Shown one piece after another: positions 1-64,000 of a DNA stretch of 64,000 nt (its first letter is position 1; each line of letters opens with the position of its first letter). Both the position numbers and the translations under genes were made by a program. The notes beneath the pieces were generated by a model that was given only the letters and a program-made list of their open reading frames with translations, had not been told where the DNA came from and did no database searches. The DNA comes from Chiloscyllium plagiosum. Taxonomy: Eukaryota. The stretch covers positions 35,385,945-35,449,944 of the forward strand of contig NC_057731.1 of assembly GCF_004010195.1 (NCBI RefSeq), read 5' to 3'.

Positions 1-416
1 TGTATCCATATGCTAGCCTCCCAATTTTAAAATAATTTTTGATCTCCTTGTCTTTATCTTTCTCTTTGTCTTCCCCTCATTCTAGTTCTCTTCAAAAGAG
101 ATATTCTTGTCATTGTTTTCTCTGCTTTTCTTCTATACACTTTTTGCCTCAAGCATACTTTGATACTTACAATTACAGACTGATAGATATTTATGGTAAT
201 TTAACATACACTGCTGTACCACATTAATTCATTTTTTTTAAAGTTATGAACAATGGGTTACAGTCCAAAACTAGGAATGCAGAAATCAGTGTTGAAATCC
301 AGTCAGAGCGAGATGTAGGCAAGCACCAGATTATTTTAAATATTAAACTGTTTAACAGGTTGATAAGGGAATCTGATATACTCATTATTGATTCCAACTA
401 GACTAACATCATGTCC

Positions 417-709
417 GGCACGGTGGCTCAGTGGTTAGCACTGCTGCCTCACAGCACCAGGATCCCAAGTTTGATTCCAGCCTCGGGCAACTGTCTGCGT
501 GGAGTTTGCACATTCTCCCCATGTCTGCGTGGGTTTCCTCCCACAGTCCAAAGATGTGCAGGTCAGGTGAATTGGCCATGCTAAATTGTCCATAGTGTTA
601 GGTGCATAGCCAGAGGCAAATGGGACTGGGTGGGTTATTCTTCGGAGGGTCGGTGTGGACTTGTTGGGCCGAAGGGCCTGTTTCCACACTGTAGGGAATC
701 TAATCTAAT
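417..709 (+). mobile_element. HE1-type tRNA-derived SINE
   Basis: Head GGCACGGTGGCTCAGTGGTTAGCAC with a B-box-like segment; body CCCACAGTCCAAAGATGTGCAGG; tail ending in (CTAAT)n. Confidence 0.85.
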
Positions 710-1005
710 GTGATTATCAATTTCTAAAATAATTTAGCAAAGCCACTGTATGGTAATAGCACTGCCTTCCAAGAACACCCAAGAATTGGGGCAATATGGA
801 CTCTTGATAGGTTCATCCAAATCCCAAGAACAAATAGCAAGGACATACAATTTTTATTAGGGAGTATTGAATATCATTTCTTAGCTTGCACCCTTGCAGA
901 AACGTCAAGCAGAAAGGTCAACTACCACACTCAATTAACATAATATGTAGCAAAAACCGAACTGTTGCTCTATGATCTCAAAATGTAATTAAGTGGCTTA
1001 CTTAC

Positions 1006-1110
1006 ATCACTTAGGTATTTAGCATTTGCCTTGGCTTGTCTGAACAATGGCTCATCTTTGCTGATGCTGTACTGATGAAGATTCTGTTCACTTGTTGCCT
1101 TGTATGTTAG
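1006..1110 (-). CDS. NRAP: NRAP coding exon 21
   Basis: cag|LTYKATSEQNLHQYSISKDEPLFRQAKANAKYLSD|gtaagt; 105 nt. Confidence 0.95.
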
Positions 1111-1964
1111 CTGCATAATGTGGGAGAACAAGGAAAACTTTTGACTCAATTTTTGAAACATTTTCATACATGAATTCTCATATTGGATAAGATGTGGGAT
1201 TTCTAAACTTTTGAGTTTAACAATACATGGCTTAATATACCAATAAGTCTAATTATCCAGACTATGGCAGTAGCCCAATGCAAGACTGTGAAACAGGAAT
1301 ATTTTAATAGTATTTCAATACCGTAAATACACCTGTTGGACTATAACCTGGTGTTGTGTGATTTTTGACTTTGTCCACCCCAGTCTAAAACCCCAGTCCA
1401 CATCACTCCTAATTCTAGATTTCCCTAACCCCTTAATATTTTATAAACATCAAGCAAATCCCCACTTAACCTCAAAATTCCAAGCAATACTATAATTTTG
1501 TAGTCTTTTCTCATAAGCCTTGGAAGTGTCATGCTGAAAAACTGCACCTCTTCCATGGTAAATATGTATTTTCAAAAGTGTATTGCCAGGGCTGCTTGTG
1601 GGTCCTCCAGGTGTGGTCTAACCAGGGTATTGTCTAGCTGAAACATGAACTCCTATTTTCCTTATATTCTAACTCTATAGATCGAAAGGCTTGCTACTCG
1701 CACTAACTAGGCTCAGTTTTGAAGAAATTCATTTCTAAGCGTCTTGTCTCTTGCAAAGAAATTTATGTTTGAAGCATCGGAAAATGAAGAGGGAAGAGAA
1801 ACCCACAAAATTTGAAAGTATCAGATGTTTAGAAATAAACACTTCATTTTTTTTTTCCAAATTTTTCCCGTTTGATCAGCTTTGTTTATGGTGGAGGCAC
1901 CCATCACTCTTTGAAAACAGTGCTTCTTTCATAAATGATCTCTCGTCACCAGTGCAGTACTCAC

Positions 1965-2063
1965 ATCACTTTGCAAATCTTGACTTTTCTTGGCATGAAT
2001 AATCTGTGGAGTGTCTGCCACACTTGTGAATTTTAACGCGTCAACTCTCTGTCTGTACTTTCT
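1965..2063 (-). CDS. NRAP: NRAP coding exon 20
   Basis: cag|RKYRQRVDALKFTSVADTPQIIHAKKSQDLQSD|gtgagt; 99 nt. Confidence 0.94.
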
Positions 2064-3907
2064 CTGCCAGTTGAAAGAGTGCAATTTAATCTCTGACAAT
2101 AGTGGACTTGAATTTAAAGCAAGTCAAACATCAATACATATCTAATCAAACAAACCATGATCAACACATAGCATAGTTTTAGAAATGACTATTAAACAAA
2201 ATTAATTATCAGCATGTCTTCCCTTTTTTCCCAAAATTGTTTCTGAAGTGACTATAGTGTTTCATTAAAAACTCAATATTGAATGTTGGTAGATGGGACC
2301 TGGTTTGACACCAATTGAAAAAGTAATTCATTTTTAATATTCTCTTTTCAGATTTTAAAACTACATATTTTATTCACATAGTTATAATTTTAGTTTGTAA
2401 CAGTCTTTTCACCAGCCTGCCTCTGCAGAATAAGGAACAATATATTGAGATAGACAGGAACGGAAAATTGTCACCTAGTGGCCTGCTGGCAGCAGAGCTT
2501 CAGTGCCCATTGGCAGATGAAAGGCAGAACAAATTTTGCATAACCAACAGTTTATTTTTAAAATAATAAATGAAGGTGGAAATTCAGCTTGCCCCACGTT
2601 ACCATCATTGATTATGTCTTTCAACTCTCAGCTCAACATCAGCCTTTAGGAAGTTACAGCCTCAACAATCATCTATTTTCAACCATTATCATTCAATTAA
2701 AATCACAGGAACCTGTATCTAGTTACCGTAAACAGGAAGTATTAAGGACATCCTGTCACATACAGGCTGTACATCTGGTGTAATACAGTTCCCTTATTTA
2801 TCACAAGCAATTTAGGGCCATGTGCTTAAAATGCAGAAAAACACGTGGGACAGTGGTTATTAAAACTGAAATCAGTAGAAGATACAAGCAAGGGAGACAA
2901 TACCTTAATTTCAGAAATTTGGTGACAAAGCAATGTGAACAAATGGCTAAACAACAGAACAAGGTGATGTGGTTATGGTGAGGGGATTAAAGGCTTAATT
3001 CAAGTACTCACACCTTGAATGATGGATTAATCTGTCAGTCACCTTGCCATTCTTGTTTTATAAACTCTTGTCAAACTCAATATTTCAACACAAAGGTGGC
3101 TGAGTGATTGCTAAGGGGCAGTGTGTCACTGATGTTTATTACCAAAGAGAAACATCAAGTTAGCTTTATTGTCAGGTTAAACGGTTACATAAAGCGACAA
3201 ATAATTTCATGGTCATCACACAGCTTCACCAAAACTCTCCAACTGTTCTTAAATAAAAGACGAATTCTCTGGGATAAAACTGAAATCTTAATCAAAAATA
3301 TATTCACTGTCTCTGTGTAAGTATATTTGTGCATTTTTTGTTCATGCCTATGAATGGGGCTCCATCTTTTATGAATAATTCTGACACTTGATCAATCGGC
3401 TCCATTTGCATTAGCTGTTTTCAGATGAAAGCATGTGATACAATCAGGCTTTTGTTCCCCTTTCTTAGTTAAGGCAGTGCATGGGGCAATATAAATTGAT
3501 TTGACTGTTCTCTGAATCTTGGGCAGGATATTGGTAAACTAAAGAATCTAGCAACCATTCCCTATTAAAACACTCATGTTGGTATTCAAATCAAGCAGCC
3601 ACTTCCTGAACAACTGGCATTTCAAAATTCTGGACTTGGAAATACAATAGAAGCCAAATGCATAGTTTCAAAATTGCTTATGCTGTGACACATTGGTTGA
3701 ATTGATGAAAGAACATCTGAAATATTAAAACTTATCATTCTCTTTCAAATGCTGACTGACTTGCTGTGCTCATCCATTATTTTTGTGGTTATTTTGTTAT
3801 ATTTCAACAGCATCTTCTCAATCTAAACTGCAAAGCCAGATTTACAGTGCAGAAGTAATCCAAAATCTATCCTACATTGTATTCGATCTCATGACACGCT
3901 GTTTAGA

Positions 3908-4195
3908 GCAGCACGGTGGCTCAGTGCTTAGCACTGCTGCCTCTCTGCACCAGGAATCCGGATTTGATTCTTCCTTCAGGTGACTGTGTGGATCTTGCAC
4001 ATTCTCATTGTAAATGCGTGAGTTTGCTCTAGTTTTCTTCCACAGTCCAAAGGTGTGCAGGTTAGTGGATTGGCCATGGGAAATGCAGGTTTATAGGATA
4101 GGGGGGTGGGTTTGGGTGGGATGCTTTTCAGAGGCTGGTGTGCACTCAATGGACTGAATGGCCTGCTTCCACACTGTAGGGATTCTATGAATCTA
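3908..4195 (+). mobile_element. HE1-type SINE (diverged)
   Basis: Same head, body and tail as 417-709. Confidence 0.8.
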
Positions 4196-5118
4196 CGTTT
4201 AACCCACAATGTGGATGTTTTATAGAACATGAAATTGAACTCACTTATGGCCTGTTTCAGTTCTGACAGGCAGAAATATCTCTAAGCTTCACAGACACTT
4301 GACATGAGTGCAGACAGACTTTACTATCTTCCAGATGTGACTCACTTTACTACTCAAACATCCAGCTGTTAGCAATTCAGCAATTTTAGAATTATTCCCC
4401 TTCGTTCTCACCTGATAATACATTATGGCTGATTTAGCCATTGCATATGTTCTGCCCTTCTCTTAACTGCAGAATGTTCATGGATTCCAAAATTATTAAT
4501 CTTATACCAGGAATATGGTATAGTAGTTCAATTAAGATTACTTAAGAGCTTATATCAGTTATTACTTGTCTCATTGTTCCCCAGTTACTATGACATGTTG
4601 TGTCACATGTTAAGATGATCTGGTAGATAATGCAATAAATTAGTGCTGGTTATTGCTCCCAGTAACCTGAAGTGAAATATTCATCAGTGTCATTGCAGGG
4701 AATCACGAGATATCTTGTGGAACACAGCTGGTCCTTAGTGCTCTCAGTAGTGTGATTTATTTGTATAATGTGCAATATTAATAACAAACTTGGTAACATG
4801 TTTGCACACCATTTCTAAGGCTTGCCATTTTGTTAAAGTGTCAACTCATTTAAAGTAAGCTCTTAACATTTCTGTTAAATTAGCAAAGAAAATTCATGCA
4901 AATCCACTAATGTGCTAATTACTAACACAGATGTACAATTCTAATCTATTTATCAACTGTGATGGCACAGGTTTAAATGCCTACAAATTGAGAAATAATT
5001 GCTCACGAGTTTCCATGAACAAACAGAATTCCTATCAGAGGACATGATTCAGTCAAGGCTAAAGTCACACAATTAACAGAAAATTACATGTTTAGTCCTG
5101 GTCAGTTTGTATTCTCAC

Positions 5119-5223
5119 CTCACTCAGGATGTCCCCAGCTTTCCTCGCCTGTTCCACGTCCAGACATCGTTCTGCCTCCCATCCTACACCTTTCATCCAT
5201 GTCAGATCTGCTCTGTACTTGCG
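5119..5223 (-). CDS. NRAP: NRAP coding exon 19 (super-repeat WLKGIGW-type motif)
   Basis: cag|[35 protein letters not shown]|gtgaga; 105 nt. Confidence 0.95.
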
Positions 5224-6242
5224 CTGTAATTTAAAGATTAAAAAAATGGCTTTTCTGTTATGCTGTTAATGTTGATAAAACCCAGTTTATAAACATCATT
5301 GCCTAAAGGGTACAAAAAACAAAATGATTTTCCATGCAGTATTCAAGCAGCATACATCTTTTTAAAGACATTTATGCAAGATATATGTACCTCTTGGTAC
5401 AGAACTACTCAATAATCAACCATTAGTTGATCTGACCAGTGCAGAGTTAGTTGATCCCAGTGCAAATAGTCCCAGCAACCCTACAAAATTTCCAGATCAT
5501 AACTACTTTCATGTAACCCTTGCTAGAATGATATATATAAAACAGTTTAATGCTTCCTGCTGCGCTTCTCCAGCAACACATTTCCATCTAATGCTTCCAT
5601 AGTCAAGCAGCTTGCTATTGAGCATTACACAAGCAGATCTCTCATTTTTTGGGGTGATGCTGAAAGTCTACCCAGCTTTAGATACTCCATTAGGAAAGAC
5701 AGGAAGGGGCAGCACTGAGAAATATTTAAAAGGTAATAAAATAAGGCTGTATTAGCCTTTAATTACTTGGTATGAGTACAATTTCCTTCATAGTAAGACC
5801 TATTTCAGTATAATATTTTGTAATCTACACTTCCCCTGGGCATATCTTTTGTTTCTTTACCTGTCCCATTACCATTCCCTTTAGGTACCGATTCTCCAGC
5901 TTTTTTGTAAGTTAATGTCTCCAAACCTCCTTCCTTTTTGCTCTTCATCCTCCCTCCCCCATTTCACCTGTTTAAAACTGATACATCTCTAAATTTTGCC
6001 AGCTCTCGTGGAGGATTGACCTTAAATGTTAACGCTGTACACAATTCTCTGTTAATTCTCTCCACAGATGCTCCCTGATGTGCTGAGCATTTCCAACAGT
6101 TTTTAAAAATTATATATAATTAGGTTCTTTCCAACCTATAACTTTAAAGCAAATAGCCTACAAAATGAAGAGACATAATTCGTTAAGACGTACAGGATTA
6201 AATAAACAAATCAGACATAATTTTGAATCATCTTGGCCCCAC

Positions 6243-6440
6243 CTCACTCTGTAACCCATAAGCTTTCTTTGCCCATGTCACTTTCATGTCATCTGGCTCC
6301 AATGTATAGTCATGGAGCCTCTTCCTATAATACAAGTCACTGGCCAATGCCTGGGCTTTCTTGGCATGTATCAGGTTGACCATATCCAGTGGTAGGTGGA
6401 ATTTGGTGTTTGTTTCCACAAAGTTCTTCTTATACTCTAC
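6243..6440 (-). CDS. NRAP: NRAP coding exon 18 (two modules)
   Basis: cag|VEYKKNFVETNTKFHLPLDMVNLIHAKKAQALASDLYYRKRLHDYTLEPDDMKVTWAKKAYGLQSE|gtgggg; 198 nt. Confidence 0.94.
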
Positions 6441-6872
6441 CTGTTGTAAACAAAAAGTAAAAATTAGCCATTTGAACAACAATAACAACAATTTGTATCT
6501 ATGTAATACCAGTAAGTGTGAAGGCAGTGAATTGTGAACTACAAACATCTGATCTAATGAACAACATTTTAGAGTAACTTAGATCATATTCTGGATATAT
6601 ATTTTTCTGTGGTTATAGATTACCAATATATAAATCAATGACTAACTTAACAACATAGTCAACTTACCGTAAATTTTAACTTCTATCTATTATATAAAAT
6701 GGTAATTTTCCTTTTAAAAAAGTAAAAGATCACGAGTAGAGAAAACAGAATCCAATGTCAGTTGGAAGGGAAATTTAGCTTCTGATGGCTAATGTGCTAA
6801 TCCATAATGATTTTAAATTGCATATTGAGCTGAAGTAAATAATGGGATTTTGATTTTTCTTATCTAATGTAC

Positions 6873-6980
6873 CTCACTGCTCATCTTGGAAACCCGCAGA
6901 GAATGCAGAGTCTTCGAATCATATACTTTGCTTCTCATTGCTTTGCCCTTGGTTTTCTCATATGCTTCTTTGTATTTTAT
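6873..6980 (-). CDS. NRAP: NRAP coding exon 17
   Basis: aag|IKYKEAYEKTKGKAMRSKVYDSKTLHSLRVSKMSSE|gtacat; 108 nt. Confidence 0.93.
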
Positions 6981-8851
6981 CTTTCAAACAACACAGAGAA
7001 AGAAAGGAATTAAATTAAAACATGTAGCAGTCGGCTGGTGATAAAGAGCTAAAATAAATTATTTAAACACTTTTTCAATCTTATGGGCCTGGAAAGGATC
7101 GTTTGCCTTCATATGATATTTCTTTGCCTTATACTCTGTCAAGGCATCAAACTATTTATTTAATAAAAGTTAAAATAGTGGTGAACAAAATGTCATTAAG
7201 TGTTGTACATTAATATCACAAGCTATCATTTCTAGACTGTTCCATGTTGGGATGGGTACAGGCTGCCTGGTGCTAAGAATATACCAAATTATTTTTGGAA
7301 ATTATATGGTGCATTTGAAGTTGAACAGGCCATTCTGCTAGGAAACTTTATTACAATAACCATTTGAACTGATAAAACACCTCAGACATAGAATAACATC
7401 CCTAGGCACTTCACAAGGTTGTAAGGGGTAAGGGGTTGGTGGTGCAGAAAGCCTAAAAAAAAAGAGGAAAAGATTAGGATGGGTGGGCAAAAGCTTGGTC
7501 AAAGATACACTAAAGGAGGAGAAGAAGATCGATTGATTTAGGAAGCCAATTTCAGACCTAGGTGGGCAAAGCCCTGTCACCAAAATCCAGCTAAAGAGAA
7601 CAGGTGAGACATGAAAGGCTAGAATCAGAGGACTGAGCATTTAGAATGCTGGAGGAGGTTACAGATAGGCAGGGAGGGATTTAAATGTAAGGCTGAAACC
7701 TGGTCATTGGAGGGCTGGGAATCAAATCAATTCTAAGGAAGGGTCTCTCAACCGGAAACATTAACTCTGACTTGTCCACAAATGATGCCAGACCTGCTGA
7801 GCTTTTCCAATAACATCCACATTTCTTCCATTTTTTATTGACTTCGAATCAATGTTGGTCAGTGTGGATGGGGTAATGGTGGGAGGAATGTGGTGTGAGA
7901 AGTAGAATTTTGGAGAAGTTGGTTTACAGAGCTCAGATGATAGGCGGCTAGCTAGGAAAGCACTGGAATACTGTAATCAAATCTAAAGACATCAAATGTA
8001 TGGATGAGGATTTCAAATGTACAGAGCTGAGGCATGATGAAAAGTCATGATGATGCCAAGATGGGTGAATGGACTTTATATGATAGGGAGGATATGGGGC
8101 AAATAGAAATCCAAGATTACAAATAATTCCCTTGAGGTGTGGGATGAGCTCAATCACATTACACCTGACTTATACCTTCACCCCATTTAACCGCTTTTGA
8201 TCTACAAGCTTTGAAAACATTACCTGAAGAAAAAAATGCATTTAAACAACATTCACAGCATTCTGGAGTAGATATTCCCAAATATCCAATTGCTTTTCAT
8301 TCAAAAAAATGTTTCCTAGCTTTCCTGGTAAATGGTCTAACTCTAATTTTAAGATCTTATCACTTTGCGAATTACCCAATCTGGAAATATAGTTTCCCTA
8401 CATCATCCAACCTTTTATAATTTTAGACAACTCATTTAGATCACGCATCATCCTTTGAACACATACAGAAACCATCATCTTATATTCTATTTTATCACAA
8501 CGTTGAGCCAGTCAGAAACTTGTGACCCAGATTTTGTGTGGGCAGCTTTGAGAACTTTTTCACAGAATCGTGGATGTAAAATGTGTTTTGCTGTAATGAC
8601 TCTCTTCCAGAAATATATTCCCATGCACATGGGAATCTTGAGGCTTACTGACTAGACTGAACAATAATTAGTTGTCAGCACTCATTTAATTTTCATCTAC
8701 TGTCAATCTTGTATAAACTTGAAGTATATTCTATTAACTTTTATTAACCTGCACTATAGTATGCCTGACAGAAAGAAACCGACAGTGTCAATGGAAACGG
8801 GTTTGCACATAGTTTCACGAAAGCTGATGAGAAAGAAAAGCAGCAACTTAC

Positions 8852-8959
8852 ATCACTTGCCAGCTCCCCGGAGGCTTTGGCAGCTAAGAGGGCTATCGAA
8901 TCCAACTTCACATGAAACCCCTTGCCTTTATTCTTTTCCCAGAATTCTTTGTACTTGAT
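8852..8959 (-). CDS. NRAP: NRAP coding exon 16
   Basis: cag|IKYKEFWEKNKGKGFHVKLDSIALLAAKASGELASD|gtaagt; 108 nt. Confidence 0.95.
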
Positions 8960-9359
8960 CTGAGGACACAGCATTTACTCAAATTACATATTATACATAT
9001 ATGTGTACATGTAAGATTGAGAAAGCAGCAGCTTCCTTTAAATCAAAAGTAACTAATCTGAGAAATTGCAGGAAGGAATGCAACACAGAATTCTTGCAGC
9101 AAACCCAAAATGAACCATACAGCTTCTCTCAATTTTTAATCAACTTGCTCAAGCATGCATTGCTGCATCTCTAGGGCTGCTGAGGGATGAACCTAGACCT
9201 CCTGGCCCAGAGGTAGGAACACTGCCGCTGTACTACAAGAGCTCCTTAACTATATTGTATATATCTCTTTTCAATTACAGTCAGTGCTAACTCTTAAGAA
9301 GCATTTCAAGGGCAATTTTCATTTTTGTTCACTGGTATTCATCAAAAGAAACCCTGATT

Positions 9360-9680
9360 TTTCACAATCTCAGGATGCCCCAAAGATCTTTACAGCAAAT
9401 GAGATTTGCTTGGAGTACAGTCACTTTTGCAACGTTGAAAACACAGGAAACAGGTTACACACAGCAAGCTCCCAGATACAGCACTGTGAGGATAATCAGA
9501 GAATCTGTTTGTTAGTGATGTTGTTTGAACCATCAATATTAGCCAGGCCCATTGAGATAACTCCCCTGCACTTCTCCAAAATTGTACCATGGAATCTTTC
9601 ATATCCATCGGAGGGGGCAGATTGGGTTTTAGTTTATCTAAATTTCTGCACCTCCCAACAGCGCAGTACACAGCTTCTGG
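9360..9680 (-). mobile_element. DeuSINE-like ancient SINE remnant
   Basis: GCCAGG...AACTCCCCTGCACTTCT...GTACCATGGAATCTTT resembles the reverse-complemented Deu core as recalled; related copies at ~10440-10730 and ~21320-21780. Confidence 0.55.
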
Positions 9681-12208
9681 ACACAAAAGTAAAAATGCTT
9701 CCAATAGGAGCCACAACTGACACTAATCGCCAGTGAGAGGACAGAAAGTGGAATCTTCAAAGTTAATTAACTCACAAAATGCTGCTCAACGGAAGGTTCA
9801 CTCATTCACAATTCATCTTGACTGAGTCGCATTTTAGGAAAATACTGATATCTACAGTCCGTCAGTCAGCACTATTCTGATGAACGGTCACACTCAAAAC
9901 ACTAACCCATTTTATTGTTCCTTTTCCGATAAACTTGCCCATCACTTCCAGTATGTCTGACTCCCAAGAGAGTTATACAGTTAATGAATTGAGATGGAAT
10001 AGTAAGATGGAACATTTCTGGTCCTATGGAGTTCAGTTTGATGACAGCAATAAAAGCAAATATGGATGATCTTGGTGAAGGCAGGTGAGCATTGGAAGCA
10101 TCTACCTATGCAACAGCAGTAAGTCATCATTAATGAGCAATTCAAGCCTTCAATGGAGGCAGATGGGAAGCACGCAGTCAGTTAGATAACCAACCACTTT
10201 GCTTGCCTGCCAAGGAGGTGGCCAGCTGAAGCTGTTTAAAGTAGCCAGTAATTGACCACATAAGGGCCTTCATTCCCGTTAATCAAGAAAGTCACCTATG
10301 GATCTTCTCACTCGGCATTTAACTGCAGCAACAGTGAGAAGGGGGCAAAAAGCTCTGCAGAGTGAAAGCTCACTAATAATTTCCCTTTCTCACCGCCTCC
10401 AGCAGGGAATATTTCTATCCATACTCTTCAATATAATGTCAGGAACAAAATATGGCAACTAAACTGCACACAGGAGATTCCCACCAATGACAATGTAATA
10501 ATGACTGTTTCCAAGTTGTTGGCTGAGGTAACCATTGATTATGATTCCAGGGAGAAGGCCAAATTGTGCCTTGGGATGCTTTAATTCCTCCCAAGTGGGA
10601 AGGCAAGAGCTTGTTTTTTGTGACCTACAGTGCTTACTATACTCCCTCAGTACTTGGAGGTGCTCATGCCTATGGAGGGAGATGTAAATTTACAACCTGA
10701 CAGAGAGATGGCAATGCCAGTACTAAACCATAGTTGGCACCTATTTGGTGAACTGACATATTTGAAAAGCCCCACGGATTTAGTGCATCAGGGTTAACCA
10801 GTATGCTGAATGCGATGTAATTAACATAAAAACAGAGATCGGTAATTCAAATCTTGTTGCAGTCAAAACAGAATGTGAAACGATCTTATGTTAGAAAAAT
10901 CTCAAATGTAAAAGCAACTTAATGGAACTTTGCTGAAAAATACATGCAAACTAAGTCAGATTGCTGAGATGGATGTTACAGTAACTTAAATTAAATAGTG
11001 GAGCACCTTTTGACCAAAGAACTTGGAAATTGGTAAGTGCTGCAGGGACTGAACAAACGGGAATAACAAACATTAAAAGTTGCTGTTTGTGTAGAATAAG
11101 GCTGCCATCTCCTGGTCTCTTGTTAGTCAAACATCACTTTGCACCACATCAACAGACAGTGAGGAACCGTAAATGCTATTTATCAGGCACTAAGTGAAAT
11201 ATTCACTCAGATTTATATCTTACTCAGCTCGTAAACAGAGAGGCAGGTAGATGCACTTTAGATCCAGTCAACCACAAAATGTGATGGCAATATGGACAAT
11301 TGTTTCAGTACTGCAAAGACTGGAGAGAATATCTCCTGCTATGTCCTCTCATCTTCACCAGGATGGATACCTTTTGTACCTTTGCTAGTCTTAGGCCAGC
11401 CTAGCTAGGTGGGAGATCGGACAATAATATTACCATACAAGTAAAACAAAAATGTTAGTTTACTGCAATATCAAACAAGATTCTGCTGGATTTAATACTT
11501 TACTCGGTATACAATATAATTTCCTTGAACAAATAAAAAACCTCTTCTGAGCATTTCTTCTCTCTCAGCCAGTGTACAAGAAAACACAGCAAATAGGTAT
11601 AATCATAATTCCTTCTAATATGAAACAGCCAGTAAAAAATAAGTGGAGTCAAAACTATAAATTAATTGGTTTTTAGCAATATTTAACCATCCCATTCATC
11701 AAATTCTCTGAGATTTAGTTTTAAATTCAAACTTTATGAAAGTTCCAAATATAGCAAACAGTTAAAGCTGATTGAAAGGCAAAATGATCCTGTGCTCCAA
11801 ATCAATGGGGAAATTTTAGCATCTCCTACCCAACCACAACCACATTGTGCAGCATTCTGACTTGTTAGAAGTAAAAGCTACTTTAAATGTTGAGTGAACA
11901 TGAGCACCATGCAGAAGCAGAATGGTCTTCTTTAAGTATGTAAATTGGGTTCACAGGGCAGGAGTGGCATATTAACTTGGGGTTGGAGTGAGGGATCTTC
12001 CCACCAGGTGATGGTTCTGTGGAGGTAAGCACCTCAAGGCTCCACAAGATAGCCTGGAGGCCTCACCTGTCCCAGGCTTCCTTTCCCCTCAATTAAATTC
12101 AAATACTCTTGTTATATGTGTACCTCAACTTTAAGAATTCCACGTGGTGTGTGCATACAATGTTGTAAATCTACCTGGCAGTTATCCTGCCGTCGGTCTA
12201 GGGGCTTT

Positions 12209-12229
12209 ACACACACACACACACACACA
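12209..12229. repeat. (AC)n microsatellite
   Basis: About 10 AC units. Confidence 0.95.
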
Positions 12230-15200
12230 TCCACCAATTGGGTTAATGTAATGTTTGCTTCATAACTTACAATGCGTTTATTGTTTTAAATAAACTAACC
12301 CACAGAGTTGTTAATCCCTGATGAGCAACTGATCACCAGACCATTATCATTAACATGACAAGGTGAACAATGTCATTGCTCTCAAAGCAAAATATGCTAA
12401 TAAGGCTTTTCAAGCTTGAAAAGTCAACATGCAAGTTAATCTAGAGGGGAAACATATGATTAACAGCATTAAAGTAAGGAAAAAAGGTACATGAGATAAA
12501 CCCTCTGAGGTCTTTGCTACTATATCAGAGTATGTTCAAAACACAATCCTAATCAGGAAGTCAATTTAACCCTCTTGGCAAAGGCAAAGGAGCAGTCTGC
12601 ATTCCAGATCAATAGCACACAAGGAAATGTTAAAGGCACGCTGTCAGAATATCCACAAACTCCCTACACTAAATTGGGGCACAGCAGACCTCCTAATAGA
12701 ATTAAAATGCTAAAACAGCATTCAAACCTAGGCTTTCTAGATTCTGGGGTTGCCAATGGGGGAAAGACAAGCCATCAAGATAGCTCAGAAACTGATAATA
12801 AAAGTTTACACGGACTTAACACATGAAGATTAACTGCCAAAGGCGCTAAAAGATCCCCAAAACCTAAAGAACCACATTAGAAAAGTTCAGAGTCAGAGTA
12901 AAAATTCAATATTAATTGGCTATGATTCATGTAATTTAAAGAGAAGTGTACAGACAACATAGATCACTCCATGAGCAGAGGTATGGAGAAAGGCACACTG
13001 TGATTTTATAGATGGGGATTCAGCAAATAGAATTGTTGGTTTGGTGGTGTTAGCCAACCCTACAGACATTTTCCAAAGAGATTTGCCAAACAAATTTACA
13101 TCCTCAAAGAGCTACCAAGGGGTGGACTTAACTACAAAGTGATCCTTGTAAGCAATGCAGCTTGCAGGTTCCAAGCATCAACTAGATGGCTTACATAATG
13201 CCTAGAACATCCAAATGTAGGAAAATATGTGGAAGATGTGAAGAAAATGACCATCTTCCAAGCAAACATGCAAAGCATGTCGCAGAGAAGGCTATTGGCA
13301 GAGGAAATGAACAAAGGCTGATGATGTTACAAAAAGCTGTGCACTAATCCAAATAGACCACATGCACAGAATCTTCAAGCTACAATGGTATCCTGCCAGA
13401 GATATACACATGATGTGACTGACAAACCAGAATCAGATTATGTACATGACAAGGCAATGAGTGGCAAACATGCTTCCTACTGTAAAACTTATGGAAAACA
13501 TCAATGTCATCACAAGCTCTAATCTGTTTGCAAAAGTCATAAGTATCTGTCATCAGAAGATAATGACAACTTATTATAGATTGCCACAGTGGCAACTGCC
13601 ATTATATTACCTCTGCAAAGTCCACATATACAAAAAAGCCCAAAGACATGAGATAACCTATAAATGTGAAAGATTTAACATAGTACTGCAGAACAGGTAC
13701 AACCAATCAATCAATGTTGTTGTTTTATAGATAAACCAGCATGTTATAACCTTGCGCTAGTCACAACACATAGAATTATTAAAACAACAAAGATAATGAA
13801 AATAGTAGGAAAATATTCAAGAAACACTCATAGAACTGAAGGGGAAAGACGAATCAAACACTTCACTTGCTTCTGAAAAAGTGGAGCTAAAATTTCAGCT
13901 TTCTGCTGTGAAGAGACAACTAAAAGTTCAAGAGGAAAAAGCTGAACCAAGAGTTCAGGATAAATCCAGACATAAGTATAGTCTGTGTGAAGAAGAATTA
14001 TTTAGGGCATACCTCTGCTCAATTCACACAGATGAATGAAGAGTTAGAGGAGAATGGAAGGAAGCAGGATGAACTATACACTCTGTATCAATATTCCCAC
14101 GCAAAGATTGTTGGTGTATAAGAATTGGTGCAACATGCATACTAAACAGATCAGGCTCAGCAGCGGCAGCTACAGAAACATTGTTTTGAGCTCAAACCAA
14201 TGCTGGAGAAAATTACAGACCTGCAAAAACTGTTGAAAATGGACAGTGCACACAAAAAAAAATGCATATCATGCATCTGGCAGTCCTTTCAGAAATAAAT
14301 GCCAGCAATGTGGAAGGACATAGGGAAAACAAAGCACCCACTGGTGCAGCCAGTGGACAAGGCCTATGCTTCAAAGGAAATAAAATGGAAGAAGAAAGTT
14401 GAAAAGTTGAAAGTTTCTGCAGGTGTGTGAATGGCAGTGCTCTCCTACCCCAGCCCAAATTATATAAAACATAGTTGGTGTTCCATTCCAGCCTAGTTTG
14501 GATAAGATGTCATCATTAGCATTGTAATGTGGCTCAGCCAACAAAACAAGTAGTCAACAAACCAGTCACTCACTGAGCCATATTCACAGGACAAATCTGT
14601 GTGGGAGGAGTGAAGGGTGGCTTTCCTGACCAGAGGTTGATTGAGGCCTTTAAGTAACCACCTCATCGCACCATTATTAGTGGACTCCCAAACCACTGTT
14701 AGCCCTGTCAGCTGTGCCTGGAGCCAGCTGTGTAGGTATGTAAAGGGGGGGAATATCCTTCATTCTTAGGCTCTACATAACCATTTGAAGGACCTAGCAC
14801 TGAGAGGGTGATCCTCCAGAAAGTCAATCTCCTGACCTTGCTTCAGTGCACTGGAGATCATCTCCCAATCACTCTATCCTGCTTACACTCCCCTCTTTCC
14901 AGGATCCAACAATGAAGCCTCCTGTAGGCCCATGGGTCCCAGTGGTGCTGCTGGTATGGGAGAGCTGCCAGAACACTCAGTCTTTAGCCTTGCAGGATGG
15001 GATTCCTGCCATTCTCAGTGCTTCATGCAACAGGAGGCTGTTGCTGTGTGGGTTATGTACTTGTTTGCTTTGAAACAGCACAGCCTCCTGAAGGAAAAAA
15101 CATAGCAATCCCAGCAGTCTCCCAGCTGCTGGGTGATACTCATCACCAACATTAAACCTCACTCTCTATTAGACTTCTAGTGCATTAAACCCATCCCCTC

Positions 15201-15406
15201 AAGCTGTTCAGAGGAATATGGATCTTAAATACTTTTTGTGATTTTAACCCTACTATGTTGAAAAGTTTCAGTAATATTTACAACACTGGCAACTTCAAAG
15301 ATTATCAAGACAAGAAGGATAACAATCAAATTAATGATCAAAATAATAAAATTATCCTTGTAATCAAATATCAAGCTCCAAATTGATATTAGGTTTTGTT
15401 ACTCAC

Positions 15407-15511
15407 ATCACTGTACAGTTCAGCATTAGCCTTGGCTTTAAGTAGATGAGGAACTTCAAGAGGCAAAGTGTATTGGGTTTTGGTCTTTTCATACTGTGCC
15501 CGATAATTCAA
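15407..15511 (-). CDS. NRAP: NRAP coding exon 15
   Basis: tag|LNYRAQYEKTKTQYTLPLEVPHLLKAKANAELYSD|gtgagt; 105 nt. Confidence 0.94.
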
Positions 15512-15529
15512 CTATAAGGAACAAACAGA

Positions 15530-16390
15530 GGCAAAGGTTTAGCAAAGGTCAGAAGTGGAGTTATTGTACAATGTTCAGCATTATTTGTGACTCCTCAGAC
15601 ATTGAAACAATCTATATTCAAATGCAACAAGACATGGACAATATCCAGGCTTGGACGAACAATTGGCACATAACATTCACTCCACATGTCAAGCAATGAC
15701 CAACTTCAATAAGAGACAGACGATCTAACCATTGCCCCTGAATATTCAATGGCATTATCATCACTGAATCCCACACTATTAACTTCGTTGGGATTACCAT
15801 TGACCAGAAACTTAACAGGACTCGCCATTATAAATACAATGGCCACAAGAGCAGGTCAGAAGCTAAGAGTACCAAAGCGAGTAACTAAGCCTGTTCACTG
15901 TCCACAAGATACAAGTCAGGAGTGAGCATGAATATTCCCCACTTGCCTGGATGGGTGTAGCTCCAACACCACTCAACGAGCTTGACACCATCCAAGACAA
16001 AGCAGCCCCCACTTGATTGGCACCACGCTCAAGTATCCACTTCTTCTATTACTGATGCTCAGTAGCAGCAGTGTGTACTGCACACATTCACCAAAGATCC
16101 TTAGACAGCATCTTACAAACCCACAACCCTTCATTCTAGAAGGATAAGAGCAGTGGTACATTGGAACACCACCACCTGCAGAGTCCACTTCAAGCCAATC
16201 ACCATCCTAACTTGGAAACATACACTGTCGTTGGGTCAAACTCCTGGAATTCCCTCCCTCAGGGCATTGTGGTCTACCTACAGCACATGGGCTGCAGCAG
16301 TTCAAGAAGACAGCTCATCATCACCTTTAAGGATTACTAGTGACAGGCACTAAATGCAGGCCCGGTCGGCGATGCCCGCATCCCTCTCTG
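15530..16390 (+). mobile_element. CR1/L2-group LINE 3' remnant
   Basis: MQQDMDNIQAWTNNWHITFTP resembles an RT C-terminus. The core ACACCATCCAAGACAAAGCAGCC recurs at ~28465-29050 (+), ~47040-47580 (+) and ~60460-60860 (-). Confidence 0.7.
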
Positions 16391-16662
16391 TTAATTAAAC
16401 TACATAAAGAATACAATGCACTAAACATATCCACCAAATTGTACAAAAAGAATGTTTACTCATTCTTCCTTCCAAAAGTTTTTGCCAGAAATGAAAATCA
16501 GCCTGTGGTTAAAGAATATCTTTGCAACATCTCTTTAAAAAAATCTTCCATTAAAATGGATAATTTTAAAGCAATCACACATCCATATTGTTGGCAGTAC
16601 CATCCTAGGTAATGCGTGCAATCCCATTTGCTGGTATAAAAGTTGGTACTTTCAAGACTTAC

Positions 16663-16761
16663 ATTGCTTAGTTGCTGTGCATTAATTTTTGCTTGTACTA
16701 TCTCAGGAGTGTCTGTTACTGATGAATACTTCAACTTATCCACTTGTTGTCTGTAGTACAT
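16663..16761 (-). CDS. NRAP: NRAP coding exon 14
   Basis: tag|MYYRQQVDKLKYSSVTDTPEIVQAKINAQQLSN|gtaagt; 99 nt. Confidence 0.95.
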
Positions 16762-17134
16762 CTAAAAGGACAGGTAAAAGTTTAAAGTAATATAAAAATG
16801 AGTCATTTCAAAATGGGACAATGGATGCCAGATATAAATATCAAATAATAATTAATGAAAATTAATGCAAGTACTCTATAACCAAACAATCTCTCAGTCA
16901 TGACAGAATTATGGTATTATATCACAGACCATTTGGCCCATCATGTCTATGGCAGCTATCTGACTCTGTTGCCTATTTAGAGCTATTCACTGTTCTCTAC
17001 AGTTACCTTTTACAGATATTTATCTATTTCTGTTTTAATGTCTATTTAGTTTCCACCACTGCTTCTGATAGACTGTTATATCCTAACAATGCCCTGGATT
17101 AAAACAAAAATCAATCACCCTACTCTTAGCACTT

Positions 17135-20100
17135 AGAAAATAAAACATTACAGTGCAGTACAGGCCCTTCAGCCCTCGATGTTGTGCCAACCAGTGAAAA
17201 TAATCTGTTGTCCATCTAACCTACACCATTCCATTATTATCCATATGTAAGCCCACTGAAATGCCCTTAACGTCAGCGAGTCTACTATTGTTGCAGGCAG
17301 GCCGTTTCATGCCCCTACTACTCTGAATGAAGAAACTATCCCTAATATCTGTCCTAAATCTACCACCCCTCAATTTTAAGCTATGTCCCCTCATGTTAGC
17401 CTTCACTATCCAAGGAAAAAGACTCTCACTGTCCATTCTATCTAACCCTTGATTATGTTATACGCCTCGATTGAGTCATCTCTCAACCTTCTTCTCTCCA
17501 ACAAAAACACCCTCCGTTCCCTCAGCCTTTCCTCATAAGACCATCCCTCCATACCAGGCAACATCCTAGTAAATCTCCTCTGACCCCTTTCCAAAGCTTC
17601 CATATCCTTCCTATAATGTGGTGACCAGAACTGCACACACTACTCTAGCTGCGGCCTTATCAGTGTCTTGTACAGCTGAAGCATGACCTTGTGGCTCCAA
17701 AATTCAATGCCCCTATCAATAAATACCAATACATCATATGCCTTTTTAGCAACCCTATCAACCTGGGTGGCAACTTTCAGGGATTTATGCACCAGGACAC
17801 TGAAATCTCTCTGTTCATCTACACTGCCAAGAATTTTACCATTTGCCCAGTACTCTGCATTCCTGTTACTTCTTCCAAAGTGAACTACCTCACACTTTTT
17901 CACATTAAACTCAATTTGCCACTTCTCAGCCCAGCTCTGTATCTTATCTATGTCCCTCTGTAACCCACAACAACCTTTGGCACTATCCACAACTCTACCT
18001 ACATTAGTGTCATCTGCAAATTTACTAACCCATCCACACATCCAGATCATTTATGAAAATGACAAACAGCAGTGGCCCCAAACAGATCCTTGCGGCACAC
18101 TACTGGTAACTAAGCTCAAGGTGAACATTTCCCATCAACCACCACCCTCTTTCTTCCTTCAGTCAGCCAATCTCTGATCCATTTCACTAAATCACCTTCA
18201 ATCCAGAAACTCTGCATTTTGTGCAATAGCCTACTATGTGGAACCTTATTAAACACCTTACTGAAGTCCATATAAACCACATCAACCACTTCACCCTCAT
18301 CCACCTATTTTATCACCTTCTGAAAGAACTCAATAAGTTAGTGAGGCACAACCTACCCTTCACAAAACCGTGTTGACTATCCCTAATGAAATTATTTCTT
18401 TCCAGATGATTATAAATCCTACTTCTTTTAACCGTTTCCAACCCCTTACCCACAACCGAAGTAAGGCTCACTGGCCTTTAATTACTGGGGTTGTTCCAAC
18501 TCCCCTTCTTAAACAAGAGAAAAACACCTGCTATCTTCCAGTCTTCTGGCTCTACTCTTGTCGACAATAATGACATAAAGATCAAAGCCAAAAGGTCTGC
18601 AATCTCCTCCCTGACTTCCCAGAGAATCCGAGGCTATATCCCAACTGGCCCCGGGGGTCTAATCTATTTTCAGGTCTTCCAAAATTGCTAAAACTTCCTC
18701 TTTGTCAACTGTAATCCTATCTAATCTAGTAGTCTGTATCTCCATAATCTCACTAACATCGCCCTTTTCCAATGCGAATACTGCCGAAAAGTATGCATTA
18801 AGCGCTTCCCCTATGTCCTCAGATTTCACATATAACTTCCTACTATTATTTTTGATTGGCCCTAGTCTTACTCTAGTCATTCTTTTATTCCTGATATACT
18901 TATGGTTTTCCTTGATCCTATCTGCCAACAATTTCTCATGTCCCCTCCTGCCTCTTCTTATTCCTCTCTTTAGATCTTTTCTGGCTAAAATATCTCTCAA
19001 GCCCCCTAACTCAGCCTTCACGCCTCAATCTCACATAAACCTTCTTCTTCTTCCTGACAAGAACTTCAATTTCTTTAGTAAATCATGGCACCCTCTCTTG
19101 ACAACTACCTCCCTGCCTGATAGGTACATACTTATCAAGGATCCGTATTAGCTGTTCCTTGAATAAGCTCCACATTTCAAGTGTGTCCATTCCCTGCAGT
19201 TTTCTTCCCCATCCTATGCATCCTAAATCTTACCTAATCGCATCCTAATTGCCTTTCCACCAGTTGTACTTCTTTCCCTGCTGTATATGTGAGGCAGCAG
19301 TGCTAACCACTGAGCCACTGTGCCACCCTAAGTATGGTCACTATTGCCAAAGTGCTCACCTACCTCCAAATCTAACACCTGACTGGGTTCATTCCCCAGT
19401 ACCAAATCCAATATGGCATTGTCCCTTGTTGGCCTGTCTACATACTGTGTCAGAAAACCCTTCTGTACACATTGAACAAAAACTGACCCATCTAAACTAC
19501 TTGAACTATAGTATTCCCAGTCAATATTGGGGAAGTTAAAGTCCCCCATAACAACTACCCTGTTACTCTCGCTCCTATCGAGAAACATCTTTGCTGTCCT
19601 TTCCTCTACATCCCTGGAACAATTCAGGGGCCTATAGAAAACTCCCAACAGGGTGACCTTTCCTTTCCTCTTTCTAACCTCAGCCCAAACTACCTCAGTG
19701 GATGAGTCCTCAAACATTCTGTTAGCTGCTGTAATACTACTCTTGATTAACAATGCCACACCACACCACCAGTGCTTCCCCACCCCCTTTTACCATCTTC
19801 TCTGCTCTTGCTGAAACAGCTAAATCCCAGAGTCTGCAACAGCCATTCCTGTCCCTCCATTAGCCATGTCTTTGAAATGGCTACATCAAAATCCCAGGTA
19901 CCAACCCATGCTGCAAGTTCACCCATCTTATTCTGGATGCTCCTGGCATTGAAGTACACACATTTCAAACCAACATCCTGATTGCCAGTGCCCTCTTGTG
20001 ACTGTGTAACCTATCCCTGACCTCACTACCCTCAACCTCCTGTACACAGGAACAACAATTCAGGTTCCCATCCTCCTGCTGCATAAGTTTAAACCCACCT

Positions 20101-20325
20101 GAAGAGCACTAGCAAATTTCCCTCCCACGATATTGGTCCCCCTCTGGTTCACGTAAAGACCATTCTCTTTGTAGAGGTCCCACCTTCCTCAGAAAGAGCT
20201 CCAATTGTCCAAGAATCCAAAACCCTCCCTCTTGCACCATCCCTACAGCCACGTGTTCAGCTCCACTCTCTCCCTGTTCCTCGCTTCACTAGCATGTGGC
20301 ATGGGCAACAAACCAGAGATACCAG
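17135..20325 (-). mobile_element. CR1-clade LINE (ORF1 3' end plus broken ORF2 with endonuclease and RT)
   Basis: ORF fragments KCVYFNARSI..., GVFYRP...VMGDFNFPNIDW...ILDLVL, VYMDFSKVFNKVPH, SKFADDT, QFWSPHYRKD; many frameshifts and stops. Confidence 0.93.
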
Positions 20326-22140
20326 AACTCTGTTTGTTTTGGAGCTGATTTTAATTTTTATTCTTCATTGCGGATGGACTTTCCAGTGAGAGTAATTTAC
20401 TGAATCTACCCGATTAGAACTGTTCAGTTCTTACTATTGTTATGATTTTCTCTTAAACTTGCTGTTCTATTGAAAGAAAATGTTTCTTCAAGTCTCCTCT
20501 TAACTACAGCCACTCTTGGCTGCTATCACATTAGTGAGACTGCCCTTCAACAGTTCTGTGGTCTTGACATCCTTTGTAAAGCAAGGTGGAGTTTAATCTT
20601 ATTTTAAGGTCTAAAAATGTTACGTCCTGTAATCAAGCAAATGATTTGCATTAATCTTAACTAATCTCTGATTCTGTATGTTTTGCTCTTGTTTGTGAAA
20701 CATAACATCTTAGATTTTTGCACCTTTTAACAGCCTTGCCACAAATAAAACAACGGTTGATGCTGTATTAAGGATGGTCCCAAGATCCACTGAGTTTTCA
20801 GAAATTGTTACAATGCACATTCACAGTCTTGCATCAGTTAAGAGTGAAGGAAGCACACTTGTGATTTATTTCTGATTTTAAATCTCACGATTTTACTTGA
20901 GCTAAATGGAGTATCTGTTTTCCCCCATTCCCCAACATAAATACCACAAGACATTGGTTAAGCCACAGTCTGTTCTGAAAGTAAATTAACAAAAAGTGAC
21001 TTTGTAATAGATCACCTCTTTTGTTTAGAACTTAAAAAAACCATTGTAGGCAGCTAAAAATACATCACATCTCAACTGCATACCATTCACCATGTTAACC
21101 ACACACACAGATGCCTTCTAACTGTGGCTTTGCTTTATTTATAGATTCATATTCATCAGCAAATACAAAGCATCCTAATCCAAAGTATCCTATTATTACC
21201 CACCTTAATATTTCAATACTACAGTTAAAGGGGAGAAACACAAATGAGTCAGAAAGTTTATTTCTCTAAAAGGAATTTCAACAATAGTATCTTAGTCACA
21301 AACTAAAAGAAAGATAAAGATTGCACTTATGCCACAGCTTTCACATCCAATGGATGTCCTGAAATATTGAACAGCCAAAAAAAACAAATACTTCTGAAGT
21401 ATCAATACAGGAAACACCACAGCCAATTTGTACGCAACAAGTTCCCACATCATCATACAACTGACCAGATAATCTGTTCAGACAAAAACAAAGAACTGTG
21501 GATGCTAAAGATCAGAAACAGAAACAGAACTGGAGCTCTGAATAAGCGTCACCGCACTCAAAACATCAGCTCTGCTTTCTCTCCACAGATGCTGCCAGAT
21601 ATGCTGTGTTTCTCCAGCAATTTCTGTAATCTATTTAGATGTTGGCCAGGCAAAAGGAGAAGGCCTTTAATCTTTAAATAATGCCTTGGGATCTGTTACA
21701 TCAATTGACCAGGCATAATGGGCACAATTTAACAGCTCATCAAAAAGACAAGGCATTGTCATACTGCACTGAAGCAATGGACAAAGAGATTTTTCTTAAA
21801 ATCAGTTTTGCCTCTTCATTTAGTTTGGGATCTGTTTAAAAAGCTTAGTACTTGCTTAAATATTAAGCATGTTGCACTTATTTAAATGTTTGCACTCCTA
21901 TAAAAATCATACCCAATAGTTTATACGGGTGCAGCACTGAACCATACAGACTAGAAAGACCCAGTTTCAAACCTGAGTTTGTCGAGTGGTAATGGTCTTT
22001 TTGATTGATATGGTCTGATGAAAATATCTGTCTAATCGCACTCAGGGGGAGGTAGAAAAATGGTAGTTTGAACCAGGTCCTAACAGAAACAGTGTCTAAT
22101 GAAAAGTAAGATTAGAGGAGGAATTATTCAAATGCCTTAC

Positions 22141-22245
22141 ATCTTTCAATGGGACAAGTTTCTTCAGAGTCTCGTATGAAGGTGCCTGGTCAGCTGCATA
22201 AAAGCAAAGCATTTTGTCCCCTTCCAAATCAGATTTATACTTCCT
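22141..22245 (-). CDS. NRAP: NRAP coding exon 13
   Basis: tag|RKYKSDLEGDKMLCFYAADQAPSYETLKKLVPLKD|gtaagg; 105 nt. Confidence 0.92.
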
Positions 22246-22774
22246 CTAAAACAGAAGGAAATATTACAAAGTCAGTGTTTTGACAGTAAAGTTAAATTCT
22301 TACAAAGTCAACAGGTAAAATTACTGGAACAACAACATTTCAAAACAATAAAGTGAATTGACCTTCTGACCCAGCTGTCTACCTGGGGAATGAGCTTGAC
22401 TGTCCATGCATATGAATATATACTCAGTAAAACACTAGACTGTTTGTAAGTTTGTTGTTTCAGTCAAGGGAGCTACTGTTTATTCTCAAATTGTATGTCA
22501 CTAGGGCCCAGATTGTGCCACAGCTGTGTAGTGCCACTCAAATCACCTAAACATCAAATGTTATCAATTCAGTATCATAATCTCAACACATTGTTCATGT
22601 CCATACCTCTGGGCCAGTGGGTTTGCGTTCAAGTCCTACCACAGGATCTGATAGCCACAACCATGTGTCTTAACACATCCAGGAGAAAGTGAGGTCTGCA
22701 GATGCTGGAGATCAAAGTTGAAACTTTATTGCTGGAACAGCACAGCAGGTCAGGCAGCATCCAGGGAACAGGAG

Positions 22775-22810
22775 ATTCGACGTTTCGGGCACAGGCCCTT
22801 CTTCAGGAAT
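22775..22810 (-). ncRNA. Minimal type I hammerhead ribozyme motif (intact core)
   Basis: AUUC-CUGAAGA-A-GGGC-CUGU-GCCC-GAAAC-GUC-GAAU: helix I AUUC/GAAU, 4-bp helix II, palindromic ACGU helix III; predicted cleavage after 22779. Confidence 0.8.
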
Positions 22811-22984
22811 GAGCAGAGAGTGTTCAGCAGGAGAAGATAAAAGGTAGGGAGGAGGGACTTGGAGGAGGGGCGTTGGAAATGTGATAGGTGGAAAGAGGTC
22901 AAGGTGAGGGTGATAGGTCGGAGTAGGATGGAGGCGGAGAGGTCAAGAAGAAGACTGCAGGTCAGGAAGGCGACCTCACTTTCT

Positions 22985-23152
22985 CCTGTATCCCATTGCA
23001 GACGACCTGCCCTCCCCCTGTCTGTATTCCATTGCAGACGCTCTGCCCTCCCACTGTCTGTATCCCATTACCGACGATCTGCCCTCCCCTGTCTGTATCT
23101 CATTGCAGACGATCTGACCCTCCCCCTGTCTGTATCCCATTGCAGACGCTCT
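22985..23152 (+). repeat. ~36-bp minisatellite (about 4.5 units)
   Basis: Unit ~TCTGCCCTCCCCCTGTCTGTATCCCATTGCAGACGA; mirrored at 23614-23778. Confidence 0.9.
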
Positions 23153-23272
23153 GTCTCCATTTGACATCTTATTGAATGACTATCCTGGTGCATGAGCAAA
23201 CTGAGCTCCATCTCCTTCATCCGGTTCATTAGAATAGATTGCAATTTGTTGATGATCTCATACAGATCCCTG

Positions 23273-23613
23273 NNNNNNNNNNNNNNNNNNNNNNNNNNNN
23301 NNNNNNNNNNNNNNNNNNNNNNNNNNNNNNNNNNNNNNNNNNNNNNNNNNNNNNNNNNNNNNNNNNNNNNNNNNNNNNNNNNNNNNNNNNNNNNNNNNNN
23401 NNNNNNNNNNNNNNNNNNNNNNNNNNNNNNNNNNNNNNNNNNNNNNNNNNNNNNNNNNNNNNNNNNNNNNNNNNNNNNNNNNNNNNNNNNNNNNNNNNNN
23501 NNNNNNNNNNNNNNNNNNNNNNNNNNNNNNNNNNNNNNNNNNNNNNNNNNNNNNNNNNNNNNNNNNNNNNNNNNNNNNNNNNNNNNNNNNNNNNNNNNNN
23601 NNNNNNNNNNNNN
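23273..23613. other. Assembly gap (N run)
   Basis: Run of N. Confidence 1.
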
Positions 23614-23778
23614 CGTCTGCAATGGGATACAGACAGGGGGAGGGTCAGATCGTCTGCAATGAGATACAGACAGGGGAGGGCAGATCGTCGGTAATGGGAT
23701 ACAGACAGTGGGAGGGCAGAGCGTCTGCAATGGAATACAGACAGGGGGAGGGCAGGTCGTCTGCAATGGGATACAGGA
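23614..23778 (-). repeat. ~36-bp minisatellite, inverted copy
   Basis: CGTCTGCAATGGGATACAGACAGGGGGAGGGCAGA units. Confidence 0.9.
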
Positions 23779-23951
23779 GAAAGTGAGGTCGCCTTCCTGA
23801 CCTGCAGTCTTCTTCTTGTCCTCTCCGCCTCCCTCCTACTCCGACCTATCACCCTCACCTTGGCCTCTTTCCACCTATCACATTTCCAACGCCCCTCCTC
23901 CAAGTCCCTCCTCCCTACCTTTTATCTTCTCCTGCTGAACACTCTCTGCTC

Positions 23952-23987
23952 ATTCCTGAAGAAGAGCCTGTGCCCGAAACGTCGAAT
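23952..23987 (+). ncRNA. Minimal hammerhead motif (one helix II mismatch)
   Basis: ATTC-CTGAAGA-A-GAGC-CTGT-GCCC-GAAAC-GTC-GAAT. Confidence 0.7.
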
Positions 23988-24089
23988 CTCCTGTTCCCTG
24001 GATGCTGCCTGACCTGCTGTGCTGTTCCAGCAATAAAGTTTCAACTCTTAACACATCCAAACATGTTGATTATAAACAAAATCTGAAAG

Positions 24090-24245
24090 GGCAACTGATG
24101 CTGTAAATCAGAAACAAAAACAGAAATTGCTAGAAAAGCTCAGCAAGTCTGGCAGCATCTGTTCTGAGGAAGAGTCACTAGATCAGAAACGTTAACTCTG
24201 ATTTCTCTCCACAGATGCTACCGGACCTGCAGGGTTTATCCAACA
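24090..24245. mobile_element. Short Penelope-derived hairpin element with degenerate hammerhead (24161-24196, +)
   Basis: GGCAGCATCTG...CAGATGCTACC arms; GTT-CTGAGGA-AGAGTCACTAGATCA-GAAAC-GTT-AAC. Confidence 0.65.
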
Positions 24246-25387
24246 TTAATACTGGACCATAGGGCTGCAGATAGATGTTGTACCAGTAGAAATCACCACT
24301 GTCTTGGACGGTAGTGCTGTTCAATCGAGTTACTGGTCTCTGATTGGTGGGCAGTGTGAGGGAGGTGGGACTTCTGCCCTCCAGGGTCATTGATCCAAGG
24401 AGGACCTGCCATTGCCCAGTTACAGTAGGCCTTCCCTAAAAGTGGCGGCACCAGGACACTCACCAGTTTTCCAGTCCCACCTCCGTTAAACACCACCCGA
24501 GAATTCCACCTGGTATTGTGCAAAACTAGGTTTCAATCTGAATCCATCTCAGATCTGTGGGACTGGGAAACGTGCGCGTTGATTTATAATATGTGTATCT
24601 CTAAAACTCACATTCTTGCCAGTACTGTGCACTTGCTGCACTTAAAATTACAAGGACAAAATTTACAGAAGAAAATGTCAACCATTGTTATTAGTTACAC
24701 AGATTAGCAACAACTTATGGCAAAAGAAGAAACATCCATGAATTGCAAATTGCCACAAATTGCTGCACAATTTCCACCATGCTACACTTTGTGAAAACAA
24801 AAGTTTGCCCATAAGCTCCCTATTAGCTTCATAAAATGTACTCTATTGGCTATTAATTACCCATTAAATTCATCATGGAAAATTAATGCTGATAATTAAT
24901 AAGGGAGTATCCTTTTAACCATTAATGAATGCCAATCAACCTTACTGACCCAGAACAATTAAACAATTATTTGAAATAAAAATATACAACAAAAACAGTT
25001 AGAGAATGGGCTCTCAGTCATAAAGTAGTGAATTTATTAAACTAGAAAAGTAGTTAAGGACAGCAGGATTGAAAATGAGAGGCTATAATTGAAATTGGGA
25101 GGGGGGGCAAAGTTGGGACTTGGAGCTAAAGTCAGAGAAGAGAGGGGAACTGGAGAATTATAGGATCACATGATAATTTTTGGGAACTATAATGCAATGG
25201 TTTGGTTTTGTTACAACCACATACACAGTATTATTGTGTTTTTGTGCATTTTTATTTTTAATCAAAACTTGGAATATATAACGTTGACATAGTTGCTTTG
25301 CCCAGATCATTGCTTGAGCAGAATAGGTCATGATTCTGAATAAGTGACGTGGAGGTCAAGATTTTGGGCAGATTTGCTCTCAGGATT

Positions 25388-25681
25388 AAGTGGTTAGCCT
25401 CACAGCACCAGGGTTTCAGGTTCAATTCCAGCCTCAGGTGACTGTCTGTGTGGAGTTTGCACATTCTCCCCGTGTCTGCGTAGGTTTCTTCCGGATGCTC
25501 TGGTTTCCTCCCACAGTCCAAAGATGTGCAGGTCAGGTGAATTGGCCATGCTAAATTTCCCATAGTGTTTGGTGCATTAATCAGATGGAAATGGGTCTGG
25601 GTGGGTTACTCTTCGGAGGGTCGGTGTGGACCTGTTGGGCCAAAGGGCCTGTTTTCACACTGTAGGGAATCTAATGTAATC
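25388..25681 (+). mobile_element. HE1-type SINE
   Basis: Close match to 417-709. Confidence 0.85.
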
Positions 25682-25966
25682 AGGACTAAGTCCAAGACTC
25701 AGCAGAACATGTACAGAGGATAAATAATGAAAGCAAATGTAGAAATGGAACCGGTAGGATTAAAACTTGTTTATCCCCCAGAAATGTTGCATCTATTAAG
25801 TGAGTACGTTTCACTTAGTTCAGTTATCGGTGCTCAGCATTATTAAGGAAGAAATTGAACAGCAACCATATATGTACAAGTTGGCCAGATACAGAAATCA
25901 GAAATTTACTGCATGAAGTGCCCTTGTCCTCCAAGAGCTCTGCTATTATATCCTTCATGAGATGAT

Positions 25967-26120
25967 ATGGAGTTGCCAGTGTTGGACTGGGGTGGACAAA
26001 GTCAGAAGTCACATGACACCAGGTTATAGTCCGACAGGTTTATTTGAACTCACAAGCTTTCAGTGGGCCTGACAAAATACAATTGTCAGACTATAGCCTG
26101 GTGGTTTGTGACTTTTGATA
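25967..26120. mobile_element. Short inverted-repeat element of a second, probably Penelope-derived, family
   Basis: CACCAGGTTATAGTCCGACAGG vs TGTCAGACTATAGCCTGGTG; related single arm at ~1326-1400. Confidence 0.5.
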
Positions 26121-28464
26121 TTCTCAATGAGAGACTTGGTATTCACCTGCATGGAATCGGATGTGCTTAATAGCTAGTTAGCAACCTATCAGAAAAAAAT
26201 TTACAGCAAATCTATTCTAGTGTAAGCATATTTTTAACAGCATGATTAATCTCAATTTCTGCCAAACAACCTTGCTGGCACTAAAAATCAACTTTACAAG
26301 TGTAGAGTTGCATTCCTTCAAAATTTAGTGCTGGACATTTTTAAAAAGTTGTGAAAAAGTTTCTTTCTTTAATATTTTGTTTATTTCTCACTTAATCCTA
26401 TCTTTCTTTCACCATCCATTTTGATTCCTCTACATTATTTGGCATTGGATTAAATGTTTCAACTTGCTCTTCCTGGTCCAGTCTGCTTCAAAAATCTATG
26501 GCTCATAACCAACCAATGGCAGAAGAGGGAAGAGTGGGGAAGAGTGAGGAGAAGTGGGGCAAGGGAGTTACTGTAGTGTGAGGCAGTGAGAGTAAGGGTT
26601 CAATGTTGTCAGGGGTGAGGGAGTAACTGATCACTGTTAGGGGTGTTGAGGGAAGGGGTCAAGAGCCTCTATGTTGGGGGTGAGGTGAGCTAATTGAGGG
26701 CAGTGCACACTCTCTGTTGATAGGAGAGGGAGGTGAAGTCTGGGGGAGATGGGGTGAACACCATTGTGGAGGTAGCAGAGAGCTCTCAACATCATGGGTA
26801 GGGGTTTGAGAAGTTGTTCACACTAAAAAGAGAAATGCTGGTCGTGTGATAATGAAATATTGCTGACATTATTTTTTAGTTTCTCTTTTACTGTGAAACA
26901 AGCTGGAAATTATATAATTCACATAAATCTGAAGACATTTAGTTTTGCCTCTACTGCAAGGGGGACACAATACCTCCATACCGTGAGGGACCAGCTGGAA
27001 GTTAAAAGATATGCTTCGCATTTCTGAAGGAGTTAGGATCAAAAGTCACAGCTAAAAATACAGAGCTTGGTCCAGACACAAAGGAACAGGTGAGGAGTGG
27101 TGCTCCTAATGTAATCACTACACCTCAGAAAAATCAAGACAAAATCAGTAAAGATCACTATGAATCTTATGTGCTTTAATTACTTTTATTTCAAAAGTGT
27201 TTGTTGAGGTAGCTCTGATAAACCTTTCAGCTAATTAACTCCTCCAAGCCGGCACTCCCTGATAAAGTGCCATCATCACTCACTAAGTGTTATTTAAGTT
27301 ATACAAAGGGAGTTCAGATTGTATTAAAATTAGACAATCACATAATAGTTATTATTTAATATTGATAAATATTAATGCTAAAACATTATAAAAATCAATC
27401 CTGAGAACCATCCTTATGGCTTTGAATGCAATCATTACTGGATATTCAGTCTTAGTGCCCATGGTAAGTCAGAGAACATGCTACTTGACGTGGATAGAAG
27501 CAATACACCAGGAAAGGTATAATGTTTTATTCTGCTGTGTTTAACCTAATGTGTCCCTTTAAGGTCACAAGTTGTTGAGCCTTCCTAAAGTCAGTTTGAG
27601 ATCAATTGGCAACAGGCAAATTGAAAACTATTAGAGTATTTATAGCACAGAAAGCAACCATGTCGCTCATTAGTATTTCAATGGCAGAGATTGTGGTTGG
27701 TGTTCCACTGGATAAATAGTGTCACAGCTTCATAGCCATGTTCATAGTGTTCAGTGCCAGAACATAAAAACACTGGATGACTGCTTTGCTAATTCTTGGA
27801 TAGAAATCAATTTCTACAGCACTCTCCTTGCAGCTGGTGCTTCCTAGATACAGGAAGTGCTCAATGTTCTATTACATGATGGCGACGGGAGGCTTTGTTG
27901 CCATCCTGCCATCATTGTCTTGGTGTTCTCATAGCTGACACATTGACGAACCTTGCCACTGCTACTCAAGACTGGCCATCACATTTTGGAGGATGCACAG
28001 TTCTCTGGCCAACAAATGATGTCATTCTCAAAATCCAGATAGCCAGCCAGTGATGCTGCTGCAGCATGCCAAAGTCTGGACTCACCATCACCTTCCTCAT
28101 TCTGAATTTGATAGCCAAGAAGAAAGGAAATGGAGGGGATGGAGTTTGCAGCCTTGTCATTCTCCTGTGCCGGTGATGATACTGAAGTGACCTATAGTGC
28201 TAATGCTATTTTTGATACAACAGCTGGAGTCACAGTATAAGCTTTTGTTGATGATAATATACTGTTCCAGGACGTCATCCTTGTAAAGTAATAAGATAGT
28301 GATGAAGGAACAGTGATGAGTAAGAATCTGAGTAAAGAGAAGGAGCAATCTCTATGAGAGAGGTAGATGTACTTACCGAGAAGTGTAGAAAGTAAAAAAT
28401 GTAAATAGGGACTTTTGAATAAACCTTTACAGCCAGATCTTATTCAGCCGTAGGTGAAGGAAAA

Positions 28465-29050
28465 TGTTCCTAATAGAACAGGCCACATGTTAAACAACTG
28501 GAGCCATGCAGTGAGTAACTCATCTCCCGACTCCCAAAAGCCAACCCAACATCTACAAGTCAGGACTGCAATGAAATAGTCCCCACTTTTCTGGATAAGT
28601 GCAGCTTCAATACTCAAGAATTTTGGCACCATCCAGGACAAAGCAGCCTGCTTGATTGGCACCACATCCACAAACATTCACTGTCTCTACCATTGACATG
28701 TGATGTGTAACACTTACAAGATGCACTGCAGATATTCGCCAAGGCGCCTAAGACAGCATCTTCCAAAGCTACATCACCAATATCTAGAAGGACAAGGTCA
28801 GCAGATACAAGAGAGCAACACCTTCTGCAATTTTCCCTCCAAGCCACTCACCATCCTGACTTGGAAATATATCCCCATCCCTTCTCTGTCACTTGGTCAA
28901 AACCCTGAAACACTCTCTCTCACACACATTGTGGGTCTTCCTGCATCAAATGGACTTTGTTAGTTCAAGAAGCTCTTCTCAAAGGCAACTAGGGATGTGC
29001 AATAAATGTTGGCTCAGCCAGAGATGCCCACATCTGATGAATGAATCTTT
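28465..29050 (+). mobile_element. LINE 3' remnant, same family as 15530-16390
   Basis: CACCATCCAGGACAAAGCAGCCTGCTTGATTGGCACC; tail GCAATAAATGTTGGC...GCCCACATC. Confidence 0.7.
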
Positions 29051-30533
29051 TAAAAAATCCAACCATTATTTAAACTAGAACCAAATGACAAACAATGGTA
29101 ACACTATTCTAACAATAAATTGGCGTCCTTGACAAAGTCCTCCAAGGAGAAGTCAGAAGATTCCCGGTTAGAGGCACACTGAAAATCCGTGTCTTTATGT
29201 ATATAATGTTTCAGAATCAGAGGGCTACATTATCATTATACAACTAAGTATATAATAGGTAACACACAGATCTGGTTGACCAAGCAGTAACCTAATTGAG
29301 AAGTGAACGTGTTTTCATTAACCATACCAAAATCTTTACCAGATTTTAAGAAGGAATTTAAATAAATCAGGAAAGCACAAAAAGGTACCTAGGTTAGGAA
29401 ATTTGGACAAGTTATAATGCAAATAATTAACTCTTATGACTAATACAAACAGAAAAAAACTCTAAACAATCAAACTTTTGAAGAGGGTGATTACCGTGTG
29501 ATAGCAAGCAAACAAAGCTTGAAGGCATATTGTCAGAATGTCCCCAAGATCCCTAGTTCAAGCTAGGACACAGCAGACCCTCCTGACAGAATTTAATTGC
29601 TAGGCCAGTGTTCAGACCTATGCTTTTGAGATTTCCATGTGCCCAATGAATTAAAACAATCTATGAAGATTTGCTTAGCAATTGGGAATGAAGATCTATG
29701 CAGATATAACACATCAGCATTAACAGCCCAGAAGCTGAAAAGATCCCTAAAAGACATGAGCCACATTAGAAAAACAATTCAAAGTGCGTTTAAACCTTCT
29801 GTAATTGATTAGGGTTCATGACATCAAGACAGAAGCCTATTGAGTGCATAGACGTTCTGAGCAGATGCAAAGAAAAGGCTTTATTATGTGACTTTTTTTA
29901 AATGGAGAGTCATTAAAATGTATTATTGAGAAAGTGATTGAAGCTCTCCAAAACTACTTGTAATTATGAAATGCTCCTTGCAACTAAGCTTACCAGTCCT
30001 AAATACAAATGAAACAATTGACACAATCATTGGATCACCCAGACATAGCATGATGTGTGAATTGCACGTACAAAGAAAATGTTTAGCTTTCAATCATCTT
30101 TTCAGGTAAGTGACAGACAAAGCCATTGGCAGAGGCAATGCATTTCAAAAAAATCTAATACAGGTCCAAAGAGCCACACTCTGATCCAAACAGCCACAAC
30201 CAAGGAGTATCTTCAAGCTGCAATAAAGATCATCTGATATCCAGCATCAAGTTCCTAGGAGTGATGATAACTGACAATTTGTCCTGGACATCCCCATAGA
30301 TGTGATGGTCAATAGGGAACAACAACGCTTCCTCAGATGGCTTAGGAACTTCAACATGTTCATAAGGACCCTTACCAACTTTTACAGATGCACCATAGAA
30401 AACATTCTATCTGGGAGTATCATGGTCTGGTACAGCAACTGCTTTGCCCAGGACTGTAAGAAACTACAGAAAGTTGTGTACATAGCCCAGACCAACACAG
30501 ATGCCAATCGCCAATCCATGGACTCCATTTACA

Positions 30534-32713
30534 CAGGGACCTCGATTATCCAGCATTAGATTATCCAAATATTGGATTATCCAGCAAGATCGCAATGTCC
30601 CGATGCTTGGCTAACCTATGTTATCTGGCATTTGATTATGCTGGATGACTAAAGAAATTGAGGGTTTGGTTAAGAAAAAGGAAGCATTAGTCAGGTATAG
30701 ACAGGATAGATCGAGTGAATCCTTACAAGAGTATAAAGGAAGTAGGAGTATACTTAAGAGGGAAATCAGGAGGGCAAAACGGGGACATTAGATAGCTTTG
30801 GCAAATAGAATTAAGGAGAATCCAAAGGGTTTTTACAAATATATTAAGGACAAAAGGGTAACTAGGTAGAAAATAGGGCCCCTCAAAGATCAGCAAGGTG
30901 GCCTTTGTATGGAGCCACAAAAAATTGGGGAGATACTAAATGATTATTTTGCATCAGTATTTACTGTGGAAAAGGATATGGAAGATATAGACTGTGGGGA
31001 AATAGATGATGACATCTTGCAAAATGTCCAGAATACAGAGGAGGAAGTGCTGGATGTCTTGAAATGGTTAAATGTGGATAAATCCCCAGGACTTGATCAG
31101 GTGTACCTGAGAACTCTGTGGGAAGTGAGAGATGTGATTGCTGGGACTCTTGCTGAGATATTTGTATCTTCAATCGTCACAGGTGAGGTGCCGGAAGACT
31201 GGAGGTTGGCAAACGTGGTGCCACTGTTTAAGAAAAGAAGGGTGGTAAGGACAAGCCAGGGAACTATAGACCGGTGAGCCTGACCTCAGCGGTGGGCAAG
31301 TTGTTGGAGGAAATCCTGAGGGATAGGATGTACATGTATTTGGAAAGGCAAGGACTGATTAGGGATAGTCAACATGGCTTTGTGCATGGGAAATCATGTC
31401 TCACAAACTTAATTGAGTTTTTTGAAGAAGTAACAAAGAAGAGTGATAAGGGCAGAGCAGTAGATGTGATCTACATGGACTTCAGTAAGGCGTTCAACAA
31501 GGTTCCCCATGGGAGACTGATTAGCAAGGTTAGATCTCACGGAATACAGGGAGAACTAGCCATTTGGATACAGAACTGGCTCAAAGGTAGAAGAAAGAGG
31601 ATGAGGGTGGAGGGTTGTTTTTCAGACTGGAGGCCTGTGACCAGTGGAGTACCACAAGGATCGGCGCTGGGTCCTCTACTTTTTGTCGTTTATATAAATG
31701 ATTTGGATGCGAACATTAGAGGTACAGTTAGTAAGTTTGCAGATGACTCCAAAATTGGAGGTGTAGTGGACAGCGAAGAGGGTTACCTCAGATTACAACA
31801 GGATCTTGACCAGATGGGCCAATGGGCTGAGAAGTGGCAGATGGAGTTTAATTCAGATAAATGCGAGGTGCTGCATTTTGGGAAAGCAAATCTTAGCAAA
31901 TCTTAGCATTATACACTTAATGGTAAGGTCCTAGGGAGTGTTGCTGAACAAAGAGACCTTGGAGTGCAGGTTCATAGCTCCTTGAAAGTGGAGTCGCAGG
32001 TAGATAGATAGTGAAGAAGGCTTTTGGTATGCTTTCCTTTATTGGTCAGAGTATTGAGTATAGAAGTTGGGAGGTCATGGTGTGGCTGTACAGGACATTG
32101 GTTAGGCCACTGTTGGAATATTGCATGCAATTCTGATCTCCTTCCTATTGGAAAGATGTTGTGAAACTTGAAAGGGTTCAGAAAAGATTTACAAGGATGT
32201 TGCCAGGGTTGGAGGATTTGAGCTACAGGGAGAGGCTGAACAGGCTGGGGCTGTTTTCTCTGGAGCATCGGAGGCTGAGGGGTGACCTTATAGAAGTTTA
32301 CAAAATTATGTGGGGCATGGATAGGATAAATAGACAAAGTCTTTTCCCTGGGGTTGGGGAGTCCACAACTAGAGGGCATAGGTTTAAGGTGAGAGGGGAA
32401 AGATATAAAAGAGACCTAAGGGGCAACTTTATCACTCAGAGGGTAATACATGTATGGAATGAGCTGTCAGAGGATGTGGTGGAGGCTGGTACAATTGCAA
32501 CATTTAAGAGGCATTTGGATGGGTATATGAATAGGAAGGGTTTGGATGGATATGGGCTGGGTGCTGGCAGATGGGTCTAGATTGGGTTGGGATATCTGGT
32601 CGGCATGGACAGGTTGGACCAAAGGGTCTGTTTCCATGCTGTACATCTCTATGAATCTATAACCGAACAAAATACTCCCCGCCCGTGTCCTTCGGATAAT
32701 TAAGGTTTCTCTG
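30534..32713. mobile_element. Tigger/pogo-like non-autonomous DNA transposon (interrupted by CR1)
   Basis: Imperfect terminal inverted repeats CAGGGACCTCGATTATCC ... GGATAATTAAGGTTTCTCTG; internal GATTATCC repeats. Confidence 0.6.
30646..32660 (+). mobile_element. CR1-clade LINE, 5'-truncated (RT plus 3' tail)
   Basis: PEDWRLANVVPLFKK, QHGF...SCLTNL, MDFSKAFNKVPH, SGVPQGS, KFADD; tail TACATCTCTATGAATCTAT. Confidence 0.95.
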
Positions 32714-34772
32714 TGCCCTTCTCGTTGATGATATTGGCAGCCTTTCTGCAGCAAAGACCCCTCTCATCCAAATCTCATCGTAATGCTCTCATCCAAACTC
32801 TTCCATCAACCAGAAGGTACGGAAGCTTGAGCACATGCATCAAACGGTTCAAGAACAGCTTCTTCCCCGCTGTTACTAGGCTGCTGAACAGACCTCGCTA
32901 ATTTCAAGTAATGTTGACCTTGCTTTGTGCAGCTTTGTGCATTGTACGCCTCGATCTGTTTAGCACCCCATGATCTGTATGTCTTTGTTTGCCTATACTG
33001 CATGCAAAACAAAGTTTTTCACTGTACTTATGTACATCTGACTGCAATAAATCAAATCAAATTCTGCCAAAGACAATATACATCAGATGATCGACAAACT
33101 AGAATCTGATTACGTACAGGATGATACAGAGATCAGTGAATACATATTTTACATTGATGTTGAGATTAAAAGTGTCATCACACCATTTGAAGTGCTTGCA
33201 ATAATTCAAATGATCCTTCCTCATTAAATTGGTAACTATTCATGGCTAAGATAGGAGTAATTGTCCACATACCAACCCTGCCAATTCTAAAATACATGTA
33301 CGCATAGACATGGGAAACCAAGACAAAACCTGCAAATGTAAAATTTTCCTCATACATTGGTTCACCAAGTTCAAGAAAAATCGTGCTGAAGTGCAAGTAC
33401 AAAATTAATCTGCCAGTCCATGACAAATATTTCTAAAGGGAAACAAAAGACTTGATATTGAATATTTTATGGCGGCTATGAGAGATCTGGTTTTGTTTTC
33501 TATTGTTGTCATTAAATGTTAATCACTATCTGTGATGATATGGTAATGTAAATAAATGTGTTGTACAAGTTAGATCAGGCCTGTGAGAGATGGTAACAGG
33601 ACTGGATCCCCATTGAGGAGATGCTTCAGAGCAGATGGAACATTTATAGCTGAGGAATGCTAGTGTACAGATCAACATTCAGCTCCACATAAACATGCCA
33701 GAACTTGAATACTTAGTAGTCTAGACAATAATCTCTATGCCAATCACAAGTCCAGATACCTCAAAACTCAGAAACAGACCTACAAGCAGAAACTTCAAAA
33801 GCGTAATTTTTCAGTAAATTGAGACAATTTTGAAAATTGTACTTGCTTCTACATTTTTCTCAGCCTGCATGTAGTTTGCAGACTGAAAGAAACAAAAATA
33901 TTTGAATTGATTTCCCTTAGTATAGGTACTTTGTTTCCTGCGTTATTCAGAATGGATTGCTTTTATATCTATCTAGTTGTTTATTATTGGATATTCCTTG
34001 ATGTACTTTGTACAATTTTGGCGACCTGTTTGGATCTGTCTCCATTGTAGAAGATTAAATTTGAACCACCCAAATGCAAGTGTGATGCATACATTACAAA
34101 TCAAGTGTAACACCTTCAGTCTAACATAATCTAATCAATTAAATAGATAAAGACTCAGGCCAATTAGTTGCATTAGTGTTTGGTACGGTAACTATCAAGT
34201 TGAGGTAAGACTTGTAGGCCAAAACTACCCATCACTTGAAAAATATGTATGCATGTGTGGCTGGAAAGGTGATCTATACATACTGGATACTTTTTTTAAA
34301 CTTAGCAAGGAATAGGTTGTAGTTTAAATATACATGCAGCATATTCTGATCAACTGCTTACATAGCTCCTAATAACGATTAATCCAGACAACCTGGCAAA
34401 TTACCAGCAATGTTGCAATATTTGCATTTGCTACAGTGAATGGATTTTGATTGCATTTTTAAAAAGTGAATATTACCCAAATGCCAGCTTGCCATAAATG
34501 CTACAAGCCATAATTCACTTCTGACTTGATCATTGCATAATGAGTAGCACAAGTCAACACTAAAACTATCCAAGAGTTCTTCTTGATACACAAAATTACT
34601 CTCTTAAAAATGTTTTATAGTTCTGATCAGTGATGTTCTGTAGGGCTTAGAATGTTATGTTTAGAAGATCACAAATTTGATTCACCTTACTTGAAATCAT
34701 TACTTGACAAAAGCACTACAATAGTGAATTTGAAAATGAATTTGTACCTTTGACACTTTCATTTCTACTTAC

Positions 34773-34880
34773 ATCACTTGTTAAGTTTCCAACCTTCATA
34801 CAATGCAGTGTGCGGCTGTCCATACCAACTCCTTCGTAATGGCCTTTCACTTGATTATGGTAAGCTTCTTTGTATTTGAG
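34773..34880 (-). CDS. NRAP: NRAP coding exon 12
   Basis: tag|LKYKEAYHNQVKGHYEGVGMDSRTLHCMKVGNLTSD|gtaagt; 108 nt. Confidence 0.94.
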
Positions 34881-35607
34881 CTACATAAGCAATAGAATGG
34901 GGGTCAATTCATTCATTGCATTTTCCAATCATAAAATACTTAAGGTGCATAAAATTACTTGAGTGTTTATTTACTTTTTTATCTTCTCATATCAGTTTAT
35001 GCTTCAAATAATGTACATATCACCTCTTATACTAACTTTACAGGAAATATAAAAATTAATTTTCAGTGCTGGGGAGGCTGTTTGCTAGTAACTATATCTC
35101 ATCACACAATTACAAATTCACTTATACTTGAACGAACAAGCTCTAACATTTTCTGGTGAATTTTGAGGGTATTTAGTCAGAAAATACCATAAATTCATGC
35201 CTATCCTATACCTGGTGCCATGTTTCTCAACAGAGTACCTGTTCTGGATCTTGCTGATCAAAGTTAATCTCTAACAGATATACAACTGAGGTTATTAATG
35301 TATCATAAAATCTGAGCAAATTCAAAGCATTAGATTCAGTTGTATTGTCATTTCATTATTGGAGAAAAGTCAAACAAAGTGCCCGTCACCGCAAAAGTCA
35401 GAAAGTTTGATGGGGAGGAGGATATTACCACTGTACCATTAGAGGCCACAACTGTTATTAATGCCTAACCCCAGCATATGCTTAAACATAACTAAAGTAC
35501 AATTACCAATCACAAATCGGTAATTGTCAACCTATCAAACTGAACTAGTTAAAATCAGCACTGAACTACTTTAACGTTAAAACCAGCATTAAATTGTGAT
35601 AACTCAC

Positions 35608-35712
35608 ATCACTAGTAAATTTCGATAACTTGGCAATATTCTTGAACTGAGGGGTTTCACAGTAGTTAATGCTGTAACCTTTGGATGTGTCCAAGTCCTT
35701 CTTGTACTCTAT
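35608..35712 (-). CDS. NRAP: NRAP coding exon 11 (homolog of mammalian alternatively spliced exon 12)
   Basis: cag|IEYKKDLDTSKGYSINYCETPQFKNIAKLSKFTSD|gtgagt; 105 nt. Confidence 0.93.
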
Positions 35713-35896
35713 CTGAAAAGTTATAAACAATAGTTAAGAAACAAAGAATAAGTATTGGGTAAGATGTTTTAGGAAAATGTTTCCCAGTCCAAGAATAACA
35801 GGTTCTGGTGCTTGCAGGGTTGAGAAATCTCTCAAAGCATATTTCAACCATGCTCTGTACTGGCTTTCACTAAAGTAGATTGAAGGAATCCATGGT

Positions 35897-36235
35897 GGGC
35901 GATATGGTGGCTCATTGCCTTTCAGCATCAGGCACCCAGGTTCAATTCTATCCTTGTGTGACTGTCTGTGTAGAGTTTGCACAGTCTCTCCGTGTCTGCT
36001 TGTGTTTCCTCTGGGTAATCTGGTTTCTTCCTAAGTCCAAAGATGTGCAGGTTAGATAGATTGGCAATGCTAAATTTCCCAAAGTGTTCAGGGATGGGAA
36101 GTTTAAGTGGATTAGCCATGGGATCTGCAGGGATGGGATGGGTCTGGGCGAGATGCTCTTCAGAGGGTTGGTGTAGGCTTGATGGGCCAAACCCTGTTTC
36201 CACACTGTAGGGATTCAATGATTTCTATGAATCTA
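35897..36235 (+). mobile_element. HE1-type SINE (diverged)
   Basis: Same family body and TTTCCACACTGTAGGGATTC tail. Confidence 0.8.
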
Positions 36236-37054
36236 ACCATTGGGGATGTGTAGGTGAAATGATTAAGGTAATGAAGAAGTCAGTTTAGGTCTGTTGGAAT
36301 GCTGGATTTTACCAGCCAGGGGATTTCTTGTCTAACATATTAGCAACTCAGCAGAATCTCGAAGGTCAATGCACATTTTCAAATAGAAGCCTTGCAAATA
36401 GCTGCCAGATCACTCCACTGGAGGTATTCCTTCCACACAATGGCCAATAGACATAGCTATTAATATTAATACACCATTAACAATCCCAATTTAACAAGTC
36501 TGAACATGGTCATTGAGTTTCCTGTAACAATAACTTCAAGTCAAATCAGTGATTCTGTGTTGACTGCATGAGGAGCACCACAGCGGGCCTTGCAGAATAC
36601 TACTGACAGAGACTTCTCAATTATCACATATTGCACAAACCAGAAACTGCCGTGAATTCACGACTGCAAGAATCTTTGTCACAAATACAAATTCCAAATC
36701 ACAGAATTTCAAATATTTGGTTTGCGAGAGATACAGATCATTGATTACAAGGATAAAAGCAAAAAAAATAATTCAAGCATGCATTGCTATTATTAACATG
36801 AGATGAACATAAACATACACAAGAAATTCCAGTCATATGCACCTGCGTCAAAGACATCAAGCTGTTTAGTACAAATACCACATTGCAAACTATTCTTTGC
36901 TGTATTAATTCACAAACTTATTAGGAAACATTCATTTTTTCAAAAGGAAAGACAATAAATTTTGTTGAAAATAAGGAGCAAAGGAAGATTTTGTTTAGAG
37001 TTCTCCAAATAATTGAATGAATGTGGTTTACATAGTTAATTACAATTCTGTTAC

Positions 37055-37171
37055 CTCACTGACAAGCTTGTTAACTTCCTTGACATGCTTCATTGCTAAG
37101 TCTTCTTCAGAAGTTAGCATGTGGTATTGGGCTGATCCCTTCATCCTTACAAGATCTTTTTTATATTTTAT
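37055..37171 (-). CDS. NRAP: NRAP coding exon 10
   Basis: cag|IKYKKDLVRMKGSAQYHMLTSEEDLAMKHVKEVNKLVSE|gtaaca; 117 nt. Confidence 0.93.
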
Positions 37172-39914
37172 CTGCAACCACAAAACAATTTGGCTGTTAA
37201 ACTATTTCTAACTATATACACTGAAGACTGGAAAACTTAAGAGTCTGTCAAGTGCTTATACCATAGAAGTTAACACTGATTCTCAACTGCAAAGCTCTAA
37301 GACTGCTTTACCTCTTAGTAATAACAGAGATTTAAGCAGCTAGCAATAAATGTGCCCTAATATGGTGTATAGAGCCAAGCTACTAGCCAGAAAACTAAAT
37401 AATAATGCAAACAAACAAATTTGATTTCATAGGCTAATAAATTCTAATTAATTATGAATCCAAGTCAAACAACAAAATGAATGTGAATTTTGACATCAAC
37501 GCGTATCTAATTCTAAATCTGATTTTCCTTTGTTCTGAAGGGTAATTCAATCATCGAACAATTTTTTTAAAATCATGGTGCAGGTATCTATTTTTCTTCT
37601 ATTCATATCTACTGTAATGATATTCCAGATTAAATTAATAAAACATAATTATCTTCTTTTTCATTATTATTAAAATATAAATGACCAACTGATCAACCTA
37701 TTGTGGTTTAATTACAACATCAGCCAGTCTTCAATGAAAAGTCAATCTTACATTGATTTTAAAGTTTTAATTGCATCTATGACACATTTCACTGGTTAAT
37801 GAACTGGTGTATGTATAAATTACTATTCAGGAGATGTCTATCAACTTTTTAACAACATTTTAAACTTTGGCATTCTCACATTACTTGCATACTTTAAATC
37901 TTATTGTTTCTCTTAAGAGTTGCAAAAGCTGCCTCTCAGTCTATTTTCTACATCTCCATTTTTACATGGTGTTAATAAACAAAAGATGGAGGTTCATATA
38001 TGTAACAGCTCCAGGTTGAAGAGAAAGAGAAAACACCAGGATGTTGTGATTAGGGAGGTGTGGGGAGGTCAGTTAGCTGGAAAGCTGCTTTGAGATGCAG
38101 GGTAATGCCAACAGTGTGGGTTCAATTCCTGTACAGGGTGAGGTCACCATGACGGACTCTCCCTCTCAATCTCTTCCCCTGTGATCTGATAAAATATGGT
38201 GGCTTTACTTTCGTGATTAGGTGACAACTGAATTTTAACAACTTAAAGATTGGAGAGGAATGTGGAAGGTTGAAATTCTGCAGTTCTAAGGACCTTGCAA
38301 TGAATGAGTTAGATTTAGAAACTGTGATGTGTCTTTGTTTAGTCACAGTACAGGGCAGACAAGAGGAAAAACATATAGGATGACACATTTTGCTCTTAAA
38401 GAGAAAGAGAGGAATGCTGAGAGGAGTGTTTTTCAAAGTGATATCAATTGTACATTATGGAAGATAATAAAATAACAGCAGGAATATTGAAGGGAAAGTG
38501 CATTGTAAATGTATATTTTCTGAAAGGAAGCAAAAGAAATGTGTTTCAAACTTTAAAGGAGAATACAATATCAGTGGTCAAGGAAAATTCTTAAATGGCA
38601 CTAACATTAACAAAATCTGTAAAGGATACAATGAATGAGGATTGCAGCCAAACATTTGTCCAGGTTCAAATATTTTTCATCCAAAATTAGTACAATAGAT
38701 GTGGAAATTAGATGTAATTAATCATCATCTTCCAAAGCATATACATTTGGAATTAACAGCAAATAATTTGAATTATATCGTTTCTCTAAATAGGAGTTAG
38801 AGGCAAACAACTAACACAATCCAGTGAATTAAACACATTAGGCAAAGTTCCTAGAGCCCATCATCAGAAAGACAAAAAGTGACGAGTTGGAAAATACCAG
38901 CTATACTGGGGAAGTGAACATGCTTTTGTGAAAGAGTTAACAACCAAGTGATCTGGTAGAGCTTTTGATGTTCACCAAAGTACTGTCCAGGAGATATTTG
39001 ATGAAATGCAACACAAGAAATTTCAGGGACAAATTGAAGTTTGTGTTATTCAAGTAATTTCTTGATATGGAAATTGGTTGGAAAACAGACAGTCGAAGTG
39101 TAGGAAAAGGGACATTCTCTGACGAGAAATACGGAACTGTGGACACAACCCCAACTGTCCACTACGTGGGAGTAACTTTGGAAGTTTCAGTTTCTGGCTT
39201 GGCTCTTCATAAGACTGCAGCACACATGGAATTCAGTTAAAGAACTGAACCTCTTGTGACTAATTCTTGACCCATGTTTAGTTAACAAGGCTTCATCCCA
39301 TCAGAAGAGGCCCACGTGTTACTGCTTTTTAGCAACCAAGCCTCTGAGCCCCTTTGAGACTTGTTGGATTCGGATGGGGTCTTGACAGTTGCAGAGAATG
39401 CATCAAAACACATCAAATAAACACATCAAACAAAATCCAGAACACTGTGGTCACTGCCACATGGACAAGCAAGGACAAAGGGTGGTGCCACAGGTCCTGA
39501 AATTGCAAGACATAGGTTAGTCAGAAACTCCAGTCTACCCTGGAGGTGCTGCCAGTCTCCAGCCCCCAGAATTATAGTGGGTGGCTAAGCAAGTGCTCAT
39601 GGAATTTCAGAGCTCGGGTTCCAAGGGAAAGCGGCAAGAGTTTAGAAAAATAACTTGCTTTTGATTTTGCACTCGTTTATCAGGAAGATGCAGAAACAAA
39701 AGGATCTTCCCTGCAACTTTCCAACAATCTGTCAGAAAGTCATGACACTGACATAACTGAGATTGCAAATTTGGTTATCATGGACACAAATTCATTTCTG
39801 ATTCTGAGCAGCTCTCCATCAGTTTTTGATAATGTTACCTAATTCTGGAACAATGTAATTTTCAACGCACAACAGTACGGATAAAAGGGTCCATTTCTTT
39901 CCTTTAATACTTAC

Positions 39915-40022
39915 ATCACTTGCAAGTTCATTAGCTCTCTTGGCATTGTAATATGCAGGTGTGATCATAGCAGGGAAACTGCCTTTGCCTCTGGTTTCCT
40001 CATAATCAGCAACGTCCTCTGG
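39915..40022 (-). CDS. NRAP: NRAP coding exon 9
   Basis: cag|PEDVADYEETRGKGSFPAMITPAYYNAKRANELASD|gtaagt; 108 nt; exact acceptor slightly uncertain. Confidence 0.9.
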
Positions 40023-41765
40023 CTGTACAGATGAATGAGACAATTATACCAATCAAAAATAATTATTTCTATATTGAAGGTTGTATGTAAGGATCATGTT
40101 ACTTGGCATTTCACTGGGCCACTCTTGAAAATCAATCTAACAATGAAAATGCAATAAAGGTTTTCAAAACATAAAGACCACAATCTTGTAGCTTACATCA
40201 GGGGGTTTTTATTATTTCAATTATGGAAAACTGGCACAAGTCATGAAGGGTCATGGCAGAGTCTTCTAATTGTTGTAATTGTTATTCTCAGGTAAACTGT
40301 TACCAGTCCTGAAGCACGGAACAAAATAATTCCCATTCGTAGCAAGAAGCCCTGCCTGCTTAGAGCTCCTATGAGAAATTAGTCTACACAGAGTGCATAT
40401 GATTCTAAACAATGATTGGAATGTTAAAAAAAATAGTTTGTATCCAAACTTGTAATCTGCAACACCATCAGTAGATACTCCATCATGGAAGTTAAAGATG
40501 GAAAATGACTTCTTACACAGGGACTCCTCTATAAAAAGGATCAGGTCACCCTGAATCAAGGATCGAAAATAGTGTGAATAAATCCGAAGAGGCCCATAAC
40601 TGTGGGCAAAGGAAATTTTAACTCTTGGGTGGAAATTCATTGGTATCTAGTTTTGCTGAAAATGCAGGGACGTGACTGTATTGAGTGCCAAAACAGGACA
40701 ACTAAGTCTGGCTTGAAATCGGGCCTGAGGCTGTGTTATTACTAATGGCTCTTTAGCACGTCTTTAAGCAGCTTGATCGCTTGAAGAAATTAATGTCAGC
40801 CACTTGCCTCATTGTCCTGTGTATTAGTGGAGGGAAAGAACAGCTTTGTTAGCTCAAACATTGTGGAATTGGGAGGGGTAAGCAATGTTCCTGCATCTTC
40901 AGCTACATTATCATAATCCACAGCAGAGTAACCCAGCACTGCACAAAATCCAATTTAGTCAATAAGCACAAAGTATACAGATGCTGGAAATCTGAAATAA
41001 AAACAAAAAGTGCTACAGGTCTGGTAATATCTGTGGAAAGAGAGAGAAACAGAGTTAATCTTAGTGTTAAGTCCAATATGACTCAAAGCGGCATACTGAA
41101 CTCAAAGTGTTAACTGTTTCTCAATCCACAGATGCTGACAAACCTCTTGAGTTTCTTTAGCACTTTCTGTTTCATTCCAGTTTAGCAGAGGAAGCCTGAA
41201 ATAGGAAATAGCCTACTTATTTATGGGAATGCTGGCACGAGGTTTTATTTTAAGTGACTACCAGGGGGATCTAAAAAAAAGTCTTTCCCAATATTGGGTT
41301 TGATGTATTTCAACCTGTCTTTGAAGGCAAGATGTTGGCTGTGAAATTGGATATTTTTTCATCAGTTTTACACATATGAAACAGGATTAATTTCGAGCCT
41401 TCTGTTTTTTAATAGCTAAATACTCATGCAAAATCCTCTGTGTTGAAATCTATATATAACTTTGTCTTTCAAACAGTTATTTTTAGCTGGAGAGGCATGG
41501 CTGCAGGCAGAACACTCATATTGCATGACTGCTGTACAAAATGGACACTGATTTGAAAACAAGTTTGGCTCCCAGTAAGGAAGATGTGAAGCAAAATAAT
41601 GAGAAAAACATTGACATTAAATGTCAATTTAAATATTCTTACACTTGATTAATGTTTCACATCTTTTATTAACTAACTTATATAAGTTTAAAATTAACTT
41701 ACAGATAATTCAAACATGCACATGATAGAGAAAATATTGAGACTACTTTCTGCTTGGAGACTAAC

Positions 41766-41870
41766 CTGACTGTATTTTACTGAATTTTCTCTTGTCATAG
41801 CAACTTGAGCACCTGCTGCTTGGCTCCAATTTCCCTTAATATTCTTTTCATAGTCTTCATGGTATTTAAG
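41766..41870 (-). CDS. NRAP: NRAP coding exon 8
   Basis: cag|LKYHEDYEKNIKGNWSQAAGAQVAMTRENSVKYSQ|gttagt; 105 nt. Confidence 0.9.
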
Positions 41871-44469
41871 CTGACATGGAAATGTAAAAGGAGAAAGAGC
41901 AAAAAATATGCAATGTTAAACCTGTTAACATTTTTTTTAAATTGGGGCCTTCAGTGGCCCCTTTAAGGACTGTTGTGTAGGTCTTAGTGCTTGAAATGAT
42001 GTGTGCAATCGTGCATTTATTGTGTAATCTGCAATCACATACAAACTATCCTGACATACAGTCTGAAACAGCTCTGGGAGCAGAAATTTGAACAATATCT
42101 GTTTTTTAGATAGATACACTGGATGATGACATTGCATTCCCATGTGGCATGTTTCCAGTGTAGAGTAAACACGCGAATGCTTCATGCTATATGAGCCCTC
42201 CAGTACCATTTCCTGTTTGAGATAAACATGCCTCACCATTAAATGTCTGCACTACCTTCTGAAAGTACATGTAAAACCTAACAAAAATTATTAATTTTCA
42301 CAGAATCCCACTGACTTTGCGGACTCAGTAACAACTCAGTGATAAAAGCATTTATAAAATGTACTTTTACAGTTCTAATTTGCCTTAACACCAATAATGA
42401 GATGTACTGGTTGGCTAAATCTACCATTTGGTGTCCAGAGTAGATGAAGTTGCTTGACATTTATGAAACTGGAATGTGTCTTGATAATTTTTTGTTTGTT
42501 TATCAAGAGGAGTACCACAATGGAATTAAAAGCAAGTAATGCTTTCAAATTTTAATAACATCGCTGAGCAAACTGTTGTACGAGACCTTTGGTTCTGAAA
42601 TGGTTACTGCAGAGGAGTGTATTAAGCTCTGCCCAATACGATCTCACAAGGACTTGCATGGGGAGAACAGCTTTCAATCTCAAAGGAAATTGACTCTGCA
42701 TCTAAGTCTCCTCATTGGTTGGGGGGGGAGCAATTTTCCCCTTATCTAAGTGTGGGGGTGGGCATGAGCAGACCTCCCCAACCAAGAAGATAATTCCCCA
42801 GATTGTTGCCAATCAGTCCTATCATAATCGCAATACTGGCGATCAAGGTCAGCCAGAGGGCAGCAGCCTCTTGGTTGTAATGCCCACCAGGCAATGCCTG
42901 CTCCTTGGGTAATCCGGTACTGAGATGGTAAGTATCTATTCTTCTTCTCGGGAACGGGGTGTTCAAAGGAAGAAGTGAGTTTTGGTGGGTGAGGTAGTAG
43001 CTTTCAGAGGCCAGCCCTTGTTGGCATCAATGCCTCTGGTTGCCCCCAGATTGGCTATTTTGCAACTTTCTTATGCCTTCATTTCTTGTGAATTAGGATC
43101 ATTCACATACATTAAAACAGAAATATTTTCACCATTGTGACATCTTGTCTTCATACATACATGTCACATTGCCACTGTGTCATAACATACATTATCTCAA
43201 AAGCTATCATTGTATCTCAGCCGATTGTATGAGCTGTTTATTTTCTTTAAACTGTGTTTTCCAAAGAAGGGAATTGATAGTAATTGCCTGTTAGGTTAGG
43301 CTCAAAGCAGGAATAACAAATATTCTACAGTCACAAATGATGACTCTAGTGTGGTCCAAATGTACATAATAACAGTAATCAAGAATGATACCATTATATA
43401 AGATTAACTTATTCTACCTAAATAACAGTTTCAATCTGGACAATGTCAAATTGGCATTATAATAACACACTTTGTTATGGTTAATCAATTGACACAGCCA
43501 GAGATGATTTCAGAAATCAATGTTAGGAAACAGTGATTTAAAATGTCCAAGAATGCTGAAAATTGTGCATTCCTAGAACATTAACATAAATTTCTGGATT
43601 ACTGGTCTCGTCTGGTGGCATTACTACCATTCACATTGTTCCTCTTAGACTTCAAAGCCTGCCTGGTGCATAAGTCCCTTGGTCAACCACTGGGGAAGTC
43701 TCCTTTAGATGGACAGTCAAGTGGATTCTTGATGACTTTGGGTGCCTGCAGGCCAGCTGGAAAATTCAGGTCAGCTTTTGACCTTAGGAGGCCTTAGGTG
43801 AATAGCCCTGACTCGGCACCCAGTCTCATCTGACATTCATGGAAATAGTCAGCAAGACAAGTAATAGTGTGATATTTCACACCTGCTTAATTCCGCACTC
43901 ATCCTCGTTGAGGCCAAAAACATCCACCTCAAATCTGAATTAAATGGACACTGAATCAAAAGGAGGTGATAATAAAAGGTATTGTCAAAAGCTTGATCAA
44001 AGAGAAGAGTATTAATGAAGTTCATAAAGGAGAAAAGAAAGGCGGAGGAGCACAGTAATGCAACACAAGAATTCTAAAACCTTAGGCCTAGCTGTCTGAA
44101 GGCACAACCACCATTGATGATGTGATGGGCATGCCAGAGGTTTCAAGGTGGGGTGGTACGGCTTGTTGAGGTCACAATGAAAATGAAGGTCAAGGTCGTA
44201 AAATTTTAAACATGAGAATGAGAATTAAATCAAAAGTGTCAGAGGGCAAGGAGTCAATGTAGATCAGTAAAATCTGGGATGATAGCTTAATAGGGTATTT
44301 CACAAGATTGGGAAGGATAAAAGTTTCTCAAGAGCATAGTTAGTGTGTTAAGCTTTATTTTTTGAATAGATACTTTCAGTATATGATGCCAGGTGTACTC
44401 AATTTACTCCCTGGAAACTGGGATTCATTTATAGATGTTAAAGTGGTGCAAAATGGAGCAGGCAATCAC

Positions 44470-45220
44470 AACTGTCACCAGCTTGGAGACGTGTGCATGT
44501 TTGTTTATTTAAGTGGGAAGAAGGCAGGGGATAATGTGAAATGAAGGATACAATGTTAAAAGGGGTGCAAAGGAATATGGGTGCATGTAAGCATACATTA
44601 TTGAAGATAGCAGGACAGCTCCAAAGAGTAGTTAACAAAGCAAACAGTATTTTCAGCTTTATCAGTAGATGCATAGATTGGAAGAACAAGGAAATTAAGC
44701 TAATCATATACAAAAACACTGGTTCGGCTGCAACTGCAGTTTTGGGTTGTATTCTGGATCTCCTTTTGGAAGTGAAGGCATTGGAGAGAGTGAACAAAAT
44801 ATTAATTCCAAGAATGAGGAACTTCAGTTCTGAAGGGGCATTGGGAAAGTTAGGATTATTTTCCTTTAGATAAGAGAAGATTGAAAGAATTTTTGACAGA
44901 GGTGTTCAAAATCATGAGGGTCTGTCCAGGATATACAGGACAAAAACTACTTGCACTGGTGAAAATATTGAGAAGACGAGGGCAAATTAATTGGCAAAAG
45001 AACAAAAGGCAACATAAGAAAGTCCATGTATGATTAAAATCTGGAATGTGTTGCCTGAGAGTAGGTGAAGGCAGGTTCAATTGAGACATTCAGATGGAAT
45101 GAGATTATTATCCAAAAAGGGAAAGAGTGCAGACTGCATGGGAGGAAGACTTGGGAGTGGGACTTGGTATATCGTTTATTCAGAGAGCCAGTGCAGACAA
45201 CAAACCAAATTCTGTGATTT
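44470..45220 (+). mobile_element. Old CR1 3' remnant
   Basis: VVNKANSIFSFISR...ALERV...LGKLGLFS. Confidence 0.65.
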
Positions 45221-45852
45221 AAAACACAGTGGGAGAATTTAGTTGTGAAATGAAAGAACAGCATTTCCAAAGGACAAATTCAGCAATGGTTAACCACAGC
45301 TCATAATAGTTTGAACAGAGGTTAAAAAAAAAGTGCAACATAGTAAAGCAACCAGTGTTGAGCAAGCCTTGAAGGTCATCATCCTGCCTGTGAACACATG
45401 ATCACTCCTGCCCTTTATATAACAACTATAAAAGCTACAACAACATGTTTAAAGGACAGTTTGACACAAAAGACAAGTTACTACATTGAGCAATGGAGAT
45501 GACAGTGATAAGACAAGTACACTGCCTTATATTTAAAAAACAATTCTACCAATTAAAATTAAAGATGCGAGATATTCTGTTTCAAATAGCTTAAGACATA
45601 ATTTAAATTTGTCCATAGTGTGCTGCAGTTGCAACACAAAATAATGAAGATGATCAAGAAAAAGAGTGCTTAAACAAAAAAAAAAGAGTAGCCAAGAATG
45701 ACTTAGGGCCGATTACAACCTTTTACACACATATCTGAAAGTTCAACCCACTCAGTCAAATGTCCATGTCGGTAAGATGTAGGAAAACTATGCATTAGAC
45801 TAAAAGGCATACTGTTGCCTGAAATATCCTTTCATTTACTGTAGATTGTTGT

Positions 45853-46180
45853 CATAGAGTCATAGAGATGTACAGCACGGAAACAGTCCCTTCAGTCCAA
45901 CCCATTCATGCCAACCAGATATTCTAAATTAATCTAGTACCATTTGCCAGCACTTGATCCATATCCCTCTAAACCCTTCCTAATCATATACTCATCCATA
46001 TGCCTTTTAAATGCTGTAACTGCACCAGCCTCCACAACTTCCTCTGGCAGCTCATTTCATACACGCACCACCCTCTGCGTGAAAACGTTGCCCCTTAGGT
46101 CCCTTTAAGTCTTTCCCCTCTCACCCTAAACTGATGCCCTCTAGCTCTGGACTCCCCCACCCAGGGAAAAGGCCTTGTCT
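45853..46180 (-). mobile_element. CR1 3' end
   Basis: Reverse complement of ~32330-32660. Confidence 0.85.
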
Positions 46181-46300
46181 CTGTATATAGAAAAAGAATT
46201 GAGGGAAAACAGGCAGTGGCAAGAAAACTGCATATCTCTTGTAAGAGGTTTTGATGGAAATCTCTGACACAATGGCCATACCTTTTGTACATGACGTACA

Positions 46301-46587
46301 AGATTAGATTAGATTAGATTACTTACAGTGTGGAGACAGGCCCTTCGGCCCAACAAGTCCACACCGCCCCGCCGAAGCGCAACCCACCCATACCCCTACA
46401 TTTACCCCTTACCTAACACTAGGGGCAATTTAGCATGGCCAATTCACCTGACCTGCACATCTTTGTGACTGTGGGAGGAAACCGGAGCACCCGGAGGAAA
46501 CCCACGCAGACACGGGGAGAATGTGCAAACTCCACACAGTCAGTCGCCTGAGGCGGGAATTGAACCCGGGTCTCTGGCGCTGCGAGG
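46301..46587 (-). mobile_element. HE1-type SINE, CpG-rich (young), 5'-truncated
   Basis: Reverse complement of the same family with an (AGATT)n tail. Confidence 0.85.
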
Positions 46588-48116
46588 AACAAGTCAGGTA
46601 AAGGACTGTGCTTCTGGTTTTATACAATTAAGGTCAGATGCATTTAGTATTTTCTGTTCCAAACAAAATGTGCCATCGCAGTAGTGCACTATTATGCCTA
46701 ACTTTGCAGATGTTATTTTCATTTAGAATTTTCTCTGTGTTACAGATATTCTAGATCCTTAGGAACAACAAGCCAGGTCTCTCACCATATAGTCCCTTCA
46801 GTATTATTTTAAACAGTTAGTTACATACCAGAGGATTTTAGTGAATTAGAGGAAGATATATACAGATTGAATCATTTAACATAAGTATTCCTCATGTTTA
46901 AGCAGGGCTGTCTGATTCTACTTCACTTAACTGAACCAACCACATGTCTACAACAGTAAGTCACAAGCTAGGTTTTATTGCAGGAAGTAACTCCCCTCCT
47001 GGCTCCCTAAAACCTGCCCACTAGCTGTAAGTCATGGTGGGATCATGGTGGAATACTCTGCACTTGCCCAGGTGAGTTTAGCTTTAACAACACCCAAGAA
47101 GCTGAACACCATCCAAGAGATGGCAGCAACAAAAATCAGAAAATGCTGGAAAAACTCAGCATGTCTGGTAGCATCTGTGGAGAGAAAGGAGAGACACCCT
47201 TGAAGACAAAGCAGCCTGTTTGAGCAGCAGCCCATCCACCATTGGCAGAGCTCACTTTCTCCATTATTACCACTATATGAAATTGCAGCAGCTTTTTCAA
47301 AACCGCCTCCAAAGAAAAATGCAAACTCTACTACCTGGAAGGAAAAGACCAAAGTTACATGGGAACACCATCACCTCCAATTTCCCCTCCAAGTCACCTT
47401 CCATACTAACTTCAGACTTCTTTCAGTGTAGCCAAAGAAAAACCCTCAAAACCTCTCCCCAAAGTATCAGGGGAATTATACAGCACATAAAATGCTGCAG
47501 TTTGATCAGTAGTATTCACCATCTTCTCAAATCAATTAGGAATTGTCAATAAATATAAAGTCCTGCGAATGATTGGAAAGAAACTCGAAGAAATTCAGGA
47601 GATTTCTCTGGAAATCTTTACACCTAATCTTTCAAGTAGCATACTATTTCAAATTGAAAGAACCGGATTAGATCAAAGACCACGAGATGGAAAGACCCAA
47701 GAGCTTCATCATAAATAATTGCTAATAGTTTCACTATTAATGAAATAGAATCAAAATGCAACCATGACCACACGCAACACCAGCAGTGCCAACATACTTC
47801 AAATGTTCCATCAATCCTTGCTGGAATTAATATTTTCGAGAATATTGTATATATCTCTCAAAGTGAACAGATAGCATCATTGGAAGAAGCAAGATTTTGG
47901 TTTCTTACAGGAACTGAAGGATTGCCAACTGCAGCCCATGCAGTACTGTCAGAATGGAAGGAGGAGAATGAAAGGATACTGATACAGTTCCCCAAGGAGG
48001 AAGAGATAATAGAATATAGATAGTTTAAGGCCTCTCTGCAGTATCCATTCTAAATAAAATAACTACATTCTCTCAAAAATTATCTTGCAAGTTATAATGT
48101 TAGAAATGATACTTAC

Positions 48117-48221
48117 ATCACTGGCCAATATGCCTCCTGCTTTGGCATGTAGTAACTGTGGAGTGTCCACCACTGAAGCATACTTGGAAATGTACTCTCC
48201 ATGTCCACGTTTATACTCCAC
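48117..48221 (-). CDS. NRAP: NRAP coding exon 7
   Basis: aag|VEYKRGHGEYISKYASVVDTPQLLHAKAGGILASD|gtaagt; 105 nt. Confidence 0.93.
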
Positions 48222-49024
48222 CTTCAGTAATTTAGATAGACACAAGCTTCAGTAGTGTCAAGCTTTAACAAATAAATATACTTACTCATCAAGTCTGAAA
48301 TCCTAAATGTTTTAGTAGTTGTTCATATTTGTCTCAGATAAACTTAGCTTCCTCATGGCTAAATCTTTGGCAAACTTAGCTCCTCTTCAACGGACTCTGT
48401 TTGACATGAACTCAGCCCAGGTTTCTGACTTGAAGGTCAGTGAAGGTGAATGCTCACTGAGACACGTGTTAAGCTTGTCAATCTTGCACAAGATCAGAAT
48501 TGAAGTAGCACCAAAATATCTGCTAAAGCCATATGTCCAGGAATATTACAGCAGCTAGAGCTATGCCTCAACATTCCCTGTTGATTTGAAACATCTGCAC
48601 AAAATGCCCATTGGGAAAAGTGTTATAGTAAAATAATTGTTCACAAGGATGCTGTTACGTAATGAAAAAGTCTGAAAGCACATTAGTTCTTGAGATGTGT
48701 AATACAATAGAAAATCTCTGACTTTGCAATTTCTATGCCAGTACAACTTATTTTTGTGCTCTCAGCAAACATCGTGACTAAGGTCATGCAGTTATAACTG
48801 TTTAGTTGCTACCAATATGAATGGCCAATCACTGTGTGCCTCGCTTACTGTGTGTAGACTCGCACTTTAGGCTAGGTAATTTCTCATCAACCTTATCCGC
48901 CTTTATTTTCTAAAGTTTTGAATGCAGAGATGTCTCAAACAGTTTGTGAATTGCAACATTCCGTTAATGTATGTTATCAAGTTTTCACTTCAGAATTATG
49001 GTAATTACAAAGTGCAGATCATTT

Positions 49025-49099
49025 CATGTTAAACATGTATAAATCAATGTTGTGAAGAGAATTCCATGACTCCCCTTCAACTGTTATGCAATTAATCCA
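49025..49099 (+). repeat. 75-bp direct repeat, second copy at 51830-51904
   Basis: Ungapped alignment with 7 mismatches. Confidence 0.85.
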
Positions 49100-49575
49100 A
49101 GTAAAATCAATACCTAGATACAGACTTACAGACCTCCAACACAAAAGGTTATTAATAAAGAATAAATTATCTATATTTTTGTCTTCCAGTAAGATTAGTT
49201 TTAAAGATTGTTTAACCATTTCATTTCTTTCTTGAGTTTGTCAGTGTGATGCACCATTCTGGTTGCAATGGCAAGTTCCATAGTTCTTTGCCTCCCTTAA
49301 AGTCGTTACTCAGATGTTTGAGATCAGGCTGCAGATAATTTCAATTATCTTTCAATTCATCCCCCTCACTGAATGTAAGTGCCTGCAAACTACTAAATGA
49401 ATCCCACACTGATACTGGTTATATTGGTAAATTAATTTGGATCACTTTCTCAAAGTCCTATCCTATCACTAACAGCACAGCATGCATTACAGTAGCACAA
49501 AACATTATCATTATCATTCACCATTAAAGTTTTAACTTAAACTAATCTCTAAGTTAAGCTAAATCAATCACTTAC

Positions 49576-49680
49576 ATCACTGATAGCTTTTTGAGCCTGG
49601 GCAACTCGTACAAGCTCTGGATTTGTAACACAAGCAGAGTACCAACTTTTGTCTTCTTCATAGGCAGCCTGGTAAGCATG
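49576..49680 (-). CDS. NRAP: NRAP coding exon 6
   Basis: cag|HAYQAAYEEDKSWYSACVTNPELVRVAQAQKAISD|gtaagt; 105 nt. Confidence 0.93.
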
Positions 49681-49828
49681 CTGTCAATTTAAAAAAAGGA
49701 AAACCACTTGAATAAAGTATAGAACTGTGACCTAATTACATTAACTACTGCCAGAACCAATGCTTAATCTTGAAAGATGTAAAATAAATTATGGTTAAAA
49801 CAAACAAAAGAAACTAGTCATGTGCTAC

Positions 49829-49933
49829 CTTGCTGACAAGTTCTGTATTTTTCTGTGCTTGAAGAAGAGAGGGCATATCTGGTGGTAGGTAATATGATTC
49901 CTTTGTTTCATCCCATGCCTTAGTGTACTGCAC
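49829..49933 (-). CDS. NRAP: NRAP coding exon 5 (nebulin module, no recalled human NRAP counterpart)
   Basis: cag|VQYTKAWDETKESYYLPPDMPSLLQAQKNTELVSK|gtagca; 105 nt, phase 0. Confidence 0.85.
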
Positions 49934-50442
49934 CTGTAAGGAAGCACCTTTGTTCAATAATGGAGCTTCTTTGTGTTTGTATGTAAAAAGAAAGCACAGT
50001 GACATAATGAGGGAAACTTTCTTGGATGCAGCAAATATCAGAAAATGGCAAACATCTAATATTTGTCTTTTAATGCCTTTACTACTACAGAACTAGGAAG
50101 AGCTCAACTAAACTATTATCATTTTTGTGAAACATCAAAATGCTAATTGCTGATTTACGTCATAGCCCACTTTACATGTATCACAATTTTTAACATGTAT
50201 CAACCCCACAGGTTCTGAAAATACATTGGGTAGTACCTGCCCACATCTCTGTAGCTGACTTTGCCAAGGTTTCCTGTTTACTAGACAGGTGCTTTACCTA
50301 CCAACCTTCGCATAAACCAAATCATCCGCCGACATTTCCGCCACCTCCAAACAGAGCCCACCACCAGGGATATATTCCCCTCCCCACCCCTCTCCGCTTT
50401 CCGCAAAGACCGTTCCCTCCGTGACTACCTGGTCAGGTCCAC

Positions 50443-50780
50443 NNNNNNNNNNNNNNNNNNNNNNNNNNNNNNNNNNNNNNNNNNNNNNNNNNNNNNNNNN
50501 NNNNNNNNNNNNNNNNNNNNNNNNNNNNNNNNNNNNNNNNNNNNNNNNNNNNNNNNNNNNNNNNNNNNNNNNNNNNNNNNNNNNNNNNNNNNNNNNNNNN
50601 NNNNNNNNNNNNNNNNNNNNNNNNNNNNNNNNNNNNNNNNNNNNNNNNNNNNNNNNNNNNNNNNNNNNNNNNNNNNNNNNNNNNNNNNNNNNNNNNNNNN
50701 NNNNNNNNNNNNNNNNNNNNNNNNNNNNNNNNNNNNNNNNNNNNNNNNNNNNNNNNNNNNNNNNNNNNNNNNNNNNNNNN
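50443..50780. other. Assembly gap (N run)
   Basis: Run of N. Confidence 1.
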
Positions 50781-50892
50781 CTGACCTATCACCTTCATCT
50801 CCTCCCCCACTGACCTATTGTACTCTATGCTACTCTCTCCCCACCCCCACTCTCCTCTAGCTTATCTTCCACGCTTCAGGCTCTCTGCCTTT

Positions 50893-50928
50893 ATTCCTGA
50901 TGAAGGGCTTTTGCCCGAAACATCGATT
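50893..50928 (+). ncRNA. Minimal hammerhead motif (helix III broken by G>A)
   Basis: ATTC-CTGATGA-A-GGGC-TTTT-GCCC-GAAAC-ATC-GATT. Confidence 0.65.
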
Positions 50929-51430
50929 TTGCCTGTCCTCGGATATTGCCTGTCCTCGGATGCTACCTGAATTGCTGTGCTCTTCCAGCACCACTAATCC
51001 GGGATCTGGTTTCCAGCATCTGCAGTCATTGTTTTTACCTCTTTGCCAAGGTTTTGTTGAGTAATGTGAAGGGCCCACAGTTTAGGAGCCTTTAACAAAC
51101 CCACCAATGTACATGCAGATAGTCTCACATCCACCCTTCCTGGCCTCATCAGGCATAGATGCACCAAGGACAAGATAGTTGCCCAAAATAAGGCTTGTAA
51201 TGTGGGAATTTGATGCCCTTGTCCCTGCCTCACACAATGAAAATGATACTTCAGGACTCAGCACTGCAAGACTATCCTGAAAATTAGTTTCTGACCAGTG
51301 TCATGAACTCCACCAACATTATGGCAGGAGTCCCAACTGAATAGTCACAAATTCTTGGGGCAAAATATAATTAAAAAGCAATTTTACTGCGTATGGCACT
51401 TAAATTTTACAATACCTTCAAGCTGCTTAC

Positions 51431-51535
51431 CTTACTTGCAAGTCTCCCAACCTGAGAGGCATGCTCCATCTGCTTCGACTTTATATCCCAATGAAAAACT
51501 GATTTGAATTTTTCGGCTTCCTCGCGGTACTTAAT
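51431..51535 (-). CDS. NRAP: NRAP coding exon 4 (nebulin module)
   Basis: tag|IKYREEAEKFKSVFHWDIKSKQMEHASQVGRLASK|gtaagc; 105 nt. Confidence 0.93.
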
Positions 51536-51906
51536 CTAAGTACAAAAGTTCAGTGGACATTTTATGATATTAGATTTTAAAACTGACTGTATTAGTACTT
51601 GGGAGGATCTAAGCCACAGTTACGCAACTTCTGAGTTCATTATATATTTTTTCTTTATCTTTCCCATCTTTTTACTGCATATTCCTTAATTATTTTTCTT
51701 TTCCCTGTCAGCCTCCTTGAAGTTCAATATTTTCACATCAAGAGCAATCAAAAAATTCTCATCACTTCTCACAGATCGAGTCCTCTCCTCAAATAATATT
51801 GGAATCAAGTTGCATGAGGTAAGGTGAGCCATATTAAACATATATAAATCTATGCTGTGAAGAGAATTCCATGACTTCCCTTAAACTGTCATGCAATTAA
51901 TCCAGG

Positions 51907-52140
51907 GCTGAAAACAAAAAATGCTGGAGATCACAACGGGTCAGGGAGCAACCATGGAGAGGAAGCAAGTTAACCTTTCGGGTCGAGATAACTCTTCATC
52001 AGAGCTGAAGATGAAGAGTCATCTAGACTTGAAATGTTAGCTTGCTTTCTCTCCATGGATGCTGCCTGACCTGTTGTGATCTCCAGCTTTTGTTTTGCTT
52101 TGAGTATATATTCCAGCACCTACAGTAATTTGCTCCTACA
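51907..52140. mobile_element. Penelope-derived hairpin element with two back-to-back degenerate hammerhead cores
   Basis: Arms GCTGGAGATCACAACGGGTCAGG... / ...CCTGACCTGTTGTGATCTCCAGC; centre ACTCTTCATCAG-agctgaa-GATGAAGAGT. Confidence 0.75.
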
Positions 52141-53343
52141 GCTTTACAGGGCTACAAACATTACAAACAGTTTCATCTTGTCCTTATTGTCATCACAATA
52201 AGTAAATCATGGTATCTTGGAGATTAAGTCAAAAAGTTCACACTGCAGTTACCAAAGCAACAAGCTGCAGTTGGACTAAATAAATAATCGTTTAAAGTGT
52301 AGTGTTTAAGTTTTTCACTTCCACAATTCATGCAGTCACTGTAACAAGTACACTTCTCTTTCTCTTGAAATTCTCATTGTCCAAAGGTATGCTAATTCAT
52401 GGTTCATGCTAGATGCCAATGGACAAGGCAAGCTTTAAGAACTATCTGTTGCAACTGGAATTGAACCCACGTTAGATACCATACACTGGCTGTCTAGCCA
52501 CCCAAGCTAACAAATGAAACATCTTCAGTTACTGGTATCAATCAGAATGTGTGTTGGGTAGAGTTACAGGTCTGATTTATCTTCTGTTTTGAAAAGTTAT
52601 CACAAATGAAACCTGGAATTTAAGAACACAATAGGGGAATGGTTTGCGAAATCCCGTATAAAGTTAAAGCAAAATCTGAAATACAAATTTCACCAAAATA
52701 TTGAATTCAACAAGCCAGGACTAAAGTACAATTAAAATGTTGGGCTTTAAGAAGAAAACTAACTTGATAAAATTGATCACAATCAAGTAAAGGAAGTAAC
52801 AATCTCTGTCATACAAACATAATATTGAAAGCAAAACACCCATCTCCGTGCCTGGCAGGACAAGTTAAGATTTCTTTTACAAATAACTATTCAGCTTGCA
52901 GATCTTCAAGACGAGCTTAATAAAGGTCAGTTTAATATAATTATGTAAATTCTATTCGACAACTTTGGACCAATTTGTGACTACGGACGGCAAACAAGCC
53001 TGAAGATTATAATTTTAACCTCGACACGAAGTCAAAGCACAAGCAGCGAGGTGTCACAGTTGCTGTCCAGAAATAGATGTTGCTGTAACAGGCTTCATTC
53101 CAAAGCCTGGTTGTCACCGAGACTAAGAAAATAAACTGAACACTCTATAAACTATAACACAGATATCGGTCGTTTAATCATTAGGTTATTGATAAACACC
53201 GTTTTGTCATCCGAATTGAAGTATTACAACAATATGCTGTATCTAGGACTGAATATTCAGTCGTTTGGTCATGCCCGGTGATCTCTGATGATGTATTATG
53301 AGGAGAATATGCGTTGTGCCCATTTACAGTGCCAGTTACCCAC

Positions 53344-53428
53344 CTCACTGGACTCGCTTTGTTTTTTCACGTTCAGGTTCAGGGGTGTATCTAGTATACT
53401 GGTGAATTTGTTGACTTTAGGATTGTGC
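53344..53428 (-). CDS. NRAP: NRAP coding exon 3
   Basis: cag|(A)HNPKVNKFTSILDTPLNLNVKKQSESSE|gtgggt; 85 nt; restores phase 0. Confidence 0.9.
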
Positions 53429-53773
53429 CTGTGAATTAAAATAAACATTGCCAGCAATTTACAAACAAAAAAGATAATCGAAATAATTTTCTACCAATTT
53501 CATTCAGGTTGTGCAAAGTTCTTCAGACATACAGAGTGCTCCTATTATGAACAATTTCTCGAAGCGCCGTGGTATAAATCCGTACATCTAAAATTAGACT
53601 GCTATGGCACTTTTAGCATCCACTTTTAGTAAAACAAGAAATATTCAATAATCTTGCGCTTTTAATTGTTCAATTTGAATATATTTAAATGTAGATTAAT
53701 ATTGATTGAGTCATAAAATCCCTTTTAATTTTGAGTCTTAACAAAGTTGTCATTAACTTTTAAAATGACTCAC

Positions 53774-53868
53774 GCCTGACAGTACGGTTTCTTCTGGTGA
53801 CTGACAAAATTGTTGACCGTTAAGATCATTTTGCAGACCTCACAGTGGAAACAGGACTTGTGCCAGGT
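53774..53868 (-). CDS. NRAP: NRAP coding exon 2 (LIM domain)
   Basis: cag|TWHKSCFHCEVCKMILTVNNFVSHQKKPYCQ(A)|gtgagt; 95 nt; supplies the H/C zinc ligands of the LIM pattern. Confidence 0.95.
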
Positions 53869-53962
53869 CTGTAGGTAGCAAAATAAACACGTTATTAACT
53901 GGGTCAAACTTCCAGTTTGAAACAAACATTTGACATTTCAAGGAAATTTCAGGATCACTCAC

Positions 53963-54031
53963 TTGGTCTATGCAAACTACTTTCTCAGCGGAATAAACGT
54001 CAAAACCACACCGAGCACACGGTTTATTCAT
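53963..54031 (-). CDS. NRAP: NRAP coding exon 1 (LIM domain start)
   Basis: MNKPCARCGFDVYSAEKVVCIDQ; ATG at 54031 with A at -3; donor GTGAGT. Confidence 0.95.
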
Positions 54032-54139
54032 TTTCAATGAGTAGTTTTGCTGTTCAAAAGTAAACGGCGAAAATTCTCTTCTTTCCTTCCCGTTGGTCTG
54101 TTTCTGATCTATGTTTCTTGTGACCTCGCCTGGATTAGA

Positions 54140-54380
54140 ACCTGCCACCAGCGGGCAGCCCCTTCATTTTAGGATTAATCAAGACCCGCCTTCTCTCCCA
54201 GGCCATTGGATCCAGCCGCCTATTTCTGGGCACTGATCTCCACAACTCCAGTTGACTTTGGTTCCCCAGGGTTGTCAATCACAAAGCTTGTATCAGGTTT
54301 AAGTTTGGAGAGTGACTGGTGCTTAATGCCTCAGTCCCAAAATAGCAATATTCGACTAAATACATCTTGACGTCAGTCAT
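54140..54380 (-). promoter_or_regulatory. Putative NRAP proximal promoter
   Basis: Repeat-free stretch just upstream of the ATG. Contains a GC box (GGCGGG, 54185-54190), CCAAT (54205-54209), MEF2-like CCAGAAATAG (~54220-54229) and a perfect CRE TGACGTCA (54368-54375). The transcription start cannot be read from sequence. Confidence 0.55.
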
Positions 54381-55685
54381 AAGGTGAAAGGGAGCTGACA
54401 ACATATCAATTTGGGTAGTCAACCTTCCAAAATCAAACCAACACTTTGCAGCACAAACTAAAATAAAGGACTGCGGATGTTGGAAATCTGAAACAAGAAC
54501 AGTAATTGTTGGAGAAACTCAGATGGTCTGGCGGAATCTGTTGCGAGAAAAGAATTAACGCTCCGAGTTTAGTGTCCCTTCTTCAGAATTTCTGTTTTTC
54601 TGTGCAGTGTCTTTATTATGGAGTCTCTGTTGTACTCTAAAATATTTTTGCTGTTCAAAGCCACACAAACTATTATACATTATTGTTTGTATGCACATCT
54701 TTAACAATAAAGTAAGTGTATCTCGTAAATCACTTCCTTTCTGTAGCTGTCTATTTGATTCTCAAATGGATATTTTCACAAACGTACAGTCTTGCGTTAA
54801 AGTTGTTATTGAGGAAGTTACGAATATCAGCACACGTCTGCCTTGCATGTCATCTCCACAAAATCAACCTCAAAACATCAGTCATGGCCAAGGATTGAGA
54901 AAGGAAATAAAACTGGCCCCAACATCTCAATAGCTGATGGTATTCAGGTTTTAATATTCTGCAGCAATTTCATCACTACCCTTAAACTTAACCAGCTCCT
55001 TATGTTCAAGGCTTCCAACATTCAAGGCAATGGGCCTATTAGATGGAGAGATAGTGCAGACCTGATGGCCAAAGGGTCTCTTCTGTACTATAGGATTCTA
55101 TGATTCGCCCATGTTAATGACTTAGATAATAGGATAAAAAGTCACACCCAGATTTGCTGATGGTACAGAGATGGATGGTATTTTAAGTAGTGTAGATGGA
55201 AGTACAAAACTACAAAAATGTATTGAGAGTTAAATGAATGAGAAAAATTGGGGCAAATGGATTAAATGTAGAAAAATGGAGGTTGTCCACTTTGAATGTA
55301 CAAGTTATAGAACAGGGTCCTTTCTAAGTGGTGGGAAGTTAAAAATAATGGATGTTCATAAAAACTTGAGGTCTGGGTAAATAGATCACTAAAATATCTT
55401 GACACAGAATACAAACAAAAAGGCTAATGAATGCTCGTCTTTGTATCTAAGTTATTAGGATGCCAGAGGATAGAAGTCATGTTTCAGCTATACAAAGTCA
55501 TGATTAGACCATATCTTGAGGAAGAGAACTGTATCTTAAAAAGTGTATACTGGATTGGAAGGAAGTTGACCAAAATGATATCTGTACTCGAAGCATTAAA
55601 TTACAAGATTATATGAACTGTTCCTCAGAACTTAGAGGATAAAAGGCTGATTTGTTCTAAGTTTTCAAACTATGAAGGGGAACAG

Positions 55686-55890
55686 GAGAAAGTGAGGTCT
55701 GCAGATGCTGGAGATCAGAGCTGAAAATGTGTTGCTGGAAAAGCGCAGCAGGTCAGGCAGCATCCAGGGAACAGGAGAATCGACGTTTCGGGCATAAGCC
55801 CTTCTTCAGGCATAAGCCCCTGAACGTCGATTCTCCTGTTCCCTGGATGCTGCCTGACCTGCTGCGCTTTTCCAGCAACACATTTTCAGC
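55686..55890. mobile_element. Penelope-derived perfect hairpin element with 15-bp TSD and hammerhead core (55778-55810, -)
   Basis: Perfect 68-bp inverted repeat 55720-55787 / 55823-55890; TSD TATGAAGGGGAACAG at 55671-55685 and 55891-55905; minus strand CTGAAGA-A-GGGC-TTAT-GCCC-GAAAC-GTC. Confidence 0.88.
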
Positions 55891-55954
55891 TATGAAGGGG
55901 AACAGAGAATGGATAAAGAAAAACATTTTGCCGATTGGAGGGTACAGGTCAAGG

Positions 55955-56665
55955 CGAATAGATTGTTTGGTTGATTCCTTTATTGTCATATGTACCAAAG
56001 TACAGTGAAAAGCCTTGTTTACTAGCAGTACAGGCAGATCATAGTTAGCAAGGATGTACAGATCATACATGTTACATTGCACAGGGCATGTACTAGGCAA
56101 GATCCACATTAGCAAGTTCAGCACGAATTGAGGCTAGAGAGTCTGTTCATCAGTATAATAACAGCCAGGAAGAAGCTGTTCCTGAACCTGCTGGTGGATG
56201 TGTTCAGGCTTCCATATCTTCAGACTGACGGAAGTAGTTGCAGGAGATCATTACCAGGGTGCAATGGGTCTTTGATGTTCGCAGCCTTTTCATGGCAGCG
56301 AGCCACATAAATGGAGTCCATAGATTGGAGGTTGGCTTCCATGATGATCTGGGCTGTGCACACCACCTTCTGTAGTTTCTTACAATCCTGGGCAGAGCAG
56401 TTGCCATACCAGGCTGTTATGCATTCGGACAGTATGCTTTGAATGGTGCATCTGTAGAAGTTGGTGAGGGTCTGTAAGGACATACCAAATTTCCTGAGCT
56501 GCCCGAGGAAGAGGCATTGTTATGTCTTCTTGACCACTGCATCTACGTGGGATGTCTAGGACAGATTGTCAGTTATCGACACTGAGGAACTTGACACTTT
56601 CTACTTTCTCAACCTCAGTTCCATTGGATGTAGATGGGGACGTGTCCTCCTTTCTTTCTGAAGAA
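55955..56665 (-). mobile_element. Rex1/Babar-like LINE 3' end
   Basis: LTNFYRCTIQSILSECITAWYGNC...LQKVV...DPLHPG; same family as 30240. Confidence 0.75.
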
Positions 56666-59600
56666 TAGTAAAATAATTAGCGCCAAAAGTGAAAATAAGA
56701 AATACTTCTACACAAAAAGTGGTACAGGTTTGGAGCATTTTTCCTCCAAACTAACATTTGTGCTTGTGACTTAATTAAATTTAAATCTGAAATGTTTTTC
56801 ACAACCAAAAGGTGCTAAAGATCGTAGTTGCCTTGCTGATCAGCCATATCTTAATTAAATGATGAAACTGTCTCAAAGGGCAAAACAGACTCATTCTGAT
56901 TCTATATGTTCCTAAGTGATTAATAAAGTTGTTATCTCACTATAAAACTCAAATGACATCAATAATCTATTCAAGCTTGATGTTCATAGTTTGAGATATG
57001 AGTAAAACTCGTTACTCACAAGTGTGTCTAAAATGCTGCACATACATCACCCTTAAATTCTTTCTCAAAGAACCAACAGTAACGATTTTAGAAGTTGAAT
57101 ATCTTTCAACTTCATTATGTCACAATACCTTCACCACTCAGGCTATAATAAATCTTGAAATAAAATGCTAAGTATTCTAAATCTGAGAATGTTAAGAATT
57201 ATAAATTGAATAAAATCACCAGCATCTGTTTTCCATATTATCTAATCAATCTGTTCAGACATGTTTGGAATTGGAGCAGGTAGCACTTGAGCCCAGAGTT
57301 TTCTGGTCCAGAGATCAGAACACTACCATTGTGCCACAAGAGCCCACTCACCGGTAAATGCACCATTTCTAATTAAAAATAACATGATAGACTTTAAATT
57401 ATGACCTAGTTAAAGAACTCAGCTGATGTCCATGACTTTGATTTCATTGTCTGATGTCATCCAAAATTACTGCCTTATTTTCATTGCCTTCCATCTATTT
57501 TTATATGTATATATAGTTAGATTAACATTGCTGTACTTTTAGAAGGGGAGGGTGGAGAGAATAATTGGGAAGACGACAAGTTACTCACAAATCAAGTTTA
57601 CCTGATTGCATAGTGCAAGCATGTATGTTTTGATAGAATCTGCAAGATATAATTTTCTAACCCTGATCTTTAAAATCCTAATATGGTGAATAGTAGTCAG
57701 TCACTTGAAGGTTGTTATTAAAGATTCAGTTTTTAAACAAGTTTTTTTTTCTCCAAAGTGCTTTCAAAAGTTCTGATCAGTATAATTGGAGACGAATATT
57801 GCTTGGTGAGAAGTCAGTCTGAGACCAGCAGAGACTGAGTGACATCTGTGATTCTGCAATATCATTTTGGTGTTTAAGATGTGAGCAACAAAGTTTCAAA
57901 CATCAATTTTGTGAAAGGCAATGCAGACGAACAATCTGTTACTACCTACCTCTTCAGGGAGAATGTACATTTTGGAAACTTGTAAATAGATGATTTGACT
58001 TGAAGCTTGAAGACAATAGATTGTACAAGTAATGTCACTGGGATAATAATTCAGAACTTCCAGCTAATCTTCTCAGTACATGTGGTCATATATCACCATG
58101 CAGATAATAAAACTTAAAGACAATGTTAAAAAGGAATGAAATTTAGCCAGACACCATGTCAATACTTTCAATTGTTATAAACACCAACTCGTTCACTAAT
58201 CTTCCATCCTTACTTGGTCTGGGCCATATGTGATTCCAGACCCGTGACAATGGTATTGCCTCTGGTCAATTAGGTAATAAATGCTATCCTGGCCAATAAT
58301 GTCAAATCCCATGAATGAATAATTAAAAACAAAGTTTGGAATAATATCACAGAAATGCTGCACCAAATCTCTGAAAAAGCCACTAAATGGTGCCATTGCC
58401 TCACAGCCCTGCATTTTTCTTCACTTTTACTGTCATTCGAAACTGCTTATGAAAATTGTTGTCCATAATTAACTGACCCACAGCAACGTCATATTGTCAT
58501 CACTTAAAAGGAAATATAAACATATTCAAAATGGAAGGATGTACAACTTCAAATTCAAAATCCAAAATGTTTAGCCTTTATACCTTCCACAATAACCGTC
58601 CAAGGAATTCTGCAGCTAAGATTTATGTAACCGCATTCTCATCTGCACCTTTGAAACCCTAGTCCCCATTCATACTCTTTCACCCAAATCAATCCTCAAT
58701 TACAGTTGTTATCTGTAAGTGCAAGAGTCACTGGCTTCATTTAATATGGTGGACAATTGATAGAGTCCTGCTCTCCTCTGTCAGGACTGATCAGATTCAA
58801 AGATCACCTGAGAATTAATAGACAACTCTAGACTTATTTCCCCATTTCAAACTACTTTCTTAAAATTCTTTCTCCTGTCTTCTTCAGCCTCACCTCCAAC
58901 AAGTGCAAGGGAATCAGTGACCTCTTTGTCAATATGATGGAGATCCAAACCTCTGTTTCCATCTTTCCCATGGCCATTTGCAGAGTTTGAGTAGCTGAGC
59001 AGACCATCGTCCTCAACTATGGTTCCAGGTTAAGCAAGGCATCGAATTTAAAATTATAACCTTATTTTCATGTTCTTCCATGGTCTAACTCACTTTAATC
59101 TCCACCAATCCTGCAATATTCCAAGGCTTTTGTACTCCTCCAATTGTAGTCTGTTGAACACTTCACATCTTCATTGACCAAGGACCTACCCTCAGCAGAT
59201 TCCCCCCTAAAACTCTCCACCTCTTTTCTTTTGTCCTTTAATAGACTGCTCAAAATGTAGCCTTTTGGCTAAACTTTAATATGCCTTTTGTGACTGGCTA
59301 TTTGATCCTGTTTCATAGTACCGCTGTGAAGTACCTTGTGTTATTTTCCTACGTAAAGATTTGATATTAGATAATCAGGAAATCTTCCTGCAAAGCCAGC
59401 AAAAGACATATGGCCAGACTTGAAAATCGTGCAGTGATCAGCCCATCCAGTTCCTGAGAATGTCTGTGGGTTAGAAGAGCCTAGGATCAGTTCCCATAAT
59501 GAAAACCTTTATGCAGCAGTTATTCAAAAACTATCCAATGATCAGGAGAATTCCTCATTTGTCTTTCAAATATTCAGTAACCATATACTCTAAGACTCCA

Positions 59601-59916
59601 GCCAGTGACAACTGGAAATTTTCTGATGCAAATCCATTCCTAAGTCTACTTTCACGTTTTATTGCTATCTTCTTCTGTTGCTAAATATTGCAAGAGAAAC
59701 AACAGATTTGATGGGTGCAGCTACATTGTTACAATCCTCATTGAAATTGATAACTTAAAAAAAAAAATGGTTATCTTCCAGTGACTGACTGAAAGGATCA
59801 TACAAGATTTCAAGGTTCAAGATCAGTGTTTATTGTCCAGCCCTATTCGCCTTGGAAACGACGGTGGTGAGCCAGCTTTTTGAACTTCTCAAGTCTATTG
59901 CTACACTAACAATGCT

Positions 59917-60460
59917 TGTCACAAAGCTAGTCCCTTTCTTTCTAAAAGCAGTTCCTTGGCTCAAGGAGACTGTCCTTGGTTTTTCTCAGAGGGGCAATAA
60001 ACCGGGCCAGACTCCAATCAGTCTGGTTTGATACAGATGAAAAGGACTTTGAGAGGCCTTTTGTTTGTATGTAAACAGATGAGACTTCAGGCCAAAGTGA
60101 TCATGCTTTAGAAGTGACCTGTATAAAGAGAGGGGAGTGGTCAGCTCTATAGCTGAGCTGAGCAGTTTTAATTCAGTCTTGAACTGGGAAGTTCAATAGG
60201 GAGCAGTGTGGAAACTCTTTTCTGCCCTTCAACTTCAACCTGTAAGCATGTGTCCCATTTATATCTGGTTTTAAAGGGACTTTACTTATTGAGTTGTGTG
60301 TATTCGGAACAGTATAATTAAGTCTAGCTGGATAGGTTGAGTTCTGTAGGGGTTCTTTATTCTGTTCTTTGTGTTTCATTGTGTAATTTTGTGAATAAAT
60401 TTTTGTGAATTTTAAAATCTAGTAGCTATCTTACTTTAGGTAATTTTCACTGTGGCAACA
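59917..60460 (+). mobile_element. Probable solo LTR
   Basis: Begins TGTCAC; TATA-like GTATAAAG at 60121; AATAAA at 60394; interrupts a minus-strand LINE remnant; no clear TSD. Confidence 0.45.
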
Positions 60461-63377
60461 CTGCACTAATACTGGAAGGAGTGAATGTGGAAAATAGTGG
60501 ATGGAATGTCAACAAAGTGAGCTGCTTTGTCCCAGATGGTGTCAAGCCTCCTGGGTGTTGCTGGCAATGGAGTATACTTCATCACATTCCTGACTTGTTT
60601 TGTCAATGGTGGAGAAAGACTGTGGAGCCAGGTCAGATAGACACTGCAGATTTCTCAACTGCAGACCTGCTTCAGCAGCCAATGTATTTGACAGGCAAGG
60701 ATTATATTTTTGGTCACTACTACAGCTTTAAATCTCAGAAATGCTCTAGCATATGTGGAGATGGTTAGATTCTCTTGTTGGAGATGAGCATTGCCAGGCA
60801 CTCATGTGGTGCGAATGTTACGAGCCACATCAGGCTGGATGTTGTCCATGTTTTGTTGTAGGTGGGTTACAGACTGTGTTTAAATACAGTTATACTTGGA
60901 AGCATAGCACCTACACTTACTTATAGCAGACGTTGTGGAACAAAATTTGCTAACTGAGAATCCTGCACTCACTCCCTATCAGAACTGTGGGTATACCTGT
61001 ACCACATGGACCATAGCAGTTCGAGAAAGCAGCTTACCACCACCTTCTGGTGGGCAATTAGCAATGGGCAGAAGTGTGCTGGCCTAGCCAGTGATACCCA
61101 TGTCCCATTTGTGAATTTTTAAAAACGTGATAGACTAAGCATGAGTGAGCCACATTTTTAGTAAGGATCCTATTTCAAAATTCTTACTGAGAGAGAGTGT
61201 TTAACTTGTGTATAGAATGGGATCATAGTAAGAGATCACACCCATATCTGTGAAGTTGCAAACAATGCTAAACACAGTCCAGTGTTCGTCCCAACCTCTG
61301 CCCTTATAACAAAAGGGAAGGTCAATGCTAAAACAGCTCAAAGATCAGCATTTCATCCACTAGCCTAAACATTTCTCTGTTCAGCCATCAATGCACTGCA
61401 GCTGCAATGCATTCCGTCCACAGGGTGTACTGCCACAGTTCACACACACCTTTTTCATCGAGCACGGTGACTACACTCACCATGAAAAACAAAAACAGGG
61501 TCTGCAAGAAAACACCATCACTGTTCAATGTCTCTCTCAGTCAACACTGTCCTCCTAAGGAAATGTGTCATTGCCCCAATATTTGTTGGGTCAGCAACTT
61601 GAAACTCCTGTTTAACAGTATAATAAAGGGACTGACAGCAAGGTACAGAGAAATTTAAGAAGAAAACTCATCACTATTCTTTTCAGGGAGACTAGGCATT
61701 TGTAATAAATACCAGCTTTGGCAGTATGCTGAGAATGATTTTATATAAAGAAAAAAACCATACAGAAACACAGCTGAATGTCTGCAGCTGCATTGCTTAG
61801 TTGTGTCTCATTGTCAGCAGTAGCTTAGTCATGAGTGCTCTCATTTATAAGTCAATTCAAATCCAAGGAATTGAGCACAAAGTTTGGACTAACATTCAAC
61901 TACAAAACTGCTGTGTTGTGGGAGCTCTGTCTTTTGGATGCCATTTAAACCAATAACCCATCTGCTTTATACTTCTGTTTGTTCACTGTTGCTGGGTCAA
62001 AATCCTAGAATTCCCTTCCTTGTGGGTCGACCTACAACACATGGACTGCAGTGGTTCAAGAAGGCAGCTCACTACCACCTTAAGGACAACTAAGCATGGG
62101 AGATAAATGCTGGCCAGCCAGAGGTGCCCACATCCATGATAGTTTAAAAAAAAGAGTAGAAGCAAATCATTCAGCACACTGAGTTTGCTCAGCCAATCAA
62201 TGACATGTTGGGTGATCCGATAATCCTCAATTCTATTTTCCTGCCTTATCCCCATAACTCTTGATTGTCTCACTGATTAAAAACCTGTCTCAGACTTGAA
62301 TATATTGAATGATGAAGCCTCTACAGCCCTCTTCAGTAAAGAAATTCACAGATTCAGTACTCTCAGAGGAAACTCCTAATTTTGTCTTAGATATGTAACC
62401 CCTTGCTCAGATTATGCCCTCTGGTTCTAGAGGGCCTCCCAAAAGAGGTAACAATCTTTTCATATTTACCCTCTCAAACCCTCAAATGGAAAGTTGATTG
62501 AGGTTAGTTGCTCATCCCTACTGTAATTGCCTTTGAATTGAGTGAGTGACTTGCTGAGCCATTCAAGAGAAGGGGAGGTAATCTGACCTTGAGTTGACAT
62601 CCCTAATGAAGATTTCTTGCCATTGTTTCATTGTAATTTGAGAGGGAACTGGAGTCCAAATTATCTTCCATTTTTTTTTGGATGACTACATTTCAAAAAT
62701 ATTCATTAACTGTAAAGTGCTCTGGGAAGTCATTATTTCAATGAAAGGTGCTATATAAATACAATATTCTCTTTCTTTCTCACTTTGCAATTCTAGCACC
62801 TGCTTGACAAATATCAAAAGTTAATATTTCCATAGAAGGCAGTCACAGCAAAACAAAAAAGGATATTGCAAAACAATTTCCAATAAAATACTTTTAAAGA
62901 TAACTATGATAAGACCTTTTACATTTGATACAGTTGAAGCTTTCTGTTCACTCAAAGCCTGGTCTGAATATTTAGTCCAATGCTTCATTACCAGGAGAGA
63001 GTTAGTGAGCGCTGCAGTGACATCAACAGCACGGATTCAATTCCCATACTGGTTGAGGTTACCACAAAGGTCTCTCCTTTTCAACTTCTCCACTTGCTGG
63101 AGGTGTGGAGAGTCTCAGATCAAACCACTACCCAGTCATATAAATCAGATTATGGTAATTTTACTTTTCACTCTAATAAGAGTTTTAAAATGCACTGTCC
63201 AATCAAAGCAGGAGTTTTCAGACTGAAATTTTCTGAATACTTGCTTATATGATTGTATTTCCATTTAGTAACAGGTAAATTCATTACCAGCCCCACAGCT
63301 TTAAAATTCCCATTACAGATTCACTTGATTCTAGAGTAGCAGCATAATCATCAGTTTGAACAAATTAGTGCCTACAC

Positions 63378-64000
63378 AGAGGTAAAAACAATGACTGCAG
63401 ATGCTGGAAACCAGATTCTGGATTAGTGGTGCTGGAAATAGCTTCGAAATCGACGTTTCGGGCTCACCTTCCACCCTACCAACCTTCGCATAAACCAAAT
63501 CATCCGCCGACATTTCCGCCACCTCCAAACAGACCCCACCACCAGGGATATATTTCCCTCCCCATCCCTTTCCGCCTTCCGCAAAGACCGTGACTACCTG
63601 GTCAGGTCCACGCCCCCCTACAACCCACCTCCCATCCTGGCACTTTCCCCTGCCACCGCAGGAACTGTAAAACCTGCGCCCACACCTCCTCCCTCACCTC
63701 AATCCAAGGCCCCAAAGGAGCTTTCCACATCCATCAAAGTTTTACCTGCACATCCACCAATATCATTTATTGTATCCGTTGCTCCCGACGCGGTCTCCTC
63801 TACATTGGGGAGACTGGACGCCTCCTAGCAGAGAGCTTTAGGGAACATCTCCGGGACACCCGCACAAATCAACCAAATCGCCCCGTGGCTCAACATTTCA
63901 ACTCCCCCTCCCACTCTGCCGAGGATATGGAGGTGCTAGGCCTCCTCCACCGCCGCTCCCTCACCACCAGACGCCTGGAGGAAGAACGCCTCATCTTCCG
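63378..64000 (+). mobile_element. Penelope-like element fragment with GIY-YIG endonuclease and 5' inverted terminus (runs off the window)
   Basis: Frame from 63636 reads PGTFPCHRRNCKTCAH...FTCTSTNIIYCIRCSRRGLLYIGETGR...FREH...VAQHFN. 63378-63463 is an inverted copy of the terminus seen at ~50912-51041. Confidence 0.9.

What the first reader, a model, noticed from the sequence alone, without database searches (positions are those of the whole stretch)
22775..22810. Intact hammerhead ribozyme core on the sense strand of the NRAP pre-mRNA, with its own antisense mask
Seen: the minus strand reads AUUC CUGAAGA A GGGC CUGU GCCC GAAAC GUC GAAU, with all core nucleotides, closed helices I and II, an extra A after A9 and a palindromic ACGU helix III. 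It sits about 530 nt upstream of the exon 13 acceptor. Its near-perfect complement (23952-23987) is transcribed earlier in the same intron. Known: Penelope-like elements carry minimal type I hammerheads that usually cleave well only as dimers. Inference: the intron could self-cleave co-transcriptionally, or the ~430-bp inverted repeat could sequester the ribozyme in dsRNA and make the insertion tolerable.
Basis: partly seen in the sequence, partly recalled or inferred. Interest (0 to 1): 0.75.

Follow-up and report, generated by a model that had tools for sequence, protein, structure and literature searches.

The report
Jumping-gene hammerhead in shark NRAP intron
The hammerhead ribozyme motif is really there, but it is one of thousands of identical copies left by a Penelope-like jumping gene, and it is likely inactive in the NRAP transcript because it would need a partner copy and is predicted to be locked in a long hairpin that this kind of element routinely leaves when it inserts.

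Summary
The sequence is as described: a complete minimal type I hammerhead motif on the NRAP sense strand in intron 12, about 530 nt before coding exon 13, with its complement transcribed earlier. It is ordinary for this genome. The same 36-mer occurs 8,512 times and the wider core 87,506 times (one per 41 kb). It belongs to a young Penelope-like element (PLE) inserted at about 22681-24046 as two outward-facing ends, with a 14-nt target-site duplication and a 35-nt tail on one end. That inverted layout is the published signature of PLE insertion and recurs in all 15 divergent pairs examined, so the 'mask' is a by-product. Helix III has no loop, so a monomer cannot close it. No second sense copy is visible in the gene, and folding pairs all 36 nt in the hairpin. 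Published PLE hammerheads do not cleave as monomers, and one tested needs the element's protein. Cleavage was not tested, Rfam does not recognise the motif, and 341 N lie between the arms. The scan has reported this kind of motif before on other DNA of this genome and in a ray. Verdict: new member of a known kind, low interest.

The parts
22775..22810 (-). Minimal type I hammerhead motif: 4-bp helix I, CUGAAGA, extra A, 4-bp helix II with CUGU loop, GAAAC-GUC with loopless palindromic ACGU; predicted cut 22779/22778
   Evidence: sequence; descriptor scan; 8,512 exact copies
23952..23987 (+). Second copy on the opposite strand with one change that breaks a helix II pair; antisense mask in the NRAP pre-mRNA
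   Evidence: this variant occurs 21 times in the genome
22716..23148 (-). Left arm of the inverted repeat (PLE end); matches other genomic copies at 100%
23614..24046 (+). Right arm of the inverted repeat, no tail; carries all 4 differences from the family sequence
22681..22715 (-). 35-nt PLE 'tail', present on one arm only
   Evidence: 15 of 15 pairs asymmetric; PMC8557442 and PMC11167929
22668..22681 (+). Target-site duplication, left copy (14 nt; the boundary base is ambiguous)
24046..24059 (+). Target-site duplication, right copy
   Evidence: organism B contigs begin to align at 24046
22973..23272 (.). Subfamily-specific piece (36-nt repeat, 4.7 copies, plus about 120 nt); in sister copy L053 it is joined to the RT thumb where the Zn-finger/GIY-YIG end would be
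23273..23613 (.). Run of 341 N between the arms; contents unknown
   Evidence: 16 of 20 copies go into N at the same base
22725..22730 (-). AATAAA on the NRAP sense strand, 49 nt after the predicted cut, inside the paired arm
22140..22243 (-). NRAP coding exon 13 (boundaries approximate by a base or two)
   Evidence: tblastn with shark NRAP proteins; sequence

Best explanation
The motif is the minimal hammerhead in the terminal repeat of a Penelope-like retrotransposon, left in NRAP intron 12 by a likely recent insertion, and it is likely inert in the pre-mRNA. Shown: the motif, its copy number, the insertion boundaries, the duplication, the tail, and RT and GIY-YIG coding pieces in sister copies. 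Inferred: the element's RT/endonuclease inserted two outward-facing ends in one event. When NRAP is transcribed, the antisense arm is made first. The stem can start to zip about 340 nt before the hammerhead emerges, so the motif would be paired as it appears. Even unpaired, it could not close helix III alone and would need a second sense copy or the element's protein. The intron is therefore predicted to be spliced out normally.
For: Copy number: 8,512 exact 36-mers, control 0, and 87,506 cores. That predicts about 1.6 per 64 kb, and 2 are found. Layout: in the first 100 exact copies there are 14 adjacent minus-then-plus pairs within 1.5 kb and no plus-then-minus pair. All 15 of 15 divergent pairs have a tail on one arm only, and 9 of 15 show a 14-17 nt duplication. 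This matches the published PLE layout (PMC8557442, passages). Protein: six coding pieces from sister copies map in order on P0132, a protein with RVT_1 and GIY-YIG domains, and L018 passes the Pfam GIY-YIG cut-off. Folding: helix I probability is 0.00 with 60 nt or more of flank, the arm duplex is -955 kcal/mol, and all 36 nt pair. No other intact sense-strand motif lies in the coding span held in the window. Literature: a monomer shows no cleavage and dimers show low cleavage (PMC4209133). The anole PLE hammerhead does not cleave without protein, and no RNA-seq reads end at its site (PMC11167929). Age: two organism B contigs from two studies begin to align at the first base of the duplication, after about 675 unlike letters; I read this as an empty site.
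Against: Cleavage was not measured, and no RNA covering this intron was seen. The 341 N could hide a tandem sense copy that would allow a dimer. Folding models ignore core tertiary energy, Mg2+ and proteins. This subfamily has a fully paired 4-bp helix I, and a second family keeps helix I with different letters, so the motif looks functional in the element's own RNA. The empty site in organism B is inferred; the loose letters were not shown. No displayed contig bridges either junction by the tool's 31-letter rule: the best reaches 25 letters into the left arm.
Confidence: 0.87

Rival explanations
1. The motif cleaves a fraction of NRAP pre-mRNA in vivo, helped by the element's protein or by pairing in trans with another PLE RNA through the ACGU palindrome, or by a tandem copy hidden in the gap.
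For: The core is intact and helix I is fully paired. Protein-assisted cleavage was shown for the anole element (PMC11167929). Family-derived RNA of both orientations is present in run X22. The gap contents are unknown.
Against: The predicted 433-bp duplex (-955 kcal/mol) dwarfs the hammerhead dimer (-13.1), which is itself less stable than an alternative dimer (-18.3) or two monomers (-14.2). There was no pile-up of read ends anywhere on the family sequence among 1,526 records laid from X22; this is a weak test. Rates are reported as very low even for dimers (PMC6765202, passages).
Confidence: 0.06
2. The fold-back was selected: sense-strand hammerheads in introns are harmful, so only masked insertions persist in genes such as NRAP.
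For: The mask is complete and is transcribed first. Hammerhead-bearing retrozymes are depleted in Xenopus introns after size normalisation (bioRxiv 10.64898/2026.07.22.740005, section 13).
Against: The fold-back is made by the insertion mechanism wherever it lands. Solo copies are the majority: 10 of 18 distinct insertions. The same preprint finds about 44% of copies in introns. I had no gene annotation, so strand bias in introns was not tested.
Confidence: 0.04
3. The inverted repeat is partly an assembly artefact: repeat consensus pasted on both sides of a gap. In that case there would be no mask or a different one.
For: N lies between the arms, and 16 of 20 copies go into N at exactly the same base. 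The inner 176 nt of the arms are identical. No displayed contig bridges a junction by 31 letters.
Against: A 14-nt duplication flanks the whole unit, the tail is on one arm only, and the right arm has 4 private differences. Gap-free copies such as L014 and L029 show the same layout. A contig from another sample runs from the left flank 25 letters into the arm.
Confidence: 0.05

Closest known systems
Minimal hammerheads (min-HHR) in the terminal repeats of metazoan Penelope-like elements (Cervera and de la Pena 2014, PMC4209133; parts 1-2 of 4 read)
   Same: [quoted passage not shown] Thousands of mostly single genomic copies, some in opposite-strand pairs a few hundred bases apart.
   Different: Helix II is 4 bp rather than the 7-8 bp of the Schistosoma examples. 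The count here (87,506 by one exact pattern) is far above the roughly 4,000 and 9,000 reported for coelacanth and Xenopus, though the search methods differ. Sharks are not named in the parts I read.
Inverted insertion units of endonuclease-bearing PLEs with a one-sided tail (Craig et al. 2021, PMC8557442, passages; Frangieh et al. 2024, PMC11167929, parts 1-2 of 4)
   Same: Truncated inverted copy forming flanking inverted repeats, 30-40 nt tail at one end, hammerhead just inside the end, short-read assembly gaps.
   Different: Sister copies carry a C-x-x-x-x-x-C-x-x-C-type linker before the endonuclease, which points to Neptune or Nematis rather than Poseidon (clade not tested by a tree). The window's subfamily appears to have lost the endonuclease end.
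Conserved intronic hammerheads of amniotes (RECK, CTCL, DTNB; review PMC6155905, passages)
   Same: A type I hammerhead in a vertebrate intron.
   Different: Those are single-locus motifs conserved across species. This one is minimal, one of thousands of identical copies, and likely absent at this site in a related species.
Animal non-LTR retrozymes (bioRxiv 10.64898/2026.07.22.740005, passages and section 13)
   Same: Non-autonomous, hammerhead-bearing, PLE-related, often intronic.
   Different: Retrozymes are head-to-tail tandem units. This insertion is an inverted pair with a tail and a duplication.

Membership tests
PLE minimal hammerhead (min-HHR) | Core CUGANGA ... GAAA ... NUH with helix II | tested here: met
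PLE minimal hammerhead (min-HHR) | Extra nucleotide between 9 and 10.1; G10.1-C11.1 pair | tested here: met
   sequence against PMC4209133
PLE minimal hammerhead (min-HHR) | Palindromic 15.2-16.2, no loop III, short helix I | tested here: met
   ACGU, loop 0, helix I 4 bp
PLE minimal hammerhead (min-HHR) | Lies in the terminal repeat of a PLE | tested here: met
   the same end follows a GIY-YIG C-terminus in L023 and RT pieces in L004, L007, L024, L053
PLE minimal hammerhead (min-HHR) | Helices kept by compensatory change between subfamilies | tested here: met
   a second family (238 exact matches) has a 5-bp helix II and different helix I letters; 5 of 6 loci keep 4 pairs at unconstrained outer positions. 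Two families are few independent events.
PLE minimal hammerhead (min-HHR) | Self-cleavage as a dimer or with protein | not testable with these tools
   needs a bench assay
Rfam hammerhead families | Match to a curated covariance model | tested here: not met
   no hammerhead family at E up to 10 in 20000-27000 or 22740-22850
Endonuclease-bearing PLE | RT followed by C-terminal GIY-YIG | tested here: met
   at family level: six pieces from sister copies map in order on P0132; Pfam GIY-YIG in L018. Pfam found no RT domain in the short RT pieces alone.
Endonuclease-bearing PLE | Coding sequence present at this locus | tested here: inconclusive
   none visible; 341 N between the arms
Endonuclease-bearing PLE | Inverted ends with a 30-40 nt tail on one side | tested here: met
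   35 nt here; 15 of 15 pairs asymmetric
Neptune clade | Zn-finger-like linker between RT and endonuclease | tested here: met
   L018 reads CNRRRCNTC before the GIY-YIG; the feature is shared with Nematis
Neptune clade | Placement in an RT tree | not tested
   no clade-labelled reference set on hand
Domesticated intronic hammerheads (RECK type) | Single-locus motif conserved across species | tested here: not met
   8,512 identical copies; site likely empty in organism B
Non-LTR retrozyme | Head-to-tail tandem hammerhead units | tested here: not met
   visible copies are on opposite strands; the gap could hide more

The most novel reading that the evidence does not exclude
This shark genome carries on the order of 90,000 intact minimal hammerhead cores, many necessarily on the sense strand of introns. 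PLE protein or abundant PLE RNA switches on the unmasked ones in trans, so host transcripts are cut whenever the element is active, and selection favours fold-back or antisense insertions in genes. The NRAP copy would be a masked survivor of that filter.
Probability: 0.06. Interest if true: 0.6.

Novelty: new member of a known kind. Interest (0 to 1): 0.12.

Why it matters
As found, it matters little: it is one more insertion of a known kind of element, and a reminder that hammerhead-like cores are about as common as one per 41 kb in this genome, so finding one in an intron says nothing about the gene. The only larger value is at family level. With tens of thousands of copies in solo and fold-back forms, this genome makes it possible to ask whether PLE hammerheads ever cut host transcripts, by counting strand bias in introns. 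That role in vivo is still open in the papers I read.

Tried and rejected
Rfam: no hammerhead family in two scans. The hits listed were weak miRNA, lncRNA and snoRNA matches far below their gathering scores, which I take as chance.

Sequencing runs: no RNA holder listed for 20900-22680. Run X22 (single-cell poly(A), about 2% read) had no reads on exon 13 or the unique intron, so it says nothing about NRAP. It showed no read-end pile-up on the family sequence, a weak test because the library is fragmented and the reads come from any copy. The right junction could not be shown in organism A, because old repeats next to it swamped the tables. No reads were laid across both arms, so the fold-back and the gap remain unconfirmed by reads.

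Pfam did not recognise 5 of the 6 element pieces scanned; only L018 hit GIY-YIG. The RT assignment rests on BLAST to P0132.

I looked for a dimer partner in the pre-mRNA. The only other intact sense motif is at 55782-55809, upstream of the start codon, with a 1-bp helix I.

Lunse et al. (PMC5785218) was not held, so I saw only its title and how the review PMC6765202 cites it.

Literature searches for a shark PLE hammerhead: one search gave 1 paper, where 'shark' refers to the ribozyme's shape. One search listed 12 papers, none on this family by title or abstract start. Subscription journals, repeat databases and supplements were not seen and may well list this family.

Considered and dropped for lack of evidence: a cryptic splice acceptor in the arm.

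Full report
Observation. A structure descriptor found 2 such motifs in the 64-kb window, this one and 55782-55809. In 100 first-order Markov shuffles the mean was 0.13 motifs, and none had both helices at 4 bp or more. The complement at 23952-23987 differs by one base, which gives a G-U pair in the pre-mRNA. The arms are 433 nt with 4 differences, and 341 N lie between them. An exon from the window finds NRAP proteins, 85-90% identical in sharks, so the animal is a shark by inference. tblastn with whale shark NRAP places twelve coding exons from 54031 down to about 34770 and the thirteenth at about 22243. The motif is therefore in intron 12 on the sense strand, about 530 nt before the acceptor.

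How common it is. The exact 36-mer occurs 8,512 times in the genome (4,252 forward, 4,260 reverse, control 0). The core with helix II and free loop positions occurs 87,506 times. By my arithmetic that is one per 41 kb, or 1.6 per window, and two are seen. A second family with a 5-bp helix II and different helix I letters has 238 exact matches. In 5 of the 6 loci fetched, helix I stays at four pairs at positions the pattern left free. This points to a fold kept by the element, though two families are few independent events.

What it belongs to. The insertion spans about 22681-24046 and is flanked by a 14-nt duplication. Both arms point outward. The left arm is 35 nt longer at its outer end. Among the first 100 exact copies (all on contig C1), 14 adjacent pairs are minus-then-plus within 1.5 kb and none is plus-then-minus. 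Across the loci fetched, 15 of 15 divergent pairs have one arm ending at the equivalent of 22681-22682 and the other at 22706-22719. An exact 14-17 nt duplication was found in 9 of the 15. Craig et al. describe this layout for PLEs: an inverted truncated copy forming flanking inverted repeats, a 30-40 bp tail at one end, and trouble for short-read assemblies (PMC8557442, passages). Frangieh et al. trace the tail to two reverse-transcription start sites (PMC11167929, parts 1-2 of 4). Six coding pieces from sister copies map in order onto P0132, a 902-residue protein with RVT_1 and GIY-YIG domains, at 37-54% identity. L018 passes the Pfam GIY-YIG cut-off and has a Zn-finger-like linker of the Neptune or Nematis type. 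In L053 the RT thumb runs directly into the 300-nt piece seen at 22973-23272, where L018 continues into the linker and endonuclease. The window's subfamily is therefore likely a non-autonomous derivative. That junction is also where 16 of 20 copies, this one included, go into N, while 4 continue. An assembly branch point is the simplest reading.

Age. The left arm is 100% identical to several other copies over about 590 nt, although pasted repeat consensus could inflate that. In runs of a second organism (B), contigs from two samples of two studies begin to align at 24046, the first base of the duplication, after about 675 letters that do not match the element's end (X9 and X11). I read this as an empty site; the letters were not shown. 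Records at 99% identity or more to the stretch number 630 in organism B run X7 against about 5,600 in each of two organism A runs, in line with a recent expansion. A contig from another organism A sample runs from the left flank 25 letters into the arm, short of the tool's 31-letter rule.

Would it cleave NRAP RNA? The motif has every listed feature of the minimal PLE hammerhead: the extra nucleotide after position 9, the G10.1-C11.1 pair and the palindrome at 15.2-16.2 (PMC4209133, parts 1-2 of 4). In that paper a monomer showed no cleavage and dimers and trimers showed little. The anole PLE hammerhead did not cleave without the element's protein, and no RNA-seq reads began or ended at its site. 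Here helix III has no loop, so one molecule cannot close it. The 36-mer alone folds into helices I and II at -7.1 kcal/mol, but helix I drops to probability 0.00 with 60 nt or more of flank. The two arms pair at -955 kcal/mol, and in the 1,451-nt span folded with the N left in place all 36 nt pair with 23952-23987. The hammerhead dimer (-13.1) is less stable than an alternative dimer (-18.3) or two monomers (-14.2). These models ignore tertiary contacts, Mg2+ and proteins. The antisense arm is transcribed first, and the inner end of the second arm (23148) emerges about 340 nt before the motif, so the stem would likely be zipping already. No second intact sense copy is visible in the coding span held in the window, but the gap could hide one.

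Is the mask special? No evidence says so. It is produced by the insertion mechanism. Of 20 loci centred on an exact 36-mer, 10 had an antisense copy upstream within 1.5 kb. Merging two duplicated pairs gives 18 insertions: 6 with a partner of the same subfamily, 2 with an older copy nearby, and 10 solo. In Xenopus about 44% of hammerhead-bearing retrozyme copies are intronic, with some depletion after size normalisation (bioRxiv 10.64898/2026.07.22.740005, section 13). Strand bias in this genome's introns could not be tested without an annotation, and it is the one test that could make the family interesting.

Results against my reading or unresolved. Pfam missed the RT pieces. No RNA from this intron was seen.

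Earlier notes of this scan reached the same reading for other copies in this genome and in a ray, and none lies near this place. I formed my reading before looking and do not count them as support.

Verdict. New member of a known kind; interest 0.12.

Noticed in passing
G000, genome-wide: 87,506 exact matches to the hammerhead core with helix II, one per 41 kb; far above the roughly 4,000 and 9,000 minimal hammerheads reported for coelacanth and Xenopus, though methods differ.
   Followed up: partly
window 22973-23272; L053:1481-2107; L018:2595-3131: A subfamily in which a 300-nt piece, starting with an inverted bit of the element's own tail and a 36-nt tandem repeat, replaces the Zn-finger/GIY-YIG end; 31 of the 40 scored matches to its last 133 nt are 100% identical.
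   Followed up: partly
window 22725-22730 (-): AATAAA on the NRAP sense strand, 49 nt after the predicted cut; a possible intronic polyadenylation signal, also inside the predicted duplex.
   Followed up: no
window 55684-55895: Older fold-back copy about 1.7 kb upstream of the NRAP start codon, with an intact sense-strand core at 55782-55809 but only a 1-bp helix I.
   Followed up: partly
window 24090-24250, 50881-50990, 51916-52094: Older, decayed remnants of related element ends, two of them short fold-backs, inside NRAP introns.
   Followed up: no
L029:1078-2858: A gap-free inverted unit of 1,780 nt with a 14-nt duplication whose interior is unlike the other copies; by eye it holds a LINE-like piece and a decayed GIY-YIG piece, possibly carried-along flanking DNA or a mis-join.
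   Followed up: no
window 22716-23148 with 23614-24046: A 433-bp near-perfect duplex in a muscle pre-mRNA would be a likely substrate for A-to-I editing (own knowledge); no RNA was available to check.
   Followed up: no
window 50443-50780: A second run of N (338) in NRAP intron 4.
   Followed up: no

What the first reader, a model, noticed from the sequence alone, without database searches (positions are those of the whole stretch)
55671..55905. Tiny retroposed hairpin whose loop is a hammerhead: candidate non-autonomous ribozyme-hairpin element class
Seen: a ~205-bp insert with a 15-bp TSD and a perfect 68-bp inverted repeat, whose turn-around lies inside a hammerhead core. It has no coding sequence, and one arm has about 33 extra terminal nt. 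The 22682 element starts with the same terminus (GGAGAAAGTGAGGTCTGCAGATGCTGGAGATCA) and shows the same asymmetry. Inference: either a recurrent truncation/inversion product of Penelope integration, or a retrozyme-like unit mobilised in its own right.
Basis: partly seen in the sequence, partly recalled or inferred. Interest (0 to 1): 0.7.

Follow-up and report, generated by a model that had tools for sequence, protein, structure and literature searches.

The report
Truncated fold-back Penelope retroelement insertion
This 204-base hairpin-shaped insert in a shark-type genome is two short end pieces of an abundant Penelope-like jumping gene joined head to head, likely made in a single insertion event, and its hammerhead ribozyme motif is damaged and predicted not to fold, so it is likely an ordinary by-product rather than a new self-copying element.

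Summary
The structure is real: a 16-nt direct repeat flanks 204 nt holding a perfect 69-nt inverted repeat; one arm is 34-36 nt longer. This is the published insertion pattern of Penelope-like elements (PLEs): 5'-truncated end, inverted partner, one-sided 30-40-nt tail, minimal hammerhead. Related ends in the window adjoin PLE-type GIY-YIG coding sequence. Both arms stop at the same base, 1 nt upstream of the hammerhead core; the short arm lost helix II (19 nt); an 8-nt templated filler joins them. The remaining core has lost helix I, and its cleavage site is predicted locked in the stem. In public runs the family is very abundant, turn-arounds near the core recur with different junctions, depth across this junction is 0.04-0.12% of arm depth, no RNA read crosses it (793 cover the arm just before), and a related species appears to lack the insert. 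The junction's exact copy number was not obtained, so a small amplified subfamily is not excluded. Earlier notes of this scan report the same kind of hairpin elsewhere in this genome. Mildly interesting residue: ends cluster at the hammerhead's 5' edge.

The parts
55670..55685 (+). left target-site duplication (16 nt; last G shared with the element terminus)
55685..55718 (-). one-sided extension ('tail', 34-36 nt): 3' end of the PLE-sense strand, present only on the long arm
   Evidence: tail as described in PMC8557442, PMC3846280, PMC11167929
55719..55810 (-). long arm: 5'-truncated PLE terminal-repeat piece, ending 1 nt upstream of hammerhead C3
   Evidence: 116/126 nt identical to 22682-22807; family sequence continues differently after 55810
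55786..55809 (-). minimal hammerhead core: CUGAAGA, unpaired A, 4-bp helix II, GAAA; predicted cleavage site between 55782 and 55781; helix I reduced to one pair
   Evidence: motif scan; comparison with the copies at 22806 and 50897 and pairing probabilities; no Rfam hit at gathering threshold
55811..55818 (+). 8-nt junction filler, an exact copy of helix II sequence at 55793-55800 with microhomology on both sides
55819..55891 (+). short, inverted, tail-less arm: equals the long arm 55719-55810 with one 19-nt deletion that removes helix II; ends at the same base as the long arm
55890..55905 (+). right target-site duplication (first 2 nt shared with the short arm)
22668..24059 (.). comparison element of a sister subfamily: 14-nt TSD, tail on the left arm only, 433-nt arms 99% complementary, turn-around far upstream of the hammerhead (across an assembly gap)
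50259..51054 (+). related PLE copy: 14-nt TSD, 5'-truncated coding piece, gap, terminal repeat with hammerhead (50897) and tail; 71% identical to the 55686 arm
63375..64000 (+). related PLE copy: tail plus short inverted arm ending in helix II, followed by 5'-truncated GIY-YIG coding sequence (runs off the window)

Best explanation
The insert is two short 3'-end pieces of an abundant Penelope-like retroelement joined head to head between a 16-nt target-site duplication, likely made in one target-primed insertion event, and its single hammerhead motif is predicted unable to fold. Shown: TSD, arms, 34-36-nt one-sided tail, both arms ending at the same base just upstream of the hammerhead core, a 19-nt helix II deletion in the short arm, an 8-nt filler copied from helix II, kinship of the arms to terminal repeats that adjoin GIY-YIG coding sequence. 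Inferred: the element's endonuclease made staggered nicks 15-16 nt apart; each nick primed reverse transcription on family RNA, one from the outer start site (with tail) and one from the inner start site (without tail), as the two start sites of the anole Poseidon protein would predict; both cDNAs stopped at the 5' edge of the hammerhead, one skipping the helix II stem-loop; the two ends were joined by microhomology with a templated filler. The copy has no coding sequence and is likely dead on arrival. The hammerhead is in the loop because arms of this and related families often end at or inside it, not because the hairpin is built to present a ribozyme.
For: Anatomy. Same tail and asymmetry in the 22682 element, whose turn-around is elsewhere. 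Related terminal repeat joined to coding sequence at 50259-51054 and 63375-64000; the 63594-63998 frame matches GIY-YIG (E 0.0011, below the curated cut-off) and 21 longer proteins, best 90% identical, one of 894 aa with RT then C-terminal GIY-YIG. Literature passages: inverted 5'-truncated copy plus 30-40-bp tail is the typical PLE insertion (PMC8557442, PMC3846280); tail lies between two RT start sites and both strands are nicked and extended (PMC11167929); minimal hammerheads are mostly single, in truncated PLEs, some head to head at 100-700 bp (PMC4209133); 83,580, 59,995 and 64,597 contigs of three DNA runs lay on the stretch; of 15 joints shown (47 hidden) 11 change strand and 8 of these have one end at 55801-55810 with differing partners; this insert's own junction is not among the listed rows; depth at 55822 is 0.12%, 0.05% and 0.04% of depth at 55805; RNA reads 793 at 55805, 1 at 55820, none at 55821-55848; a 669-nt contig of organism B aligns to 55309-55685 and runs on unlike the element for at least 103 nt. 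Predicted fold: cleavage triplet and helix I 3' strand paired in the stem.
Against: The autonomous ORF of this exact subfamily is not in the window; the link to coding sequence goes through a 71%-identical family. Depth across the junction in DNA contigs is not zero (3,469, 1,231, 1,082 against flank depths of 5.1, 5.7, 9.8); indels at 55822 explain only 55%, 37% and 48% of it and the rest is unresolved. Some other joints reach summed depths of 60-135, so identical joints do recur. Perfect hairpins may be lost in RNA libraries. The 22682 element looks like a second-generation copy of a non-coding stub, so stubs may be re-mobilised. Twin priming and fold-back self-priming cannot be told apart from this one sequence. 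The letters of organism B's loose end were not shown, so the empty site is inferred.
Confidence: 0.7

Rival explanations
1. Same origin (one PLE insertion), different route: one cDNA ran to the hammerhead's 5' edge, slipped back over helix II, folded back on itself and copied itself, skipping the helix II hairpin; resolution at the inner site cut off the tail from the copy.
For: Arms are 100% identical over 69 nt; the junction parses equally as slip, snap-back and skip; PMC3846280 reads palindromic junctions as self-priming and PMC8557442 ascribes the tail to endonuclease resolution.
Against: The short arm starts at the same offset (34-36 nt) as in the 22682 element (32-35 nt), which matches an RT start site measured in vitro for another PLE (PMC11167929); both arms stop at the same base, simple if each is a cDNA.
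Confidence: 0.2
2. The hairpin is one member of a non-autonomous family that is transcribed and re-inserted as a unit by PLE proteins (retrozyme-like or SINE-like).
For: It keeps the tail end that PLE proteins need in cis (PMC3846280, PMC11167929); junction-spanning depth in DNA contigs is hundreds of times flank depth and partly unresolved; other joints recur; the 22682 element suggests re-mobilisation of a stub.
Against: Single damaged core, no tandem repeat, cleavage site in a 69-bp stem; none of the RNA reads crosses the junction while 793 cover 55805; junction depth at most 0.12% of arm depth and similar in organism B, which appears to lack this insert; a three-step junction with TSD microhomology at both ends fits formation in place. 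Re-copying a perfect hairpin RNA would also need RT to pass a stem of about -159 kcal/mol.
Confidence: 0.07
3. Assembly artefact or later rearrangement of an ordinary truncated copy.
For: No listed contig spans the junction; hairpins trouble assemblers.
Against: A clean 16-nt TSD, a short arm beginning at the family's second start offset, a non-mirror junction, and a contig of run X1 running from the left flank 23 nt into the element (record 1).
Confidence: 0.03

Closest known systems
Insertion units of canonical endonuclease-bearing Penelope-like elements (Penelope/Poseidon, Neptune): pLTR, adjacent inverted 5'-truncated copy, one-sided tail (PMC3846280, PMC8557442)
   Same: Head-to-head inverted arms of the 3' end, 34-36-nt tail on one arm, TSD, microhomology at joints, hammerhead in the terminal repeat
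   Different: Extreme truncation: no coding part left; both arms end at the hammerhead's 5' edge; TSD of 16 nt against 8-10 nt in the rotifer examples read
Minimal hammerheads (min-HHR) of metazoan PLEs (PMC4209133)
   Same: Type I core, unpaired base between positions 9 and 10.1, G10.1-C11.1 pair, no helix III loop, mostly found as single motifs in truncated copies
   Different: Helix I reduced to one pair by truncation; helix II only 4 bp; partner arm has lost helix II
Anole Poseidon element PAc (PMC11167929)
   Same: Two start offsets separated by a 30-40-nt tail downstream of the hammerhead
   Different: Start sites and both-strand priming were measured there; here only inferred from insertion ends; the target here is not an ATT-centred site by any test I ran
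Metazoan non-LTR retrozymes (PMC7229834)
   Same: Small, non-coding, carries a type I hammerhead motif, TSD longer than 4 bp
   Different: Retrozymes are head-to-tail tandem repeats with canonical hammerheads and under 50% GC, expressed as abundant circular RNA; this is a single head-to-head unit with one minimal, damaged core and no junction reads

Membership tests
PLE inverted-truncated insertion | Arms homologous to a terminal repeat lying 3' of an RT + C-terminal GIY-YIG ORF | tested here: met
   Indirect: 71% identity to the repeat at 50891-51025, which shares a TSD-bounded unit with a coding piece 90% identical to the one at 63475-63611; downstream frame is GIY-YIG-like and matches RT+GIY-YIG proteins. 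ORF of the exact subfamily not in the window.
PLE inverted-truncated insertion | Inverted 5'-truncated copy adjoining the 5' end, head to head | tested here: met
PLE inverted-truncated insertion | 30-40-nt tail on one end only | tested here: met
   34-36 nt here, 32-35 nt at 22682
PLE inverted-truncated insertion | Target-site duplication and empty orthologous site | tested here: met
   16-nt TSD; organism B contig stops aligning exactly at 55685 and runs on; its letters were not shown
min-HHR of metazoan PLEs | Core boxes, extra base after A9, G-C at base of helix II | tested here: met
min-HHR of metazoan PLEs | Helix I of about 4 bp able to form | tested here: not met
   One pair only; 4 pairs in the 22806 copy; 3' strand predicted paired in the long stem
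min-HHR of metazoan PLEs | Self-cleavage (as dimer or protein-assisted) | not testable with these tools
   Needs in vitro transcription; no RNA end pile-up in run X21 (table 6 empty) but that library is poly(A) single-cell
Non-LTR retrozyme | Head-to-tail tandem repeats, two or more ribozymes in the same orientation | tested here: not met
   One core, head-to-head arms
Non-LTR retrozyme | Canonical hammerhead with loop 1-loop 2 contact | tested here: not met
   No Rfam family reached its gathering score in the window; no helix I or loop 1
Non-LTR retrozyme | Abundant linear and circular RNA of unit length | tested here: inconclusive
   No read across the junction among 3,154 laid from about 2% of one poly(A) library; such a library would miss circles
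Amplifying non-autonomous family | Identical internal junction at many loci with different TSDs | tested here: inconclusive
   Upper bound 0.04-0.12% of arm depth, residual not resolved; not repeated in the 64-kb window

The most novel reading that the evidence does not exclude
The 5' edge of the hammerhead defines a short natural template unit in these shark PLE families, and hammerhead-bounded hairpin stubs, this one among them, are re-inserted in trans as low-copy non-autonomous families.
Probability: 0.08. Interest if true: 0.6.

Novelty: new member of a known kind. Interest (0 to 1): 0.2.

Why it matters
As an individual insert it matters little: it is one of a great many PLE stubs. Two points have some value for specialists. 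First, young, base-perfect hairpins with an inferable empty site record the still unsettled PLE insertion mechanism; here both arms stop at the same base and start at two fixed offsets, which fits priming from both nicks. Second, arm ends seem to cluster at the hammerhead's 5' edge rather than at its cleavage site; if a genome-wide count confirms this, it points to an RNA 5' end or an RT stop there and makes the role of the PLE hammerhead testable from genome data. If identical junctions proved to amplify, there would be a new kind of non-autonomous PLE derivative.

Tried and rejected
No whole genome is held for this window, so no direct copy count was possible. Rfam at gathering threshold: 0 matches in 64 kb. 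A terminus pattern found 0 matches in metagenome contigs; viral and prokaryote collections were not searched. Look-up of earlier findings by sequence gave 0 look-alikes although the family is abundant, so it is uninformative. Run search: no RNA holder listed, not used as evidence. Folding 71 nt around the intact hammerhead at 22806 gave helix II but no stability above shuffles (z 0.82). The 67-aa frame inside the 22682 element matched no Pfam family. Local alignment defined the arms of the older hairpins at 24.1 kb and 21.5 kb poorly, and TSD searches found nothing of 7 nt or more for 4 of 10 candidates, only 7-9-nt matches for 3, and 14-16 nt for 3. Literature searches for shark-specific or 'non-autonomous Penelope' hairpins listed nothing relevant; repeat databases (Repbase, Dfam) could not be searched and may already hold this family. 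Rejected: MITE or DNA transposon (arms are unequal, join head to head with a filler, and are PLE ends; TSD 16 nt); miRNA-like host hairpin (insert is lineage-specific and repeat-derived); working ribozyme in the loop (cleavage site in the stem).

Full report
Observation. The insert is there as described. A 16-nt exact direct repeat lies at 55670-55685 and 55890-55905 (chance about 8e-7 for 40x40 positions). Its last G is also the first base of the family terminus, so 15+1 is an equal reading. The 204 nt between contain a perfect 69-nt inverted repeat, 55719-55787 / 55823-55891 (2 nt inside the right TSD), around a 35-nt loop. The minus strand folds at -167.1 kcal/mol, z -20.6 against 200 shuffles. 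The long arm has 34-36 extra outer bases. The element at 22682 shares the first 33 nt exactly and 116 of 126 overall, has a 14-nt TSD and a 32-35-nt asymmetry.

The hammerhead. A motif scan of both strands found four cores in the window: 55809-55786 (minus), 22806-22783 (minus), 50897-50920 (plus) and 52005-52034 (plus). The first has CUGAAGA, an extra A, a 4-bp helix II, GAAA and a GUC triplet with no helix III loop: the minimal hammerhead of metazoan PLEs (PMC4209133; passages and sections 5 and 9 read). Rfam gave no hit at gathering threshold. The loop is not a whole ribozyme. The long arm stops 1 nt upstream of C3, so only one pair of helix I remains, against four in the 22806 copy. A14 onward, the cleavage triplet and the 3' strand of helix I lie in the perfect stem, with predicted probability of being unpaired below 0.1. 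These motifs cleave poorly as monomers even when intact (PMC4209133), and the anole one needed its protein (PMC11167929; main text section read).

The junction. The short arm, read back, is exactly the long arm from 55719 to 55810 with one 19-nt deletion that removes helix II, bounded by 2-nt microhomology. So both arms end at the same base. Between them are 8 nt (55811-55818) that copy helix II at 55793-55800 within an 11-nt exact match. This is a templated, microhomology-bounded join of two ends.

Family. The arms are PLE 3' ends. A 71%-identical repeat with hammerhead and tail (50891-51043) lies in one unit, bounded by a 14-nt TSD and interrupted by an assembly gap, with a 5'-truncated coding piece. 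At 63375 the tail of that family and a short inverted arm ending in helix II abut the same coding sequence. Its frame 63594-63998 matches GIY-YIG at E 0.0011, below the curated cut-off, and 21 of 377 candidate longer proteins, the best 90% identical and named by its source as from a bamboo shark. Two of the 21 were scanned: an 894-aa one has RT (378-546) then GIY-YIG (794-851), the PLE order; the other gives weaker matches to both. The ORF of the exact subfamily is not in the window.

Published pattern. PMC8557442 (passages) states that PLE insertions are strongly 5'-truncated, often have an inverted 5'-truncated copy at the 5' end, and carry a 30-40-bp tail often at one end only. PMC3846280 (passages) shows this with TSDs, reads the palindromic junctions as self-priming and shows mobilisation in trans by terminal repeats alone. 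PMC11167929 shows in vitro that both strands are nicked and extended and that the tail lies between two RT start sites. PMC4209133 reports most minimal hammerheads as single motifs of truncated PLEs, some in opposite-strand pairs 100-700 bp apart. Retrozymes are head-to-tail repeats with canonical hammerheads, expressed as circles (PMC7229834, passages). No supplement was read; figures of insertion ends there may already show clustering at the hammerhead.

Does the junction recur? No genome was held, so 55309-55848 (left flank, long arm, loop, 26 nt of perfect short arm) was laid with 4 of 24 listed runs: two DNA-type contig sets of organism A, one of organism B, one raw RNA run of A (likeness 85). 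Flank depth was 5.1, 5.7 and 9.8; 83,580, 59,995 and 64,597 contigs lay on the stretch, nearly all on the arm; the tool warns that summed depth is no copy number and that some joints and loose ends went uncounted. Depth falls from 2.9, 2.5 and 2.6 million at 55805 to 3,469, 1,231 and 1,082 at 55822, that is 0.12%, 0.05% and 0.04%. Contigs with an indel at 55822 make up 55%, 37% and 48% of that remainder; the rest is unresolved and could hold exact copies. Of 15 joints shown (47 hidden), 11 change strand, 3 skip, 1 goes back; 8 of the 11 have one end at 55801-55810 with partners at 55718-55720, 55756, 55763 and 55766. Partners near 55720 may be alignment breaks between subfamilies. This insert's own junction is not among the rows shown. 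Against my reading, several other joints reach summed depths of 60-135, about 10-20 times flank depth, so identical joints recur, by microhomology or by amplification. In the RNA run (about 2% read, 3,154 reads laid) 793 reads cover 55805, 1 covers 55820 and none 55821-55848; the nominal 95% bound is 0.4%, weakened by loss of perfect hairpins in libraries; the flank had no reads. In organism B a 669-nt contig aligns from 55309 to exactly 55685 (9 substitutions, 16 gap letters in 371) and runs on for at least 103 unlike letters: likely the empty site, letters not shown. In X1 a contig runs from the flank into the element to 55708; X7 has a hole over the TSD and says nothing.

Clustering at the hammerhead. 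Loose ends at 55810 number 694, 486 and 607 contigs, share about six family bases and then give an AT-rich consensus of 0.36-0.38 agreement, against 1,779 and 1,892 loose ends at the outer terminus in X1 and X13. This suggests that many copies end just upstream of the core, but the reference stops being family sequence at 55810, so ends further upstream could not be placed and the peak is not proven. By eye, older remnants in the window agree: arms ending at or in the core at 51908-52104, about 24162, 40984-41188, about 54590, about 7732 and 63466; those at 22682 and 50897 extend well upstream; those at 5556, 6056, 21537 and 47124 are too short or decayed to place.

Mechanism. Most likely (0.7): staggered nicks, cDNA primed from each nick at the outer and inner start sites, both stopping at the hammerhead's 5' edge, joined with a templated filler. 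Fold-back self-priming of one cDNA (0.2) fits the junction as well. Either way it is one insertion event, about 0.9 in total. An amplified unit (0.07) is not excluded. Priming, stopping and joining are inferred; the sequence features are shown.

Earlier notes. After I had stated this reading, word and place look-ups returned nine distinct notes on other pieces of this genome with the same conclusion. They are unchecked AI notes and were not used as support.

Verdict. Real, neat, and of a known kind. Six literature searches listed no paper on such hairpins in sharks; repeat databases were not searchable. Interest 0.2.

Noticed in passing
window 22668-24059: Both arms of this element contain, inside the terminal-repeat piece, a ~17-nt inverted copy of the tail start followed by 4.5-4.7 copies of a 36-nt repeat. 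That looks like the end of an earlier inverted insertion plus its flank, so this may be a second-generation copy made from a read-through transcript of a non-coding stub. A 341-N gap hides the centre.
   Followed up: partly
window 23071-23271 minus strand: A stop-free frame of 67 codons runs from the unique inner part into the 36-nt repeats; it looks protein-like but has no Pfam match. Possibly a captured host transcript piece.
   Followed up: partly
window 51908-52104 (tail to about 52140): Older hairpin of another PLE-type family, 85-nt arms 86% complementary, both arms reaching the hammerhead's 5' edge, one with a 3-nt insertion in the core; only a 7-nt TSD candidate.
   Followed up: partly
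window 24085-24245, 40977-41188, 21490-21627, 54465-54593, 7731-7815, 47124-47193, 6010-6102: Decayed remnants of a further hammerhead-type PLE end family, several fold-back, several ending at or inside the core.
   Followed up: partly
window 50259-51054: 5'-truncated PLE copy with coding piece, hammerhead, tail and a 14-nt TSD, without an inverted arm; contains a 338-N gap and a short duplication just 3' of the cleavage site.
   Followed up: partly
window 55682-55685, 22679-22682, 23773-23776: All three outer termini are preceded by the same two bases (CA before the first G), hinting at a target preference or longer microhomology at the priming site; n = 3.
   Followed up: no
positions 55698, 55745, 55767, 55771, 55805: The family is split into subfamilies: this copy carries the minority base at 55698 and 55767, and a share of copies (16% of X1 depth) have U rather than A at hammerhead position 7; organism B nearly lacks some of organism A's variants, suggesting lineage-specific amplification.
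   Followed up: no
window 55453-55524: Depth in the left flank rises to 30-75 in all three DNA runs, so the flank itself contains an old low-copy repeat fragment.
   Followed up: no
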